Under the pieces are notes generated by a model. It was not told the DNA's origin and made no database searches. It saw only the letters and a list, made by a program, of their open reading frames with translations. The translations under genes and the position numbers were made by a program. Shown piece after piece: positions 1 through 64,000 of a DNA stretch of 64,000 bases. Source of the stretch: Gammaproteobacteria bacterium (GTDB lineage: Bacteria; Pseudomonadota; Gammaproteobacteria; GCA-001735895); assembly GCA_050298595.1 (NCBI GenBank), contig JBNKUM010000070.1, positions 1 through 64,000 on the forward strand. Reading direction: 5' to 3'. Within the stretch, counting starts at the first letter, position 1. Each line of letters opens with the position of its first letter.

Positions 1-1
1 T

Positions 2-100
2 CTCGGGCACAGTCACTTACAAACAACCATGATTTATACCCATGTAAAACCTGATCATAAGAACGTGAGTAGTCCATTAGATAGACTTAAAAGTGATTAA
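2..100 (+). CDS. 3' end of a tyrosine recombinase/integrase (IntI-like or XerD-like), truncated by the window edge
   Basis: Frame +2 reads LGHSHLQTTMIYTHVKPDHKNVSSPLDRLKSD*. This is box II (LGH...TTxIYTHV, with catalytic Tyr) plus the SPLD tail seen in integron integrases and related recombinases. Not in the ORF track. Confidence 0.85.
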   Translation, partial: LGHSHLQTTMIYTHVKPDHKNVSSPLDRLKSD

Positions 101-135
101 TATGACGTAAATCTGATCAGCGGCCAAGGAAGGCC

Positions 136-193
136 AATGACAGCTTTTGGCACGAACTTGCCAAATGAATACAAAGAATTAATGTCCGCTTTT
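136..193 (+). repeat. Motif pair copy 1: AATGACAGCTTTTGGCACGAACTTGCC-N18-AATGTCCGCTTTT
   Basis: Two AATG(A/T)C(A/C)GCTT cores start at 136 and 181, 45 bp apart. The same geometry recurs at 3428/3473. Confidence 0.55.
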
Positions 194-201
194 GATAGTC
201 G

Positions 202-331
202 TATGTCGGATAATCCTGGCAGGGATGTCAGAGAGTACGAGACCATGGACGGTCGAAGGTAGGACAATGCAGGACGCTATTGTCGAGAGCAACGCAGGAC
301 GCAGTTGCCGAGCAAAGCGCCATCCGACATA
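202..331 (+). repeat. REP-like palindrome containing four GGA-loop hairpins (CsrA/RsmA-binding-like array)
   Basis: Outer inverted repeat TATGTCGGAT (202-211)/ATCCGACATA (322-331). Inner hairpins at 216-231, 241-254, 263-284 and 289-308, each with an AGGGA/ATGGA/AGGA loop. Confidence 0.65.
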
Positions 332-491
332 AACAACACAAGCACTCTGGCAAACTCAAAGGCAAGCCAATGTTGGAAGGCATCGTTCCATATACAACCT
401 ACAATTCCGGGTTACGGGTTTGAACAGCTGACTTCTCTGTTGTGGGTCTGCAATAATTGTTGCATTATTGGGAAAAAGCTAACAATAACAC

Positions 492-2144
492 ATGGATCTC
501 TTCTCCCCTCTCCTGTCATGGATTACCGAACACGCCAACACGTTTGGCTTGCCTGGGCTGATTTTTCTCGCTTATGTCCATTACCGCTACAAGGTGAACT
601 ACCGTATCTTTTTCGGCAACCCTGGGGACAGCGAGCAACTGAGGGCCGAGCATAAGAATGATCTGGACAACCGAATCGACCTGATCAATTCCCGGTCATT
701 CGAAAACCGTTACCTGCACGAGTTAACCTTGGGCCTGGACAAGGTGGCGCAAAAGTGGACCAGGGATGAGGGATCACTGCTGAGTCCATCCAAAGGCTGG
801 ACGCGGCACTGGTTTGGCGTAAATCCGTTTACTCCCGGCAGTTATCAATTCTGTTTACGCCTGGCCCTGGTGTATCCGCTGGGCGCGTTCATTTTGTCAT
901 GGGGTATGGGAGGAAGCGGGGAATTTGCCACCTTGCCTGTGCTGGATGATCAGGCGAGCGGACTTGACAGGCTCTGGGCGAACGTAGGAATTGCTTGCAT
1001 TATCTTTTTTTCTTATCAACTCAGAGTGGCAAATACATGGGCTGCCATGATTATTTATTACGCTGTCGCTTTCGCTTTCGTTCTCCCTGTCACTGACGCT
1101 GCCACTGACGCTGCCACCCGCCTTTTCCTTGCCAATTTCGCTTTGTTTTTTTCTATCGTTTTCGTTGCCGCTGTCACTGCCTATAGCGCTGGCGCTTTAG
1201 CTGTCGCTTTAGCTGCAGTCTTTGCTTTCACTGTCTTAGTCGTTGTCAAAGGCGCTAGCGCTGTCTCTTACAATGCCGCTTTCGCTGCCACCTTCGCTAC
1301 CATTCTTGTTGTCTCTGTCATTGCCGCTGTCCTTTATGCCAAAAAAGAGAATCGTATACCGTATCGGGAGAGTATTTACTGGTGGGCGTTCACACTGTAT
1401 TTCCTGCTGTATTCCCTCGCTAGCATATATCTGGTGCTACGTTATGGAAGCGCTGAGCACGTGAAGCCCATCCTGCTTCCGGTTTTTCTCTGCATACTTC
1501 CATTGCTGAATGCGCCTGTCGACTGGTTGTCACTCGGCTTTACCCGGGGCCTGCTGTACGCCATAAAAAGCGGCGACCACAGCCCGCCTAAAGCCATTGC
1601 CTGGGCGTTTGCGGACCTGGTTTTGGCGATTAGTTTCCTTCTGCTAATTGCCAGCCTCACCACTTCGGTAATGGCGATAATTAATACACTGGCTTTCCAC
1701 ATCACCGGAGCCAACCTACTGGACCTGAACGGCCTCATCGCCGGACTACGCCACACCCCCCTGGCAACTGATTACTGGTGGATACATTTCATGATGCTTT
1801 CCACCCTTGTTCCCACTCTGGTTCATTTTATGATCGCGGGCATGGCCCTGGTGCTTGTACTGCCCGAATCGCTACGCCGCAAGATGGTCGCAAGCCTGAG
1901 GCCCGAAGATTCAATTAGCGTTCTGTATGTTCCGGAAACGGTCAGAGAAGAAACCAAGCCCCGAGGTGATTATCGCCGATATGCCTTCTATTACATCACC
2001 TTCGGGCCACTGCTTGCTTTTGTTGGGCCAGCTTTTCTGCTGTGGGTTCTCTACCAGCTGGTCACGGCATGGCATGGAGCCCTCGGCTTTCTGCTATTGG
2101 ACTGGGTGGAATGGCTGGTACAGTCGATCAGCTCTGCTTTTTAG
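492..2144 (+). CDS. Uncharacterised polytopic membrane protein with a low-complexity Ala/Val/Phe tract
   Basis: 550-aa ORF with many hydrophobic helices. No recognisable catalytic motif. Confidence 0.8.
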   Translation: MDLFSPLLSWITEHANTFGLPGLIFLAYVHYRYKVNYRIFFGNPGDSEQLRAEHKNDLDNRIDLINSRSFENRYLHELTLGLDKVAQKWTRDEGSLLSPSKGWTRHWFGVNPFTPGSYQFCLRLALVYPLGAFILSWGMGGSGEFATLPVLDDQASGLDRLWANVGIACIIFFSYQLRVANTWAAMIIYYAVAFAFVLPVTDAATDAATRLFLANFALFFSIVFVAAVTAYSAGALAVALAAVFAFTVLVVVKGASAVSYNAAFAATFATILVVSVIAAVLYAKKENRIPYRESIYWWAFTLYFLLYSLASIYLVLRYGSAEHVKPILLPVFLCILPLLNAPVDWLSLGFTRGLLYAIKSGDHSPPKAIAWAFADLVLAISFLLLIASLTTSVMAIINTLAFHITGANLLDLNGLIAGLRHTPLATDYWWIHFMMLSTLVPTLVHFMIAGMALVLVLPESLRRKMVASLRPEDSISVLYVPETVREETKPRGDYRRYAFYYITFGPLLAFVGPAFLLWVLYQLVTAWHGALGFLLLDWVEWLVQSISSAF

Positions 2145-2390
2145 GATCAAATTAACTGGTGACATGTACACATTAGACACTGATCAGTGGCTATAGCTGC
2201 TATTGATCCAAACAAGTTAGCAAAATTACAAAACGGAACGGGGAGATAGGAAATAGTGAGGATGGGTCTTTAACGGCTATTTTCGGTGATAAAGAGCCAC
2301 TGTCAGAAAAGATATAGTCGAAATAAAGTCCATTGGATGTGCTTTTTCGCGTTTTTATAAGCAATAGACTAAAACCTGGAAAGGAAAATT

Positions 2391-3203
2391 ATGAATACTT
2401 ATGCTGTCAAGACTCAAGAGAATAAAAGCCAATCGGTAGCTCATTCTGTTTCTCAAAAGCAGAGTGGTAATCGGGCTACTTTTCAATTTGTTGATAATCG
2501 ACCTGAGAGTATTACTCAGCGAAAACAGCAAAAGATGATAGGCAAAAATCCACAGGTGATGTCGCCAAATCATACTAAAAGCAAAGAATCATATGTTAGA
2601 AAAATGCAGAAAGGAGTGGTTCAACGTGAATATGATTTAGCTGACAACTCAGAGGAAAACAAGGAGAAAATGAGGCTTTATGACATCGTATTACACGAAG
2701 TACACGATATACTTAGTGCAAAGAACGTTGCCTACAAGCTGCAAGGAAGTATGGCGCAAGCCATGCAGGGTGGAGGTGTGCTAGAGTTGCCCGGTGATAT
2801 AGATGTTTTAGTGCCGAGCCCCATAATTGCTGCGAATTTTCTTGCGGCATCTGGAAAGTTTACAATTACTGTTAGATCAGGAATCGTTTCGAAAGTAAAT
2901 CACAAAGACACAGGTATTCAAGTGGATTTGGCTGAAACAGATGACTTTGGAATGGCAGCTGCGGGAACTGAAGAAATAGAAGGTATTGCTGTTCTTAATC
3001 TATATGAAACGCTAACAGGATTGCTATTAAGACCAGAGAAAAGGTTGAAAGACCATGTAGCTTTTATCTCATTAATCGTTCCAAGAGGCGATGAGTTAAG
3101 TGACGAGGAAAAGGAAGCATTAGTTGGCAGAACACCTTTTAAAAGCTGGTCAGAACTGTATGGTTTTGCACTAGAAAACTATACTAAGATGGTAATGGAA
3201 TAG
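2391..3203 (+). CDS. Putative eCIS-effector-like protein: DUF4157-protein-type N-terminal leader plus nucleotidyltransferase-like domain
   Basis: RBS AAGGA upstream. N-terminus MNTYAVKTQENKSQSVA...TFQFVDNRPE...QRK, a VVQR junction, then GS(x12)GDIDVLV, a Pol-beta-fold NTase motif. Confidence 0.65.
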   Translation: MNTYAVKTQENKSQSVAHSVSQKQSGNRATFQFVDNRPESITQRKQQKMIGKNPQVMSPNHTKSKESYVRKMQKGVVQREYDLADNSEENKEKMRLYDIVLHEVHDILSAKNVAYKLQGSMAQAMQGGGVLELPGDIDVLVPSPIIAANFLAASGKFTITVRSGIVSKVNHKDTGIQVDLAETDDFGMAAAGTEEIEGIAVLNLYETLTGLLLRPEKRLKDHVAFISLIVPRGDELSDEEKEALVGRTPFKSWSELYGFALENYTKMVME

Positions 3204-3259
3204 CCTTGAAAAAAGACTTAATACATTTATGAATGCAGAGTTTGGTTTAAGATAAAAGC

Positions 3260-3312
3260 CCATAACAAAACCTAAAAGCCATTGAAAACGTCTTTTAGCC
3301 CAACTGTTATTA
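3260..3312 (+). repeat. attC-like imperfect inverted repeat downstream of ORF 2391-3203
   Basis: CCATAAC-AAAAC-CTAAAAG-(13 nt)-CTTTTAG-CCCAACT-GTTATTA: AAC/GTT outer boxes and an inner 7-bp pair. Confidence 0.5.
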
Positions 3313-3427
3313 CGTCGGTTCCCTCGTTGGGTTACGTGTAGAAGTCAGGCTCGATGATTTTCCGGTATCATGATTAGAGCTTCAGGGTTTTGATTGCGAT
3401 AGACCTACTTTTGAAATTTTGTTTCCA

Positions 3428-3483
3428 AATAACCGCAACGGGCCGAAAGCGCCCATAGCACCTGGAATAACGAATGTCAGCTT
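3428..3483 (+). repeat. Motif pair copy 2: AATAACCGCAACGGGCCGAAAGCGCCC-N18-AATGTCAGCTT
   Basis: Same 27+18 nt geometry as 136-193. The second core matches AATGTCCGCTT at 10/11 positions. Confidence 0.5.
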
Positions 3484-3552
3484 AACTGAAATTTGTGAGA
3501 TAAAATCAAGCACTGATCCACACTAGTTAGATCAAATACAACGCATTACAGG

Positions 3553-3726
3553 TCAATCCTGGCACTCAGGACAAGTCACCCCGGTTTTGCATGGATACCC
3601 ATCGATACTACATTTCACTTCTTCCGTTACAGCTATAAACGACACGATTTCTCGTGCGATCTGTTTTCTAAGCTGTTCACCATCACGATAGGCAATGGCT
3701 ATATTTGTAAGCTTGTTAATGAGATC
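3553..3726 (-). pseudogene. Start-less ORF remnant with a C-terminal 4-Cys motif, possibly phage-like
   Basis: 57 open codons DLINKLTNIAIAYRDGEQLRKQIAREI...CSIDGYPCKTGVTCPECQD*, preceded by an in-frame TGA. Confidence 0.35.
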
Positions 3727-3737
3727 TCAATATTCGT

Positions 3738-3785
3738 AGAATCAAAGGGGCAGAATTGTTGATTCTTTCAGCCCCCCTTGATTCT
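3738..3785. repeat. Short inverted-repeat element AGAATCAA(A)GGGG...CCCCTTGATTCT
   Basis: Arms at 3738-3750 and 3774-3785. TTGATTC occurs three times in 3759-3791. Confidence 0.5.
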
Positions 3786-3886
3786 TGATTCATAACAGAA
3801 GCTTTGATTTGAGAATATCAAAACCGCTAGTTTTGCTTAGATATAAACTTTATCAACCAGCGGCCTTATCGTCACTGGTTATAAAA

Positions 3887-5473
3887 TCAATGCAAACAAC
3901 ACTTCTTAAACTTCTTGCCGCTACCGCAGGGGCAAGGATCATTTCTTCCAACCTTGGGAGTTTCTCGTTCAAAGGGTTGCTGTACATCCCAGTTGAAATC
4001 ACTGTCTGGTTCGCCGAATAGCTCATCCTCATAATCTATCTCGTCTTCAGCTTCCCATGCTTCAGATTCTGACCAGCTTTGATGACGCGCTTTTATTGCC
4101 GATATTTGATAAAAACCCCAGGGTTCTCTTTCGTTTTCCCATTCTGGTTGATCGATGTCCAGACGGTATGCAGCTTCGATATCGTGTTTGTCGAATATCC
4201 TGTCAAATGCATCCTGTAACGATGCCATATGGCCGAGCAGCTCACGATAGCGGTCACGGGGAAAATTGAGCAGGCAACCTGCCGCCGGAAACCTGAATTC
4301 CCAGTCTTCATTCTCATCGGAAACAAACCCTGCGAGCCAGTCGAGGCTCGCTTCAAGGGTCTGCCCGCCCTGTTGTTTCGCGTCGGCGATAACGGCTTCA
4401 ACCAGATTTATACGGGTGTACCAGTCAATTTGTGTATCTTCACATAGTTCGCGCAGCTTGTGGATCACCGTTGCGGGTTTGTTGCGGGTCAGCGCAGGCC
4501 AGTAGCCGGCGAACCAGTCCTGGATTTCGCCGTCTTCACTGAGTCTCAAATAGTCGATAAATGGCAGTAACATCATACCTGCCTTTTCACTCGGGATTAG
4601 CCCCAGGATCATAATGGCGTGTAAGCGCATCCACCAGCGGCCTAAAGTTTCAAATGGCTCTCCTTCATTTGGGTCTGCAATAGGTGCCAGCGCCTCTACC
4701 ATTTTTTCTCCACGACTGGCGCATTCGTCGATGACGTTACGTGGTACGCGGTCTTCGTCGTCGATCATGAGTTCAATCAGTTCGGCTTCGCTTAGAGTTT
4801 TTAAATAGTCATTGTTATATTCGGGTAGTTCATCGGTCTCTGGATCGAACCCCAGGCCTGATGTTGGGGTCTCGTTTTCGCGTTGCGAAAGCCAGTAGGC
4901 ATGAATCTCTTTTGCGCAGGGTGTGATCTGTTGTTGCAGTGCATGAATCTCATCCATGTCGAGGCTGTCGAGCAGATCAAACATTTGTTCACTACCAAAA
5001 ATCACTATTGGCATAAGCATTTGGATCATGGGTTCGCTTTCGATATTCCAGTCTTCCAGACATAAGGACATGCCTCGAATATAGCCAAAACACCATTCAT
5101 CGACGACAAGATATTCTTCATCATCTACGATATTTTTTTCAAATACAGGTTGGTATTCTTCCGGCTCTTCCATCAACGTAAAGACAATGCTATTCATGAT
5201 GTCGATCATGATGCTGAATATTCTTTCGAATTGTTCTTCGTTTTCCCACTCGGGTTCAAAATCTCCCCATACTAATGGCAGCCATTGCATAGGTGAAATC
5301 ATTTTCGGGCCACTGACTATCGCGGTGAAAAAACCATCTAGCTCGGAGATACATTGTATCCCTTCATCCTTGTCGTCTGTAGATTCATCGTCGATAATTC
5401 GATTGGCTAATATTTCTTCAAGCCAGTCTAAATCAGCATCGGTGAGCATGCTCTCTGTCGAGGAGTTATTCAT
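3887..5473 (-). CDS. YecA/UPF0149-like domain + DUF1186-like region + C-terminal SEC-C zinc motif protein
   Basis: N-terminal [27 protein letters not shown] and WCFGYIRG (YecA-like). C-terminal [20 protein letters not shown]. Confidence 0.8.
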
Positions 5474-5534
5474 AATATTTATCTACTCAATGAATTGATT
5501 GCCAGGCCCTGTTAGCACTTTATGAAAAAAGAAT

Positions 5535-6248
5535 TTATATTTTCGATTTTATCGAATCAGATCTAAGCTTCTGCTGAAGGTATGTATACACATGACTGTC
5601 TTGCCTGATTATAAGCTCGTAACACAGTTGACAAATAGACAGAACAACAAAATAGGAGATAAAAACATCACTGAAGAAATGCCCACCTGCCGTAATTCTG
5701 GCAAGCCCTACACTAAAGCCATATAGTGTTGCTAAAGCGACCCACCACCCACGTTTTCTGGTCGTCAGAAAAGCCAGCGCCAAAACAAAAAATGCGCCTG
5801 CCGCATGCCCCGAAGAGAATGAACAGTTTTTTTCACACTGATCACTGATTACAAAGGCTGGTGTAAATATTTTATCCCCACCAAACTCTGTGACGGTGAG
5901 TGGACGCGCTCGACCAAAATGGTCTTTGAATAAGCTATTTACAATAAGGCCTGGACCGACAATCAATGCGATCAATAAATACAGGGTTATCCTGCCATTG
6001 ACCTTAAGCAGGTTGCGTCGAAAAATTTTATTAAAAAGATACAGACCCAGCACTCCGAATACAACCGTTTTAAGTAATATCGGCACCGAGTTGTAGAGTA
6101 GTGTCACCCACCATGAATCCTTGAGATAAAACCCCTGTTCGGGAGTGTAAAACAAAGAGGTGATCTGTATATCAATTTGCGGATAAAGAATCAGCAGGAT
6201 AGATGACAAAATATTGAACAGCAGTGCTATCTTGAATTTGGTTGACAT
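5535..6248 (-). CDS. PAP2-family phosphatase, probable lipid A phosphatase (LpxE/LpxF-like)
   Basis: Motifs KDHFGRARP, SFSSGH, RITAGGHFFSD. Membrane protein adjacent to lpxL/waaA. Start taken at MSTKF (6248); the ORF extends to 6272. Confidence 0.75.
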   Translation of the reverse strand: MSTKFKIALLFNILSSILLILYPQIDIQITSLFYTPEQGFYLKDSWWVTLLYNSVPILLKTVVFGVLGLYLFNKIFRRNLLKVNGRITLYLLIALIVGPGLIVNSLFKDHFGRARPLTVTEFGGDKIFTPAFVISDQCEKNCSFSSGHAAGAFFVLALAFLTTRKRGWWVALATLYGFSVGLARITAGGHFFSDVFISYFVVLSICQLCYELIIRQDSHVYTYLQQKLRSDSIKSKI

Positions 6249-6289
6249 CGGTGGATTGTAATATAGATACAAAGATCAAGACATAAGAT

Positions 6290-7216
6290 TTAATAGACTG
6301 CTGCTTCACCCGGAGGTCGGGTTTTAAAACGCCGGTGTACCCATACATACTGCTCAGGATATTGCGCGACCTGAGATTCAATCACCTGATTTATCTGTAG
6401 TGCATCCAGGCTATCATCGCCGGATGGAAAATTTTGCAGCGGCGGTAGAAATCTCACCAGGTAACGACCATTGGTTTGATAAAAAAAGAATAAGGGTATG
6501 ACCACCGCTCCGGTAGATTTCGCAAGCCGCGAGGTCGAGGTCAGGGTTGCTGTCTGTACCCCGAAAAATGGCGCGAATACACTGCGACGACGACCGAAAT
6601 CCTGATCGGGCGCATACCATAAACCCTCACCCTGCTTCAGGAATCGAATCATATTGCGCATATCCATGCGTTCCAGCACTCGTTGATAGGCTTGTGTACG
6701 TGAGCGATATACCATGACATCCATCAGCGAGTTATTCATTTTCTGGTAGGTGATATTAAAACGATATTTCTTTGCCAGCAGGCGCCCACCCAGTTCCATC
6801 GCAAAGGTATGCCCGCCCATCATGATCACGCCACGTCCGCTGGACAGGGCCTGCTCGAAGTATTCCAGACCTTCAAAATCGACCGGTATTTTTTGCAGCC
6901 GTTTTTTTGATCCCCACCATACCAGAGGCATTTCCATAAGCATCATCCCCATACTCGAAAAAACTCGCTTTACCAGATAGGTCTGTTGAGTCTGATCCAG
7001 TTCAGGAAATGCCAGCTTGATATTGGTGAGCGATATTTTTTTTCGCTGAGGTAACAGGTAATAAAACACCTGACCAAGCCCCCTGCCCAATACGTGGCTG
7101 AGCTGCAGCGGCAGATAGGCCACCAGATGAGACAGACCAATAAATACCCACATCAGCCAGTACTTTGGTGCCAGGTAATGGTATAGCTCGAGTTTTTCAG
7201 GTGCGCGGCTTTTCAT
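6290..7216 (-). CDS. lpxL: Lipid A lauroyl acyltransferase (LpxL/LpxP family)
   Basis: HTFAME, WYAPDQDFG and PEQYVWVHRRFKTRP motifs. Confidence 0.9.
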   Translation of the reverse strand: MKSRAPEKLELYHYLAPKYWLMWVFIGLSHLVAYLPLQLSHVLGRGLGQVFYYLLPQRKKISLTNIKLAFPELDQTQQTYLVKRVFSSMGMMLMEMPLVWWGSKKRLQKIPVDFEGLEYFEQALSSGRGVIMMGGHTFAMELGGRLLAKKYRFNITYQKMNNSLMDVMVYRSRTQAYQRVLERMDMRNMIRFLKQGEGLWYAPDQDFGRRRSVFAPFFGVQTATLTSTSRLAKSTGAVVIPLFFFYQTNGRYLVRFLPPLQNFPSGDDSLDALQINQVIESQVAQYPEQYVWVHRRFKTRPPGEAAVY

Positions 7217-8444
7217 CGATCTCGCTTTGTATAATCTGCATCAGCTTTGTGGTTGCCCCCTGACCTTTGCGCAAGACACTCTGTCCCTGTTTTATCAGGG
7301 TCTGGATCTGTTGAGAATTATGCATCAGGTTTTTCAATGCTGTAGCCAGGTTTTCTGCTGTGACCAGAACAACTGCCTGTTGTTGCTCAAGCTCGGCATA
7401 GGCTTCAGAAAAATTAAATACATGGGGGCCGGTCAGCACTACGGCATCATACAGTAATGCTTCATAGGGATTGTGTCCGCCGGTTTGAACCAGGCTGCCA
7501 CCAATAAATGCCAGATCTGCCAATTGGTAGAACTTTAGAAGATCACCCATGGTGTCGCCCAGTAGTACATCGCTATCATGACAGGTTTCAGAATCACTGA
7601 AACGCTGATAACTAAAGCCCTGTTTTTCTATTAATCTGGCTACTTCTTCAAACCGTTCAGGATGCCTTGGCACCAGGATCAGGGTGCATTCATCCCCTGC
7701 CTCCAGCAATTTGCGTTGCGCGGCCAGCACCAGTTCATCCTCACCACGGTGGGTACTCGCGGCCACCCACAATGGACGGTTAAACCTTTGCTTTAATGTT
7801 TCAGCAGCCTGAATAGTCGCAGGATCTGGATGCACATCCAGCTTGATGTTACCCATAACATCTAAACGCTTTACTCCCAGTTGCTGAAAATACTGACTAT
7901 CCTGACTGGACCTTGCAGCCACATGGATGGCAGCAAATACCGGCTTAAGCATATTTTGAAACCGTGCGTAACCTGCTGCACTTTTCGCGGAGAGGCGTGC
8001 ATTGGCAATCACTACTGGTACAGCCTGTTGCTGGCAGCCCATAATCAGGCTCGGCCAGATTTCGGTTTCCATGATAATGCCCACTCTCGGTTGCCAGTTA
8101 CGCAAAAAGCGCTTTACCGCAAAAGGAACATCCAGCGGCAGGTAGCTATGTAGCGCGAAGGGATATTTACGACGGACACGTTCCGAGCCAGTAGGTGTGG
8201 TTGATGTTATCAATATAGGAATATCTGGATATTGAAGCTGCAGAGTATGAATCAACGGAGCTGCGGCTTCGGCCTCTCCCACAGATACCGCATGTACCCA
8301 GATCACGGATTTTTGTGGGCTTTGACAAAAACCCAGGCGCTCTTTCCAGCGTTTCCGATAGGCTGCATTGTGTCGGCTACGCCATAGCAGGCGTATAAAC
8401 ACAAACGGTAGTAGCAGGTGCATCATCAGCTTATACAGTGCCAT
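7197..8444 (-). CDS. waaA: Kdo transferase
   Basis: IWVHAVSVGE, METEIWP, AASTHRGED, LVPRHPERF, GGSL..GGHNPYE. Confidence 0.95.
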   Translation of the reverse strand: MALYKLMMHLLLPFVFIRLLWRSRHNAAYRKRWKERLGFCQSPQKSVIWVHAVSVGEAEAAAPLIHTLQLQYPDIPILITSTTPTGSERVRRKYPFALHSYLPLDVPFAVKRFLRNWQPRVGIIMETEIWPSLIMGCQQQAVPVVIANARLSAKSAAGYARFQNMLKPVFAAIHVAARSSQDSQYFQQLGVKRLDVMGNIKLDVHPDPATIQAAETLKQRFNRPLWVAASTHRGEDELVLAAQRKLLEAGDECTLILVPRHPERFEEVARLIEKQGFSYQRFSDSETCHDSDVLLGDTMGDLLKFYQLADLAFIGGSLVQTGGHNPYEALLYDAVVLTGPHVFNFSEAYAELEQQQAVVLVTAENLATALKNLMHNSQQIQTLIKQGQSVLRKGQGATTKLMQIIQSEIDEKPRT

Positions 8445-9534
8445 TAGCCGTTCCCTTTTCGATTAAGCCCTGATATACCGCCAGATTACCTTCAACCATA
8501 GCCTCGATAGAGTATTCCCGTTCTACCAGTTGACGACCCGCCATTCCGAATTGCTGTCGGGTATGCGGTTCATCGATCAGTCGTTTGAGTGCCTGCACCA
8601 GTCCGGCCAGATCACCCGGTTCAATCAGCAGACCATTTTCTTCATCGTACACGATCTCGGGCATACCGCCAGCACGGCTGGCAATTACCGGTACACTACA
8701 GGCAGCCGCCTGGATCAGCGAGATGCCCAATCCTTCCATCAACGCTGGATGTACCAGCACATCGATACAGCCCAGCCAGTTTGGCAGGTCGTGACGGAAA
8801 CCGGTGAATTGCACTCGGTCCTGCAATCCTCGTTCCTGGGCTTCCTGCTCCAGCGAGTCCTTTAACGGCCCCTGCCCAAAGCAGATCAGGCGTAATTGCG
8901 GATAGCTCGATACCAGTTGTTGCATGGCCTGCAATACCAGGCTATGCCCCTTGCGAGGTATCAGTTGTGCCACCATGCCAAGGACGACATGATCTGTCTG
9001 GGTATCAAACTCTTCATTGAATTTTTTGCGATCGCATCGATTTTGCCAGCCATTGGCATCAATGGCACTACGTACGGTGATGACCTTTTGTGCCGGGACA
9101 CCCTCCCCCAGCAAGACCTGACGAATACCTTCGGATATGCAAATGATCCGATCATAGAGGCGATATTTTAGCCCGACCCACCAGAGCGCTTCTGGGTTAT
9201 CCACACGTCGGGACAACACTGTTGGAATACCGGCAATGGATCCTGCAAGTCCTCCCCAGATATCCGCGCCCCGTCGGCTGTGACTATGAATGATGTCAGG
9301 CCGATGTTGTTTGATCAGCTTGAGCAATTTAAACATCAGGCGAAAATCCACATCGCCACGCAGCGAAAGCTGATGCACATCGGCCATGTCTTCTACCTCT
9401 GTAGCAATTGCACTGCCCTGCTGACAAACCAGGATATTTTCTATGTCACGACGATGCAGCCCTTCGATAATATAGGCAACCTGACGCGCGCCACCATATA
9501 GATGACGTCCGGTTTCTATGTGCAGTACCTTCAT
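8431..9534 (-). CDS. GT4 glycosyltransferase
   Basis: YGGARQV, RKGH and EGLGISLIQA...PVIASRAGGMPE. Confidence 0.9.
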   Translation of the reverse strand: MKVLHIETGRHLYGGARQVAYIIEGLHRRDIENILVCQQGSAIATEVEDMADVHQLSLRGDVDFRLMFKLLKLIKQHRPDIIHSHSRRGADIWGGLAGSIAGIPTVLSRRVDNPEALWWVGLKYRLYDRIICISEGIRQVLLGEGVPAQKVITVRSAIDANGWQNRCDRKKFNEEFDTQTDHVVLGMVAQLIPRKGHSLVLQAMQQLVSSYPQLRLICFGQGPLKDSLEQEAQERGLQDRVQFTGFRHDLPNWLGCIDVLVHPALMEGLGISLIQAAACSVPVIASRAGGMPEIVYDEENGLLIEPGDLAGLVQALKRLIDEPHTRQQFGMAGRQLVEREYSIEAMVEGNLAVYQGLIEKGTANGTV

Positions 9535-9535
9535 G

Positions 9536-10570
9536 TCAAACTGATCCGGGGCTGATTTGCTTTACTGTAGCCATCACCTCGGGCACCGTGATTAATTGCA
9601 TACAGCTGAATTCATTATTGCACTGAGGTCTACGCCGACAGGGTGAACACCAGAGTTTATGGTACAGGACTTTACCGTTGGGATTGCTGGGGTCGAGGTA
9701 GGGACTAGTAGAGCCGAAAATTGAAATTGTGGGTCGTTGCAAAGCATGTCCCATATGGGTTAAACCGGTATCCACGCCAATCACGATACTGGCCCGGGAG
9801 ATTATCGCGGCTGCCGTTAACAATGAGGTTACACCAACCAGGTTACGCAGCTCTGGTAGATTATCTGCAATCTTTTCGGCGGCTGCTTTATCAGCCGGAC
9901 CACCCAACATCACAACGTCATAACCTTTGCTCTGTAAATGCGATACCAGCTCACGCCAGCTATGCTCGAACCAGTGTTTCTGGGGACGTGTGGTGAATGG
10001 CAATATAACAGCGATATCTTTTTTCAACTCATTGGAAACGATAATCTCTTCCGCCTGCTGGTGACTTTTATCATCAATTGACAGGTGCAGGTCAAGCTGT
10101 TCGCTAGACAGACCCATCTGCTCGGCCAGATAGCGGTATTCAGAACTGATCAAACTTGCTTCACCACCCTTGGCAAACACCTGTGTCATCAGATACTGGC
10201 TGCCTTCGCGTGAACCCAGACCTATACGCTGTCTGGCATTGCTCTGCCAGGCCCAGATACCACTCTTTAACAAGCCCTGGAGATCTATCGCCAGATCTGC
10301 ATCCAGCGCCCTTAAGTCTGCTCTAAGCCTGCGCCATGCCCTGAACAGGCGTATGAATTGCCCCTGCCTGATGTAGCCACGCCATTCCTGTTTGGGCCAG
10401 GTGATCACCTGATCGATAGCGGGCTCGGCATCCAGTAATGGCTTAATGGCTGGCTCACATAACCAGGTAATCTTTGCATCAGGGTATTTACGCCGTAACG
10501 CCTGCACAAAAGGGCTGGTAAAAACAAAATCCCCAATAGCGCTTAGGCGTATGATCAAGATTGACTTCAA
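9536..10570 (-). CDS. GT9 heptosyltransferase (WaaC/WaaF family)
   Basis: ILIIRLSAIGD, DLQGLLKS, GVDTGLTH. TTG start. Confidence 0.9.
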   Translation of the reverse strand: MKSILIIRLSAIGDFVFTSPFVQALRRKYPDAKITWLCEPAIKPLLDAEPAIDQVITWPKQEWRGYIRQGQFIRLFRAWRRLRADLRALDADLAIDLQGLLKSGIWAWQSNARQRIGLGSREGSQYLMTQVFAKGGEASLISSEYRYLAEQMGLSSEQLDLHLSIDDKSHQQAEEIIVSNELKKDIAVILPFTTRPQKHWFEHSWRELVSHLQSKGYDVVMLGGPADKAAAEKIADNLPELRNLVGVTSLLTAAAIISRASIVIGVDTGLTHMGHALQRPTISIFGSTSPYLDPSNPNGKVLYHKLWCSPCRRRPQCNNEFSCMQLITVPEVMATVKQISPGSV

Positions 10571-10848
10571 TGATTTGCTCTTTTACTTGAAGGTTAAAAG
10601 GGAATTATACGGGAAAATCAACACAGGTCTGCCAGGTTGTCGTAAATCCATAAAGCGGTCTATTCGATACTTCAATATGCAAGGAAAATAGAGAAAACAT
10701 AACCAGAGTTCTCCTTGCTTTTTGAATAGTATCAGGCATTTATTAAGTATCACGCAGTTTAGAGAAGAGGAAGTTTGGAGGTCGGTATATTATCTGTCAT
10801 ACTTCGTTTCCCGTCTCGCAATTGTACACCAATCACCTAATTTGACCA

Positions 10849-12660
10849 ATGTGTGGTATCGCAGGAATATACGCTAAAAGCGCTGGAGATTACTCTCCTG
10901 ATGGCGCAAAAATGGCCCAACAGCTGGAGCATCGTGGCCCGGATAACACTACCGTATATCAACTGCAAAACGGGGTTCTGGTACATACACGTCTGTCTAT
11001 CATTGATCTGGAGCATGGTAATCAGCCACTATCTAATCATGATGAATCCATTCAGCTGGTCGCTAATGGCGAGATTTATAACTTTATCGAGCTAAGACAG
11101 GAGCTTGAAAAACATAAAGCTCAATTCAAAACACATTCAGACTGTGAAACCATACTGCATGCTTACGCTGAGCATACACAGGATTTTGTCCAGCGCCTGA
11201 ATGGCATGTTTGCTTTTGCCCTGCATGATTCAAATCGCCAGACCCTGACACTGGCACGTGATCGGCTCGGTATTAAACCCCTGTTTTATACCGTGCAAAA
11301 TGACCGGGTATTATTTGCTTCTGAGATCAAGGCAATACTGACTGCGCTGGGTTCTATACCCGAGTTGATTGATGACTCCTTGCAGCAGTTTTTACAGAAT
11401 CAGTTTATCTCTGGCAGAGAAACCATGTATCAGGGCATCTATAAGGTGCTGCCAGGTGAAATCATTGAATTTAATGCTGCGCTGGAGATGAGTCGCAGGC
11501 AATACTGGGATCCCATCGCCAGCGTCAATCAGTTCGAGTTTGGAGATGATATCTATGCTGAGTTTAATACCTCGTTCAATACTGTAATCGAGCAACATAT
11601 TCGCTCCGATGTTCCCTTTGGCCTGTTTCTTTCAGGTGGTGCCGATTCGGCTATTTTGTTAGCCATGTTGAGCCAGTTTCATGCACAGCCTATCAGCACC
11701 TTCTCGGTGGGGTTCAAGGGCCGGGATAAACAGAATGAAACCAATGATGCCAGTTACATTGCTGATAAATTCAATAGCAACCACCATACCTTACTGCTGG
11801 ACAGTGACGATATCTTCAATCGAATACCATTGATGACCTGGTCTGCAGATGACCTGATGCGTGATTATGCCAGCCTGCCTACGCTGGCTTTAGCGGAGTA
11901 CGCCGCACAGGATTTGAAGGTTGTTTTTTCGGGTGAAGGGGGTGATGAAGCCTTTGCTGGTTACAGACGCTACCACCCGCGTGGTTTTGAGAACCAGATT
12001 AAGAGCCTGATCTACCCCGGAACTCAGGGGTTTAGAACACGAGGGCAGTTGGGCTCGCTGGCACCATTTTTCAGGGATAGCTCAATACCCAAAAAGTCAG
12101 ACTTTCGTAACCATTTTCAAACTGCATGGAAGTCCTGCCCGAAACACTGGAGCTTTATGCAGAAAGCCCAGTACACCGATATCAAAACAGCGCTAAGCGA
12201 TAACCTGCTGGTCAAATCCGACCGCATGCTGATGGCCTTTGGCCTGGAAGGAAGAGTTCCTTTTGTCGATCATCGTGTCATTGAATTTGGCCTGGCCTTA
12301 CCCGATCAGTTTAAATATCAGGATAAAAAAGGGAAATTCTTCCTTAAGAAATGGGCTGAGCAATATATTCCGCCTGACTATCTGCACAGAAAAAAACGCG
12401 GATTTTACGTGCCTATCGATAGCTGGCTAACCCAGGACTCACTACAACAACATCTTAGACAGAAACTGTTGAGTAATAAGGCGATACAAAACTGGTTCGA
12501 CACCGATAAAATCAATCAGCTTTTTAAGAATGATCGTCATATCAAAAAATACAGCAGGCATATTATGTGTCTTATGCAATTTGCCATATGGCACAATATG
12601 TCGGTCAACGCCTTCAGGCAAAGACCTTCGAGCAATGAAAGCATCTTTGACTGGCTCTAA
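10849..12660 (+). CDS. asnB: Asparagine synthase-like glutamine amidotransferase (polysaccharide-associated)
   Basis: MCGIAG, HRGPD, RLSIID, NGEIYN, LSGGADS, SGEGGDE, EGRVPF. Confidence 0.92.
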   Translation: MCGIAGIYAKSAGDYSPDGAKMAQQLEHRGPDNTTVYQLQNGVLVHTRLSIIDLEHGNQPLSNHDESIQLVANGEIYNFIELRQELEKHKAQFKTHSDCETILHAYAEHTQDFVQRLNGMFAFALHDSNRQTLTLARDRLGIKPLFYTVQNDRVLFASEIKAILTALGSIPELIDDSLQQFLQNQFISGRETMYQGIYKVLPGEIIEFNAALEMSRRQYWDPIASVNQFEFGDDIYAEFNTSFNTVIEQHIRSDVPFGLFLSGGADSAILLAMLSQFHAQPISTFSVGFKGRDKQNETNDASYIADKFNSNHHTLLLDSDDIFNRIPLMTWSADDLMRDYASLPTLALAEYAAQDLKVVFSGEGGDEAFAGYRRYHPRGFENQIKSLIYPGTQGFRTRGQLGSLAPFFRDSSIPKKSDFRNHFQTAWKSCPKHWSFMQKAQYTDIKTALSDNLLVKSDRMLMAFGLEGRVPFVDHRVIEFGLALPDQFKYQDKKGKFFLKKWAEQYIPPDYLHRKKRGFYVPIDSWLTQDSLQQHLRQKLLSNKAIQNWFDTDKINQLFKNDRHIKKYSRHIMCLMQFAIWHNMSVNAFRQRPSSNESIFDWL

Positions 12661-13760
12661 TGAAGAAAAAACACCTGGCAATAGTCGTGTCATTCTCCGG
12701 CAATGGAGGCGTGGAAAAAATGATGGTGAATCTGATCAATCAGATGGCTATCAATGCAGAATTGAAGATTGATTTACTGCTGATACGTGATAGTAGTGAT
12801 TTTCTAAAGCTGCTTTCACCTGAGGTCAATCAGATTAAACTGGGTAGCAAGCACTCAGCAACCAGTATTTTTCCCATCAAAAGGTATCTGCAAAACAATC
12901 ATCCAGATGCGATTCTGGTGGCCAAGGAGCGAGCGGGTAAATCGGTTCTAATCGCACGTTTTCTCGCGGGTAAAAGTTCCAGAGTGGTATTACGCCTGGG
13001 CACCAACCTTGCCACCGCCATGCAGGGCAAGTCCTGGTTTGCGCGTTTCATCAGATTTAAATCGATACGCGTTTTTTACCCACACTTTAGCGCTATCGTT
13101 GCGGTCTCTCATGGCGTGGCAAGGGATACGCACCGAATCAGTGGCGTTTCGCTGGATAAGATTCATGTTATCCACAATCCAGTAATAACGGACAAGCTGC
13201 TGACTCTCTCCCAGGTTCCACCGTCTCATCCCTGGCTGGTTGAAAAAACATATCCGGTCATTCTGGGTATAGGACGCCTGACACGACAAAAAGGCTTCGA
13301 CACCTTGATCCGTGCATTTGCTTTGATCAATAAAACAATACATTCTCGCCTGATCATTCTGGGTGACGGGAATCAGCGCCAGGAGCTGGTAGATCTTGCG
13401 AAGGAACTGGGTGTAGGCGACAGGGTTGATTTCCCCGGTTTCAGTGACAATCCTTATTCGTATCTAAATGCAGTAGATCTTTTCATCCTGTCATCACGTT
13501 GGGAAGGTTCACCCAATGCACTGACCGAAGCGATGGCGCTGGGAACACAGATCGTGTCAACCAATTGTCCCAGTGGTCCATCCGAATTACTGCAGGAGGG
13601 TGATATTGCCCCTCTGGTCGCAGTGGATGATGTCGATGCCATAGCAGATTCAGCGATTCGAATAATGCAAAATCCCATCGATAAAAATCATATAAAAAGT
13701 GCGGTTGCTGATTATCATCCAGCCATAGCAGCCAAAGCATATCTAAACCTGTTATGTTGA
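12660..13760 (+). CDS. GT4 glycosyltransferase
   Basis: GGVEK, GRLTRQKGFD, SRWEGSPNALTEAMA. Confidence 0.92.
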   Translation: MKKKHLAIVVSFSGNGGVEKMMVNLINQMAINAELKIDLLLIRDSSDFLKLLSPEVNQIKLGSKHSATSIFPIKRYLQNNHPDAILVAKERAGKSVLIARFLAGKSSRVVLRLGTNLATAMQGKSWFARFIRFKSIRVFYPHFSAIVAVSHGVARDTHRISGVSLDKIHVIHNPVITDKLLTLSQVPPSHPWLVEKTYPVILGIGRLTRQKGFDTLIRAFALINKTIHSRLIILGDGNQRQELVDLAKELGVGDRVDFPGFSDNPYSYLNAVDLFILSSRWEGSPNALTEAMALGTQIVSTNCPSGPSELLQEGDIAPLVAVDDVDAIADSAIRIMQNPIDKNHIKSAVADYHPAIAAKAYLNLLC

Positions 13761-13817
13761 ATACCAACTCGACTTCTATGCTGTATAATCTCCCATCATT
13801 TTCAGTCTATTGAGATC

Positions 13818-14477
13818 ATGCTTCTTTCCATAAAGTACAAGTTCCTGTTTGTACATATTGCCAAAACAGGTGGCACCAGCGTGAGGACATCATTGCAAGG
13901 TTTACGCTGGCGTGATCCCTGGTATCTACCGATGTTTCTGTGTTCGCGTTTTAGCCATTTGTCCGGGCATCGCATCGGCAGTAAATTTCCGCGCCACTCC
14001 AAGATCATTGCGGCAAAAGAGATGCTACCAACAGAGTTTTTTGATTCACTTTTTAAATTCTCTTTTGTTCGCAACCCCTGGGATCTCCAGGTCAGTTCAT
14101 TTCATCATATCAGACGCGAAAGACCCGAATACCTGTTCGGTCATGAGGATTTCGAGAGTTTTATGAAATTCAAGTTTGACCCAGAGCGTGAATATCAATT
14201 TCATATCGATACCTCGTTGCAGCTACAGTCTGATTATCTAATAGATCTGCATGGTAATTTAATCGTCGACTATATTGGCAAATATGAATCTTTACAGGAA
14301 GACTTTGCTCAAGCCTGTCGCAGCATAGGGATTAAGGAAATTACATTACCCCATAAGCGTGAAGCGAAAGATAGAAAAAAGGATTACCGATCCTATTACA
14401 GCGATGAGACTGCCGAATTGGTTGCCCGACATTTTGATCAGGATATACAATTACTGGATTATCAGTTTGACATCTAA
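13818..14477 (+). CDS. Sulfotransferase family 2 protein
   Basis: FVHIAKTGGTS (5'-PAPS loop) and FVRNPW..VS (3'-PB motif). Confidence 0.88.
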   Translation: MLLSIKYKFLFVHIAKTGGTSVRTSLQGLRWRDPWYLPMFLCSRFSHLSGHRIGSKFPRHSKIIAAKEMLPTEFFDSLFKFSFVRNPWDLQVSSFHHIRRERPEYLFGHEDFESFMKFKFDPEREYQFHIDTSLQLQSDYLIDLHGNLIVDYIGKYESLQEDFAQACRSIGIKEITLPHKREAKDRKKDYRSYYSDETAELVARHFDQDIQLLDYQFDI

Positions 14478-14608
14478 ACCAGATCAAGCAAGTTTTCAAT
14501 TCCTCAGAAATGGAGCTGTTTTTAGCATGGGATTTTACAATATTGAATATCTACAACTCTGTCCCCAAAGATTGCTAATTTTAACAATAAACACGGTTAC
14601 GCTAATCA

Positions 14609-15715
14609 ATGACTGAGACGAAAGACAAGCTTTCACATATTGTATTTCTATGTACCTCGTTAGATGGAGGTATTGGAAGGAACATTATTCGTTTAAGCGA
14701 AGCCTTTATTGAAAAGGGTATTAAGGTATCGATCTGGCTGGATGATATTAATACTAAATATGTTCAGGAAGTTTCAGGCAATGTTCAAATTAAGCAACTG
14801 GCTACAACTCATGCCATCCTGGGCCTGCCCCAATTGATTTGGCTTTTAATTAGCGATACTCCGGATGTTGTTCTTACTTCAAATGAGCGCATGACCCGTT
14901 TGATGTACTACGCTCGAAGATTCAGTTATACCAAAACAGCATTAGTTGCCCATGTACATAATTTCTATGGCACAGCATTTAAGCGTTTAAGTGACAAAAA
15001 AAGACGTAAACGTATCGAGCGGCTTACCAGAATCTACCCAAAGATTGATGCGGTGATAGCTGTTTCTCATGGAGTCGCTCTGGACTTTTCACGGCTAACA
15101 GGCATGCCGCTAGAGAAAATCTCGGTGATCTATAACCCTGTGGCCACTCCCGATCTGGAAGTACTGAGTAACGAGGCAATACCAGAAGAAATTGGCGGAC
15201 AGACCATAGTCTCTGTGGGGCGTCTCACTTACCAGAAAAACATTCCATTTTTGGTGCGTGCGTTTATTGCACTTAGAAAACAACAGGTATGCCAACTGGT
15301 CATAGTTGGCGATGGTGAAGAACTGGAAACCATTCAACAGATGGTTGAAGAATGCGATTTCAAGAGTGATATCCATTTACTGGGCCACCGATCAAACCCC
15401 TTTCCTTATATGAAAAAGGCGAAGGTATTTGCCCTGACTTCAATATATGAGGGTTTTGGTAATGTAGTCGTTGAAGCCCTGGCTTGCGGAACACCAGTGG
15501 TTAGCACTAACTGTGGAGGGCCAGAGGAAATTCTGGCTACGCCTGAATTAGGTCTGATTATTGACCAGGATGACGAATCGGGTTTTGTTAAGGCCTTATC
15601 TAAAAAACTGAAAGATGATCCTGATCGAGCCGCACTGAAGAATTACGCCAACAGTAGATTCTCGGTGGATATAGCCACACAGGAACATCTACTCTTATTG
15701 CAGAATATTCCTTGA
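14609..15715 (+). CDS. GT4 glycosyltransferase
   Basis: GRLTYQKN and SIYEGFGNVVVEALACGTPVVST. Confidence 0.92.
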   Translation: MTETKDKLSHIVFLCTSLDGGIGRNIIRLSEAFIEKGIKVSIWLDDINTKYVQEVSGNVQIKQLATTHAILGLPQLIWLLISDTPDVVLTSNERMTRLMYYARRFSYTKTALVAHVHNFYGTAFKRLSDKKRRKRIERLTRIYPKIDAVIAVSHGVALDFSRLTGMPLEKISVIYNPVATPDLEVLSNEAIPEEIGGQTIVSVGRLTYQKNIPFLVRAFIALRKQQVCQLVIVGDGEELETIQQMVEECDFKSDIHLLGHRSNPFPYMKKAKVFALTSIYEGFGNVVVEALACGTPVVSTNCGGPEEILATPELGLIIDQDDESGFVKALSKKLKDDPDRAALKNYANSRFSVDIATQEHLLLLQNIP

Positions 15716-15716
15716 G

Positions 15717-16634
15717 TTACTTTCTGAGCCAGCTTAGCTTTCTATCAATAAAGCTACTGCTGATTGTTTCGGGTATGGTCAATAAAAGTGTCAGTTTTTC
15801 TGGCACTTCGCTGAATTGTTGCCTGATGCCTATTCCTGCATTAAATGATGATCTCGAATAACGTTTGTAATAACTCCTCAGGTCCTTTCTTGTAAGATAC
15901 TTAGCATGATCGGTAATTTCTTCCAGAAAGTACTGACGATAGGCGTTTGGTGCACTCTTAATCACCTGTCTTCGATTGGCGCCTATCCCATCCGGAAAGT
16001 GCCCTGCGTCTATAACTATAATATTTGAGAATCTGGTCTTATATTTCCTGGCTATCCGAATGTCAATTAGACCAGGTCTTGAATAGCGTTCACCGGGAAA
16101 CACCGGGTACGGAAATTCTTTCAACACCTCTGTTCGATATGCACTGCGTTTTTCTCCTCGCGACTCACAGATTAAGCGTTTCTCTACATAGGTTGAATCT
16201 AAATAAGGTTCGGGGTAAGCAGATGATGCAACTCCATTTTCCAGACATCTAAACTCTATACTGGCAAAGGTTTTTGTTTGCTCCTCACTCATTTCTTGCC
16301 AAAGATCATAGAGATCCTTCAGGCCATCTTCTAGAAGCGTATCATCTGAATCCAGAGTAAGAAAAAGTGTTCCCCTCGCTAAAGCTACTGCAGTATTAAA
16401 AGCAACATGCTTGCCCTGATTTTCCTGGTATACATAACGAATATCTGCTGATAGATCTTGCTGCAATTGCTTAACCAGTGCGCCTGTATCATCGCTTGAG
16501 CCATCATCAATGACCAGTACTTCAAAATCGTTAAAGGATGAATTAAAGCAACTCTTAATCGTGTCGCCTACACTATAGGCACGATTGTATGTTGGAATGA
16601 AAATGGTAAAGAATGGCGTATTGCTATTGCTCAT
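15717..16634 (-). CDS. GT2 glycosyltransferase
   Basis: FIPTYNRA, IDDGSSD, NQGKH, LDSDD. Confidence 0.92.
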   Translation of the reverse strand: MSNSNTPFFTIFIPTYNRAYSVGDTIKSCFNSSFNDFEVLVIDDGSSDDTGALVKQLQQDLSADIRYVYQENQGKHVAFNTAVALARGTLFLTLDSDDTLLEDGLKDLYDLWQEMSEEQTKTFASIEFRCLENGVASSAYPEPYLDSTYVEKRLICESRGEKRSAYRTEVLKEFPYPVFPGERYSRPGLIDIRIARKYKTRFSNIIVIDAGHFPDGIGANRRQVIKSAPNAYRQYFLEEITDHAKYLTRKDLRSYYKRYSRSSFNAGIGIRQQFSEVPEKLTLLLTIPETISSSFIDRKLSWLRK

Positions 16635-16638
16635 TGCA

Positions 16639-17517
16639 CTATTTAGCTTGTGAAGATTGATTAAAGCTTATCAGAAATTCAAGGTTTGAATCTGTAGCGG
16701 CGTAACCTGCATCCTGTCGCCAGTTAAGCTTGTGAACAGGTGTATCAGTTTGGGTAATGAAATCAATCGAGGTATCGGTTTTAGGTGAATTCATGCCAAG
16801 TTTATTCTGTAAATATTCTGCTGGCGTGTCGTATAGAAAACTGCGATCAAACCACAGTGATTTGAGTTCGGGATGTTGATCAAGCGTCTTCTCAAATATA
16901 TACATATTGACGGGATAGGGAAACAGTCGAAAAACTTTCAGCATCATTGGCGAAAACCAGACATTATTGGAAATAATATTTCGTTTCCTCAGACTCGTAA
17001 GTTTTCGCAGGACCTGTTTACCCCAGTAGCTGTATTGTCGAAATTGATTGTTTTTCCAGAGCGCGATCATATCTTGAGCCCAATGACTTAGAATTCGACT
17101 TTGCTTACTGCCTGCCAAAAACCATGTCGTCATCAGACGGTCATTTCTATCACTGGCAAAAGCAAAAAAGTGATCGACATAATAATTCTGTAACCATGCA
17201 TTTAAAGGCTTCACACAATAAAGACTCGCATCAGCCCAGACACCTCCATGAGCAAGCAGAATTTTTACCCGTATAACGTCAGACAGAGCCTGTAAGGTGA
17301 TGTCTGGACGTAGGTCCAGTCCCTCCAAATCGATAGTATCTCGTAACAATACCTTGTCTAATACGCGAACCTCCCATTCGGGGTTATGAAATCGCCATGA
17401 AGCAATGCATTGCTTCACTAAAAAAGGTGCATTTTCTTCACCTTGATCCCAGTAAATCCAAATGATTTTTGGTAAATTCTGGAAGTCAGGCATCTCGTTA
17501 TTTTCAGGCTCAAGCAT
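16639..17517 (-). CDS. Capsular polysaccharide synthesis protein (DXD, GT32-like)
   Basis: PKIIWIYWDQG and SDVIRVKILLAHGGVWADA. Confidence 0.85.
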   Translation of the reverse strand: MLEPENNEMPDFQNLPKIIWIYWDQGEENAPFLVKQCIASWRFHNPEWEVRVLDKVLLRDTIDLEGLDLRPDITLQALSDVIRVKILLAHGGVWADASLYCVKPLNAWLQNYYVDHFFAFASDRNDRLMTTWFLAGSKQSRILSHWAQDMIALWKNNQFRQYSYWGKQVLRKLTSLRKRNIISNNVWFSPMMLKVFRLFPYPVNMYIFEKTLDQHPELKSLWFDRSFLYDTPAEYLQNKLGMNSPKTDTSIDFITQTDTPVHKLNWRQDAGYAATDSNLEFLISFNQSSQAK

Positions 17518-17606
17518 ATAGTTTTGAAATCAGGGAGTTATAGTTAATGTTCTCGTGACATTACAGGAAGTAATATTTTGATTAAAGCTCAATCAGGGAT
17601 TCAAGT

Positions 17607-18704
17607 TCAAGGTTTGATGACAAATATCTTCCCACTATCAGTAGAAAAATAGATCCAGCCCTCGGGGCCTTGTACTAATGCGCGAATGCGTTCCCTCAGA
17701 TTTTTTAATAGTCGTTCCTCTGAAGTTGCAACCCTGCCCCATTTATCCAACGTAATGCGGTTGAGATGCTGTAACTTAAGCGCGCCAGCAAACAGGCTTC
17801 CCTTCCATTTAGGGAAGGCGTCACCATCGTAATATAGCAGGCTGCCAGGTGCAATCGAGGGTACATAGTATTTTACTGGTTGTTGCATACCAGGTTTGCT
17901 GGTTCCTTCTCCTACCGCTACCGGTCCCCAGTACTCCTGTCCGTATGAGATGACTGGCCAGCCATAATTCTGACCTTTTTCAATCAGGTTTATTTCATCT
18001 CCACCGCGCGGTCCATGTTCGATTTCATACAGGCGCTTATGTTGACTATCCCAGGCTAAACCCTGTGGATTTCTATGACCGTAGCTCCATATTTCGGCTT
18101 TGGCTCTTTTATCGGTGATAAAAGGATTATCTGAGGGCAGCTGTCCATCAGGATAGATTCTCATGATAGATCCAGCATGAGTGGTGAGATCCTGCCCGTT
18201 GGGTCTTTTACCTCTATCCCCTACGCCGAAATATAAAAATCCCTTATCGTCGAAAGCAATGCGACTACCGTAATGCCTGGTGGTATTGGTAGCTGATTGA
18301 GTGACCAGTATTTCCTGCCAGTCGGTCAGTTTTCCCCCTTCTAGATGAGCTCGACCGAGCACAGTGACACCGCGCTGCTGGATAGCTTTGGTATAAGTAA
18401 AGTATATCCAGCCCCCTGGCTTATAATCTGGTTCGGTTTTTACATCCAGTAGTCCCCCCTGCCCCTCAGACAGCACGGGTGGCACTCCAGATAAATAGCG
18501 TACCGAATTATCCTCAAGGTTGAGTAAGCCTGCTTTACCATTACGCTCCGTAAATAGTATTTGTGAGTCTGTTACGAAGGTCATACCCCAGGGCACGTCG
18601 AGTCCAGAAACCAGTCGCTGCAGCTGGAATTCTGCCGCCTGTAGTGTGTGACTGAGCAGCAAAATCAAAATGAAGGTTAACCGTTTCATAGCCATAGAAT
18701 TCAT
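17607..18704 (-). CDS. Periplasmic PQQ-dependent aldose sugar dehydrogenase (YliI/GSDH family)
   Basis: Signal peptide; GQGGLLDV, HYGSRIAF, SYGHRNPQG, EHGPRGGDEIN. The true start may be 18695 or 18689. Confidence 0.9.
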   Translation of the reverse strand: MNSMAMKRLTFILILLLSHTLQAAEFQLQRLVSGLDVPWGMTFVTDSQILFTERNGKAGLLNLEDNSVRYLSGVPPVLSEGQGGLLDVKTEPDYKPGGWIYFTYTKAIQQRGVTVLGRAHLEGGKLTDWQEILVTQSATNTTRHYGSRIAFDDKGFLYFGVGDRGKRPNGQDLTTHAGSIMRIYPDGQLPSDNPFITDKRAKAEIWSYGHRNPQGLAWDSQHKRLYEIEHGPRGGDEINLIEKGQNYGWPVISYGQEYWGPVAVGEGTSKPGMQQPVKYYVPSIAPGSLLYYDGDAFPKWKGSLFAGALKLQHLNRITLDKWGRVATSEERLLKNLRERIRALVQGPEGWIYFSTDSGKIFVIKP

Positions 18705-18740
18705 CCCTTAGTAACAAAAATGTACACAACAAAATTCAGC

Positions 18741-19517
18741 TTATTTCTGGAAATGCCCAAACACGGTTTTCATTAGCTCAGTAGTGCGCTTAAGCGGTTG
18801 TTCACGGATCAGTTTTTCTTCCACTGCAATCCTATCAAACAGCGCACCCATTGCATGATCCATTACATAGTCATCGATATCGATGGTATAGGTATTGGCT
18901 GGATAGATTTTATTAATCGATTGATCGAGTGATTTGTAGGTGCTGGTCAATCCAGTCTGATCGGTTGCCTTGCTGATGATGGGCATAAACCTTTTACGCA
19001 GCGAGGCTTCTGTACGCTGACGAAAATAGGTGGTGGCTGCATTATCTGCACCCTGCATGATATTCAGAGCATCTGTTACCGTCATTTGCTGTATGGCCGA
19101 GGTGAAAATATCTGTCGACTGTTTTACTGCCTGTTGCGCTGATCTATTTAAACGCAGTTCGAATTCATCAACTTTTTTACCCTGGCCCAGATTACGTAAC
19201 AGCTCGGCAGGTTTGGTGAGTTTTTGCGGGATCGGAATATGGTAAAGATCACTCAGGTTGAACCCTTCCAGGGCACCCAAAAGATATATGGAATCGTTTA
19301 CTCCTTGCGCCAGAGCCTCTTTGATAGCCTGAGCCATTTGTTGAGTGGTAATCTGCATGCCGCCAGAGGAGTCTTTTGTTTTGCTCTCAACCGCTTTTTT
19401 GACTTCATCCAGTATCGGTTTAGCCTTTTCTACCACAGGTTCCAGCTGACTACAGCCATTTAACATCAGTATGGTTACCAAAATACTTAAGGTGCAGGCG
19501 ATAGTTTTATTATTCAT
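18741..19517 (-). CDS. DUF4197 family lipoprotein
   Basis: Lipobox LNGC; KEALAQG, LNRSAQQA, AATTYF, EEKLIR. Confidence 0.8.
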   Translation of the reverse strand: MNNKTIACTLSILVTILMLNGCSQLEPVVEKAKPILDEVKKAVESKTKDSSGGMQITTQQMAQAIKEALAQGVNDSIYLLGALEGFNLSDLYHIPIPQKLTKPAELLRNLGQGKKVDEFELRLNRSAQQAVKQSTDIFTSAIQQMTVTDALNIMQGADNAATTYFRQRTEASLRKRFMPIISKATDQTGLTSTYKSLDQSINKIYPANTYTIDIDDYVMDHAMGALFDRIAVEEKLIREQPLKRTTELMKTVFGHFQK

Positions 19518-19614
19518 ATTTTGCTCGTGTTTGCGTTAGTCTTTATTTGTCCTCAGTATAGCAATATTCAGCTTTTCGTTTTATAAAGTAGTTTCTAAAT
19601 GAGGAGAGGATAAA

Positions 19615-20106
19615 ATGAAAAAAATAATTATACCCGCCATCAGTAGCTTACTCTTTCTTAACAACGTTTTTGCCGATGATGATATCTCGATGGTAAGTAC
19701 CAAACGTCTCACGCTACCCACGGCTATGAAGGTCGCCCAGGCGGCGATAGACCACTGCACCGAAAAAGGCATTCAGATTGGTGTCACGGTGGTTGACCGT
19801 GAAGGTATTATTCAGGTGACCCTGCGCGATACCATAGCAGCTCAGATCACCGTGCCCATTAGCCATCGCAAGGCCTATACGGCGGCCAATTTTAACAGTG
19901 CAACCTCGGCATTGGGTGATAGAGCCAATTCACCCGTTGGACGTGCACCAATGATTTTGATGTCCGCAGGAGGATTACCGATTGTGGTCAGTGGTTCGCT
20001 GGTGGGGGCTGTAGGTGTGAGTGGTGCACCCGCTGGTGAAACCGATGAAGAATGCGCTCAGGCTGGTATCGATGCGGTACTGGATGATCTGGAGATGTCG
20101 TTGTAA
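19615..20106 (+). CDS. Exported GlcG/HbpS-family heme-binding protein
   Basis: Strong RBS and signal peptide; VTVVDREG, KAYTA, GGLPI, GAVGVSGAP...DEECA. Confidence 0.88.
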   Translation: MKKIIIPAISSLLFLNNVFADDDISMVSTKRLTLPTAMKVAQAAIDHCTEKGIQIGVTVVDREGIIQVTLRDTIAAQITVPISHRKAYTAANFNSATSALGDRANSPVGRAPMILMSAGGLPIVVSGSLVGAVGVSGAPAGETDEECAQAGIDAVLDDLEMSL

Positions 20107-20114
20107 AAATCAGT

Positions 20115-20147
20115 GAAGAGCCGCCAAATGGCGACTCTTCTGCTTTT
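20115..20147. terminator. Rho-independent terminator between convergent genes
   Basis: GAAGAGCCGCCA-AA-TGGCGACTCTTC followed by TGCTTTT. Confidence 0.75.
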
Positions 20148-22598
20148 CTAGTGCTTAATAGAATTCATAAATGAGCTGATCGCACGGTCAAACACCGATA
20201 CCGATTCGATTAATTTAGCCCGCCCTGCTCTAATTTCCATAGCTAAACCACTGACGGTTATATTCTTGATTTTTACGCCATGCCGATTTACGAACACATA
20301 TTTCCCGGTCACATTACTTTTCCAGGATAGCTTGGCATTCACCGCCTTGCTGCCATGTTCAATAAATTCAATCCAATCTCCAATTTCGATAGATCGTGCC
20401 TTCATATCACTTTCATCCTGCTCCTGAGAAGAATCGTATTGGGCAGCGGCAGTATCAAGGATTATCTCTTCGTCTATCAATATGTTGCCCTGATTGACAC
20501 TCTCGGCGAATTCTTCCAGGTTGTATACGACCTGCTGTGTGGGAATCGCTGTTACATTGGTAATTGATTCACTTTCCTGAGATTCGTCCAGATCGTTTTC
20601 AACTACCTGAATTTCACCGGTATCATCCTTGCTGAATTGAATATCTACCACTTCATCAAGGTCATCAATCTCAGTAAAAGCAGCAAATGCTGCTTCTGGC
20701 CCATCTTCTGGCCAGACAGTTTTATCATCTATCCGAGTGACTATATTTTTACTGGTTTGTTTGACCACTCGGGAGTGTTCAAGTACAAGCATTTTAAACA
20801 CCTTATTCTGCATCTCCACATCTATCTTGACGAGCTCCATACCTCGCGACAATGCACGTAGTAATGAAGGTAAGGTTTTGAGTAATTTACGCTTGTCTTC
20901 CTCAGTGTGTTTTGGAATTAAGGACCACACTAGCGTGGTGGTTATTTGCTTGAGGTTTTTCCAGTATTTTGAGTCTGCACCCTGCGCTGCCAGTGTATTC
21001 GACAATACAGACATCCAGATGCCTTCCAGAAACTCAATGACGGAAAATCCCAGCTCATGCTTGTTGAGCATTTTCTGAATGAAGTCGTTTACCAATATCT
21101 GAGCGTGCTGTACCTCTTCGTCTCTTTCCTTTTCCTGCTGTTTGATTTCCTGTAACTTGATTTCGACCTTGGAGTTCTCTGATGACAGGAATTGATTAAA
21201 ATCATTTAACGCGGTTTCAAAAACGGATACATCCTGTTCAAATTCGGTTATAAGAAAATCGACTATCTTTTCAATTTTATCAATCAGTATCTGTTCCAGC
21301 TCTGCATCGGAACTCCATCCGAGCGAGGCCTTGGAGATTGAGTCGAGTAATTTTCGCGCAGGGTGCTTTTTCTGATTAAAAAAGTTGACATCTATCATCG
21401 CAACTTTAAGTATCGGAATTTGCAACCTGCCGATAAGTACCTTGATGGGATCGGGTAAGGATGCGTCATCGAAGAAGAAATCGAACAGCATCGAAATGAT
21501 ATCGATAATCTGGTTATCAGAACTCGTACTGAGATGGCCGTTTTGCTGTTTAAAGGCCGTAAGCTGCTGATGTAATTCGGTTTTATACTGGACAGGATCA
21601 ATGCTCTGTACAGGTTGATTGCTACGTAAAACTGTTTGTAATCCACTTAACGCGGCTGCATATTCTGGATGGATTAATACTGATGACCCTCCTCCTGAAA
21701 CAGGCATTACCGCGCCCTCAGACGAACCACCTGCTTGCCCGGAAACCGGGGGCATTTCACCAGTGGCATAGGATGTGGGGTTTGGAGAAAACGCCTGTTG
21801 CAACATCGCCAGTACATTGCCTTCTAATGCCGCTTGAGTACCGGTAGTATGGCCAGGATCGACTGCATCCGGTTTTTTGGTATCAATTTTTGAAATCTTG
21901 TTAGACATGAAGCGCGAAGTAAATTTCTGCCGCTCCTTAGATGCTTCGAACTCTGGAAGTACGCCCTTATTGACGAAGTAATTATTTAATTCCATATAAA
22001 ACCCCCCAAGCCTGGACATCACGAACTTATCGAACATCTTATAGAAAATCAGGAGTACGTGGATATCCGACTCCAGTTCTTTAGCGGCAAGATGAAAGCT
22101 TTCGCAAATGGCCTTAGGATCCAGGGGGTTTAAATCTTCAGGTATCTGTTTACGGTGTAATACGACCTTGAGTCTTTCTATCACGGCATAAAGGTCATCT
22201 TCAAAATGAGGGCGCGCCTTGCTGATCATATTTTCTATCGCCAGCTGAGCTTCCATGTCTCCCTGTTCTACCAGACTGAGCTCCTCTTGCTGGGTTGAAT
22301 ATTTAGTATTTGAACGTTCCAGCAACAGACGATCAAAGCAGGACTGCATTTCCATATCGAAGTTTTGCTGAATTTGTTTGCGTTTGAGGCGGATTTCACG
22401 CATTGCGTCGAAATACATATTACGCTCTTTGTCACTCTCAACCTTTTCAGTCAATTCGAACAAAGCATCATCTATGCTTTCCATTAAAACCCGAATGAGG
22501 TCGGATAGCCCTTTTAATGCGAATCGTTTTACAGATTCGTATACCATTGTGTTACCGCCAAAAGCGATTACATTGCCTGTTCTTTCGTTGGTTGACAT
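20148..22598 (-). CDS. DUF1631 family protein
   Basis: 816 aa. YFDAMRE, NPLDP, LQIPILKVA...FF...HPARKLL, and C-terminal GDWIEF...KLSW...YVFVNRHG. Confidence 0.85.
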   Translation of the reverse strand: MSTNERTGNVIAFGGNTMVYESVKRFALKGLSDLIRVLMESIDDALFELTEKVESDKERNMYFDAMREIRLKRKQIQQNFDMEMQSCFDRLLLERSNTKYSTQQEELSLVEQGDMEAQLAIENMISKARPHFEDDLYAVIERLKVVLHRKQIPEDLNPLDPKAICESFHLAAKELESDIHVLLIFYKMFDKFVMSRLGGFYMELNNYFVNKGVLPEFEASKERQKFTSRFMSNKISKIDTKKPDAVDPGHTTGTQAALEGNVLAMLQQAFSPNPTSYATGEMPPVSGQAGGSSEGAVMPVSGGGSSVLIHPEYAAALSGLQTVLRSNQPVQSIDPVQYKTELHQQLTAFKQQNGHLSTSSDNQIIDIISMLFDFFFDDASLPDPIKVLIGRLQIPILKVAMIDVNFFNQKKHPARKLLDSISKASLGWSSDAELEQILIDKIEKIVDFLITEFEQDVSVFETALNDFNQFLSSENSKVEIKLQEIKQQEKERDEEVQHAQILVNDFIQKMLNKHELGFSVIEFLEGIWMSVLSNTLAAQGADSKYWKNLKQITTTLVWSLIPKHTEEDKRKLLKTLPSLLRALSRGMELVKIDVEMQNKVFKMLVLEHSRVVKQTSKNIVTRIDDKTVWPEDGPEAAFAAFTEIDDLDEVVDIQFSKDDTGEIQVVENDLDESQESESITNVTAIPTQQVVYNLEEFAESVNQGNILIDEEIILDTAAAQYDSSQEQDESDMKARSIEIGDWIEFIEHGSKAVNAKLSWKSNVTGKYVFVNRHGVKIKNITVSGLAMEIRAGRAKLIESVSVFDRAISSFMNSIKH

Positions 22599-22811
22599 AG
22601 TTTTTCCGGAATTACAGCCTGTATCTATTATTTTAGGTTATGGGGAAAAATGGTTTCGGTTATAAACTAAGAACTTTTTACAGTTTTGTTCAAATCAACA
22701 CAGTTTTTCCCAGAATTATCAAAGCTTAGCTGCTTTTAGATGCTTTACCAGACCGTTCATATGCATAAAATCAACCTATGTCAGCTAATATAAAATAAAC
22801 TAATCTAGAAT

Positions 22812-23570
22812 TTATCTTTTAAACCAGCTTTTTGGTTTCTCTGTCATCTGATTCAAGGTCACTATTACCAGCAGAGGTTTGTCCTGCATTGCGCTGCGTT
22901 GTGCTTTGCTGGTAATCTGACGCATCGCCATTTGTGGGTTATCCTGAAATCGCGACAGGGTCACTCTAAGGTACTCTGGAGTAATGTGCTGCAACAAATC
23001 ATGCTTACAGATAAGCAGCAGGTCGTCAGAGGTAATCGATAGTTGATTAATCTTGATATTGAGGGTTTCAGTAATACCCAGCAGGTTTTCAGGATTATCC
23101 TTAGTGCTTTTCGTTTGACTCAGATTCATCAGCTTTCCTTCGCGAAAATGCAGACAACAATGCTCATCCGCATGGATAAAGCTACATTCCCCATGAATCA
23201 CCTGCATCACACTCATAGCAACACCTTTGTGTTCAGCAGATACGCCTGAATTGCCCTGACTTATCAGGTAGTCATTAATATTTTCGAAAGATTCCTGAAT
23301 ACAACGAGTCGCCAGCACATGTTTGTTATAATCACTTGCCTGCTCATATTCACGCGAAGAAAGGTTGGTCTGAATGTCGTCCAGTAAGATCTCTAGCGAT
23401 AATCGAGCAGCTTCTCCTGTTTGATCGGCCTTGTCTTCAGCTATACCCACTAAAGAAAATTGATTATCAATGGCGACCACCTGAGATCTATTTCTGGTCA
23501 CTCCATCAGTGATCGGTTCTCCTTCGATGGACTGGGCCTGAATACTAACGCTGTTGTATGCCTGGTTCAT
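22812..23570 (-). CDS. PP2C/PrpC-fold protein with degenerate catalytic motifs
   Basis: Spacing resembles PP2C (LVGIAED, FIHADEH, LLGI, DDLLLICKHDL), but the DG aspartates are replaced. Start taken at MNQAY. Confidence 0.6.
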   Translation of the reverse strand: MNQAYNSVSIQAQSIEGEPITDGVTRNRSQVVAIDNQFSLVGIAEDKADQTGEAARLSLEILLDDIQTNLSSREYEQASDYNKHVLATRCIQESFENINDYLISQGNSGVSAEHKGVAMSVMQVIHGECSFIHADEHCCLHFREGKLMNLSQTKSTKDNPENLLGITETLNIKINQLSITSDDLLLICKHDLLQHITPEYLRVTLSRFQDNPQMAMRQITSKAQRSAMQDKPLLVIVTLNQMTEKPKSWFKR

Positions 23571-23681
23571 GTGTAAAACTCTGTAGTACTTCGTGGGTAT
23601 TTTAGACGTTCGTGAGAGCTTGTTCTCTATTTGCATAGTTTTTGTGAAATAGATCTTAACAATATACCACAACAAACCTTT

Positions 23682-23955
23682 AGAAAAGAGAGGGATGCAG
23701 CCCTGGAAGATTCCATGAATTCCATACTAAACAAACTCGGAACACTGGATATCCAACTCTCATCCCTCACCTATAGCCGTGTATGCGATGCAGAGAGTGC
23801 TTCACCGGTAAAGGTCGTGTGCAGGACACGGAAGCCTTGTGACTCTCTGGAATAGCCCGCTATTGTGCGTCGTCACGCCTTGATCTACACCACCGCAAAC
23901 GCACTACAACTCGTCCAACTGCGGACTCCAGGTTGAAGATTTCAGGCCGCATCAA
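23682..23955 (-). ncRNA. Candidate structured small RNA or 5' leader (~270 nt)
   Basis: GC-richer intergenic block with several hairpins, a sigma70-like promoter upstream, and an AGGG-CTGCAT-CCCT hairpin plus pyrimidine tract at its 3' end. No family recognised. Confidence 0.45.
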
Positions 23956-23961
23956 ATAAAT

Positions 23962-23990
23962 ATTGCAGGGATAGCAGAAATTTCAGGCAA
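23962..23990 (-). promoter_or_regulatory. Putative sigma70 promoter
   Basis: Minus strand TTGCCT-N17-TGCAAT. Confidence 0.35.
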
Positions 23991-24050
23991 TGAAAAAATC
24001 CTTGAATTCATTTATTATTTCCTCATTATCCCAATGTTAAAAAATAAATC

Positions 24051-24860
24051 ATGCGTCATTTGATATTTATATTGCTCTGCCTGTTTTCTGTAACCGCCTT
24101 TTGCTTTCCAAAAGAATCTCGAGTACCTGGCGGAATCGCTTTAATTCCGTTAGGTAAAAATATCCCTGAAGCAACCTTCAAATTCAGGAATAAACCCTTA
24201 ATCATTACTCGACAAAAGGGACAGAGTATTGCTGTGGTCGGATTACCGTTAGATATAAAACCAGGGGAATACTCCATCTCTGGTTACATAGGCGATGATA
24301 AATCGCTACTTAGAAAATACTTTACAGTTAAGGATAAACAGTACACAACACAGTACATTACGATAAAGGACAAACGTAAAGTGACCCCGGAAAAGCGCGA
24401 TTATGATCGTATTGCGCGTGAATCAAAACGCAAGAAAAAAGCGACAGCCGATTGGAATGATAACCAACCCGATCTAGATTTTCTTACTCCGGTAGATGGC
24501 ATAATTACTGGAAGTTACGGCAAACGCCGAGTATTCAATGGACAGGCGCGCAAACCGCACAGCGGTATGGACATAGCCGCCGACAAAGGCGTACCAGTAA
24601 TCGCTCCAAGTGATGCAATAGTGATAGAAAGCGGAGACTTCTTTTTTAGCGGTAATATGATTTTTCTACAACATGGGCAAGGATTGATTTCATTGTATGC
24701 CCACCTTGAAAGCATTGACGTTAAAGTCGGTCAAAAGGTTAAAAAGGGCCAGGTTATTGGTAGCGTTGGTGCTACCGGAAGAGTAACTGGCCCACATTTG
24801 CACTGGAGTGTGGGATTGAATGGTAGCTGGGTGGATCCCGCTTTATTTATCCTGGAATAA
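24051..24860 (+). CDS. M23 family metallopeptidase
   Basis: SRVPGG N-domain; HSGMD, YAHL, TGPHLHW. Confidence 0.92.
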   Translation: MRHLIFILLCLFSVTAFCFPKESRVPGGIALIPLGKNIPEATFKFRNKPLIITRQKGQSIAVVGLPLDIKPGEYSISGYIGDDKSLLRKYFTVKDKQYTTQYITIKDKRKVTPEKRDYDRIARESKRKKKATADWNDNQPDLDFLTPVDGIITGSYGKRRVFNGQARKPHSGMDIAADKGVPVIAPSDAIVIESGDFFFSGNMIFLQHGQGLISLYAHLESIDVKVGQKVKKGQVIGSVGATGRVTGPHLHWSVGLNGSWVDPALFILE

Positions 24861-24874
24861 GGGTCTGGGTTGGA

Positions 24875-24910
24875 TGACCGGTTTAGAGTTTGTAAAACAA
24901 TAACCGGTCA
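24875..24910. terminator. Inverted repeat between convergent genes, probable terminator
   Basis: TGACCGGTT...AACCGGTCA. Confidence 0.5.
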
Positions 24911-24940
24911 CGTATTGAAAACCTTTCTTCCTAAACTGGT

Positions 24941-25516
24941 TCAAAATGTAAACCGAACCCCAACATGAACCCGATCATCATCAAGTTCGTAACCAGTTGC
25001 CTTATCAACATCAACCTTCAAACTACGATACCCGACAAAAGCAGTAGTCTGTGGCAAAATCTCTACCTGAAAACCAAGATTAATATCCTGTACTTCTTCG
25101 GTATCTGAAAAACTGGTTATCTTTGGGGCAAAATGACCTGTCAGATAAACCGCCATTGGCATGACACCCGGAAAGGTATAACGTATCTCACCACCAATAG
25201 CCAATGCAGCAATACCTTGATTGATCTGATCAAGATCTCCCAGATAAAGACGTGCGCCAACTCCAAGAGTTAGAGGATTGTTTACTGAAGCCTGACGACG
25301 TTGCATAAGGCTCATCTGCGCTACAAAATCATCCGCTTCATTATAAAAAATACCCATCCCCAATTCTGACCCGCCCCATCCAATCAGACTGGAGTCTGAA
25401 CGAAAGGTAAATTGTGCAGTTTCAGAAGAAACAGCGGCCTCAAAATCATTGGCTCGGGAAGTGACTGGGAATAAAAATACTAGACTGATTAAACAACTGA
25501 ACAATAAAGATTTCAT
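24941..25516 (-). CDS. YfaZ-family outer membrane beta-barrel protein
   Basis: Signal peptide; ALAIGG, FAPKITSFSD, FVGYR; C-terminal GVRFTF. Confidence 0.8.
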   Translation of the reverse strand: MKSLLFSCLISLVFLFPVTSRANDFEAAVSSETAQFTFRSDSSLIGWGGSELGMGIFYNEADDFVAQMSLMQRRQASVNNPLTLGVGARLYLGDLDQINQGIAALAIGGEIRYTFPGVMPMAVYLTGHFAPKITSFSDTEEVQDINLGFQVEILPQTTAFVGYRSLKVDVDKATGYELDDDRVHVGVRFTF

Positions 25517-25612
25517 GGGTTTTAAAGATAATTTAAAGAGTACATATAATAACACAGGGGCTACTAAATATGGTTCGCTTTCTGTAGAAATTGTTTTAAA
25601 GATAATAGCTGG

Positions 25613-26323
25613 TTATTTTGAACTATTACCTGCAAACAGTGTATGCACCTGGGCAGTTTGAGCTTCAATCGGAGTATTAAGCCAGCGGAATAGAGGTGCC
25701 CACTGCTGCTGATCCTGTTTAACCTGAGGGTGTTTTAGCTCTTGCACTCCGCAACCCTGTTCTATTGCTTTCGAATAAAACTGCGTATCGCGTAGACTGG
25801 TGACGAAAGGAATTTTAAGCGTAAACAGAAAGCGTTCCAGCGCGTGGTACATCAGGGTATTTTTGCGCACTCGATTAGCAATTACCGCCATACGAATCTG
25901 TTTTTTTCGGGCTTTTCCAATTAATAAAATATCCTTGATAAAATGTGCCGCAGCATGGATATCGATGGGAGAAGGTAATACAGGAATGATCAGACAATCA
26001 TTTTCAAGAAACATTACTGCCAGTTCCGAAACATCGATACCTGCCGATGTATCAAGCACGACTACATCTGTTTCGGGCGGTATTCTAAGCTGCCATGATC
26101 TTGTCATATGATTATCAGGCCTACGTGAAGCATCTACACCATGAATGACAGGAAAACTATTCCCCCTGCTTTTGAGCCATTGGAGTGAAGAACCCTGTGT
26201 ATCATGATCAAACAGACGGACTTTTTTACCCTGTGCTGCATAATGCGAGGCGATATTAGTCGCTATAGTAGTTTTACCACAACCGCCTTTGGCATTTGCA
26301 ATCAAAATTCTCTGGGTAGTCAT
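25613..26323 (-). CDS. ParA-family ATPase (no parB nearby)
   Basis: NAKGGCGKTT, DHDTQGS, PVLPSPID. Confidence 0.9.
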   Translation of the reverse strand: MTTQRILIANAKGGCGKTTIATNIASHYAAQGKKVRLFDHDTQGSSLQWLKSRGNSFPVIHGVDASRRPDNHMTRSWQLRIPPETDVVVLDTSAGIDVSELAVMFLENDCLIIPVLPSPIDIHAAAHFIKDILLIGKARKKQIRMAVIANRVRKNTLMYHALERFLFTLKIPFVTSLRDTQFYSKAIEQGCGVQELKHPQVKQDQQQWAPLFRWLNTPIEAQTAQVHTLFAGNSSK

Positions 26324-26481
26324 GTCTTAATATTTCTCGTGATTTTCCGAAATGTTTCAGTAAGCTTTAGCTGATGATTCTGTATCTGTCAATGAAATAC
26401 AGATCTCCTTCCTCAAAATAGGGATTCTGTACCTATATTTATCGGCTAAAATCAAATTTTCTTAACCAATCTCTAAATCTG

Positions 26482-27759
26482 ATGTCATTTATGCAACCTG
26501 ATAACACACTACATTCCACAGCACCAGGTAATCCAACTGCGCTGGATAAGGTTGAAAAAGGGTCCATATTAGATGCCAATGTCGCCATCCACTGGCGGTC
26601 TCAGGACTGTCGCTTCAGTGATTGGCGCTATTTCCCTAATATCAACCTGTGGCGTGATTACCTGCCTGTTGAAATTGAATCTCAGTTACCTGGACAATCT
26701 CAGGGCGCGCTAATTAAACATTCCTTTAAAGAAGGTGAACTGGTTGAGAGTTACCAGCAAAACCTGATCAAAAAGGTTTCCCTTAAACAATTTCAAGCCG
26801 AGCCAAAAGGATTACTCTCTATTATCCCTCAGCCAGGACGTTTTTATCCTAAAGATTTTTTCACTGGTATAGATGGAGTTTACCAGGGTAATAAGTCACC
26901 CTGCCGCATCATTGCAATGGACAATGAAAGCATTACAGTTGACTTCAATCACCCACTGGCTGACAAAAAGATTGATATGGAATTTAAAATTAATCTAATA
27001 AAGAAATCAACTTCTGAGCGCGGTGGTCGCTGTAACGATATCCCCGCTTTACTCTGTGATTACGGTCCGGGTATGCAATCTCAATTAAAGGGAATTGATA
27101 CAGCATTCAGGCATGAACATGCATTTTCAAGAATCGATGAGTCAGATGATGTTGCTTTTTTCGGTATTCCTGACTTCACCTCTTTCTGGGATAACTCTGC
27201 TTTATCTGTTGTAACTTCTTTATATGACGATCTATTGTCAGATGGCATGCATGTTCTTGATTTGATGGCTGGCGCACATAGTCCTCTGCAAAACTCCAAC
27301 ATTCAGCTTGCCAGCCTGAGCTGTGCTGGTTTAAATCCGCAGGAACTTGATGCCAACCCGATTTGTACGCAATGTGATCAAATCAACGTTAATGAGCCAG
27401 ACGCATTAGCGATTTATGAGCAGGATCTATTTGATGCGGTGCTGATTCACGCGGCTATTGAATATGCAACTCAACCAGATCATTTAATGTCGCAAATTGC
27501 CCGAATATTGAAGCCCGGCGGACGAATCATCATCAGCTTCAGTAATCGCTCGGTTACACAAAAAACAGTACAAATCTGGACTGAACTGCATGAATTTGAA
27601 CGCACCGCACTTGTTTTGAGTTATCTACAGCATTCGAATGCTTTCAGTCAGTTTAATAGCTTTTCAATGAGAGGGTTATTCAGACCAGAAGATGACAGCT
27701 TAGCAGATCGTTTACTTCTCTCTGACCCGGTTTATGCGGTTTGGGCCGATAAAAAATAG
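26482..27759 (+). CDS. FKBP/SlyD-like domain fused to a class I SAM methyltransferase
   Basis: ITVDFNHPLA (SlyD signature); FSRIDESDD, VLDLMAG, RILKPGG, SFSNR. Confidence 0.75.
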   Translation: MSFMQPDNTLHSTAPGNPTALDKVEKGSILDANVAIHWRSQDCRFSDWRYFPNINLWRDYLPVEIESQLPGQSQGALIKHSFKEGELVESYQQNLIKKVSLKQFQAEPKGLLSIIPQPGRFYPKDFFTGIDGVYQGNKSPCRIIAMDNESITVDFNHPLADKKIDMEFKINLIKKSTSERGGRCNDIPALLCDYGPGMQSQLKGIDTAFRHEHAFSRIDESDDVAFFGIPDFTSFWDNSALSVVTSLYDDLLSDGMHVLDLMAGAHSPLQNSNIQLASLSCAGLNPQELDANPICTQCDQINVNEPDALAIYEQDLFDAVLIHAAIEYATQPDHLMSQIARILKPGGRIIISFSNRSVTQKTVQIWTELHEFERTALVLSYLQHSNAFSQFNSFSMRGLFRPEDDSLADRLLLSDPVYAVWADKK

Positions 27760-27765
27760 ACGATA

Positions 27766-27805
27766 ATACCAGGGCCTGTTAACACGTGTTAACAGGCCCT
27801 GGTAT
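27766..27805. repeat. Perfect 40-bp spacer-less palindrome, probable bidirectional terminator or collapsed MITE
   Basis: ATACCAGGGCCTGTTAACAC|GTGTTAACAGGCCCTGGTAT between convergent genes, followed by a T-run. Confidence 0.85.
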
Positions 27806-27812
27806 CTTTTTA

Positions 27813-29201
27813 TTATTTCTTTTTCTTAACAAACTTCATCAGACGTTTCTTTTTATCCACCTGGTGTTTACTCAGCTTGTTACGTTTTTCAGCATAGGGA
27901 TTGTCCCCAACCTTAAACTCTATACGCACTGGTGTACCTTTAAGCTTGAGCTTCTGGATAAAAAAGCTCATCAAATAACGTTTATAGGCATCGTTTAATT
28001 TATCAGTCCTCGATCCATGGATGACGATAATGGGCGGGTTTCTTCCCCCCTGATGCGCATAGCGCAATTTAATTCTATGTCCGTTAGACAAGGGGGGATT
28101 ATGTTTAAAAACAGCCTCTTCCAGCAAGTCAGTAAGCGCCTTGGTATTGAACTGTTTGAAAGCTGAGTCATACGCCTGATCGATGGATTTCATCAATTCG
28201 CCTACCCCAGTGCCATGCTTGGCCGAAATGAAATGCTGATTGGCAAAATTGATGAATGAAAGTCGGCGACTGAGTTCAGTTTTATTGTATTCGCGCTGCT
28301 CAGGCTCCAGACCATCCCATTTATTGATCGCCAGCGCCATGGCTCGACCACTATCTAGTGCATATCCAAGCAGAGTCAAATCCTGATCTGTGATCCCATC
28401 GGTAGCATCTACCACCAGAACGACGACATTTGATTTTTCTATCGCTTCCAGCGCCTTGATAACACTGAATTTTTCTACGGTTTCATTCACCTTACCGCGT
28501 CTGCGTACACCTGCGGTATCAATCAGCGTATAGTGTTTACCGTGCCGTTCAAAGGGAACGGGAATCGAATCACGGGTAGTTCCAGGTAAGTCAAAAGCGA
28601 CCACACGCTCTTCACCTACCAGCCTATTGATTAAGGTTGATTTACCTACATTGGGGCGACCGATTATTGCTATGGAAGGACCATCAGTTGACTCATGCTG
28701 ATCCGACGTCTGTTCAAAATCACTGAGCACATCTTCGATCATTAGTGTAATGCCCTTGCGTTGTGAGGCCGCAATCATGGACATATGGGGAAAACCTAAG
28801 GAATAAAAATCGGATTCAGCATGTTCCGGATTAACCCCGTCAATTTTATTAATCACCACAGTGACAGGCTTGCCAGACTTTCGGATCATTTCCGCAATCA
28901 CCTCGTCGCCACTGGTTATGCCAGAACGTGCATCCACCAGAAATAGAACCCGGTCAGACTCTTCAAGCGCTAACAGAGTCTGACGCGCCATCAGGTCATC
29001 CAGTGTTTGCTGTTCGCCACTTAAGCCGCCAGTATCAACGACGATAAACTTTTTTTCACCGACCTTGCCGATACCGTATTGACGATCCCGGGTCAGCCCT
29101 GGCTCATCAGCCACAATAGCATCACGCGTACGGGTCAACCCATTAAATAGCGTTGATTTGCCGACATTTGGACGCCCAATCAGTGCGATAACTGGAATCA
29201 C
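27813..29201 (-). CDS. der: Ribosome biogenesis GTPase Der
   Basis: Two GRPNVGKST G-domains and a KH-like C-terminus. Confidence 0.97.
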   Translation of the reverse strand: MIPVIALIGRPNVGKSTLFNGLTRTRDAIVADEPGLTRDRQYGIGKVGEKKFIVVDTGGLSGEQQTLDDLMARQTLLALEESDRVLFLVDARSGITSGDEVIAEMIRKSGKPVTVVINKIDGVNPEHAESDFYSLGFPHMSMIAASQRKGITLMIEDVLSDFEQTSDQHESTDGPSIAIIGRPNVGKSTLINRLVGEERVVAFDLPGTTRDSIPVPFERHGKHYTLIDTAGVRRRGKVNETVEKFSVIKALEAIEKSNVVVLVVDATDGITDQDLTLLGYALDSGRAMALAINKWDGLEPEQREYNKTELSRRLSFINFANQHFISAKHGTGVGELMKSIDQAYDSAFKQFNTKALTDLLEEAVFKHNPPLSNGHRIKLRYAHQGGRNPPIIVIHGSRTDKLNDAYKRYLMSFFIQKLKLKGTPVRIEFKVGDNPYAEKRNKLSKHQVDKKKRLMKFVKKKK

Positions 29202-30361
29202 TTAGATTTTTCCTGGGTAACGGCTGTCAGGTTTCCTGCCACATCAATGACATACGCAACACCATTGCTATTGATTGGCTGAGAAATATAACGGCTTTCG
29301 GCTGGCCTTGTACGAGCCATTAGTTTTCCATCTGATTTTCGTAGAAAATGGAGATGTCCTGCCAGATCACCAACGATCAGACGTTCTCCTATTATGGCTG
29401 GCGCAGTGATTTTACGTGCATTCAGAACGTCCTGTTTCCAGAAAGAACTGCCAGTTCGTCTATCAATCGACCATAGATGGCTACGATCATCGACTAGATA
29501 CAGTGCTTCCTGATCTACTGCAATAGCTTTCGAGCTGGAAAATTCTCGTGACCAGATAACCTGTCCGGTATTAGCGGTCACCGCTGCAAGATTTCCCTGA
29601 AATGAGCTGACGTATATAACCCCATCACGTATGACAAACTGCCCATCAATGTCTACCAGACGTTCGATTTCGGTACGACCTCGTGGACTGCCTATGGTGG
29701 TTTCCCAGGCTGTAGAGCCATTGCTACGCTCCATGGCAACCAGTTTACCGCTATCAAATCCGCTGATCACCAGATCGTCAATGGGTATAGGCCTACTATT
29801 CCCAGTCAGAGAAAGAGCTGGAACACGACGTGTTACTGTCCATTGAATTTCTCCACTGCTGGCATCAAGCGCAGATAATTTGCCATCACCTGTGCGTACA
29901 AAGACCTGGTTAGTGTCCAATACGGCCTGTGTGCGAATCTCGCTACTTAATTGCTTCTTCCAGCTCAACAGTAATGAGTCATCTTTGATTTCATACAGAG
30001 CCACTTCACCATCTCGTGAAGTAGCCACCAGATGAGTATCATCTCCAGATAACCCGGCAATCGCCGGCAAACCAGTTTCAAAACTCCAGTTAGCACGGCC
30101 TCGTTTGGCATCAATTTGATAAATACGACCACTCAAATCGATGGTATAAATTTTGTCACCTGATACCAGTGGAGCCAGATCAAAAAAATTGACCAGAGAA
30201 CTCTTCCCGGTCTGAAAAGTCCAGAGTTCACGCACATACTCAGGGTTTTCAATCTCTGTTAATTCGGCAGGGGGGTCACTATTGTCCGGCGTAGAACAGC
30301 CAAACACTAATAATGTCAGGCTGATGATCAGGGTTAACCGGCCGAGGGGCATATACTTCAT
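29198..30361 (-). CDS. bamB: Outer membrane assembly lipoprotein BamB
   Basis: Lipobox FGC, PQQ-like repeats, GRTEIERLVDIDG; synteny. Confidence 0.93.
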   Translation of the reverse strand: MKYMPLGRLTLIISLTLLVFGCSTPDNSDPPAELTEIENPEYVRELWTFQTGKSSLVNFFDLAPLVSGDKIYTIDLSGRIYQIDAKRGRANWSFETGLPAIAGLSGDDTHLVATSRDGEVALYEIKDDSLLLSWKKQLSSEIRTQAVLDTNQVFVRTGDGKLSALDASSGEIQWTVTRRVPALSLTGNSRPIPIDDLVISGFDSGKLVAMERSNGSTAWETTIGSPRGRTEIERLVDIDGQFVIRDGVIYVSSFQGNLAAVTANTGQVIWSREFSSSKAIAVDQEALYLVDDRSHLWSIDRRTGSSFWKQDVLNARKITAPAIIGERLIVGDLAGHLHFLRKSDGKLMARTRPAESRYISQPINSNGVAYVIDVAGNLTAVTQEKSK

Positions 30362-30392
30362 GCTTTGATCCTTAAAATGATAGCTTCAATGT

Positions 30393-31034
30393 TTAGCTAT
30401 TGAGGCTAGACACACCCAGATTGTCCAGCTTTTGCTGAAGGAATTGTGGGTTAGCTGCAGGTGGGTTGGCCATACGGGCTTTTTGATAGGCGGCTCTTGC
30501 CTGCTCTGCCTGTCCCTGAGCAGCCAGAATATCGCCTTTTAATTCTTCAACCGCTGCAGAAAACTGTTGCGGATATTCCACTTCGAGGGTTTTCAGTGCT
30601 TGATCAAGCTGACCGAGTTGTTGCTGAACAGCTGCAAGTCGCATGCGCGCGATGACCTGGATGGTCGTTTCAGATGAATCACCGATTATTTTTTGTAAGG
30701 TTTGTGCAGCCTCTTCATATTTTTCAGAAGAGACATATGCCTTGGCCAGGGCAAACTGCGCAAGGTCTGCATAGGGCGTGGAGCTATAATCACCCAGTAC
30801 CAGATTAGCCTGCTCGATGGCTGCGTCGGATTTATTAGCATCCAGAGCTGACATCATTTGAGTAAAATACGCGGATGCCTCGGCAGCATGAGTCGTTTTA
30901 TAGTCAACATAAAAGCGCCATCCAGCCAAACCACCAATACCGATAACCAGTCCAGCTACTACCGAACTACCATTATCGGACCACCATTTTTTGATGCGTT
31001 CAACCTGCTCTTCATCTGTCATATATTCAGTCAT
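30393..31034 (-). CDS. yfgM: TPR membrane protein YfgM
   Basis: TDEEQVERIKKWW..NG; lies between hisS and bamB. Confidence 0.9.
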   Translation of the reverse strand: MTEYMTDEEQVERIKKWWSDNGSSVVAGLVIGIGGLAGWRFYVDYKTTHAAEASAYFTQMMSALDANKSDAAIEQANLVLGDYSSTPYADLAQFALAKAYVSSEKYEEAAQTLQKIIGDSSETTIQVIARMRLAAVQQQLGQLDQALKTLEVEYPQQFSAAVEELKGDILAAQGQAEQARAAYQKARMANPPAANPQFLQQKLDNLGVSSLNS

Positions 31035-31042
31035 TGTATTGC

Positions 31043-32329
31043 CTAACCTTTATTTTGTTCGTTTAATAATTGTCTTACCTGTTGCGCCAGTTCTTGCTGA
31101 GAGAGGGTCAGTTGTTCCCGATTATCGCGTAGAAACTTGACATTAATAATGTCCTTCTCAACCTCATGTTCACCCAATATCAGGGCAAGTAAAGCTCCAG
31201 ATTTATCTGCTTTTTTCATCTGACTTTTAAAGCTACCGCCACCAGCATGTAGCACCAGTGCTATACCCGGTAATTGATCGCGTAAATGTTCTGCCAGTTT
31301 ATGACCGCTTTTGACTGCTTTTTCTCCCACCGCGACGAAATAAATCTCGCTGGTTGCCGCAGCCTGGGCCTGTTGCTGATCTATTAACATGGATACCAGG
31401 CGTTCGACACCCATTGCAAAACCTGCAGCGAAGGTCGGTTTACCGCCCAGTTGCTCAACCAGACCATCGTAACGACCACCTGCGCAGACAGTACCCTGTG
31501 CACCCAGACTGTCGGTAACCCATTCGAATACAGTATGACAATAATAATCGAGCCCACGTACCAGACGTGTATTGATGCTATAAGGCTGTCCAGCAAAATC
31601 CAGAATCTCTAATAACTGATTGAAGTGATCTCTGGATTCATCACATAAATGATCCTGTAGCTTAGGCGCAGATTCGATTAACCCTTGCATATCAGGATTT
31701 TTACTATCGAGTATGCGTAATGGATTGCTACCCAGACGACGCTGACTGTCTTCGTCCAGTTGATCAAGGTGATCAGTAAAATAGTTTACTAGCACCTCTT
31801 TATAGGCCGTTCGATCTTCACTGGTACCCAGTGTATTGAGTTGTAGAGAGATATCCTGCAAACCGAGTAATCTCCAAAGACGTGCAGCCATCAGAATCAA
31901 TTCGGCTTCGACATCGGCACCTTGCATACCAAAGGTTTCAGCGCCCAGTTGATGAAACTGGCGATAACGACCTTTTTGTGGACGTTCATGACGAAACATG
32001 GGACCGTTGTACCAAAGGCGTTGCTGCTGATTGTGCAGCAGTCCATGTTCGATTCCTGCACGAACCACACTGGCAGTATTCTCTGGTCGCAGGCTCAGGC
32101 TATCTCCATTACGATCATCGAAACTGTACATTTCTTTTTCGACGATATCGGTCACTTCACCGATAGAGCGATGAAAGAGTCCCGTTTTCTCTAATATGGG
32201 TGTACGAATCTGGCGATAGCCATAGCTTTCGACCAGGTTACGAAAACCATCTTCCAGTTGCTGCCATACGCCGATTTCTTCAGGCAGTATGTCGTGCATA
32301 CCACGTATTACTTGTATTTGCTGAACCAT
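31043..32329 (-). CDS. hisS: Histidine--tRNA ligase
   Basis: [36 protein letters not shown]. Confidence 0.97.
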
Positions 32330-32331
32330 TA

Positions 32332-33321
32332 TTACTGCCCTATTTTCAACCTGGCAGTGTTATCCGCTCTTATTTTCTTACTAAGATCTATGTCTTCACC
32401 CTGATAACGGATGCTGACGCCATGTCCATTACCCAAAAAAGCTTTAAATGGTGCCTTACCGGTCAGGGTAATATTCTGGCCACTTTTCAACAGGTCGTAA
32501 ACAAGCCTATTCCCATCTGCGTCCTTGATATCAGCCCAGGTATCGGCATTTACAATAATCACCAGATCCGTTGAATCCGTCGCCTTGCCTGTATCTTCCA
32601 GTTGCTCAGGTACAGGCTCTGAGTCACTTTCTAATCCTGTCTGGGCCTGGGGTTCTAACTGTTCCGTCTGAGGAAGGATTTCATTAATACTGTTCAACTC
32701 GTTTCTAGCTACCTGCTCAAGCGTAACATCTGTTGAATTATTTATTTCTTGAGTAGCGCTTGCCTCAACGTCTTCCTGCAAAACACTATCCATTGTCTCA
32801 TTTGCAGAAAGCGGAAGAGAAATCGTGGAAGAGTCGGAAAAATCACCTGAGTTAGCGATAATCTCAGTGGAATCGGTAGAATCAAGGCTGACTGTTTGCG
32901 CTGGCTGCTGATATCGATTCCACCACCAGAAAGATAACAGGCCTATCAATATGATAATCACCAGCCAGGTTGTGCCTTTCACTCGAGCATCACCCGAGTT
33001 AATTTCAGGAGAAGTGTTGCTGGTAGATGAAATTGGAGGATCATTTTGGGTGTAAAATTTAGAATATTGTTTAATGATCTCTTCTTCATCAAGATTCACT
33101 ATGCGCGCATACGAGCGTAGATAACCTTTTACAAATATGGGTGCAGTAATATCTTCAAAATCATTCTCTTCCAAACTACTCAATATTGCCGCAGAGAGGC
33201 GCATTTTGTTGGCTACATCATCCAGTGTTAGTCCTATAGATATCCTTGCCGCCTGCAGGCGATCTCCAGGACCCAGGCTTGGAGGACCTTGTTTGGTCTC
33301 CTCTTGTAATGTCTCACTCAT
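32332..33321 (-). CDS. rodZ: Cell-shape protein RodZ
   Basis: N-terminal HTH ([10 protein letters not shown]), a single TM helix, C-terminal DUF4115-like domain. Confidence 0.9.
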
Positions 33322-34064
33322 TTCGAAAGTCTTAACCAGGATTGATATTCAGGGGTATCGGCAAAGTCAGTCTTGAGTTTTTCTGCTAGCTTATAAGCCT
33401 CATCTCGGTGACTTAATTCAAGTTCATTCCTGATTTCCAGCCACAAACTACGTGCCGTCGATTTACCTACCAAATGATAACGCTTTAAATAGATGGTTGT
33501 TAGTGGATATTGTTTTTCTTCGAAACTGATTTCTGCCAGCATGATGAGTGCGGGCCGGTAATTATTGCGCATTCCCAGTGCTTTCTTCAGATATTCCTTA
33601 ACCATCTCAGGCTTTGAATTATTCTGTTGCAAACAACTTGCAGCATTGGTGTAAGCCACTTCAGGAGATTTATATAAGGGATTTTTAAGTGCCTGGAGAA
33701 ACATTTTTTCAGCTTCTTCTGGTCGGTGATCATGGCATAGAAAAGCCCCGAAGTTATTCAATGCTTCTGAGTCTTTATCGTTATATTCAATCGCTTTTCT
33801 AAAATGGAATTCGGCTTTTTCCTTATCCTGAAAACGATTTTGCAAAACGGCATAAGCATGATGTGCCTGTGCGTTACGCGGGTTTTGATCCAGCGCCTTG
33901 AGCAGTTTTTCATTAGCCAGTTCCAGGTTATTCTGATGGTAGTAACCCATGCCCAGTTGGACGTTGATATCACTGGCCTTTTCTTTTTGTGACGGCCCCT
34001 CATCGACCACAACGCAGGCTGATAAACTAAATAGCATGAGCCAGATCAGGTTAATTCGTAACAT
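33318..34064 (-). CDS. pilW: Type IV pilus biogenesis/stability lipoprotein PilW (PilF)
   Basis: Lipobox LSAC, TPRs, NNFGAFLC; synteny. Confidence 0.9.
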   Translation of the reverse strand: MLRINLIWLMLFSLSACVVVDEGPSQKEKASDINVQLGMGYYHQNNLELANEKLLKALDQNPRNAQAHHAYAVLQNRFQDKEKAEFHFRKAIEYNDKDSEALNNFGAFLCHDHRPEEAEKMFLQALKNPLYKSPEVAYTNAASCLQQNNSKPEMVKEYLKKALGMRNNYRPALIMLAEISFEEKQYPLTTIYLKRYHLVGKSTARSLWLEIRNELELSHRDEAYKLAEKLKTDFADTPEYQSWLRLSK

Positions 34065-35176
34065 TACATTTGTCCTGTTATTGATTCTAATGAGACCTGA
34101 TGTTTCAGGCTTCTTCGACTTTTATCCTTCACTTTTCCAACCAGTTGACCACAGGCCGCATCGATATCTTCACCTCGCGTTTTGCGGGTTACTGTTACTA
34201 TGCCCTTGCTATGCACATAATCGCGAAATCGGTTAATAGTTTCACGATCAGAACACTGGTAAATGGCATTAGGATAAGGATTAAAGGGTATTAAGTTTAG
34301 TTTACTGGGTATAGGTTTAAGAATTTTAACCAACTCACGCGCATGTTCCAGACTGTCGTTGACACCCGCGAGCATAACATATTCAAAGGTTATACGTCGG
34401 CGATTATGATCTTTTACATATTCGAGACAGGCTGCTAGTAACTCACGGATTGGATACTTTTTATTCAATGGGACCAGTTGATCCCGAAGCTCATCATTTG
34501 CAGCATGCAATGATACTGCAAGACAGACATCGGTTGACTGTTTTAACTTCATAATTGCTGGCACCACGCCCGCTGTACTGATGGTGACACGGCGTTTGCT
34601 TAAGCTATAGGCAAAATCATCACACATAATATTGAGCGCAGACATCACCGCATCATAGTTGAGTAATGGCTCACCCATGCCCATCATCACAACGTTAGTG
34701 ATACCGTTTTCACGCCCATCCGCGACCAGTGAATGATGCGCAAGATACAACTGCCCAATGATTTCAGCTGTCGTCAAATTGCGATTAAATCCCTGTTTGG
34801 CGGTAGAGCAGAATGAACAGTTTAAGGTGCACCCAACCTGAGACGAGATACACAGAGTCATACGGTTATCTTCGGGTATGAGTACACATTCGACGGCATT
34901 CTCTACCCCATCTATATGCAGTAACCATTTGCGTGTACCATCCGAAGAGTGTTGAGCTATAGCCACTTCCGGCAATCTTACTTCCGCAATTTCACTGAGT
35001 TTGCTGCGCAGACTTTTGGCCAGGTCAGTCATCAGCGCAAAGTCGGTCACTCCACGCTGATGTATCCATTGCATAACCTGTTTGGCACGAAACGGTTTTT
35101 CGCCGATAGACAGGAAGAATGCTTCCATAGTCGACCGGTCCATATTTAACAGGTTATGCAAGGATGGCTGACTCAT
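34064..35176 (-). CDS. rlmN: Dual-specificity RNA methyltransferase RlmN
   Basis: [27 protein letters not shown]. Confidence 0.97.
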
Positions 35177-35179
35177 TGC

Positions 35180-35611
35180 TTAGCGGATTCGCTCACACAA
35201 TTCATTGTCAGAGAAGAAATAGGCGATCTCAACCTGTGCAGTTTCTGGAGCATCTGAGCCATGTACAGCGTTTTCATCGATGCTACTAGCAAAATCAGCA
35301 CGAATTGTACCTGGAGCCGCTTCCGCAGGATTGGTCGCGCCCATAACTTCACGATTTTTAGCGATGGCACCTTCACCCTCCAGAACCTGAACCATAACAG
35401 GGCCAGAGGTCATAAAATCGACCAGATCTTTGAAGAAAGGACGTTCTTTATGAACAGCATAAAATCCTTCAGCTTTCGCCTGATCCAGCTGAATCATTTT
35501 AGCTGCGACTATGCGCAGACCTGCGTTTTCAAAGCGGCTATAAATCTGCCCGATAATGTTCTTGGCAACTGCGTCAGGCTTGATAATAGACAGGGTTCTT
35601 TCGGTACTCAT
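35180..35611 (-). CDS. ndk: Nucleoside diphosphate kinase
   Basis: [11 protein letters not shown] and NAVHGSD. Confidence 0.98.
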
Positions 35612-35823
35612 TAGTGCTCTCGTTTATGGTTTATAAAAATCGACTGATTTTACGCGTGTTTAGCGCATAACAGAAGGTATCCTGACTGAAATGATGCAAA
35701 AAATACCCACATTTTGTATAAAAACGCCTCCAGCACGGTTAGAGCTGGATACAGACCTTCCGTAGAGACTCATTACCGTTATAATACGCCCAATTTCTTA
35801 AGCCCAAATAACACTCAATTTTA

Positions 35824-37299
35824 ATGAATTTCATCGAAACCCGTGGCAATGATGGCCAGCATAAACTCTCTGTTCCTTTTTCCGAGGCCATCTTAAACCC
35901 TATTGCGTCCTTTGGTGGACTTTACAGTCCTGAATCTATTCCCACATTTCCCAGTGGTTTTTTAGAAAACCATTTAGCGAGTGACTATCAGCAACTGACT
36001 CGGTCCATTCTTGAACTGTTCGCGATCGATATTGATGAAGCCGTTATTAATCAGGCATTATCGCTGTATGGTCAATTCGATGATCCGCAAAACCCTGTAC
36101 CCGTTAACCGGGTTTATGAAGATCTTTATGTCAGCGAGCTGTATCACGGACCGACCCGAGCATTTAAAGACATGGCACTGCTTCCTTTTGGTGCGGTGTT
36201 ATCGTCACTAGCTCAACAGCGACATGAAAACTATTTGATACTGGCAGCAACCAGTGGAGACACCGGGCCAGCTGCACTGGAGACTTTCAAAAACCGCGCT
36301 AACGTACGTGTTGCCTGCCTCTATCCGGATGGAGGCACATCGGATGTACAACGCCTGCAGATGGTCACAGAAGATGCCGACAACCTGAAAGTGATCGGTA
36401 TCAAGGGTAATTTCGACGATGCTCAGAAAGCACTCAAAACACTGCTAGGCTCTGCTGCCTTCAAGGATAAATTAAAGCAAAAGGGTATATCGCTTTCCGC
36501 AGCCAACTCGGTCAATTTTGGCCGCATTATCTTTCAGATTATCTACCATATTCACTCCTATCTCGAACTGGTAAGACAACAAGCCATTCAAGCGAATGAG
36601 AAGATTTATCTGAATATCCCCAGCGGGAATTTTGGTAATGCGTTAGGTGCCTTCTATGCCGTTAAAATGGGACTACCGGTAGAAAAGATTCTGATTTCAT
36701 CGAACGCAAACAATGTATTAAGCGACCTGATTAATACCGGCATTTACGACCTGAATTCAAGAACCTTGATCAGCACTACCTCACCTGCCATGGATATCCT
36801 GGTTTCATCTAACGTAGAGCGCGTTTTGTTTGACTTGCTGGGCGCTACTCGTACACAGGAATTGATGCAGCAACTGATTGAAAAAAGGCGTTATCAACTC
36901 ACCCCTGATGAGCTAAACCTGTTGCAGCAATATTTTGCCGCCGATTATTGTAGTGATGATGAGGGGCAGGCATTTATCAAGCAGGCATTTGATGACGGCT
37001 ATCTGATGGATCCTCACACAGCAACCTGCTTTAAGACCCATCAGAGCTACCGTAACAGCGGACTGAAATCGATTGTTTATTCAACGGCTGAATGGACCAA
37101 ATTCTCACCTGTAATCGATTTTGCCTTGACAGGAAAGCGTGATGGTCATGACCAGGATGCTTTGAAATCGATTGCAGCAACTGCAAATATTGAAATCCCT
37201 CAGGTAATCCGTGAGCTTTTCAATAAACCTGTATCCCAGGATATCGTGATTGACAAACAGGATATTGAAACTGAAATTCTGGCTTTTCTGGATCAATAA
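35824..37299 (+). CDS. thrC: Threonine synthase
   Basis: ELYHGPTRAFKD, AATSGDTG, ANSVNFGR, PSGNFGN, SPAMDI. Confidence 0.95.
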   Translation: MNFIETRGNDGQHKLSVPFSEAILNPIASFGGLYSPESIPTFPSGFLENHLASDYQQLTRSILELFAIDIDEAVINQALSLYGQFDDPQNPVPVNRVYEDLYVSELYHGPTRAFKDMALLPFGAVLSSLAQQRHENYLILAATSGDTGPAALETFKNRANVRVACLYPDGGTSDVQRLQMVTEDADNLKVIGIKGNFDDAQKALKTLLGSAAFKDKLKQKGISLSAANSVNFGRIIFQIIYHIHSYLELVRQQAIQANEKIYLNIPSGNFGNALGAFYAVKMGLPVEKILISSNANNVLSDLINTGIYDLNSRTLISTTSPAMDILVSSNVERVLFDLLGATRTQELMQQLIEKRRYQLTPDELNLLQQYFAADYCSDDEGQAFIKQAFDDGYLMDPHTATCFKTHQSYRNSGLKSIVYSTAEWTKFSPVIDFALTGKRDGHDQDALKSIAATANIEIPQVIRELFNKPVSQDIVIDKQDIETEILAFLDQ

Positions 37300-37312
37300 G
37301 CATACCAAAAAA

Positions 37313-37338
37313 ATAAAGGCTACAAATGCAGCCTTTAT
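37313..37338. terminator. Bidirectional terminator between thrC and hom
   Basis: ATAAAGGCT...AGCCTTTAT hairpin preceded by an A-run. Confidence 0.75.
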
Positions 37339-37358
37339 GGTAATTTCAGCGAAAGCCC

Positions 37359-38678
37359 TTAGTTGGAATCCAGATTTTCCACGCGTATGCGGGTTACTTC
37401 ACCACTCACCGATGACAGCCCCTCAATAGAAGCTATTGCCTGATTCATCTGAGACTCCTGAATACGTTGAGTCAACATGATAATAGTAGCGGTTGCTTCG
37501 TTAGCTGCTGGCTCTTTCTGCAAAATTGCCTCAATCGAGATATTATTCTCACCCATAATACGGGCGATATCAGCCATCACTCCAGGCTTATCCTGCGCCT
37601 GCAAACGTAAATAATAGGCCGTCACCACATCATCCATGCTAAGGACAGGAATATCATTGAGCTGATCGGGTTGAAATGCCAGATGAGGTACACGGTTCTC
37701 CGGATCGGTGGTCAGCGAACGAGTCACATCAACGATATCAGCCACTACTGCTGATGCAGTTGGATTAGCCCCGGCACCTGCACCATAATATAACGATGGC
37801 CCCAACTTATCCGCCATAATGAGCACGGCATTCATCACGCCATCGACATTTGCAATTAATCGTTTTTCAGGAATCAGGGTAGGATGTACACGCATCTCTA
37901 TACCCTTTTCTGTGGCTCGGGTAACACCAAGGTGTTTAATGCGGTAACCCAGTTGAGCGGCAAAGGTGACATCATCCTGAGATATCTTGCTGATGCCTTC
38001 GGTATACACTTTTTCGAACTGCAGGGGCACGCCAAATGCGATAGAAGAAAGGATGCATAGCTTGTGCGCCGCATCTATCCCTTCCACATCAAAGGTAGGA
38101 TCTGCTTCGGCATAACCCAGCTCCTGAGCTTCCTTTAATACATCGTTAAAATCACGTCCCTTATCGCGCATTTCGGTAAGAATGAAATTCCCTGTTCCGT
38201 TTATAATGCCCGCTATCCATTGAATTCGGTTACCACTTAACCCTTCACGGATCGCCTTGATAATTGGGATGCCACCAGCTACTGCTGCTTCGAAAGCAAC
38301 CACAACACCCTTCGCCTGGGCAGCTGCAAAAATTTCATTTCCATATTTTGCAATCATCGCCTTATTGGCCGTAACCACATGTTTGCCATTGTTGATCGCA
38401 GCCATCACCAGTTCGCGCGCGGGAGAGTCGCCGCCGATCAATTCCACCACAATATCAACGTCAGGATTGTTTACGACTTCGAAAGCGTCTTCGGTAATAA
38501 TGGCCTGTTCTGTGCCTTCGGGTTTTTCACCTGGCTTTAAGCCACGCGCAGCAGCATGTATCACCTGAATATCGCGACCAGCGCGACGCGCTATTTCTGC
38601 GGCATTACTCAGCAATACTCTAGCGGTGCCACCACCTACAGTCCCTAACCCTAATAAACCTATCTTGACCGGTTCCAC
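37359..38678 (-). CDS. hom: Homoserine dehydrogenase with ACT domain
   Basis: GLGTVGGG, VVTANKA, EAAVAGGIP, GYAEADP. Confidence 0.96.
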   Translation of the reverse strand: MEPVKIGLLGLGTVGGGTARVLLSNAAEIARRAGRDIQVIHAAARGLKPGEKPEGTEQAIITEDAFEVVNNPDVDIVVELIGGDSPARELVMAAINNGKHVVTANKAMIAKYGNEIFAAAQAKGVVVAFEAAVAGGIPIIKAIREGLSGNRIQWIAGIINGTGNFILTEMRDKGRDFNDVLKEAQELGYAEADPTFDVEGIDAAHKLCILSSIAFGVPLQFEKVYTEGISKISQDDVTFAAQLGYRIKHLGVTRATEKGIEMRVHPTLIPEKRLIANVDGVMNAVLIMADKLGPSLYYGAGAGANPTASAVVADIVDVTRSLTTDPENRVPHLAFQPDQLNDIPVLSMDDVVTAYYLRLQAQDKPGVMADIARIMGENNISIEAILQKEPAANEATATIIMLTQRIQESQMNQAIASIEGLSSVSGEVTRIRVENLDSN

Positions 38679-38718
38679 TATTTACCTCTGTGATACAAAT
38701 GAGTTTTTTTAAACAATA

Positions 38719-39918
38719 TTATGATTCTGATTGAGCACCAGATGCGTTACGCAGCATATCACGTATACCACGAAGCGCCTGACGTGTACGATGCTCATTC
38801 TCGATAAGACTAAAGCGTACATGATCATCACCATAATCGCCAAATCCAATACCTGGTGAAACAGCTACTTTTGCTTCTTTCAGCATCAGTTTTGAAAATT
38901 CCAGAGACCCCATATGGCGGAAGGGTTCGGGTATTTTGGCCCACACAAACATAGTGGCCTTAGGCGGTGTTACTTTCCAGCCCAGTGCATTGAGTCCACC
39001 ACACAGAACATCACGACGACTTTGATACATATCACGAATATCATCAATGACAGACTGGTCTCCATCCAGCGCAGTCACAGCTGCAACCTGAATTGGCGTG
39101 AACATGCCATAATCCATATAGGATTTAATACGCTGTAATGCTGCGACTAACGTGGGATTTCCACACATAAACCCAACACGCCACCCCGGCATATTATAGG
39201 TTTTAGATAAGGAGTAGAATTCAACGGCTATTTCTTTAGCGCCTTCAACCTGCAAAATTGAGGGTGCAATATAGCCATCGAAGGTGATTTCGGCATAAGC
39301 AAGATCGTGCACGACCCAGATTTTATGTTCGCGAGCAATAGCAACCACCTTTTCAAAAAAGTCCAGCTCTACACACTGAGTCGTTGGGTTACCCGGGAAA
39401 CTGATTACCAGCATCTTGGGTTTGGGCCAGCTATCCTTAATCGCTTTTTCTAGCTCGCTGAAAAAATCCACACCAGGGGTTAGTGGCACATAATGAATAT
39501 CCGCACCTGCAATGACAAAACCATAGGGATGAATGGGGTACGAAGGATTGGGTACCAACACGGCATCACCGGGAGCCACCGTCGCCATCGCCAGATGAGC
39601 CAGGCCTTCTTTAGAACCGATGGTAACAATCGCTTCAGTTTCAGGATCCAGCTCAACATCGTATTTTCGCTTATACCAGTTGCACACAGCCTGACGTAGA
39701 CGTGGAATTCCACGGGACAATGAATAACGATGGGTATCGTTACGTTGAGCAGCTTCACAAAGCTTGTCGACAATATGTTTGGGTGTAGGCTGGTCGGGGT
39801 TACCCATACCAAAATCAATGATATCTTCACCACGCGCTCGTGCTGCCGCTTTTAATTCATTTACGATATTAAATACATACGGAGGCAGGCGTTTTATACG
39901 TTGGAAATCGTCGTTCAA
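38719..39918 (-). CDS. alaC: Alanine transaminase
   Basis: [28 protein letters not shown]; precedes hom. Confidence 0.92.
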
Positions 39919-40048
39919 GACAGGGGTCTCACTGGGTTAATAAACAAAGGTCAGCAACGATAAACAGTGCTCAAGTCACTGTCAATCTGATATCTGAAAT
40001 TTTATTGGCTATCTGGTCAAAGCGCGAGATTTAAGATAACCTGCGCGC

Positions 40049-40432
40049 ATGCCATTAGCCGAAGAATTAATTACTGGTCGTAACAGTATCCAGGCCTATC
40101 AGTCTGATCAGATTACAATCAACGAAAGAAATTACCCTCAGAGCCTGATCCTGTCTGCAACTGAGATTATAAGCCCCTGGCCTGTCACCCATATAGACGA
40201 ACTAAACCCTGGCCATCTACAGGCTATTGTCGATCAAAAGCCTGAGGTTGTACTGCTAGGAACCGGTGATAAACAGCTTTTTCCTGATATCGAAATTATT
40301 GCTTACTTTGCACAGCTTGGACTTGGCCTGGAAGTCATGAATACGGGCGCCGCCTGTAGAACCTTTAATATTCTGGTTGCAGAAAATCGCCAGGTGGTGG
40401 CAGGTATTATTCTCCAATCAGCAATCGTCTGA
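40049..40432 (+). CDS. Mth938-like (DUF498) protein
   Basis: PEVVLLGTG and EVMNTGAACRTFNIL..E.R. Confidence 0.9.
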   Translation: MPLAEELITGRNSIQAYQSDQITINERNYPQSLILSATEIISPWPVTHIDELNPGHLQAIVDQKPEVVLLGTGDKQLFPDIEIIAYFAQLGLGLEVMNTGAACRTFNILVAENRQVVAGIILQSAIV

Positions 40433-41050
40433 AAACTCTATACCCGCTTCAGCCAGTGCTCGTCGGCGTTGCGCATGACAATCACGTGCATCTTTTACCA
40501 TATAATGGTCACCAGAATGGCGAAAACCCAGCTTTCCGTAAAAACGCTTCAACTGTTTTTTAAGTTCAGGGGTACGCTCTTCAGATTCAGCATCGATAAT
40601 CGGATAAGCTTTTAGCGCCACCAGGGTTTTATTCATATCGACAACTTCGCTCATCCTTTTAAGCATTTCGGTCCCAATACTTTTGTTACGAAACTCTGGC
40701 TCTACCACCAGCTCGTCGATATAAACCAGACTGCCACAGGGTGTTTTTTCTTCTTCATCTCGACTGCAGCATTCCACATAGCAGGTATTGTTTTTCACGA
40801 TATGATTACCCAGATCAGAAATCTCTGGAGAAATTGAATCGAATAGCTCCTGGATATTATTAAATACTTTGCGTCCAACGGATAAGTCGACTCGATGTCC
40901 TTTCAGTTTAGCAATGACTCTTTCTTCAGCATCATCACCCCAAAAAATGGCCTGCCCGTTAAACTCAATCAACAGGTGTGATAAATCCTCCATCTCCGAA
41001 GGCTTGATCGAAAATTCGAATTCAAGCTCTGAAATTAGATCCTGGCTCAT
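40418..41050 (-). CDS. GNAT-fold protein
   Basis: YIDELVVEPEFRNKSIG (motif A) and RFYGKLGF. Confidence 0.7.
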   Translation of the reverse strand: MSQDLISELEFEFSIKPSEMEDLSHLLIEFNGQAIFWGDDAEERVIAKLKGHRVDLSVGRKVFNNIQELFDSISPEISDLGNHIVKNNTCYVECCSRDEEEKTPCGSLVYIDELVVEPEFRNKSIGTEMLKRMSEVVDMNKTLVALKAYPIIDAESEERTPELKKQLKRFYGKLGFRHSGDHYMVKDARDCHAQRRRALAEAGIEFSDDC

Positions 41051-41196
41051 ATTTGTTTATCTATGTTAAATATTAGGTTTTGCTAATATAGTAGCTTTAA
41101 CCTGATTATCAAGTTAAAAAGTACGCTATTTACTATCTTTCCGACAAATACCACAAAATAAATGTGTATTTAGGTGATTCTAACCACTTTGAGCGC

Positions 41197-41793
41197 TCAC
41201 TTCCATTTTTCACGAAGCAAATTACGGTTCAACAGTAGCCATTGAAGCGCGATAATCGCTGGAGACGAATTGATAGTTCCATCTTCAATCCATTGTTTCG
41301 CCTGATCAAGACTCACTACTTCGACCAGAATGTCTTCAAACTCATGGTCCAGGCCATGTATACCACCAACGCCTTGAGTATCTACCCGACCACAATAGAG
41401 AACACACTGCTCACTGGTTCCTCCCGGGCTAACATAATATTGGGTGATTTTTTCTAGCTGCAAAATCTCACAACCAGCTTCTTCCAGGGTTTCCCTTTCG
41501 GCCACCTGCTGATAGCTTTCACCATCTTCGATAATTCCAGCAATAATTTCTTTAAGCCAGGGTCTGGACTGAGTTCCAATCGCACCGACACGAAACTGCT
41601 CGATTAATACCACTTCATCACGTATTGGATCGTAGGGCAGCACAGCTACCGCTGAACCCCGTTCAAACAGTTCACGGTGAAAGATCTCGCTAACACCACC
41701 TGCATATAATTCATGCTGTAAGGTAAATTTTTCCATGCGGAAATAGCCCTGGAACACGACCTGCTGGTCGATAACCTTCCATTCGTAATTCAT
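41197..41793 (-). CDS. nudF: ADP-ribose pyrophosphatase
   Basis: LIEQFR, Nudix box G.....E....AERETLEEAG, SPGG..E. Confidence 0.92.
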   Translation of the reverse strand: MNYEWKVIDQQVVFQGYFRMEKFTLQHELYAGGVSEIFHRELFERGSAVAVLPYDPIRDEVVLIEQFRVGAIGTQSRPWLKEIIAGIIEDGESYQQVAERETLEEAGCEILQLEKITQYYVSPGGTSEQCVLYCGRVDTQGVGGIHGLDHEFEDILVEVVSLDQAKQWIEDGTINSSPAIIALQWLLLNRNLLREKWK

Positions 41794-42530
41794 GTTAGAT
41801 AATCCTTAAGGATTTCTGTCACCTCTAGCAAGTCTTCTCTGGTATCAACGCCAATGCCTGGCGTCAATGCAGCAAGTTCGGTGTGTATGCTGTACCCATA
41901 ATACAGAGCACGTAACTGTTCGAGTTTTTCACTTTGCTCCATCATGCAGGGTAATAAAGTGGCATAGGTTTTCAAAAAACCAACTCGATACGCATACAGG
42001 CCTATGTGTCCGTAATATTGCGCAACGGGCTCATCGCGCTGAAAAGGTATGGCCGAACGACTGAAGTAGAGCGCTTTCCCATACTGGTCGTGAACCAGTT
42101 TCACCAGATTAGGGTTTTGTGCTGATTGCTGGTCGATGGACTTATGCAGAGTAGCCATATCATAGCCAGATTGCTGCAGATTTTGGGCAACCTGAGTCAA
42201 ATTTTGGGCAGGCATTAAGGGTTCATCGCCCTGTAAATTAACAATAATCGTCTCATCTGACCATCCCTGTTTCTCACAAACCTCAACGATGCGGTCACTA
42301 CCGGTTGAGTGATCACTGCGAGTCATACAGTAATCCCCGCCAAAGCTTTCAACGACCTTTAATATCCTTTCATCATCGGTTGCCACAACCACCTGTTGAG
42401 CATGACTTTGTAGTGCAGCCTGATAAACCCATTCGATCATGGGCTTGCCATGAATATCGATTAATGGTTTTCCCGGCAAACGGCTGGAAGCATAGCGTGC
42501 CGGAATGACAATTTTAAAATCCTGGTGCAT
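41790..42530 (-). CDS. kdsB: CMP-Kdo synthetase
   Basis: IPARYASSRLPGKPL, NLQGDEP, EKLEQLR. Confidence 0.96.
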   Translation of the reverse strand: MHQDFKIVIPARYASSRLPGKPLIDIHGKPMIEWVYQAALQSHAQQVVVATDDERILKVVESFGGDYCMTRSDHSTGSDRIVEVCEKQGWSDETIIVNLQGDEPLMPAQNLTQVAQNLQQSGYDMATLHKSIDQQSAQNPNLVKLVHDQYGKALYFSRSAIPFQRDEPVAQYYGHIGLYAYRVGFLKTYATLLPCMMEQSEKLEQLRALYYGYSIHTELAALTPGIGVDTREDLLEVTEILKDYLT

Positions 42531-42543
42531 CAGTTGGTGCTCA

Positions 42544-42729
42544 TTAAAGGCTTTCCATTTCCTCGGCGCTCAGTTCGCGCGCTTCCTCTGGCAACATGAC
42601 AGGAATGCCATCTCTAATCGGGTACGCCAAACGAGAGCTGCGCGATAACAGTTCCTGATTTTTTCTGTCATACACCAATGGACCCTTGGTTACCGGATCA
42701 ACCAGAATATCGAGTAAATGTTTATCCAT
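42544..42729 (-). CDS. ycaR: Trm112 family protein
   Basis: [14 protein letters not shown]...[13 protein letters not shown]; between lpxK and kdsB. Confidence 0.92.
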
Positions 42730-43723
42730 TAAGTCTGGACTCCACTAAGTTGAGAAATTTTAATTGTAAATGATCAGACAAGGTCAATTCGAGAGGAACA
42801 ACCCAAATATTATCTCTGGCGAAGCCGCGCAGCTTCACGGCATCTTTATGTGTAACCAGCAGCGGTTTATCGGCAAACCCATCTATATCCTGCTGGGTGA
42901 AAGTGTAATGATCACTAAAAGCATTGGCGATAATATCCAGCTTATGTTGCCTTAGCTGTTCGAAAAACAGCTCTGGAAAACCAATTGCTGCTAAGGCATA
43001 TAATGCCTGCCCCTCAAACGATGACAGCTCTGCGGTCTGTTGAGGATCGAGTAAATTCCAGCAAAGCCCCAGTTGCTGCTGAACATCCCTGCCCTCTCGA
43101 TCAATCAAAAGGTCACATTGTTTAAGACGGCCGATGGGTTCTCTCAAAGGACCTGCTGGCAGACAAAAGCCATTACCCAAAGCGAGCTCGCGGCTCACAA
43201 TGATTTCAGCATCTCGTTTTAAAGCATAATGCTGTAATCCATCATCACAGATAAGCAAGTCAATATCAGGATTCTGTTCAAGTAAAATTTGACCTGATTT
43301 GACCCGGTCTGCGCCTATAGCGACAGGGCAGCCGCAGACTTCGGATAACATATTCGCTTCATCACCCGCTTTATCGCTGGTCTGGCCCTGTTGCAGAATT
43401 TGGCAGCCATATTCCAGATCACTCTTATAACCTCGAGTCAGAATAGCGGGATGATAACCGCGCGACTGCAATAGCTTGACCAGACTGACCACTATAGGCG
43501 TTTTACCATTACCACCTACAGAGATATTACCGACCACAAAAACAGGTCTGGATAAGGCCGTACGTTTCAAAACCTCAAATTGATAAAGCTGACGTCGCAC
43601 AACAACCAGTGCACAGAAAATCAATGACAATGGCCACAGGATTAAGGCCAGCGGGTTCAGCCGCCACAGCCACCAGCCATTGTGAGTAGATGGGCTGGAT
43701 GCTGCATTATAGCGTTTTAACAT
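42722..43723 (-). CDS. lpxK: Tetraacyldisaccharide 4'-kinase
   Basis: [27 protein letters not shown]. Confidence 0.95.
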
Positions 43724-43725
43724 AA

Positions 43726-45486
43726 TCAGTCTTGGTGGTCGCTAAATTGCATCGCATGCAACTTACCATAGACACCACCCTGCTCAATTAACTGACTATG
43801 ATTACCCTGTTCGATAATCTTACCCTGCTGCATGACCAGAATTTGATCGGCATGTTCTATGGTTGACAGACGATGTGCAATGACCAACGTGGTCCGATTA
43901 CTGATTAAGTTATCTATCGCTTTTTGAATATGACGTTCGGATTCTGTATCCAGAGCCGAAGTGGCTTCATCAAGAATCAGGATAGGTGCATCCTTTAATA
44001 GCGCCCTTGCTATCGCCAGACGCTGGCGCTGTCCACCGGAAAGTAATACACCTTTTTCTCCAACCTGTGTATCCAGGCCCTGAGGCAACTTTTCGATATA
44101 TTCCCAGGCATAAGCCCTCTGTGCAGCTTCAATAATACGTTCTTCACTGATATTGCCTAACACGCCGTATGCAATATTATTGCGCACAGTATCGTTAAAA
44201 AGACGCACATCCTGACCAACATAGGCAATCTGTCTGCGTAAATCGGCCAGTTGATATTGTCGAATCTCTATGCCATCCAGCAGTATTTCCCCTGCAGATA
44301 ATTCATACAGGCGTGGTAATAGATTGACCAGAGTCGACTTCCCGCTACCCGAGCGGCCTACTATAGCGACCGTCTGGTTGGGCTTCACTGCTAAACTGAC
44401 ATCATCTAATACTTTTGCCTCGTGTCGAGGATAATGGAATGAAACATTCCTAAACTCAATCTCTCCGGCGCATGTATCTATGGATATCTCACCCTCATCG
44501 GGCTCACTATGTTTAGCCAGGAAAGAATAAACGCTCTCACCCGCAGCTATGCCGCGTTGAATACTCACATTCACCGCAGAAAGGGTACGCATGGGGGCAA
44601 ACAGACTGGTCATGGCAAAAATAAACGATAGAAAATCACCCGAAGTAATCACTCCATGCATCGAATCCGAGATGGCAAATGCGACGATACCTGCAAAAGC
44701 CATCGCAACAATCAACTGAATTAATGGCATACTGATGGATTGAGCAGACGTCATTTTCATGTTCAGTTTCAGATTACGTCGATTGATCTGATAGAATTTT
44801 TCACGTTCAAAGTCATTACCACCAAAGATTTTGACCACACGGTTGGAGTCAATCACTTCCTGAGCGACATGCGACACCTCGCCCATTGAATGCTGAATAT
44901 TCTTACTAATACGGCGAAAGCGCGAAGATACTTTGACTACGATCAAAAATACCAGTGGCCCGACCACCAGAAAGATGGCCGACAACTGCCAGCTAAGCCA
45001 GAGCATATAACTGAGCAATGCAAGAATACGTAAAGTATCCTGTATGAGTACCGTTAACGAACTAGAAACAGCACTGGATACCTGCTCAATGTCATAGGAA
45101 AACTTGGACAGTATCTCACCAGAAGAGGCCTCGTCGTACTCATAAGAAGCCAGGGTCAACAATTTTTCAAAAATCTGGCTTCTGAGCTTATTGATAACCT
45201 GACGTCCTATATAAGCCATACAATAGTTTCTCAGAAAGACCGCCCCCATACGCACGATAAATATCAGAATGATGGCTATAGGCACCATCTTAATAATGAA
45301 TTCATCGCGATTGACAAACCCTTCATCCAGCATCGGTTTCATCAAATAGGCAAACGCAGCCTCGGTGATTGCAAAAATCACCATGCCAATAATCGCAAAA
45401 ACAAAATAGCGTTTATATTCGAATGCAAGCGCTAAAAGACTCCGATAGGCTTTAACCCCTGATGAGTTTTCGAGTGAAAATGACAC
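43726..45486 (-). CDS. msbA: Lipid A export ABC transporter
   Basis: TM domain plus GRSGSGKS, LSGGQRQR, ILDEATS; upstream of lpxK. Confidence 0.95.
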   Translation of the reverse strand: MSFSLENSSGVKAYRSLLALAFEYKRYFVFAIIGMVIFAITEAAFAYLMKPMLDEGFVNRDEFIIKMVPIAIILIFIVRMGAVFLRNYCMAYIGRQVINKLRSQIFEKLLTLASYEYDEASSGEILSKFSYDIEQVSSAVSSSLTVLIQDTLRILALLSYMLWLSWQLSAIFLVVGPLVFLIVVKVSSRFRRISKNIQHSMGEVSHVAQEVIDSNRVVKIFGGNDFEREKFYQINRRNLKLNMKMTSAQSISMPLIQLIVAMAFAGIVAFAISDSMHGVITSGDFLSFIFAMTSLFAPMRTLSAVNVSIQRGIAAGESVYSFLAKHSEPDEGEISIDTCAGEIEFRNVSFHYPRHEAKVLDDVSLAVKPNQTVAIVGRSGSGKSTLVNLLPRLYELSAGEILLDGIEIRQYQLADLRRQIAYVGQDVRLFNDTVRNNIAYGVLGNISEERIIEAAQRAYAWEYIEKLPQGLDTQVGEKGVLLSGGQRQRLAIARALLKDAPILILDEATSALDTESERHIQKAIDNLISNRTTLVIAHRLSTIEHADQILVMQQGKIIEQGNHSQLIEQGGVYGKLHAMQFSDHQD

Positions 45487-45495
45487 TATAGAAGC

Positions 45496-45915
45496 CTAAT
45501 TCAGTGGCTTTGTGGTTGCGATTGAAAGATGAGTCATTCCGATCTGCCCGACGATATCCAGCGCGGTCACCAACGACTGCACAGGCGAATTTGCATCCGA
45601 TTGAATCACCACCGGCATAGCTTTGTTCTTTCCGACAACTCTATGCAGTTCCAGCAACAACAGTTCGGCATTTTGATTCTTCAGTCGTTTACCATTGATG
45701 TAATAAAAACCACGCGGATCGATTATGACAGTGAGCTTTTCATTGTCTGGGGTTTTATTTCTTGCCGAAGCCTCAGGCAATTCGATCTTAAGTTCGGAGG
45801 TGGTGTCAAAGGTAGTCGATACCATGAAGAAAATCAGTAACAGAAAAACGACATCTATCAGAGGTGTCAGGTTAACGCCGCTATCATCTTCTACCGTTTG
45901 ATTGCGAAAGCGCAT
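45496..45915 (-). CDS. exbD: ExbD/TolR family protein
   Basis: NLTPLIDVVFLLLIFFMV. Confidence 0.9.
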   Translation of the reverse strand: MRFRNQTVEDDSGVNLTPLIDVVFLLLIFFMVSTTFDTTSELKIELPEASARNKTPDNEKLTVIIDPRGFYYINGKRLKNQNAELLLLELHRVVGKNKAMPVVIQSDANSPVQSLVTALDIVGQIGMTHLSIATTKPLN

Positions 45916-45918
45916 AGC

Positions 45919-46548
45919 TCAGGCTGCCTCTTTTTTACTTATATGGCGTTCACCATGCAATACCTCGACCAGCTTCATCGCTTCCTGCTCCATGCTCATC
46001 ACCAGCTCATCGATCTTACGTTTAAGGTAACGATGAAATATGACCGTTGGAATGGCAACGGTTAATCCGGCGGCTGTGGTGATTAATGCTTCAGAAATCC
46101 CGCCTGCAAGCGTTGCGGGATCCCCCACACCAACAGCAGTGATGGTAGTGAATACCTTGATCATGCCGATTACGGTACCCAGCAATCCTAATAAAGGTGC
46201 AATGGTTGAGATAGTACCCAGTGCATTGATAAACCTTTCCATCTCGTGTGCGACAAAGCGCCCTGTTTCTTCGATACTTTCGCGCACCAGTTCACGTGAT
46301 AAATGGCGATTTATCAGGCCAGCAGCGAGTACCTTGCCAAGCGGTGAACCATTTTCGATTTCCTGGATATGCTTATCGGTCAATTTGTCATTTCTTAGCA
46401 GGGTCCAGATACCATTCATCAATTTTTCAGGGATTACCTTGCGTTTCTGCAACGTCCATAAGCGCTCAGCAATAATACCCATTGCAATCGCTGAACATAG
46501 CAAAATGGGATACATCAACCATCCGCCTGCTTGAACAAGTTCTAACAC
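45919..46548 (-). CDS. exbB: MotA/TolQ/ExbB proton channel protein
   Basis: APLLGLLGTVIGMI and GISEALITTAAGL. Confidence 0.9.
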   Translation of the reverse strand: MLELVQAGGWLMYPILLCSAIAMGIIAERLWTLQKRKVIPEKLMNGIWTLLRNDKLTDKHIQEIENGSPLGKVLAAGLINRHLSRELVRESIEETGRFVAHEMERFINALGTISTIAPLLGLLGTVIGMIKVFTTITAVGVGDPATLAGGISEALITTAAGLTVAIPTVIFHRYLKRKIDELVMSMEQEAMKLVEVLHGERHISKKEAA

Positions 46549-46625
46549 ATTAAATCTCCCGATATTTGAGTGGATTTCAGATACTTTTTACGTGAGCGGC
46601 ATGATACTGATAAAGCCTGAGTTTG

Positions 46626-48914
46626 TCAGTACCAGATATGGGGATAAAGTCGGCGAAATTTTTCTATTCGACAACTGCCTGAATCGCAATGAATCTCGAT
46701 AGCGCCATCCATAGCTGTTTGATACAGATGAGCGTCAATTTTACGATATCTATCCAGTACTTCAGCTTTTGGAAACCCCCAGTGATTCAGAAAGCCACTG
46801 GAAAATATGACGTGTTCTGGTGATACTGCCTGAATAAATTCCGGCGTCGAAGAACTTAAACTGCCATGGTGCGGCGCTAATAAAACACTAGCCTTCAACT
46901 TTTCACTGTAGTTATTCAGCAACACTCGCTCCTGTTCCTGTTCGATATCACCTGTTAACAGGAAGTGCTGATTATTGACGCTAATACGCAATACGCAGGA
47001 ACGGTTGTTATCAGACTGTGTACTATCCTGCGCAGTCATCAAAAATTCAAACCTGACGCCATCCCATCGCCAGGGCTTAATAACATGACAGTCACGAATA
47101 GATAACAGCTCCGGAAAACGCTGTCTTACGGCTTCAGGAGTCCCCGACAGCACCGGTACCTTGTAAAAATCATCTATCACCGAATGCAGCCCGCCTGAGT
47201 GATCCTGATCGTTATGACTGATGATAATTTGATCAACCTGATCTATGCTCTGATGATTTAGAAAAGGTTGAATCACCCACTCGCCAATGCCAAAACCTGA
47301 GCGATTTCCCGGACCAAAGTCATAAATCAGGCTGTGCTCGCGAGTTTGTACTACGACTGCATTGCCCGTACCTATATCCAGTACAGTTAAAGACAGCAGT
47401 TCACTACCGTTTTGGTTGGAAGGCCAAAAAATAACCGCAGGCAATAAAACCAGCCACCCTCTTATTCGCAGTACCCCCTGAGGCAGAAGCAGCAGCAATA
47501 GCCAGATCACTACCAGTACCAGCTGCCATACATTAACTGAATTCATCTGTATGGCCTGCAAACCCAGGTGCTGCAATAACTGAAGATAATCAATCAGCAA
47601 ACCAACCACCCCATCCATCAGTGTATAGGCGCTATTAAGCCAGCTATCCGGTAACCAGAAAAGTGCCAGTAACATAAAATTGACCGGTACGATGATCAGG
47701 CTAATCAGGGGAACAGCGACCAGATTTGCGAATAAACTGGCCGTATGTATTTGCTTAAAGATTAGCAACGTCAAAGGAATAAACAAAAACGAAAAAAGCA
47801 ATTGAATCGTCAGCAATTGTCGCCAACGAGAGCGCTGATGCTGCAATATAAAACCGCCCAATAGAATAATGCCCATGGCACACAAGGTAAGCCAGAAGGA
47901 TTCGGATAGTACTGCCAGGGGCGAAAAAACAAGCACTGCTATCAGTGTTGCCATTACACTGTGAAGTAAATTAAAAGGCAGACGCAGTAAAAACATCAGC
48001 CCAAGTACCGTGAACATCAGAAAAGCTCTTTGAGCCGGCAGTTCGAATCCTGACAACAGGCTATACATTAATACAGCAATCCAGCTCATCAACCAGCAGA
48101 AATCATTGCGAGTAATGCCCGTTTTATAAACCAGCAGGTTCCATATTTTGTGCGCCAGGAAAAAGGCAAAGCCAGCGATAATACCAATGTGCAGCCCAGA
48201 GATGGCGATCAGATGAGCTGTGCCGGTATTTTTAAATAAACTTCTTTCGCTGTCACTCAGGTTACCCCTATATCCAGTGGATAGCGCCTGTAACAATCCT
48301 GGATGCTGGCAATCACTACAATGTAAACGGATCCATCCATTTATCCCCTGTCTCAATCTATTTATCGATAACCTGTTAGCCCCCAGCAACTCGGTATTGT
48401 CATCTTTCACTACATATCCCGTGGCATGAATCCCCTTCACAAAAAGCCAGCGTTCATAATCAAACCCGCCCGGATTCTGAAAACCATGGGCTGGTTTTAT
48501 CTTAACTGTCAGTTGCCACTGCTGGCCTGCCATTAAGGTTTCTGGTGGATTCTTCCAGGAAAGACGGATGCGCTGAGGCAGTTCTGGAGCTTCTGTTTTC
48601 TGATCAGGTTTCAAAATAAAGCGCGCTGAGCTGCCTCGATAACTGGGAATATTGACCACTTCACCCGTCAGCGTAATCCTCTTATTGATGAATGACGCCG
48701 ACAGTGTTTGCTCGAGTTGTTGATAGATATGTAGCGAAGCGTATAAAAAACTGGCACCAAGCAGCCAGAAAACCCTCCCACCACGATTAAAAAAGCTGAA
48801 AAATATACACACTGGAAGTAGAGACAACCAGTAAATATCGATACTTTGAGTTTGAAAACAGGCTAGAATGACACCTGATAACACAGCAATCCCAGCAGAG
48901 ACCATCGCTTCCAT
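46626..48914 (-). CDS. comEC: DNA uptake channel ComEC/Rec2
   Basis: NPGGFDYE, HLIAISGLH, metallo-beta-lactamase SHNDQDHSGG, PHHGS. Confidence 0.94.
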   Translation of the reverse strand: MEAMVSAGIAVLSGVILACFQTQSIDIYWLSLLPVCIFFSFFNRGGRVFWLLGASFLYASLHIYQQLEQTLSASFINKRITLTGEVVNIPSYRGSSARFILKPDQKTEAPELPQRIRLSWKNPPETLMAGQQWQLTVKIKPAHGFQNPGGFDYERWLFVKGIHATGYVVKDDNTELLGANRLSINRLRQGINGWIRLHCSDCQHPGLLQALSTGYRGNLSDSERSLFKNTGTAHLIAISGLHIGIIAGFAFFLAHKIWNLLVYKTGITRNDFCWLMSWIAVLMYSLLSGFELPAQRAFLMFTVLGLMFLLRLPFNLLHSVMATLIAVLVFSPLAVLSESFWLTLCAMGIILLGGFILQHQRSRWRQLLTIQLLFSFLFIPLTLLIFKQIHTASLFANLVAVPLISLIIVPVNFMLLALFWLPDSWLNSAYTLMDGVVGLLIDYLQLLQHLGLQAIQMNSVNVWQLVLVVIWLLLLLLPQGVLRIRGWLVLLPAVIFWPSNQNGSELLSLTVLDIGTGNAVVVQTREHSLIYDFGPGNRSGFGIGEWVIQPFLNHQSIDQVDQIIISHNDQDHSGGLHSVIDDFYKVPVLSGTPEAVRQRFPELLSIRDCHVIKPWRWDGVRFEFLMTAQDSTQSDNNRSCVLRISVNNQHFLLTGDIEQEQERVLLNNYSEKLKASVLLAPHHGSLSSSTPEFIQAVSPEHVIFSSGFLNHWGFPKAEVLDRYRKIDAHLYQTAMDGAIEIHCDSGSCRIEKFRRLYPHIWY

Positions 48915-48970
48915 TTCCTTATTAAAGTAAATGTAACTTAATTTATAGTTTGATTAATTACCATTGTTTT

Positions 48971-49489
48971 ATGCCCAAAAAGTTTATTCAAAAATTTATG
49001 CCTCATCCAAGGCATATCACCGAAAATAAGTGGATTCGTAAGCTCGGTCCTCGTCTACAGGATCCCAGCATCTGGCATATCAATCGTCGTTCCGTTTCCG
49101 GGGCTACTGCACTGGGTCTATTCTGTGCTTTTATACCGGTTCCTTTTCAAATGCTGATCGCTGCTGTTGGAGCCATCCTGTTTCGCGTCAACATCCTGAT
49201 TTCGGTGCCCCTGGTGTGGCTGAGTAACCCTGTGACCATGCCGCCGTTATTTTATTTCTGTTATCGGGTTGGGCTATGGATACTCAACACGAAAGATAAA
49301 GGATTCCAGTTCGAGCTATCTTTTCACTGGTTGGCTAATGAGCTGCTCTACATCTGGCAACCGTTTTTACTGGGTTGCTTTATTGTTGGTGCAATCACTT
49401 CAATCCTTGGTTTCTCTGCAGTTCGTCTGTTGTGGCGTTATCAAATTGCTAAACAAATAAGATACCGGAAAACCCGTAATCAAGGCTAA
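48971..49489 (+). CDS. DUF2062 family membrane protein
   Basis: WHINRRSV, FIPVPFQM, WLSNPVTMPP; divergent from comEC. Confidence 0.88.
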   Translation: MPKKFIQKFMPHPRHITENKWIRKLGPRLQDPSIWHINRRSVSGATALGLFCAFIPVPFQMLIAAVGAILFRVNILISVPLVWLSNPVTMPPLFYFCYRVGLWILNTKDKGFQFELSFHWLANELLYIWQPFLLGCFIVGAITSILGFSAVRLLWRYQIAKQIRYRKTRNQG

Positions 49490-50142
49490 TGCTGGATATC
49501 TTTTTCAGTCTGCAATTTATCTGGATAAGTTGTTTAATCGTCACCTTATCCATTGTTATAGGCTTTTTCTGCGCCTATTTGCATAGCCATCTGCTTCAGG
49601 TTACCGCAGGAGAATGGCTGGTTGAACACATCTATTGCCCGATCACTAAAACCTTAATCCTGATGTGTATGACCCTGCTGTTATTTCCATTAATAGTAGA
49701 GGGTGCCAACTATCAGCAGGTGATGGACTTATTTGTAGAAAGGCAATACCTGACCAATATGATGAATATCCTGATGGTTAGTGGGCTGTTTTTTTCATTC
49801 TTCCCTTTGCTCAACCACCCTGCAGTTGCAATGCCTGTACTGGGCTGTATTGCAACCGCCATTCTATTAAATAGTTATTTTACTCTGACACCTGAGCAGG
49901 TCGTCAGTTTTATCCCGGATTTGCATAATTTGATGAAGATACTCGCCCTCATCATCCTTAGCTATTGGGCCAACCGATGGATAATCGATAAAGTATCAAG
50001 CTATATCGATCATCGATATATAGTGACGGGAAGCAAGACTATGGTTACGGATGTGAGTTATCTGATCCTGCAAATACCGGTCATGCTGGCGTATGCCCAA
50101 AGCCTGATCAATGAATATCAAAGGGCGATAACTAGCCTGTAA
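49489..50142 (+). CDS. Hypothetical membrane protein
   Basis: 217-aa hydrophobic ORF translationally coupled (TAATG) to the upstream gene. Confidence 0.7.
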   Translation: MLDIFFSLQFIWISCLIVTLSIVIGFFCAYLHSHLLQVTAGEWLVEHIYCPITKTLILMCMTLLLFPLIVEGANYQQVMDLFVERQYLTNMMNILMVSGLFFSFFPLLNHPAVAMPVLGCIATAILLNSYFTLTPEQVVSFIPDLHNLMKILALIILSYWANRWIIDKVSSYIDHRYIVTGSKTMVTDVSYLILQIPVMLAYAQSLINEYQRAITSL

Positions 50143-50148
50143 ACAGGA

Positions 50149-50838
50149 TTATCTCTGACGGATCAAAGCTCCATCATGCATCTCCCATTGCGCCTGCATA
50201 CTGGCGGCAATCTTCATATCATGCGTCACTATAACCAACGCCGTGCGGCTCGATTCATTTAATTGCAGCATCAGATCCAGCATATTGTGCGCTGTTTTCT
50301 CATCCAGATTTCCCGTTGGCTCATCAGCTAAAACACAGGCTGGATTAGTAACCAGCGCTCTGGCTAGCGCAACTCGTTGACGTTCACCACCGGATAATTC
50401 GCCCGGTTTATGTCGGGATCGATGCTCCAGGCCGACTTTCTGCAATAGCTGCATCGCCTGCTCTGCAGCATCAGCCCGGTTAGTACGCCGAATCAGTAAG
50501 GGCATCATGATGTTTTCCAGCGCGTCGAACTCTGGCAGTAAATGATGAAACTGATAGATAAATCCCAGATAACGATTACGCAATTGCCCCAGTTTCTTCT
50601 CCGATTGCTGCTGCATAGCATGCCCCATCACCTGAATACTGCCAGAACTGGGCCGATCCAGCCCGCCGAGTAAATGTAATAAAGTACTTTTCCCCGCTCC
50701 AGAAGATCCAACAATCGCATGGCGCTCAGCTTCGCCCACAGAGAAGTCCACCTGTTTGAGAACTTCTACCGATAACTCCCCTTGCTGATAAGTCTTGCTC
50801 AGCCCTTCAACCTGTAAAACTGCAGCATCATTACTCAT
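50149..50838 (-). CDS. lolD: Lipoprotein-releasing ABC transporter ATPase
   Basis: GSSGAGKST, GFIYQFHHLL, LSGGERQR, ADEPTGNLD. Start taken at MSNDA. Confidence 0.95.
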   Translation of the reverse strand: MSNDAAVLQVEGLSKTYQQGELSVEVLKQVDFSVGEAERHAIVGSSGAGKSTLLHLLGGLDRPSSGSIQVMGHAMQQQSEKKLGQLRNRYLGFIYQFHHLLPEFDALENIMMPLLIRRTNRADAAEQAMQLLQKVGLEHRSRHKPGELSGGERQRVALARALVTNPACVLADEPTGNLDEKTAHNMLDLMLQLNESSRTALVIVTHDMKIAASMQAQWEMHDGALIRQR

Positions 50839-52078
50839 AGCGTAAAGCCTCCGCAGGTTGGGTTTTGGACGCGCGTAAAGCCGGATAGATGGTAGCCAGT
50901 ATAGAGAGCACGAAAGACATAACACCAATTCTTATCACATCGGATATTTCCATCTGCGAGGGTAATTCAGTAATGGGATACACGCCCGTGGGTAAAAACT
51001 GGGTATGAAAAAAATGTTCCAGCGCGGGCACTATGACGCTGACATTGGAAGCGACTATAACCCCAAAAAACACCCCAAGCAGGGTGCCGAACAAACCAAT
51101 CAAGGTACCCTGAATCATAAACACTACAGTAACCGATGAGGGCGATAGACCCAGCGTACGCAGTATGGCGATATCAGCCTGCTTGTCAGTAACCACCATC
51201 ACCAGTGTCGATACGATATTAAAAGCCGCTACCGCTACAATGAGTGAAAGGATGATAAACATCACGGTTTTTTCAGTCTGCACCGCCTTGAAGTAATTGC
51301 TATGGCGCAGTGTCCAGTCAGACACCCAGTACTCAACACCGAGTATCTCGCGCAAATCATGGCGTACCGTAGGCGCTCTATCCATATCGTTTATTTTCAG
51401 GCGCAGGCCAGACATGGCACCATCCATGCGAAACAATTTAGAAGCATCTTCAGCATGAATCAATGCCGAGCTACGATCATACTCATACACGCCTATCTCA
51501 AAAATACCGACCACCTTGAAACGACGTAACCTGGGTAAGAACCCCACCGGGGAAACTCTGGATTGAGGCGTGATCATGGTCACCCGGTCACCGGGTGAAA
51601 CATCCAGATTCGCAGCCAGTCCTGATCCGAGAATAATCCCGTACTCGCCAGCGACCAGATCGGTCAATTTACCAAACTGCATGTTTTTATGAATCTCTGA
51701 AACCCCCGGTTCCAGTTCAGGTATAATGCCACGCACGATAGTTCCGCTAACCGAAGCCTGATTAGATAACATAGCCTCAGCATCGACATAAGGCGCTGCT
51801 GCTACCACTTCTTTATCTTCCATTACCTTTTCGCTGGTAGCCCTCCAGTCTTTGATCTTATTGTCAAAACTGGTCACGGTGACATGCGACACCATACCAA
51901 GAATGCGCCCTTTCAGCTCTTCTTCAAAGCCATTCATAACGGAAAGCACAACGATTAACGCCATCACTCCAAGGATGATTCCCAACATGGATATCATTGA
52001 AATGAAAGAGATAAAATGGTTGCGACGCTTGGCTCGGGTATAGCGTAACCCGATAAGTAATTCGACTGGAAAATTCAT
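50831..52078 (-). CDS. Lipoprotein-releasing ABC transporter permease (single LolC/E)
   Basis: IGLRYTRAKRRNHFISFIS, VLSVMNGF, VAAFNIVSTL, PAEALRYE. Confidence 0.93.
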   Translation of the reverse strand: MNFPVELLIGLRYTRAKRRNHFISFISMISMLGIILGVMALIVVLSVMNGFEEELKGRILGMVSHVTVTSFDNKIKDWRATSEKVMEDKEVVAAAPYVDAEAMLSNQASVSGTIVRGIIPELEPGVSEIHKNMQFGKLTDLVAGEYGIILGSGLAANLDVSPGDRVTMITPQSRVSPVGFLPRLRRFKVVGIFEIGVYEYDRSSALIHAEDASKLFRMDGAMSGLRLKINDMDRAPTVRHDLREILGVEYWVSDWTLRHSNYFKAVQTEKTVMFIILSLIVAVAAFNIVSTLVMVVTDKQADIAILRTLGLSPSSVTVVFMIQGTLIGLFGTLLGVFFGVIVASNVSVIVPALEHFFHTQFLPTGVYPITELPSQMEISDVIRIGVMSFVLSILATIYPALRASKTQPAEALRYE

Positions 52079-52206
52079 GGGCGGCATTAAAGCACGAATG
52101 CTATTTAACTCCAACAGCGGCGTCATTTTTTTCACAGTTGATGATCCGCTTTGTCATGCTATAGTTACATCAATAAAATAAACCCGACCACTGGAGATCG
52201 AAGGTC

Positions 52207-52500
52207 ATGTCAATAGTTAAACAAATATTTATTGCTCTGCTATTTATTGCATCCAGCAATTTGCAGGCAGATAGGCTGGTTATCCCGGGTCACTATGACA
52301 CAAACTCAACCACAGTCATGCCTAAACGCGGTAGCTCAATGGAGCAGGTGCTAGCCAACTTTGGAGAACCGGAAAGAAGAATACCTGCAGTTGGTGAACC
52401 ACCAATCTCAGAATGGGATTACGGCGATTTTCGCGTTTATTTTGAATATAACATCGTTCTGCATACTGTAGACCTTACTACTCTTATCATGCCCAAATAA
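52207..52500 (+). CDS. Small exported protein (SmpA/BamE-like fold possible)
   Basis: RBS GGAG and signal peptide; P.RG.SM.QV...FGEP...VGEPPISEWDY. Confidence 0.75.
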   Translation: MSIVKQIFIALLFIASSNLQADRLVIPGHYDTNSTTVMPKRGSSMEQVLANFGEPERRIPAVGEPPISEWDYGDFRVYFEYNIVLHTVDLTTLIMPK

Positions 52501-52704
52501 CTTTAGAACTGATTGATATAGCTGTTTTTATTAATATTCATTAAATTAATTATGGTTATTCTCTGTATCTTCAAGTTTTCTATAGAATATCAATAACTTA
52601 AGGATATTTTTTCCATTGCATATGACCTCAACATCGTTACAATTAGTTCTAAAAAACAATTAGCAATATGGAATAAAAAATTAGCAACTACGTGGAGTAA
52701 TAGT

Positions 52705-52889
52705 ATGAATAAATTACTGGCTGTATTGCTTACAGCTTTGCTGGCACTACTCGTTGGACAGACCTCCGCCGCCACCAGATCCTTCCCCGATCAATCTATT
52801 GATTCACTAAATTCTTCGCTGGTATGCGATAAAGAAACAGAGAAGAAAATGACGATTTACCAGAAGAAATAGAACCAGAATGTGATTAA
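52705..52889 (+). CDS. Small exported acidic protein, apparently frameshifted (55 aa as read; ~61 aa ending EEIEPECD if one base is restored)
   Basis: RBS GGAG at 52694 and a signal peptide MNKLLAVLLTALLALLVGQTSA. In-frame stop at 52870-52872; the -1 frame continues EENDDLPEEIEPECD* to 52889. Confidence 0.6.
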
Positions 52890-52922
52890 TCCCATCAATC
52901 ACAATTTAACAAGATTCCCTCC

Positions 52923-52953
52923 CATGCGATTTTATATTTAAAAAAATCGCATG
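52923..52953. promoter_or_regulatory. Inverted repeat upstream of the rhodanese gene (operator or terminator)
   Basis: CATGCGATTTT-N9-AAAATCGCATG. Confidence 0.55.
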
Positions 52954-53043
52954 AGTAAGAATAAACTAGCCCCTGAATCTTTCAAGGTGCCATATAACAA
53001 AATCATCACTACTGAGAATCCTTAAAATTAAGGAGGAGACATA

Positions 53044-53700
53044 ATGAAACTAACTAAAATTCTAGCAGCTTGCGCATTAACGGCAGGCTTGATATTCAGC
53101 AGTACAGCCTTTTCTGCGGCAGTCAATATCACCCCAGACCTTGAAAGCATTGCTGTTATGCATGGTGGCAAATCTGTCACCATCATGCGTAATCAAAATG
53201 AAAAGAACACCGTGAACCCAGCGTATGCTAAAACTTCACGCCAGTGCCCTCCTTTCTGCATTCAGCCATCGACACTGGCACCTGGAGTTGAAACCATTGC
53301 TGAAAACGAAGTCCTTCATTATCTGAAAATGATGAATGATGGAGATAAAACAATCCTGGTTGTCGACTCACGTACACCAGACTGGGCAGCTAAAGGTACT
53401 ATCCCCGGAGCAGTCAATATTCCATGGACTAAACTCAACCCTGACAAAGGTGCTGATCCGATCTCAATCGGTGAAATTCTGGCAGATTCTTTCAACGCCA
53501 AAAACCTGGAAGGTCTATGGGATTACTCAGATGCTAAAACACTGGTCATGTTCTGTAATGGCATGTGGTGTGGACAGTCTCCTAACAATATTATGAATTT
53601 ACTCAAATTCGGCTACCCTGCACACAAGATTAAGTGGTATCGCGGTGGTATGCAGGATTGGGAAATTCTGGGTCTGACTACGGTTAAAGCAGCCAATTAA
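53044..53700 (+). CDS. Periplasmic rhodanese-like sulfur transferase (SoxL-like)
   Basis: Strong RBS AAGGAGG and signal peptide; CPPFCIQP, DSRTPDW..GTIPGA.NIP, FCNGMWCGQS, WYRGGMQDW. Confidence 0.85.
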   Translation: MKLTKILAACALTAGLIFSSTAFSAAVNITPDLESIAVMHGGKSVTIMRNQNEKNTVNPAYAKTSRQCPPFCIQPSTLAPGVETIAENEVLHYLKMMNDGDKTILVVDSRTPDWAAKGTIPGAVNIPWTKLNPDKGADPISIGEILADSFNAKNLEGLWDYSDAKTLVMFCNGMWCGQSPNNIMNLLKFGYPAHKIKWYRGGMQDWEILGLTTVKAAN

Positions 53701-53721
53701 GAGCATTGCAAACCGACTTTT

Positions 53722-53748
53722 AAGCGGCAGCCTGGCTGTCGCTTTTTT
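53722..53748 (+). terminator. Rho-independent terminator
   Basis: AAGCGGCAGC-CTG-GCTGTCGCTT followed by a T-run. Confidence 0.8.
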
Positions 53749-53859
53749 ATACCTGAAATCCTGCGCTTAATCGTATATTTCTGACTGATATCAATCAGGG
53801 GGGTTATCTGCCGAGCATAAGCGTGTAAAATCCCTCGCTTTTAATCCACCGAACTTATC

Positions 53860-56800
53860 ATGTTACAGCGGCCAGTTCCGGCAATTGCTACCCCGCATAA
53901 AACCGGTCAACTCTATGGAAGCAGTCGAAGCCTGTTTCTTTCACAACAGATCCGACAGTTTAAAGGCCTTTCTGTCGTCGTTACTGCGGATATGGCCGAA
54001 GCAGAACAGCTGGAAAAAGAGATCCACTTTTTTCGTGAAGACCGCCTGAATGTACTGCACTTTCCCGATCTTGAAACCCTGGCATATGATCACTTTTCAC
54101 CCCATCAGGATATTATATCTGAGCGTTTACGCTGTCTTTCAGTGCTACCGAGTTCAAGCGGTCGTGCCATATTATTCATTTCTATAGGCACCCTGCTACA
54201 GAAGGTCGCTCCGCGTAAGTACATTTCCGGCAGATCCTTATCGCTCGCTACCGGAGACCGTATTAATCTGGATAGCTTTAAGAAACAGTTAACAGAACAA
54301 GCCTATCAATCGGTCTCGCAGGTTGAACAACATGGTGAATTTACCGTACGCGGCTCAATCATCGATTTATTCCCCATGGGAAGCGCAACCCCATTTCGCA
54401 TAGAATTATTTGACGATGAAGTGGAATCAATTCGAAGTTTTGACACTGAATCACAGTGCTCGATCAACAAACTGGATCAGTTTGAATTACTCCCTGCCCG
54501 AGAGTTCCCGCTAGATGAAGAAGGCATCAAAACCTTTCGCCAGAATTTTCGCCAAACCTTCGAGGTCGATCCCAATAGCTGCCCAATTTATCAGGATGTG
54601 AGCCAGGGCATTTCCTCACCTGGTATAGAATATTATCTCCCCCTGTTTTTTGATCCGCTGGATTCGCTGTTTGAATATCTACCAGAAAAAACTCAGATAT
54701 TGATGGATCAGACTGCATATGACAGCTGCGACCTGTTCCTGCAACAGGTGAATGAAAGATACGAATCACGTCGTTATAACATCTCTCATCCCCTGCTTGA
54801 ACCCTCGCGCCTATTTCTTAGCAAACAGGAACTTCAGCAACAGGCCTGTCGATTTCCACTATCGTTGTACGCATCCAGTAAATATCTGGAAAACGAGCCC
54901 GACGCTGTCAACATTGACCTGAAGCCAGCGCCTCCACTAGCCATTCAGCAGCATTCGGATGAACCGCTACTGGCGTTAAAAAATTACCTGGCCTCGCTTA
55001 CTGATCATAAAATCCTGTTCTGCGCTGAGTCGACCGGGCGTCGGGAGTTCATGATCGAAATGCTGCAGCACCATGGCATTCGACCCAGCACAGTTAAAAG
55101 CTATATCGACTTTATGTCGCACACCAGCGCGGGCCTGTTCATCACAGTTTCACCGCTGGAAACCGGTATTCAGCTGGATGATTACGGCGTTACACTAATC
55201 ACTGAATCCCAGCTTTTTGGCGAACGAGCACGTCAGACACGTCGACGCAAATACCGCAAAACAAGAGATAGCGAATCGGTCATCAACAACCTGACCGACC
55301 TGAGTGAAGGTGCTCCGGTAGTTCACGAAGACCATGGTATTGGTCGATATCGTGGTTTAAAGACCCTGACCGTTGCTGATATTGAAACCGAATTTCTATG
55401 TATTGAGTATGCCAACCAGGACAAGCTCTACGTTCCAGTATCATCGCTGCATCTGATTTCACGCTATACCGGCGCCAGTGAAGAGAATGCACCTCTGCAC
55501 AAGTTAGGCACCGATCACTGGCAAAAAGTACGTCGCAAGGCACAGGAAAAAATTCATGATATCGCAGCCGAGCTGCTAGAGATCCACGCCAGACGTGCTG
55601 CGCTTAAAGGATTTGAGTTCCAACTGAATAAGGATGAGTATCAACGATTTGCCAGCGACTTCCCGTTTGAAGAAACCCCCGATCAGGAAAGTGCGATTCA
55701 GGCCATTATCGATGACATGACCTCTCCGCAACCCATGGATCGTATTGTATGTGGTGATGTCGGATTCGGTAAAACCGAAGTCAGTATGCGTGCAGCATTC
55801 ATCGCAGCAAATGCAGGCAAACAGGTTGTCGTTCTGGTACCGACCACTTTGCTCGCACAGCAACACTTTCAAAACTTTCTGGATCGTTTCGCCGACTGGC
55901 CTTTTAAAATCACTCTACTTTCACGCTTCACCGCTAAAAAAGATCTGGATGAAGCATTGAAGCAAATCCAGAGCGGTGTCATCGATATCGTTATCGGCAC
56001 CCATAAATTACTTTCCGATGCGATAAAGTACCGCGACCTTGGGCTGGTGATCATCGATGAAGAGCATCGCTTCGGGGTACGCCACAAGGAAAAACTCAAG
56101 GCCTTACGAGCTCAGGTTGACCTGTTAACACTCACTGCCACACCTATTCCGCGTACTCTGAATATGTCCTTATCAGGCATGCGCGATCTATCGATCATAG
56201 CTACTCCACCGATGCAGCGCCATGCCATCAAAACCTTTGTCGCACAATGGAATGAAGAAACCATTGTCGAAGGTTGTCAGCGTGAGCTGAAACGGGGTGG
56301 CCAAATCTACTTCCTGCATAACGAAGTGAAAAGCATTGAAAAAACCGCGTCCGAACTCGAACAACTCATACCCAATGCGCGTATCGGAATTGCCCACGGC
56401 CAGATGAAAGAGAAAGAGCTGGAACAGGTAATGCTCGACTTCTACCATCACCGCTGCAATCTTCTAGTGTGTACTACTATCATCGAAAGCGGTATCGACG
56501 TACCCACAGCTAATACAATTTTCATCAATCGTGCGGATAAACTTGGTCTGGCACAGTTGCATCAGATACGCGGACGTGTAGGACGCTCACACCATCGTGC
56601 TTTTGCTTATATGATCACGCCACACCCCAAATCCATGACCAGCGATGCCCGTAAAAGACTACAGGCGATAGAATCACTGGAAGACCTGGGAGTGGGCTTT
56701 ACCCTGGCTTCACACGACCTTGAAATTCGTGGGGCCGGTGAATTGCTGGGCGATGAACAAAGTGGACAAATCAGTGAAATCGGTTTCACACTGTATTCAG

Positions 56801-57312
56801 AGCTACTTGAGCGCGCAGTAAAGTCGCTCAAATCAAATAAGAGTCTGGGTGATGATCAACCATTGATGCGGGCATCCGAGATTGACTTCCATATCCCGGC
56901 GCTGATTCCCGAAGATTATATACCCGACGTACACCATCGTTTAATCGAATACAAACGCATTGCAACCGCCAGCGACGATAATCAAATTAAAAACCTGAAA
57001 ATGGAGTTGATCGATCGTTTTGGTTTGCTGCCGCAACCCTTGCAGAACCTGTTCCGTATTTCGGAAATGAAATTAATCACTCGCTCTATCGGTATACAAA
57101 AAATTGATTTTGGGGCAGTATCAGGCAAAATAATTTTTAGCCAACAACCCAATATCGACCCGATGAAAATCATTCAGCTGATTCAAAAATACCCTCAAAA
57201 ATACCAGTTTGACGGCAAACAGACCTTAAGCGTTTTACAACTGCAGGAAGACCTGGATGAACGATTTACGCAATTGCAACAATTACTCAAAGGATTCACT
57301 ACTCATGATTAA
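53860..57312 (+). CDS. mfd: Transcription-repair coupling factor
   Basis: 1150 aa; CGDVGFGKTE, IIDEEHRFG, TATPIPRT, QIRGRVGR, DLEIRGAG. Confidence 0.98.
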   Translation: MLQRPVPAIATPHKTGQLYGSSRSLFLSQQIRQFKGLSVVVTADMAEAEQLEKEIHFFREDRLNVLHFPDLETLAYDHFSPHQDIISERLRCLSVLPSSSGRAILFISIGTLLQKVAPRKYISGRSLSLATGDRINLDSFKKQLTEQAYQSVSQVEQHGEFTVRGSIIDLFPMGSATPFRIELFDDEVESIRSFDTESQCSINKLDQFELLPAREFPLDEEGIKTFRQNFRQTFEVDPNSCPIYQDVSQGISSPGIEYYLPLFFDPLDSLFEYLPEKTQILMDQTAYDSCDLFLQQVNERYESRRYNISHPLLEPSRLFLSKQELQQQACRFPLSLYASSKYLENEPDAVNIDLKPAPPLAIQQHSDEPLLALKNYLASLTDHKILFCAESTGRREFMIEMLQHHGIRPSTVKSYIDFMSHTSAGLFITVSPLETGIQLDDYGVTLITESQLFGERARQTRRRKYRKTRDSESVINNLTDLSEGAPVVHEDHGIGRYRGLKTLTVADIETEFLCIEYANQDKLYVPVSSLHLISRYTGASEENAPLHKLGTDHWQKVRRKAQEKIHDIAAELLEIHARRAALKGFEFQLNKDEYQRFASDFPFEETPDQESAIQAIIDDMTSPQPMDRIVCGDVGFGKTEVSMRAAFIAANAGKQVVVLVPTTLLAQQHFQNFLDRFADWPFKITLLSRFTAKKDLDEALKQIQSGVIDIVIGTHKLLSDAIKYRDLGLVIIDEEHRFGVRHKEKLKALRAQVDLLTLTATPIPRTLNMSLSGMRDLSIIATPPMQRHAIKTFVAQWNEETIVEGCQRELKRGGQIYFLHNEVKSIEKTASELEQLIPNARIGIAHGQMKEKELEQVMLDFYHHRCNLLVCTTIIESGIDVPTANTIFINRADKLGLAQLHQIRGRVGRSHHRAFAYMITPHPKSMTSDARKRLQAIESLEDLGVGFTLASHDLEIRGAGELLGDEQSGQISEIGFTLYSELLERAVKSLKSNKSLGDDQPLMRASEIDFHIPALIPEDYIPDVHHRLIEYKRIATASDDNQIKNLKMELIDRFGLLPQPLQNLFRISEMKLITRSIGIQKIDFGAVSGKIIFSQQPNIDPMKIIQLIQKYPQKYQFDGKQTLSVLQLQEDLDERFTQLQQLLKGFTTHD

Positions 57313-58108
57313 GATCCTGCACCCTCTATTGCTGGGTTCGCTTTTATTATTCAGCCATAACCTGTTCGCACAGGATAAAAGCGAAGATCCTGCGTTGAAG
57401 TACTACGACGTAGAAATCATAGTCTTCAGAAACGACAACGTTCCACGCAGTCACGAATTCAACCTGCCAACACCATCAGCTACCGTAGCTGCAAATGCAC
57501 TAGATTTATCAAGACCAGAGAGTATTAAACAGGCCAAAGCAAAAGGGTACACTGCACTCAAACCCGAAGAGCTGCGCTTGCTTGATAAGGTAACAGGGAT
57601 CATTAAATCCAGTCGATATAGCCTGTTATTGCATACCGGCTGGCGCCAGCCTGGAACTGATGAAAAAGACAGCATTCCCGTATGGATTAAAGGAGGCAAG
57701 GTATATAGCGATGGCTATTCATCTATAGATCAATTTCGAGAAATCAAAAATGTCACCCCAACAAACGAATTTCAAAACGAATCGTTAAGGGTGGCAAACT
57801 CAGTCCCGGATAAACAGCTCATAGCTCCAAAAGGCCTGTACGAACTAGAAGGCCAGATAACCATTACTCTGTTACGCTATCTGCACACCAAGGTAGAACT
57901 GGTGTTGAGAAAACCAGCAACACCGGTCGAGTTATTACAACAAAATTCCAACCCCGAACTGCTGGATGAGAATCGGGTTATTGAAGGGCAGTTATTGCTC
58001 AATTATGGGCTTAACGAAAAGCGCCGTATGCGCAGCAAAAAACTACATTACCTGGACAGTCCTGAGTTTGGCATGCTGGTATTGATAACGCCTTATGCAG
58101 CACCATAA
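57305..58108 (+). CDS. CsiV-family peptidoglycan-binding protein
   Basis: YDVEIIVF, LLHTGWRQP, RYLH, RRMRS..LHYLDSP.FGML; follows mfd. Confidence 0.85.
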   Translation: MIKILHPLLLGSLLLFSHNLFAQDKSEDPALKYYDVEIIVFRNDNVPRSHEFNLPTPSATVAANALDLSRPESIKQAKAKGYTALKPEELRLLDKVTGIIKSSRYSLLLHTGWRQPGTDEKDSIPVWIKGGKVYSDGYSSIDQFREIKNVTPTNEFQNESLRVANSVPDKQLIAPKGLYELEGQITITLLRYLHTKVELVLRKPATPVELLQQNSNPELLDENRVIEGQLLLNYGLNEKRRMRSKKLHYLDSPEFGMLVLITPYAAP

Positions 58109-58150
58109 CCAACACCTCAGAAAGAGCCAGCAAGCGGCTCATCGCCCATT

Positions 58151-58451
58151 TTATAGATAACAAACCTGACAAGGATTAATAAGGCCGTTTGCGAGGCGAT
58201 TAGTAAGATCAATACTGATAATAAATGAAGGGGTGCGCCTGACCAGATCTTCTATCAAAGCCAGTTCAGCATCAGTGTGCTTGATAAAAGGGGCGGGATG
58301 GATCACCTGATCACCTTTACCCGGCAGTATGTACAACGGCTGATCATGATATTTTGAAATCACCTGCTGCATTGCTTACAGCTGAAATAATACCCAGGCC
58401 AAGAGTCCTGATTAAAAACTCTCTTTCTGGGTCACCATGCAATTGCTTCAT
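58151..58451 (-). pseudogene. Internally deleted remnant of an exported protein
   Basis: ATG at 58451 gives a signal-like MKQLHGDPEREFLIRTLGLGIISAVSNAA and then stops. Another frame carries SKYHDQPLYIL...PAPFIKHTDAELALIEDLVRRTP, resembling the C-terminus of a FecR-like family. Confidence 0.45.
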
Positions 58452-58492
58452 AACTCTACTTTAGATAGGTTTTACGAATTAGCATAACCTAA

Positions 58493-58651
58493 GGAACCTC
58501 TGATCAATTCGTGGATCGGTGTGTGGTGGCTGAAACAATCCGGCTCAGCGTTGAAAAGTTTCGCAATAGCTTGCTATTACGTGCACTTTTCGCCTTGATC
58601 CGAACTATTTCATCTCACCACACGCTCGAGCCAGAATTAATCAGAGGTTCC
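58493..58651. mobile_element. 159-bp MITE, IS5-family-like ends
   Basis: TIRs GGAACCTCTGATCAATTC / GAATTAATCAGAGGTTCC (17/18 match), flanked by a CTAA direct repeat at 58489-58492 and 58652-58655. No ORF. Confidence 0.85.
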
Positions 58652-58762
58652 CTAATTCATCCAAAAAATTGAATGCATCAATCTATTTCTTTTGCAACTT
58701 GTTGTTTTTAGCTTAAACAGGCAAACTAGGTCCCACAGAACCAGAATTTGCAGACTCTCATA

Positions 58763-59538
58763 ATGAAGACTCTAACCAAGTTTATTGCCATACTCTGCAT
58801 AGCTGTTACTCTGCCACTTAATTTACATGCTGCAGATCCAGTGTTTAACCTACAACTTACACTCTCGAGTGAAGATTTTGGGGGCAGTAAACAAGACAGC
58901 TATAAAAAGGTGACCGGCTCGGTTCGCTCAAAGTTGGGAATATCTCGTAACTCAGCATTCAACCTGAATGCGGATATTCATACCCGTGCCTATAATAATT
59001 TTGATCAATGGGACAGTGATGGATTACTATTGGAATCAATCTATGGCTTCTTACCAACAACCGGATTCGATAAACCCACCTACATGATAGGAGTACGTCA
59101 TGAGCTTGAATCATTCGATGACTCACAACGAGACTTTAGTCGAACATCATTGTTCCTTGCCGTTTTATTGCGACTGGACGACAGCCTTAGCATGACACTC
59201 GGTATCCAGTACTCGGAAAAATCAAGCGATGAAAAAGACGATAACATTACAGCAGTATTTGTTAACTCAGATAAACGTTTAAATGAAAAATGGTTGACCT
59301 GTTTAACATGAAATATGAAGCAGAATCTGGAGCACCCAACCCCAACTGGCCTTCATCAGCCAGCGGAGCAGACGTCAATACCGACTCTAATAACATTATT
59401 CTGAGCATAGGTGCAAACTATTCCATAGATAGTCATCACGCCATTGATGTATCATACCAGCGTCAGAACTATGGTATTTCAGACAACCCGGATGTCACAG
59501 GTAATGTGGCTTTTCTCGATTACTTTTACAAATTCTAA
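58763..59538 (+). pseudogene. Outer membrane beta-barrel protein split by a 1-bp frameshift near 59298 (pseudogene or assembly error)
   Basis: Signal peptide in ORF 58748-59311. The overlapping ORF 59290-59538 ends in a barrel signature DYFYKF. Adding one base at ACCTG joins the frames (KWLTLFNMKYE). Confidence 0.7.
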
Positions 59539-59541
59539 TCC

Positions 59542-60219
59542 ATGACTTCAAAACACTTACGAATACCACTATTTCTTTCTGCCGTATTACTTTCCAGTTC
59601 AACCCTGGCAGAGAGCCTGTATATTACCGACCAGTTTGAGGTGACTTTGCGTAGCGGCTCCAGTACCTCTAACAGCATTATCTCTATGCTTAAGAGCGGG
59701 CAAAAGGTTAAACTGATAGAACAGGATGTAGCAACCCAATACTCTCTTGTAGAAACTGCTGATGGCAAAAAAGGTTATGTTTTAACCCGCTATCTCGACC
59801 AACAGGCATCGGGACGCGATCGCTTTGATGCTTTACAAAAACAAAGCGAGCAACTCAAAAAAACCATTGCAGAGTTAAAGCAACAGCTTAAGGACTTTAA
59901 AGACACAAAAATAAGTGACGACCAGAATATCAAACAGCTGAATCAGGATTTAACTCAAACCCAGAAAACTCTGAAACAACTCAGAGAAGATACCAGCGAT
60001 ACAATACGGGTACTGGAACAGAATGAAAACTTGCAAACTCGCATAAATGTACTGGAAAACGAAAAGAAAATACTAACCGACGAGAATGCGAAATATAAAG
60101 ACAGGAACGCTATGGACTGGTTTATTCGAGGCGCAGGAGTATCTTTCGCCGCATTTTTAATCGGTATTATCGTGACCCGTATTCGTTGGAAAAAACAGGA
60201 TTCATGGGGCAGTTACTAA
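59542..60219 (+). CDS. SH3 domain protein (TIGR04211/YgiM-like)
   Basis: YITD..EVTLRSG, coiled coil, C-terminal WF..GA TM and basic tail. Confidence 0.85.
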   Translation: MTSKHLRIPLFLSAVLLSSSTLAESLYITDQFEVTLRSGSSTSNSIISMLKSGQKVKLIEQDVATQYSLVETADGKKGYVLTRYLDQQASGRDRFDALQKQSEQLKKTIAELKQQLKDFKDTKISDDQNIKQLNQDLTQTQKTLKQLREDTSDTIRVLEQNENLQTRINVLENEKKILTDENAKYKDRNAMDWFIRGAGVSFAAFLIGIIVTRIRWKKQDSWGSY

Positions 60220-60788
60220 TGGCTAGAACAGCGTCAACCATGCTTGATCTGGGCACTGCTGCAGCAGATTTCAGCCTGCCCGATACCGTCGATAACATGG
60301 TGAGTCTTTCTGATTATCAAGCTGAACCCCTGTTGGTTGTATTTGCCTGTAATCATTGCCCTTATGTATTGCATATTCTGAAAGCATTTTGCGGCATGAT
60401 GCGTGAGTATAAAAAACAGGGTTTGGCTACAGTGATGATCAACGCCAATGATGTGAGTAATTACCCGGATGACAGCCCGCAGAAAATGCGTGAATTAAGT
60501 ACCCAATATCAGTTTTCATTTCCCTATCTTTTCGATGAGAGCCAACAGACAGCTAAAGCTTACCGAGCTGCCTGCACACCAGACTTTTTTCTGTTTGACC
60601 GATCGCACCAACTGTTTTATCGCGGTCAGTTTGACGCTTCACGGCCTGGTAACAAAGAGCCTGTGGATGGTCGAGACTTAAGAGCGGCAATTGAAAATCT
60701 GCTACATGAGAAAGCCCCTCCAGAGCAACAACTTCCTGGCCTCGGTTGTAATATCAAGTGGAAAACCGGCAATGAGCCCGATTATTGA
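60219..60788 (+). CDS. Thioredoxin-fold AhpC/TSA-like protein
   Basis: CNHCPYV, YPDDSP, AACTPDFF, GCNIKWK. The ATG overlaps the upstream stop. Confidence 0.9.
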   Translation: MARTASTMLDLGTAAADFSLPDTVDNMVSLSDYQAEPLLVVFACNHCPYVLHILKAFCGMMREYKKQGLATVMINANDVSNYPDDSPQKMRELSTQYQFSFPYLFDESQQTAKAYRAACTPDFFLFDRSHQLFYRGQFDASRPGNKEPVDGRDLRAAIENLLHEKAPPEQQLPGLGCNIKWKTGNEPDY

Positions 60789-60816
60789 AGTTTGATTGGG
60801 TCTGAACGACTATACT

Positions 60817-61533
60817 TCACTTATCAGAAGAAATAATTACGTTAAGTATGTCATCAATATCCTCCTCTGAGGTAACCTCATCTTTCTCTGAATCGATCAC
60901 TCCAATATCGACATCATCCGCATATAGGGTCTCTTTCTCATCATTTTCATCTTCCTGATGATGTTCAACTTTCTTTTCTACGACCTCAGTCTTTTCCAGC
61001 TCATGACTACTTCCACCTCCAAACATATTGCCAAACTCAGCGATCATATCGGACATGGTTTTATTGGTTATGGCTAGCTCCTCAGATAATTGAGCATTCG
61101 CTGTTCGTAGTAGTTCTATCTGTTCGTCTTTCTCAGTATCTTCTTTTTCAACTACAGTCGTTACAGGAATCAGACTTCTATAGGTATCAATCAGCTCAGC
61201 AACGTCAGCATCCAGAGATCCCAGGGCTTCATAATCGCGTGTTAAATACAGGTCGATAACTTTCTGGAAAAAACGCTTTTCTGATTTATCTATCTTATTA
61301 ATAGCTTTTTTTAACTGGGGCCCTTCCAGGTTATATATTTTTTTAAGATAGGAGCCAGTCAAAGTGTGGCGGGCTTCCGTCTGATGTTTAATCTGTTCAA
61401 CCAGTTTTAAAGCCGCATCACGGTCTTTTTTTTTCTTTTTAGAGGTAAAATAGAGCCAGGTGATTACACCGATGAATAAAATGACATAGGCTTCAATTAA
61501 CAGAGAAAAAACAATAGCTGAAATTTCAATCAT
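60817..61533 (-). CDS. Hypothetical membrane-anchored coiled-coil acidic protein
   Basis: N-terminal TM, coiled coil, acidic tail EEDIDDIL. Confidence 0.7.
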   Translation of the reverse strand: MIEISAIVFSLLIEAYVILFIGVITWLYFTSKKKKKDRDAALKLVEQIKHQTEARHTLTGSYLKKIYNLEGPQLKKAINKIDKSEKRFFQKVIDLYLTRDYEALGSLDADVAELIDTYRSLIPVTTVVEKEDTEKDEQIELLRTANAQLSEELAITNKTMSDMIAEFGNMFGGGSSHELEKTEVVEKKVEHHQEDENDEKETLYADDVDIGVIDSEKDEVTSEEDIDDILNVIISSDK

Positions 61534-63337
61534 TTATCGACACCCCTATTTCATCATTATTCTCCTCATCCAACAGGCTTATTGAATTTTTATGCCTTGA
61601 TTTACGTATATACCAGTATACCCCGAGCCCGATTATGATAATCGCTACATTCGCTATAGCTATCATCATGATATTAAAAAACAGATCGCTCGGCGATTGA
61701 TCATTCTGAGTCTTTATTTCTGGAATATCTACATCATTGGTGACCGACTCTTCAACTACTGGCTTCTCAGGCTCTACAACTTGGGGGGTGTTTTCCACCC
61801 CTGCCTGTTTAACCCCCTCAATGGGGTACGGGGGTAGCTCATATGCCACAGTTTGGCCATCATGAGTTTGGGCTTCTACCTTGATCAAAACACGATGCGT
61901 CCCATCCTGTTGATTAGCCTCTAACTCCACAGACCAGCCCTCTGTTTGCAGCACAACAACCTGAGGTTGAAGTTGTTTATCCGGATGCTCCAGAAAGACC
62001 GTTATATTGGCCGTCTCAGGCTTTATATATTCGTCGTGGGGAGTAAGACTAAGCTCATAAATACCCTGTTTATCTGTTTCGGCAATATCAACCTCAATTG
62101 GCCAATATACATTGACACTATATTTTTTACTGCGATTAAAGGTTGAACCATCTGCATGTACTTCAATCTCATGCAATCCCTCAGTTAATGGGGCAGCTAT
62201 GGTGTGCAGATAGATCCCCTTGTCAGCAATCTCAAGGGATTTTTTAAGCTCCAGAGGTAATTTTTCAGTACTCTTCTTATCCTTATGAACAGCATAAAAA
62301 TTAACAAATTTCAGGAAACTGTTTTTACTAATTTTTTTGCCTTCGTTATGCAGCTCAACCTTTAAATTAACTGCCTGGTTCGGCATCAGATAGGCTGGGA
62401 TATTATCAACCATGAGTTTCAGGTCAGTCACAATCATGACTCGATTATCTGGATCTATTTCGGTATCCAGCATCCATACACCTGGCTGAGGATTGCTTAC
62501 AGTGATTAGATCATAGCCCTGATCATTCACCCATTTTACCTGACTTGTATGACTGTCCTGTGTAAGAGTATTTTTATCCGGTGTAGAAAGACTAATTTTT
62601 TTACCCGATTTATTAAATACCAATAAGGTCATTTCATTGACAGTTTTATCAATAGTAAACTGGTTATCCACTAAAGGAACCATATCGGGTACGGTTGCCC
62701 GCTCGAAGATTTTAAGAAATACGCGCTGTAGTTGATCAGCTGATCTGGCTATCTCAAATGCACCACCTGTTTCAAAAGCGATTCTTTTTAACAGGTTTTC
62801 ATCGGTAAATTGAGATAAAGCAATGGCATGCACAATCACCCCCTTTTTTACTAACTGGGGTATGGTTTTAGAAATCAATGTGTCGCGTGATTCCTGGTTT
62901 TTTAATGCATTCTTTGACACATCAACCTTTCCATCGGTTAACAGGATCAGATTACGCCTGGTGTCAGGATCAGGCTTTTCCCAACCCGTACTAGCCCGAT
63001 TAAGGGCACTGTCAATATTGGTGAACTTGCCTCGCGAGTGTATCGCCATAGCCCCCTTTGCTGCGCTTTGTCGCCAGCTTTCATCGACCTTACCCCATTT
63101 GACTTCCATATTGGTGTAACGCCCAAAAGTCCACACTCCAGCACTGGCTCCACTTGGAATCAGGCCGCTTATCATGCGTAACGCCGGTTGCCTCAGATTT
63201 TGAGGATCGGTTTTAAGCATACTGCCCGAGATATCGATTACTATACGAATATCATCAAGTTGAGCTCTGCATACCTGAGCGCTTAATACAAAAATCGTCA
63301 AGCATGAGAGTGTAAATTTTAACAGCTTCCTTAGCAT
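61526..63337 (-). CDS. vWA domain protein with C-terminal TM anchor (TIGR03503-like)
   Basis: MIDAS DISGS...TNI...LLTDG, signal peptide, C-terminal TM. Confidence 0.85.
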   Translation of the reverse strand: MLRKLLKFTLSCLTIFVLSAQVCRAQLDDIRIVIDISGSMLKTDPQNLRQPALRMISGLIPSGASAGVWTFGRYTNMEVKWGKVDESWRQSAAKGAMAIHSRGKFTNIDSALNRASTGWEKPDPDTRRNLILLTDGKVDVSKNALKNQESRDTLISKTIPQLVKKGVIVHAIALSQFTDENLLKRIAFETGGAFEIARSADQLQRVFLKIFERATVPDMVPLVDNQFTIDKTVNEMTLLVFNKSGKKISLSTPDKNTLTQDSHTSQVKWVNDQGYDLITVSNPQPGVWMLDTEIDPDNRVMIVTDLKLMVDNIPAYLMPNQAVNLKVELHNEGKKISKNSFLKFVNFYAVHKDKKSTEKLPLELKKSLEIADKGIYLHTIAAPLTEGLHEIEVHADGSTFNRSKKYSVNVYWPIEVDIAETDKQGIYELSLTPHDEYIKPETANITVFLEHPDKQLQPQVVVLQTEGWSVELEANQQDGTHRVLIKVEAQTHDGQTVAYELPPYPIEGVKQAGVENTPQVVEPEKPVVEESVTNDVDIPEIKTQNDQSPSDLFFNIMMIAIANVAIIIIGLGVYWYIRKSRHKNSISLLDEENNDEIGVSIND

Positions 63338-63496
63338 TCAAATTTCTCTCAATTTTATTATGTTATCGTCCCGAAACCTCAAACTTTAAGTAAAAAACCC
63401 TTAATTCTCTTATATCACCCATAAATGTAGTTTCATTTTAATACTTTTTTATAAAATAATTTGTCTTATACTTATGCGAGTATAGAGAATAAAGCC

Positions 63497-64000
63497 ATGG
63501 CAAGCATGCCAGAAAAAATTAATTTATTAAATGAATTTCAAATCACTAGCACTTATGACTGGTGCGTTAAGGCATTTCGTACAACTCGTAAGTTACTTAA
63601 ACTCAATATAAAACTGCATGATGATTTAAGTCAGCCCTGCCGCAAAACTATCGAGCAGGGAGATATTTTCCTGTTCAATCATTTCGCCCGTTTTGAAACC
63701 TTTATCCCTCAATATCTAATTTTTGAAGAAACTGGGGACTATTGCCATTCCATAGCATCAAGCGAATTTTTTGATGATAAGCGGTTTGCATCCTTTCTAA
63801 GGTCTATTGGAGTGATTCCGAATACCTTACCCTCTCTTTTCCCCCTGATGGCACACGAGATTCTACATGGGCGTAAACTCATCATCTTCCCGGAAGGCGG
63901 CATGGTAAAGGATAAACGCGTTGTCAATGACAAGGGTGAGTTCGGCATTTATTCACGTACTGCGCTAGAAACTCGCAAACACCACCGGGGTGCAGCCGTC
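63497..64000 (+). CDS. 5' part of a PlsC-like acyltransferase-domain protein, running off the window
   Basis: 168 open codons from ATG 63497: FLFNHFARFETF...LIIFPEGGMVKD. Not in the ORF track. Confidence 0.75.
   Translation, partial: MASMPEKINLLNEFQITSTYDWCVKAFRTTRKLLKLNIKLHDDLSQPCRKTIEQGDIFLFNHFARFETFIPQYLIFEETGDYCHSIASSEFFDDKRFASFLRSIGVIPNTLPSLFPLMAHEILHGRKLIIFPEGGMVKDKRVVNDKGEFGIYSRTALETRKHHRGAAV

Follow-up and report, generated by a model that had tools for sequence, protein, structure and literature searches.

The window, a 64,000-nt stretch of contig C70 from a gammaproteobacterial genome, opens inside the 3' end of an integron integrase gene (intI) and reaches its first core gene, a yecA-like gene, at position 3887. 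The features in and between these two genes are as follows.

2-100, plus strand: 3' end of intI, cut by the contig start; last 32 codons, reading LGHSHLQTTMIYTHVKPDHKNVSSPLDRLKSD, and stop codon (98-100)
122-135, plus strand: short hairpin GGCC-AAGGAA-GGCC before box 1, with GGCC/GGCC and AACC/GGTT stems compared
136-199, plus strand: first copy of a repeat module, with box 1 at 136-147, centre TGGCAC at 148-153 and box 2 at 181-192 (profile match, E 7e-10; covariance model)
197-420, no strand assigned: member of a second dispersed repeat family of ~225 nt, a long imperfect palindrome unrelated to the module (80% identical to C56 over 236 nt; partial copies on many contigs)
492-2144, plus strand: ORF1, 550 aa, hydrophobic and Ala-rich
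2391-3203, plus strand: ORF2, 270 aa, low GC
3298-3338, no strand assigned: "attC-like hairpin" holding a 32-nt gene fragment (3307-3338, minus strand) that matches C115 and C21
3406-3483, plus strand: second module copy, with a degenerate box 1 at 3428-3439, centre GGGCCGA and box 2 at 3473-3484 (profile match, E 4e-10; covariance model)
3484-3557, plus strand: flank family that follows the module in ~7 genome copies
3887-5473, minus strand: yecA-like gene (UPF0149 and SEC-C)

The recombinase C-terminus that a preliminary description had recognized at the start of the window is, judged by sequence, the tail of an IntI-type enzyme and not of a housekeeping XerC/D. Its 32 residues matched TIGR02249 (integron integrase) best among the NCBIfam models, at 29.7 bits (E 3.9e-7) versus 19.6 bits for XerC, although this fragment by itself scores far below the whole-protein cutoff of 265 bits. 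Full-length IntI relatives scored 352-396 bits against the same cutoff and matched TIGR02249 in one continuous stretch, whereas XerC/D models matched them in two. A paralogue on contig C99, 94% identical to the window's IntI tail over 33 aligned residues, gave 222 and 100 bits on TIGR02249 (profile positions 35-236 and 243-315) and contains two in-frame stops, and contig C26 begins with the same 141 nt as the window. Judged by contig depth, intI is present in about three copies. No IS91-type transposase beside intI was obvious by eye in the ORF lists of four relatives, and no tRNA or tmRNA attachment site was found in positions 1-12000 of the window.

All four relatives with enough sequence (L009, L010, L013 and L014) carry arrays of small ORFs upstream of intI on the opposite strand, and the array of L013 contains six attC copies spaced 357-1022 nt apart. 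Our attC profile located seven copies of a 46-nt attC in the source genome, on C102 (one), C110 (two), C35 (three) and C111 (one). Contigs C110 and C62, whose link to the window's intI copy is drawn from identity to L009 and not from assembly, place attI and the attC array at the 5' side of intI, divergent from it; positions 1-87 of C110 are identical to the attI side of L009 and are followed by co-oriented small ORFs (113-4805), the last attC, a module and ABC-transporter genes. Small ORFs on the opposite strand come after cysZ in the source genome, and in G010 cysZ directly adjoins yecA, the integron not being found between the two. These contigs show an integron of the canonical chromosomal type, with attI and attC-bounded cassettes upstream of intI, divergent from it and on other contigs. 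Since C110 joins the attI side, the genes at 492-3203, which lack attC, lie on the non-cassette side, the only side that the window shows, and positions 100-3500 are outside the integron.

The preliminary description had instead read the locus as a non-canonical array of co-oriented genes downstream of the recombinase, which, if correct, would have defined a new integron type. That layout does not hold against the upstream, opposite-strand arrays of the four relatives and the position of C110 on the attI side. The attC profile built from the genome's own sites had no match on C70 and the region lies at the 3' side of intI, and a cassette array at 136-3483 was rejected. The proposed layout resembles the "inverted" integrons of the Treponema type, in which intI is co-oriented with the cassettes; the comparison does not apply here, where the attC cassettes occupy the divergent, upstream side of intI and no attC accompanies the genes behind it. 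The integron of this clade resembles canonical chromosomal integrons in its recombinase score and its upstream cassettes; it differs in that intI is followed by a conserved hairpin and box, and the last attC by an inverted box.

Two co-oriented genes of different base composition do lie between the module copies, as had been described: the GC content is ~0.51-0.55 for ORF1 and ~0.37-0.42 for ORF2, compared with 0.45 for the genome. ORF1 is predicted to encode a membrane protein and is probably a strain-specific accessory gene; it had no Pfam, NCBIfam or PADLOC match, was not found in any of the 13 genus relatives searched, and matched unnamed Pseudomonadota clusters in the atlas at 0.93. ORF2, without a Pfam, NCBIfam, PADLOC or PDB match, begins with a leader of ~50 aa that is common to other proteins, and only residues 5-86 match elsewhere. 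Its atlas lead was PF10706, present in 17% of one cluster (score 0.75), and its C-terminal part contains a G..D.D motif that we take, as a weak lead, to be nucleotidyltransferase-like. Both genes were probably acquired horizontally. The attC-like hairpin reported after the second gene stands as an inverted repeat (GCCCAAC ... GTTGGGT at ~3298-3336) but not as an attC: it spans ~39 nt, shows no inner pairing, has no attC-profile match and encloses a gene fragment. This 32-nt fragment derives from the 5' coding region of a repeated ORF and is 100% identical to C115:8746-8777 and 94% identical to two places on C21; the N-terminal motif of the parent ORF hints at a Y1/RAYT-type transposase, but the ORF had no Pfam or NCBIfam match and the name was not adopted. 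Synteny with relatives resumes at ~3777. The stretch from intI to yecA is a plastic zone that holds two strain-specific genes, the second repeat family, the gene fragment and the second module copy, and the gene content behind the motif differs among the near-identical intI copies of C70, C26 and L009.

The motif pair described at 136-193 returns with identical geometry at 3428-3483; the two-box motif occupies 136-190 and 3428-3482, and the box starts are exactly 45 nt apart in both. A search pattern derived from these two copies found nothing beyond them and had no match in 100 shuffles, a circular result; independent support for both came from their matches to a profile built from other copies. 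The module spans ~65-90 nt and consists of two direct 12-nt boxes (AATGNCNGCTWT) around a centre reading TGGCAC or GGGTCGA. The profile detected 43 copies in the genome at E<=0.05 and the covariance model 54, and 42 of the 43 are intergenic. Among the 31 copies in which both boxes score at least 7/10, the box spacing is 45 nt in 20 and 41-47 nt in 27. Modules also occur in genomes in which this intI was not found (17 in G033, 14 in G049, five in G004, and others in G036). Within the genus, five genomes with this intI carry 11-54 modules and nine others carry 0-5; these genomes are kin, so the co-occurrence is not an independent test.

The motif pair is thus best described as a short dispersed intergenic repeat, and not as the private site of the recombinase that had been proposed. 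Because it is scattered over the genome, the segment that its copies enclose is most likely a rearrangement-prone zone with two strain-specific extra genes, rather than a new array for gene capture. No gene is recurrently found beside modules (the largest cluster among 285 neighbouring ORFs has two members), and no module was found next to the other attC contigs C35, C102 and C111. We know of no protein that binds the module. Several other identities were rejected: the module bears no relation to the attC families found in L013 and in the source genome; its 10-mer alone is not enriched (12 copies versus ~10 expected), unlike an uptake sequence; and TGGCAC...TTGC, read as a sigma-54 promoter, lacks one base in its GG-GC spacing.

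A 1681-bp element on C64, with a second copy on C67, sits inside a module centre and encodes a transposase of the IS1182 family (415.5 bits on NF033551). At 17 of the 66 copies of its inverted repeat, a box starts exactly 17 nt outside the element end; in the control, 3.5% of random places had one anywhere within 40 nt. These data show that the module centre is a specific landing site of the IS1182-family element and its miniature derivatives. Box 1 of the window starts at 136, which puts the insertion point at 152/153. The intI flanks of C70, C26 and L009, otherwise identical, diverge at this point (position 153); sequence identity of C70 with C26 and L009 ends at 141-153, and in run X3 five contigs branch at 153. 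No IS is present today at the C70, C26 or L009 junctions, so an IS-mediated origin of the breakpoints can only be inferred. No excision or deletion joint across 152-3444 was found in the Logan contigs of four runs of one study, which says little, since contigs drop rare forms. G012:C98 matches the window up to ~300 and then switches inside the second dispersed repeat family. The content behind intI may vary through IS- or MITE-mediated and repeat-mediated rearrangement at modules, and not through capture catalysed by IntI.

The preliminary description had also raised the question of whether the motif lies next to homologues of the recombinase, and it does in this clade. A box scoring at least 9/10 was found 33-76 nt past the intI stop in 10 of 15 loci (~59-77% IntI identity). 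The hairpin before the box has five pairs across 13 loci, four of them with a pair-keeping change on both sides, and is possibly the terminator stem of intI. At the other end, an inverted box abuts the last attC in five of nine assessable array ends, lies ~60 nt beyond it in a sixth, and is absent from the remaining three, L123 among them. With hairpin and box behind intI and an inverted box past the last attC, the integron is bracketed by outward-facing modules. Hairpin and box are tied to this IntI clade more tightly than expected of a random repeat, a point against the reading preferred below. The modules at both ends may be conserved boundary elements of this integron lineage, and the one after the last attC may represent the original cassette-side flank of attI.

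On balance, we read the locus as the intI end of a canonical integron (2-100), followed by a hairpin and a dispersed, REP/BIME-like, IS-targeted module and then by a plastic zone that extends to yecA. The evidence favours an ordinary integron that borders, on its outer flank, on a repeat-rich junction zone targeted by an IS. The conserved hairpin and box, which mark both outer integron ends across several genera, could be of use in defining the limits of chromosomal integrons and in studying their movement. Together with the insertion of an IS1182-family element at one exact position of a dispersed repeat, they bear on how chromosomal integrons change genomic context.

The inverted, outward-facing modules might alternatively mark the two termini of a non-autonomous transposon that has the entire integron as cargo and is moved in trans. 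Inverted copies of a short non-coding repeat also bracket MITE-flanked and Tn402-type (IRi/IRt) integrons, and a MITE-flanked integron, with a 439-bp MITE at both ends, is reported from Acinetobacter johnsonii (PMC3934969). The occurrence of modules at the distal ends and behind intI fits this idea, as do the identity of the two inner boxes in the source genome (AATGACAGCTTT), the different integron contexts in C70, C26, L009 and G012 and the cysZ-yecA junction of G010, where the integron was not found. We nevertheless consider it unlikely: no target duplication was found, modules have no recurrent transposase gene as a neighbour, and copies cease to be identical in mid-module and not at an outer terminus. 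The integron also differs from the known cases in that one of its modules adjoins the attI crossover point. A genome-wide tally of module pairs, with 7 facing outward and 3 inward, shows no clear preference for the outward arrangement and is not convincing as a rule. The module was also rejected as a MITE or transposon end in its own right, since no such terminal inverted repeats were found and the IS1182-type element has its own inverted repeats, unrelated to the box, and uses the module as a target.

It seems rather improbable that hairpin and box, and the dispersed copies with them, act as a 3'-end signal (a terminator or insulator for the two transcription units that diverge within the integron), or that the box begins a tiny ORF. 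The covariation of the hairpin would agree with such a role, and at both integron ends the module comes after a transcription unit and shares its sense. The intergenic position of nearly all modules and the convergent downstream neighbour in 30 of 39 cases are in line with it, and the box can be read as ATG-(A/T)CN-GCT-TTN, with a purine-rich loop just upstream in this genus. However, no T run follows the stem, the dispersed copies lack the hairpin, three intI-adjacent copies (G013, L119 and L113) have no start codon in the box, and only 18 of the 35 upstream neighbours across the genome have the sense orientation.

At five array ends the GTT of the last attC runs straight into the box (GTTAATGTCC..., GTTGAATGTCC..., GTTGAAGTCC..., GTTAGTGAATGAC...), and by the standard integron model the box would therefore be the cassette-side half of the ancestral attI. 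A reading as improbable as the 3'-end signal takes the 12-nt box as the outer half of attI, with an inverted copy behind intI, the integron as a discrete unit bounded by outward-facing modules, and the ~50 dispersed modules as landing or exchange sites for the integron or adjoining gene-bearing segments, in a clade from sulfur-oxidising Gammaproteobacteria; if this were true, a second, module-based layer of gene shuffling would lie on top of the attC cassettes.

The overall gene-capture reading of the preliminary description is supported in part, by the IntI type of the recombinase, the motif near its homologues and the variable content, but not by the canonical integron, the dispersed motif and the break at the IS point. 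A modified form, in which modules are attI-like sites of IntI or another site-specific recombinase and units are exchanged behind intI and at dispersed modules, would profit from the GTT-box junctions, from intI flanks that diverge inside the module while box 2 keeps the same distance, and from the fact that each of the three near-identical intI copies (C70, C26 and L009) is followed, 1.5-3.3 kb behind it, by another module of the same orientation, with different genes in between. We regard it as the least likely of these readings: the flanks part at the IS1182 insertion point, 17 nt from where the box starts, and not at a GTT, the box behind intI reads CCAATG and not GTTAATG, the genes between modules do not share one orientation (+,+ in C70; -,- in C26; - in L009), modules occur in the four genomes named above in which this intI was not found, and the genome contains no dense module arrays.

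Under the preferred reading, in which the module is a dispersed, IS-targeted repeat, the nearest known counterparts are REP/BIME repeats. IS1397 and ISKpn1 insert specifically into enterobacterial BIMEs. Like these repeats, the module is multi-copy and intergenic, has a fixed motif order and subfamilies, and receives an IS at one exact central point; unlike them, its boxes are direct and 45 nt apart, and the targeting element belongs to the IS1182 family. A conserved palindrome or fold was not detected: an alignment of 30 module copies yielded no consensus pairs with RNAalifold for either strand, single-strand folds were no better than shuffles (z -1.28 for 100-440 and +0.28 for 3204-3560), and Rfam had no match at E<=1 in positions 1-6000 of the window. 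Short inverted arms around the centre were read by eye in some module subfamilies.

The window forms the start of C70, one of the 119 contigs of the 5.49-Mb source genome, and its positions 2-100 code for the C-terminal 32 residues of a tyrosine recombinase. The top family match of this tail was the integron integrase TIGR02249 (29.7 bits, E 3.9e-7), followed by XerC (19.6 bits). Full-length relatives scored 352-396 bits on TIGR02249 (cutoff 265); their match to this IntI profile was unbroken, and their matches to the XerC/D models were split in two. Together, these matches indicate that the recombinase is, by sequence, IntI-type, the tail and the relatives being the basis for the truncated copy in the window; of the two alternatives in the preliminary description, IntI and XerC/D, this favors IntI. 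Contig C26 starts with the first 141 nt of C70, identically, and the likeness continues to 153 with three mismatches. A third, diverged intI copy on C99, whose two pieces scored 222 and 100 bits on TIGR02249, is probably a pseudogene because it contains two in-frame stops; the hairpin and the repeat module are still present behind this gene (C99:1-1032, L005). The intI genes of the relatives G010 and G012 also carry stops (3 TGA and 1 TGA, respectively).

Each of the four relatives whose sequence extends far enough (L009, L010, L013, and L014) carries, upstream of intI, a series of small ORFs encoded on the other strand; the series in L013 contains six attC copies spaced 357-1022 nt apart. The 46-nt attC from L009 occurs seven times in the source genome (C102, C110 twice, C35 three times, and C111). 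The first 87 nt of C110 (C110:1-87) match the attI side of L009 exactly, and a series of co-oriented small ORFs follows at 113-4805. The window features are as follows.

2-100: end of the recombinase gene
136-199: repeat module, copy A
197-420: second dispersed repeat family, ~225 nt, with a long imperfect palindrome
492-2144, plus strand: ORF1
2391-3203, plus strand: ORF2
3406-3483: repeat module, copy 2
3887-5473, minus strand: yecA

Core genes begin in the window with yecA, and synteny with relatives resumes at approximately 3777. In the genus relative G010, cysZ directly adjoins yecA; in the source genome, small ORFs of the opposite strand come after cysZ on C62. Two genes that are adjacent in G010 thus enclose the array, intI, and window 100-3776. 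The integron is canonical, with cassettes upstream of and divergent from intI, and window 100-3500 is its non-cassette side; the non-canonical capture array proposed earlier was not supported. This locus, within a repeat-rich, IS-targeted junction zone, forms the outer flank of a chromosomal integron of the ordinary kind.

Both copies of the motif pair described previously are real and share one geometry, the two boxes starting 45 nt from each other. The source genome contains 43 module copies by profile search (E<=0.05) and 54 by covariance model, and 42 of the 43 are intergenic. Among the 31 copies in which both boxes scored at least 7/10, the spacing was exactly 45 nt in 20 and 41-47 nt in 27. 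The module showed no consensus fold and no Rfam match, and no protein recurred in its neighborhoods. The five genomes of the genus with this intI carry 11-54 modules vs 0-5 in the nine others, although these genomes are kin and the test is non-independent; modules were also found in genomes with no copy of this intI detected at E<=1e-40 (17 in G033, 14 in G049, 7 in G036, and 5 in G004).

The left and right flank families of the modules pair freely with one another and meet at the module center. A 1681-bp IS occupies a module center at C64:12062-13742 (L145), with a second copy at C67:44316-45996; its inverted repeats are CAGGSTGTGTRAAAAC, and its transposase belongs to the IS1182 family (415.5 bits, cutoff 270). 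Miniature derivatives of ~170 nt with the same inverted repeats lie within other modules, for example on C110. A box started exactly 17 nt outside the end in 17 of 66 inverted-repeat copies; in the control, 3.5% of random places had a box within 40 nt, whatever the offset. IS insertion explains at least part of the flank shuffling at the module center. The start of box 1 at 136 places the insertion point in the window at 152/153, where C70, C26, and L009 cease to be alike, the distance to box 2 being kept in all; five contigs from one sequencing run branch at 153. Contig C98 of the close relative G012 matches the window as far as position 300, where it switches over within the second repeat family; therefore, the zone behind intI rearranges at several kinds of repeat. 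Copies of this second family are found on C56, C100, C51, C94, C22, C85, and other contigs; the relative G001 has dozens. In the metagenome relative L128 (8984-9020), the same IS1182-type inverted repeat directly follows the second box behind intI, so IS1182-type targeting extends beyond the genus.

A covarying hairpin and then a box (score at least 9/10) follow intI in 10 of 15 loci of this IntI clade, 33-76 nt past the stop codon, and the intI-adjacent box aligned in 19/19 sequences of the alignment. At the far end of the array, a box in cassette orientation was found in six of nine assessable ends.

C110, L013, L128, L126, and L115: box directly after the GTT of the last attC
L119: box ~60 nt past the last attC

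None was seen at the far array ends of C62, L014, and L123. Under the standard integron model, the cassette-side flank that attI originally had is found after the last attC; on this basis, we infer that the empty platform was module (-), attI, intI, hairpin, module (+). The outward-facing modules at both ends are a single conserved, unexplained feature that merits a targeted test. A limited search of the integron literature gave no mention of the 12-nt box, which leaves prior publication possible. MITE-flanked integrons have been described (PMC3934969). The boxes at both ends, together with a second, like-oriented module located 1.5-3.3 kb behind each of the three near-identical intI copies, the intervening genes being different, keep alive two readings of low odds. 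One is that the outward-facing modules are transposon ends. The other, also improbable, is site-specific exchange at the modules, a modified form of the earlier proposal that the recombinase captures genes through the motif pairs. Against the site-specific reading, the breakpoint is the IS insertion point and not GTT, CCAATG stands in place of GTTAATG in the box behind intI, the genes between modules vary in orientation, and modules are also present in genomes in which this intI was not detected; the proposal in its original form was not upheld. The contigs of four runs, all of one study, showed no joint across 152-3444; rare forms drop out of contigs. Behind intI and its module, L013:6955-7750 comprises ~800 nt with no convincing ORF, and its translations resemble those of structured RNA.

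Within the junction zone flanking the integron, ORF1 (550 aa, GC ~0.52) had no family match and was not found in any of the 13 genus relatives searched. A periodic 6/12-nt repeat (GCTGTC/GCTTTC-like) at window 1057-1334 encodes an Ala/Val/Phe-rich stretch of this predicted membrane protein. ORF2 (270 aa, GC ~0.40) gave only a weak nucleotidyltransferase lead and is unique apart from its N-terminal leader; the two ORFs look like strain-specific acquisitions. No attC follows either, and the attC-like hairpin reported after ORF2 instead includes a 32-nt piece of an ORF that is repeated in the genome, an exact copy at window 3307-3338. This 128-aa ORF (C115:8704-9090; C21:35280 and 40436) had no match in Pfam or NCBIfam; we take its N-terminus to resemble Y1 (IS200/RAYT-type) transposases. 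The ORF2 leader (window 2391-2560, ~50 aa, ..FQFVDNRPE..QRK..) also occurs on otherwise unrelated proteins on C101 and C8 and in the relatives G001 and G033, and appears to be an N-terminal tag common to proteins with different C-terminal domains.

What the first reader, a model, noticed from the sequence alone, without database searches (positions are those of the whole stretch)
136..193. Degenerate motif pair with exact 45-bp spacing repeated at both ends of the island
Seen: copy 1 is AATGACAGCTTTTGGCACGAACTTGCC + 18 nt + AATGTCCGCTT (starts 136, 181). Copy 2 is AATAACCGCAACGGGCCGAAAGCGCCC + 18 nt + AATGTCAGCTT (starts 3428, 3473). The spacers are unrelated but the same length. Inference: conserved spacing with degenerate cores suggests a multi-box recombinase binding or crossover site. 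It is not attC, dif or a CRISPR repeat.
Basis: seen in the sequence. Interest (0 to 1): 0.7.

Follow-up and report, generated by a model that had tools for sequence, protein, structure and literature searches.

The report
Dispersed box-palindrome repeat, IS landing pad
The motif pair is real, but it is two copies of a short repeated element scattered between this bacterium's genes, whose clearest property is that one insertion sequence lands precisely inside it; it does not mark the two ends of an island.

Summary
The boxes are at 136/181 and 3428/3473, 45 nt apart. Across the 5.49-Mb genome, pairs of AAYGWCNGCT peak at spacing 45: 5 exact pairs against 0-3 at any other spacing from 20 to 80, and 16 against at most 9 with one mismatch.

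The island reading is only partly supported. A profile finds 38 copies at E<=0.01. They are intergenic, lie in both orientations, and sit beside housekeeping genes such as leuA and rtcBA/rtcR. Each box is a half-site: box 1 has an inverted partner after exactly 10 nt.

A 1.69-kb IS1182/IS5-type insertion sequence and its 172-bp MITE insert at the centre of that palindrome (10-nt box, 3 nt, then a 4-bp duplication). A box lies at that offset in 20 of 22 paired ends.

Copy 1 lies behind the 3' end of a multi-copy integron-integrase paralogue, not at attI. The two ORFs between the copies are absent from 13 related genomes, but synteny breaks fall at 141, 153, about 300-420, about 3777 and about 3887, not at one motif position.

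Verdict: a new member of a known kind, a REP/BIME/NIME-like mosaic repeat that an IS targets. An unexplained extra is that a box follows the integrase stop codon at +32 to +35 in diverged members of that integrase clade.

The parts
1..100 (+). Last 32 codons and the stop (TAA at 98-100) of an integron-integrase (IntI) paralogue. The contig starts inside the gene because the gene is multi-copy.
   Evidence: Translation ...LGHSHLQTTMIYTHVKPDHKNVSSPLDRLKSD*. The same 153 nt occur at C26:1-153 (98%) and in G001:C128 (98%), and a diverged pseudogene copy is at C99. The C99 fragment hits TIGR02249 integron integrase best (243 bits over 217 aa).
122..135 (+). Small hairpin GGCC-AAGGAA-GGCC directly before box 1
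   Evidence: The same position holds ACC..GGT in C99, GACC..GGTC in G013 and GGCCCA..TGGGCC in L046, so the stem is kept through changes on both sides (read by eye).
136..145 (+). Copy 1, box 1 (AATGACAGCT)
   Evidence: Profile hit 133-194, E 1.1e-8.
149..152 (+). GGCA, the predicted 4-bp insertion/duplication point of the IS1182-type element. It is unoccupied in this copy. Sequence shared with G001 ends at 153.
   Evidence: Fixed offset (box, 3 nt, 4-bp duplication) in 20 of 22 paired ends. C70/G001 divergence at ...TGGCAC|. Loose-end branch at 153 in run X3.
146..180 (+). a-type spacer containing the palindrome TTTGGCA-CGAACT-TGCCAAA
   Evidence: The same spacer is found at C75:3388-3454 (87%) and C104:5641-5697 (88%).
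181..190 (+). Copy 1, box 2 (AATGTCCGCT), 45 nt after box 1
197..420 (+). Mosaic of other dispersed, genus-wide repeat modules. They are not part of the two-box core but are often found beside it.
   Evidence: About 30 partial matches in G000. Matches in 12 of 61 genomes searched, G000 included. The same modules follow leuA in G001 and G010. Summed contig depth of 1-420 is about 5-17 times that of the island in runs X1-X3 and about 3-7 times in X4.
492..2144 (+). ORF of 550 aa, a predicted multi-pass membrane protein with no family
   Evidence: No NCBIfam or Pfam hit. The Atlas lists only unnamed Pseudomonadota clusters at 0.93. Absent from 13 other genus genomes.
2205..2230 (+). Partial copy of the right-flank module that also follows copy 2 (GATCCAAACAAGTTAGCAAAATTACA)
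   Evidence: Repeat family D4. Exact core at 2205 and 3515.
2391..3203 (+). ORF of 270 aa, no family
   Evidence: No NCBIfam or Pfam hit. Atlas leads only, at most 0.76. Absent from 13 other genus genomes.
3428..3457 (+). Copy 2, first box palindrome: AATAACCGCA-ACG-GGCC-GAA-AGCGCCCATA (degenerate box, 10-nt gap, inverted box)
   Evidence: Profile hit 3425-3486, E 1.3e-5. Gap-10 inverted-box signal across the family.
3473..3482 (+). Copy 2, box 2 (AATGTCAGCT), 45 nt after its box 1
3487..3545 (+). Right-flank module that also follows c-type copies at C104 and C110 (...AGATAAAATCAAG...GTTAGATCAAATA...)
   Evidence: Window 3440-3538 matches G000:C100 (78%) and G001:C1 (81%).

Best explanation
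The two motif pairs are ordinary members of a dispersed, modular intergenic repeat family found in this uncultured gammaproteobacterium and its genus.

The unit is a 10-nt box (AAYGWCNGCT). It is followed by 3 nt, a 4-nt centre, 3 nt and, in many copies, an inverted box, giving a palindrome of about 30 nt. A second box follows 45 nt after the first, often with its own inverted partner, and sometimes a third and a fourth box follow at about the same period. Different left and right flank modules are joined to this core, so copies look like mosaics.

Shown: the family exists and the spacing is constrained. An IS1182/IS5-type DDE insertion sequence and its MITE insert at the palindrome centre and duplicate 4 bp.

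Inferred: the transposase recognises the box palindrome by sequence or by cruciform. IS-mediated events at that centre, together with recombination among repeats, explain why homology between copies stops right after box 1. These events make box-bearing intergenic regions rearrangement hot spots, including the region behind the integrase gene.

Inferred and weaker: the elements also have a strand-specific role or tolerance in 3' untranslated DNA.
For: Family: spacing-45 excess. 38 profile hits at E<=0.01, of which 17 were seeds, clustered on C26, C55, C69, C86, C76, C8, C32 and C104. 13 exact pairs in 5 of 14 genus genomes with 0 control hits.

Context: neighbours are leuA, rtcA/rtcB/rtcR, an Hsp70-type gene, a H+-pyrophosphatase and a chemoreceptor. 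3 of 38 sites overlap an ORF of at least 100 aa.

Architecture: inverted-box consensus score after box 1 peaks at gap 10 (mean 6.0 against about 3.5; 11 of 37 copies at >=7/10, against 0-1 at every other gap except gap 18 with 7 and gap 19 with 2). After box 2 it peaks at gap 7 (9 of 37). Third and fourth boxes at about 45-nt period.

IS targeting: the 172-bp MITE has 19 copies. Full-length 1,686-bp copies lie on C67 and C64, with a 477-aa transposase carrying DUF772, DDE_Tnp_1 and DDE_Tnp_1_6. Of 22 paired ends (one a spurious internal pairing at C104), 12 have a perfect and 5 a one-mismatch 4-bp duplication. 20 have a box (>=8/10) at the fixed offset, against a background of 0.0039 per position, and 12 have box-like sequence on both flanks. 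In G001, MITE copies again abut the L1 + box 1 module.

Literature, passages read in PMC5678879: IS1272 targets inverted repeats/stem-loops; the authors say Siguier et al. place IS1272 in the IS1182 family, some members of which target palindromes; their model allows duplication of the loop only.

Not island-specific: breakpoints against relatives are scattered.
Against: The core has no terminal inverted repeats or duplications of its own, and no clean empty site was found, so how it spreads is unknown.

Overall folding is barely better than shuffles (mean z -0.52 on each strand; z<-2 in 4 and 3 of 38), so it is not a strong REP-type hairpin.

The a-type copy at 136 has only a weak inverted box; its palindrome is offset by 3 nt.

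The 45-nt spacing is kept across at least 10 unrelated spacer types (my grouping by eye). Simple common descent does not explain this; it hints at a function needing both boxes.

Two-box pairs occur in G012, G004 and G011, where the MITE was not found, so IS targeting cannot be why the family exists.

The C70/C26 divergence starts at about 141, before the IS insertion point.

A box at a fixed offset after the integrase stop in diverged integrases is not predicted by this explanation.
Confidence: 0.68

Rival explanations
1. The boxes are att-type sites of a site-specific recombinase, most plausibly the IntI paralogue encoded directly upstream. Recombination between box sites moves or swaps DNA segments, including the integrase platform itself and the two-ORF segment.
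For: A box lies +32 to +35 nt after the stop codon in C70/C26/G001, C99, G013 (69% aa identity, with a second box-like sequence at +45) and L046 (68%). Each is preceded by a hairpin whose stem covaries, and the canonical C89 intI has none. Copies of the integrase gene are 98% identical up to box 1 and unrelated beyond it. Halves of sites are exchanged at TGG|CAC. Spacing is constrained across unrelated spacers.
Against: The boxes are direct repeats 45 nt apart. As I recall, tyrosine-recombinase cores are inverted arms around 6-8 bp, whereas the box palindrome has a 10-nt gap. Genuine attC sites of this genome look different, and attI and the cassettes lie on the 5' side of the paralogue. Two-box pairs occur in G004 and G011, where the paralogue was not found at E<=1e-40. 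Junction positions differ: 141, 153 and 300-420. Sites flank housekeeping genes in both orientations.
Confidence: 0.12
2. The elements serve the host: either a protein-binding palindrome pair for a nucleoid or regulatory protein, or an RNA-level element in 3' untranslated regions. IS targeting is incidental.
For: Strong orientation bias: the gene on the box-2 side points its 3' end at the element in 30 of 35 scorable cases; 3 of 38 sites overlap an ORF. Spacing is conserved across unrelated spacers. The family is present in genomes without the IS.
Against: No Rfam family matches. There is no U-run after the hairpins (read) and folding is weak. No candidate binding protein was identified. Convergent intergenic space also simply tolerates insertions, which could give the same bias.
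Confidence: 0.12
3. Box 1 (...TGGCA) is the terminus of a larger Tn402/Tn7-like transposon that carries the integron, with repeated boxes as multiple transposase-binding sites. Dispersed copies are decayed ends.
For: The shared integrase segment ends at ...TGGCA(C) in C70 and G001. Boxes are direct repeats at regular spacing. As I recall, class 1 integrons have a transposon end just beyond intI1.
Against: Box 2 lies outside the shared segment yet is always present at +45. No tni/tns-type genes were looked for or seen near the sites. The copies sit among housekeeping genes without partner ends. C26 diverges before the supposed terminus.
Confidence: 0.05

Closest known systems
REP / BIME elements of enterobacteria and pseudomonads (recalled; also named in the listed abstract of PMC12288879 as targets of ISPpu9)
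   Same: Short imperfect palindromes, intergenic, dispersed, clustered with other motifs into mosaics, and used as specific insertion targets by certain IS.
   Different: Only about 40-55 copies. Weak hairpin energy. Boxes repeat in direct orientation at 45 nt rather than alternating. No link to Y1/RAYT transposase genes: 3 of 23 loci have a single exact box within 1 kb and 0 of 23 have a two-box hit within 2 kb.
Neisserial intergenic mosaic elements (dRS3 repeats flanking variable RS modules) (recalled, not read)
   Same: A short conserved repeat separates modules drawn from several unrelated families. Mosaics differ between loci and strains, and the short repeat is a target of mobile DNA.
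   Different: Unrelated sequence and host. Here the mobile element shown to use the site is a DDE IS, and the conserved repeat is a 10-nt half-site of a 30-nt palindrome.
IS1272 and other IS1182-family elements that target inverted repeats (PMC5678879, passages read)
   Same: The IS here has the DUF772 + DDE_Tnp_1_6 transposase type and terminal inverted repeats, and it inserts into palindromes.
   Different: IS1272 is reported to replace the target stem-loop without a duplication and to accept inverted repeats of different sequence. Here a 4-bp duplication at the palindrome centre is usual (12 perfect and 5 near-perfect of 22), and one sequence family of palindromes is used (20 of 22).
Integron attC / attI sites
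   Same: Copy 1 lies 35 nt from an integron-integrase gene, and structure matters more than spacer sequence.
   Different: It lies at the 3' end of intI. Boxes are direct, not the RYYYAAC...GTTRRRY inverted cores seen in this genome's own attC sites on C89. Orientation is mixed and the neighbours are housekeeping genes.

Membership tests
Integron attC site | Inverted core sites RYYYAAC ... GTTRRRY bounding an imperfect palindrome (definition recalled) | tested here: not met
   Boxes 1 and 2 are direct repeats. Neither copy has the inverted cores, whereas five attC sites on C89 of the same genome do. No attC covariance model was available, so this rests on reading the sequences.
Integron attC site | Uniformly oriented array starting at attI on the 5' side of intI | tested here: not met
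   Copy 1 is 3' of intI. In G001 the cassette and attC lie on the 5' side. Genome-wide sites are in both orientations.
dif / Xer-type core site | Two inverted arms around a 6-8-bp central region (recalled) | tested here: not met
   The inverted box follows box 1 at a gap of 10 nt, with no signal at gaps 6-8. There are about 40 copies rather than one per replicon.
CRISPR array | Three or more regularly spaced identical repeats of about 23-47 nt with unique spacers (recalled) | tested here: not met
   The conserved box is 10-18 nt, with 2-4 units per site, and spacers recur between loci as types a, b and c. cas genes were not searched for.
REP/BIME (RAYT-associated) | Short intergenic imperfect palindromes, dispersed and clustered | tested here: met
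   3 of 38 sites overlap an ORF. Clusters on C55, C69, C86 and others. Box palindrome at gap 10. However, the folding z-score is only -0.5.
REP/BIME (RAYT-associated) | A Y1 (RAYT) transposase gene flanked by the repeats | tested here: not met
   26 PF01797 matches in the genome. Of 23 loci examined (3 overlapping matches dropped), 3 have one exact box within 1 kb and 0 have a two-box hit within 2 kb.
MITE (the two-box core itself) | Uniform unit with terminal inverted repeats and a target duplication; empty sites in relatives | tested here: inconclusive
   Flank modules vary between copies. Orthologous loci in relatives were too rearranged or repeat-rich to give an empty site.
MITE (the 172-bp element inserted in the boxes) | Terminal inverted repeats shared with an autonomous IS, a target duplication, many uniform copies | tested here: met
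   19 copies of 169-172 bp. The same ends as the 1,686-bp IS on C67 and C64. 4-bp duplication.
IS1182-family insertion sequence | DDE transposase with DUF772 and DDE_Tnp_1_6 domains, terminal inverted repeats, length 1.3-2 kb (family limits recalled) | tested here: met
   PF05598 at 63 bits, PF13751 at 53 bits and PF01609 at 48 bits, all above cut-off. 1,686 bp with inverted ends. No ISfinder comparison was possible, so IS5 family is not excluded.
Integron integrase (gene at window 1-100) | Match to the integron-integrase model, including the IntI-specific extra segment | tested here: inconclusive
   The window holds only the last 32 codons. The paralogous C99 fragment (217 aa between two stops) scores 243 bits to TIGR02249, its best family, but below the 265-bit cut-off set for whole proteins. 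The segment ...KKYPSASREIGWQFVFPS... is present. The separate C89 IntI scores 466 bits.

The most novel reading that the evidence does not exclude
The box is the boundary and crossover point of a mobile integron platform. In one clade of integron integrases (C-terminus IYTHxxPDxKNVxSPLD), a covarying hairpin plus a box sits 32-35 nt after the stop codon in lineages as far apart as 68-69% protein identity. Copies of the gene in one genome are identical up to that box and unrelated after it. Dispersed box sites would then be docking sites through which the whole integrase-plus-array unit, and other segments, are exchanged between chromosomal loci. That would be a route of integron mobility not tied to Tn402/Tn7-type transposons.
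Probability: 0.12. Interest if true: 0.75.

Novelty: new member of a known kind. Interest (0 to 1): 0.3.

Why it matters
It replaces an attractive but wrong picture, a pair of att sites framing an island, with a testable one. This is a family of box palindromes that one IS1182-type element hits with near-complete specificity (20 of 22 paired ends). That gives a natural system for studying how this poorly understood IS family chooses palindromic targets, here with a clean 4-bp duplication.

It also explains why assemblies of these uncultured sulfur-cycle-related gammaproteobacteria break at such sites, and why their intergenic regions are mosaics.

The conserved box behind one integrase clade is the one feature that could turn out to be more than ordinary genome wear.

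Tried and rejected
- **Rfam scan** of window 1-12000 at E<=10: only chance-level hits, none on the boxes.
- **attC reading** of 3480-3532 (GCTTAAC...GTTAGAT): dropped because the arms pair poorly and the stretch is a flank module repeated at C104 and C110.
- **Sigma-54 promoter reading** of TGGCAC-N5-TTGC in copy 1: the GG-to-GC distance is 9, not the 10 I recall as required, and other subtypes lack it.
- **RAYT/Y1 transposase link**: not found.
- **Strong-hairpin (REP-like) folding**: mean z -0.52 on both strands.
- **Empty-site search** at three housekeeping loci: leuA (C55), rtcR (C69) and LysR (C86). Flanks were either rearranged or saturated with genus-wide repeats, so there was no clean occupied/empty pair. 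One informative junction was found at C86 against G012.
- **Excision test with public data**: four runs of one study (two may be the source sample), held as contigs only. No contig joins about 153 to about 3445. Listed joints only skip the 235-288 module. Contigs drop rare forms, so nothing follows about excision.
- **Depth of the island against its right flank**: not interpretable, because depth is one figure per contig.
- **Earlier-findings look-up by sequence**: nothing.
- **Atlas look-ups of the two ORFs**: no usable family.
- **Literature**: two full-text searches about IS1182 targets and IS insertion into REP. I read passages of PMC5678879 only and saw the others as listings or abstract starts. 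I ran no search on this organism's repeats, so I do not claim the element is undescribed beyond these searches.
- ****: failed because my coordinates included stop codons of the C99 pseudogene; I corrected the coordinates.

Full report
**Observation.** Each pair is 45 nt apart start to start, and the spacers are unrelated. In the window AATGWCMGCTT occurs only at 136, 181 and 3473, against 0.25 expected; 2 of 100 shuffles reached three. The paired pattern matches twice and never in 100 shuffles, but it was built from these copies.

The independent test is genome-wide. The window is the first 64 kb of contig C70 of a 5.49-Mb, 119-contig assembly. Among 274 exact AAYGWCNGCT boxes, same-strand pairs occur 5 times at spacing 45, once each at 36 and 44, three times at 47, and never at any other spacing from 20 to 80. 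With one mismatch the count is 16 at 45, 9 at 42 and at most 5 elsewhere.

**What surrounds copy 1.** Window 1-100 is the end of a tyrosine recombinase gene (...LGHSHLQTTMIYTHVKPDHKNVSSPLDRLKSD, stop at 98-100).
- The same 153 nt start contig C26 (98%), and a diverged copy with two in-frame stops lies at C99:103-1032.
- That copy carries the integron-integrase-type segment ...KKYPSASREIGWQFVFPS.... Its 217-aa open part hits TIGR02249 'integron integrase' best, at 243 bits.
- A separate, intact, canonical IntI (466 bits) with a classical divergent array and textbook attC sites lies on C89.
- In a related genome, G001, the paralogue sits mid-contig with a cassette and an attC-like site on its 5' side.

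The boxes therefore lie behind the integrase gene, not at attI, and they do not resemble this genome's attC sites.

**The pair is one of many.**
- A profile built from 17 copies finds 38 sites at E<=0.01 and 99 at E<=10. They cluster on C26 (134, 953, 1990), C55, C69, C86, C76, C8, C32 and C104, in both orientations.
- The genes between them are housekeeping genes: leuA, rtcA/rtcB/rtcR, an Hsp70-type chaperone with a J-domain partner, a proton pyrophosphatase, a chemoreceptor and a LysR regulator.
- Three of 38 sites overlap an ORF of at least 100 aa. The gene on the box-2 side points its 3' end at the element in 30 of 35 scorable cases; on the box-1 side the split is 16 to 16.
- The exact paired pattern occurs 13 times in 5 of 14 genomes of the genus, and once each in 3 of 400 other genomes sampled across the class. 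The reversed control gave 0 hits in both searches.
- Relatives of the integrase paralogue are in MAGs labelled Gammaproteobacteria, Thiohalomonadaceae and Ca. Thiodiazotropha.

**Anatomy.** Spacers fall into recurring types. I call them a (TGGCAC..ACTTGCC...), b (TGGCACACCAGAGAC...) and c (GGGTCGAC..CAGCC...). Copy 1 is type a and copy 2 is type c, which is why their spacers look unrelated.
- The best-conserved b units have a third box about 43 nt after the second, and on C55 a fourth 45 nt further on.
- The box is a half-site. The reverse complement of the 10 nt lying 10 nt after box 1 scores 6.0 of 10 to the box consensus on average, against about 3.5 at other gaps. Eleven of 37 copies reach 7 of 10. 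Other gaps have 0-1 such copies, except gap 18 with 7 and gap 19 with 2. Box 2 has a partner at gap 7 in 9 of 37 copies.
- Whole-element folding is only marginally better than shuffles (mean z -0.52 on each strand).
- Left and right flank modules recur in different combinations. Window 197-420 is a mosaic of other genus-wide modules that also follow leuA in G001 and G010.
- No Rfam family matches.

**What uses the site.** In several copies box 1 is separated from the rest of the element by a 172-bp MITE with inverted ends CAGGCTGTGTGAAAAC. The MITE has 19 copies.
- Two 1,686-bp elements with the same ends, on C67 and C64, encode a 477-aa transposase with DUF772, DDE_Tnp_1 and DDE_Tnp_1_6 domains, the IS1182/IS5 type.
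- Of 22 paired ends (one is a spurious internal pairing at C104), 12 have a perfect 4-bp duplication and 5 have one mismatch. The duplicated bases are GGTC, GGCA, GGTA or TTGA.
- Twenty of 22 have a box (>=8/10) exactly 17 nt before the IS end on at least one flank, against 0.39% per position by chance. Twelve have box-like sequence on both flanks in inverted orientation.
- The target is therefore the centre of the box palindrome: 10-nt box, 3 nt, 4 duplicated nt, 3 nt, inverted box.
- In copy 1 that point is GGCA at 149-152, and it is unoccupied.
- The MITE is found in G000 (19 copies) and G001 (15 copies) only, of 14 genus genomes. In G001 it again abuts the box-1 module. Exact two-box pairs also occur in G012, G004 and G011, so the repeat family does not depend on this IS.
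- Passages I read in PMC5678879 report that IS1272 inserts at inverted repeats. They also say that Siguier et al. describe IS1182-family members that target palindromes, and they give a model in which only the loop is duplicated.
- No link to Y1/RAYT transposases was found.

**Junctions and the 'island'.** C70 and G001 are 98% identical up to ...AATGACAGCTTTTGGCAC and unrelated after it, yet each has a box 45 nt on. C26 departs from C70 already at about 141. C75 and C104 share the right half of copy 1 but not the left. At the C86 locus, G012 keeps box 2 and its right flank but has a different, shorter left part that ends in ...TTGG|CAC. So the point after box 1 is a recurrent junction, which fits IS-mediated exchange at the duplicated 4 bp, but it is not the only junction.

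The two ORFs between the copies match no NCBIfam or Pfam family and are absent from the 13 other genus genomes. However:
- G012 shares window 34-300 and then continues into DNA that G000 keeps on C47.
- On the right, homology with G001 starts at about 3777 and with G010 at about 3887.
- Both right-hand breaks are well outside copy 2.

Public contigs from four runs of one study show no record joining copy 1 to copy 2. This proves nothing either way. They do confirm that 1-420 is multi-copy and that 153 is a branch point.

**An unexplained extra.** In members of this integrase clade, a box follows the stop codon at +35 (C70, C26, G001, C99) or +32 (G013, 69% identity, with a second box-like sequence at +45; L046, 68%). 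Each time it is preceded by a short hairpin whose stem differs but stays complementary: GGCC/GGCC, ACC/GGT, GACC/GGTC and GGCCCA/TGGGCC. The canonical C89 gene has nothing similar. Thiodiazotropha-type relatives have box-like sequences further downstream. This is the basis of the novel reading and of the recombinase rival. I could not test it further.

**Verdict.** It is nevertheless a dispersed REP/BIME/NIME-like box-palindrome repeat that an IS1182-type element targets, not a pair of sites that define this island. Notes from this scan on other genomes describe the same kind of relationship. They are unverified and were not used as evidence.

Noticed in passing
window 197-420, also G000:C56:32754-32981, C100:65385-65718, C51, C94 and many loci in the genus: A second, larger family of modular dispersed repeats (units about 197-237, 235-277 and 286/311-420). 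It includes a tandem pair, CAATGCAGGACGCTATTGTCGAG / CAACGCAGGACGCAGTTGCCGAG, and a long-range complement, GTCGGAT (205-211) ... ATCCGAC (321-327). One copy in another family of the class (G038) is 88% identical. The modules follow leuA in G001 and G010. No Rfam hit.
   Followed up: partly
G000:C89:72475-73383 and downstream (L009:3470-8299): A complete classical chromosomal integron: an intact 335-aa IntI (TIGR02249, 466 bits) with at least five cassettes bounded by canonical attC sites.
   Followed up: partly
G000:C75:87841-88698 (L010:3833-5211) and L010:6740-8114: A third IntI-like gene split into 209-aa and 144-aa pieces. Beside it are ORFs that look to me like a reverse transcriptase of a group II intron, read from the translations only and not tested.
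   Followed up: no
G000 genome, 26 places: Unusually many Y1_Tnp (IS200/IS605- or RAYT-type) matches, many with in-frame stops. None is associated with the boxes.
   Followed up: partly
L019 (G001:C128), about 140 nt upstream of the integrase paralogue's reading frame; contig C99 of G000 starts inside the same sequence: A near-perfect 30-nt palindrome, GTCACGTTATCATTGTAATGATAATGTGAC. It is a candidate attI core of this integrase clade, and the assembly breaks there.
   Followed up: no
window 2391-3203: An orphan 270-aa ORF. Its N-terminal part (...FQFVDNRPESITQRKQQKM...) and the stretch ...LELPGDIDVLVPSP... reminded me of polymorphic-toxin leader regions and of nucleotidyltransferase motifs. 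The only tool hint is one Atlas cluster at 0.75 in which 17% of members carry PF10706.
   Followed up: partly
window 3309-3336: A stretch of about 30 nt with about 3-fold higher summed contig depth and alternative continuations on both sides in all four runs, so it is another short repeat or graph branch inside the 'island' side of copy 2.
   Followed up: no
window 3887-5473 (- strand): A 528-aa protein combining a YecA/UPF0149-type N-terminal part with a C-terminal SEC-C metal-binding motif. Paralogues are present in G001 and G004.
   Followed up: no
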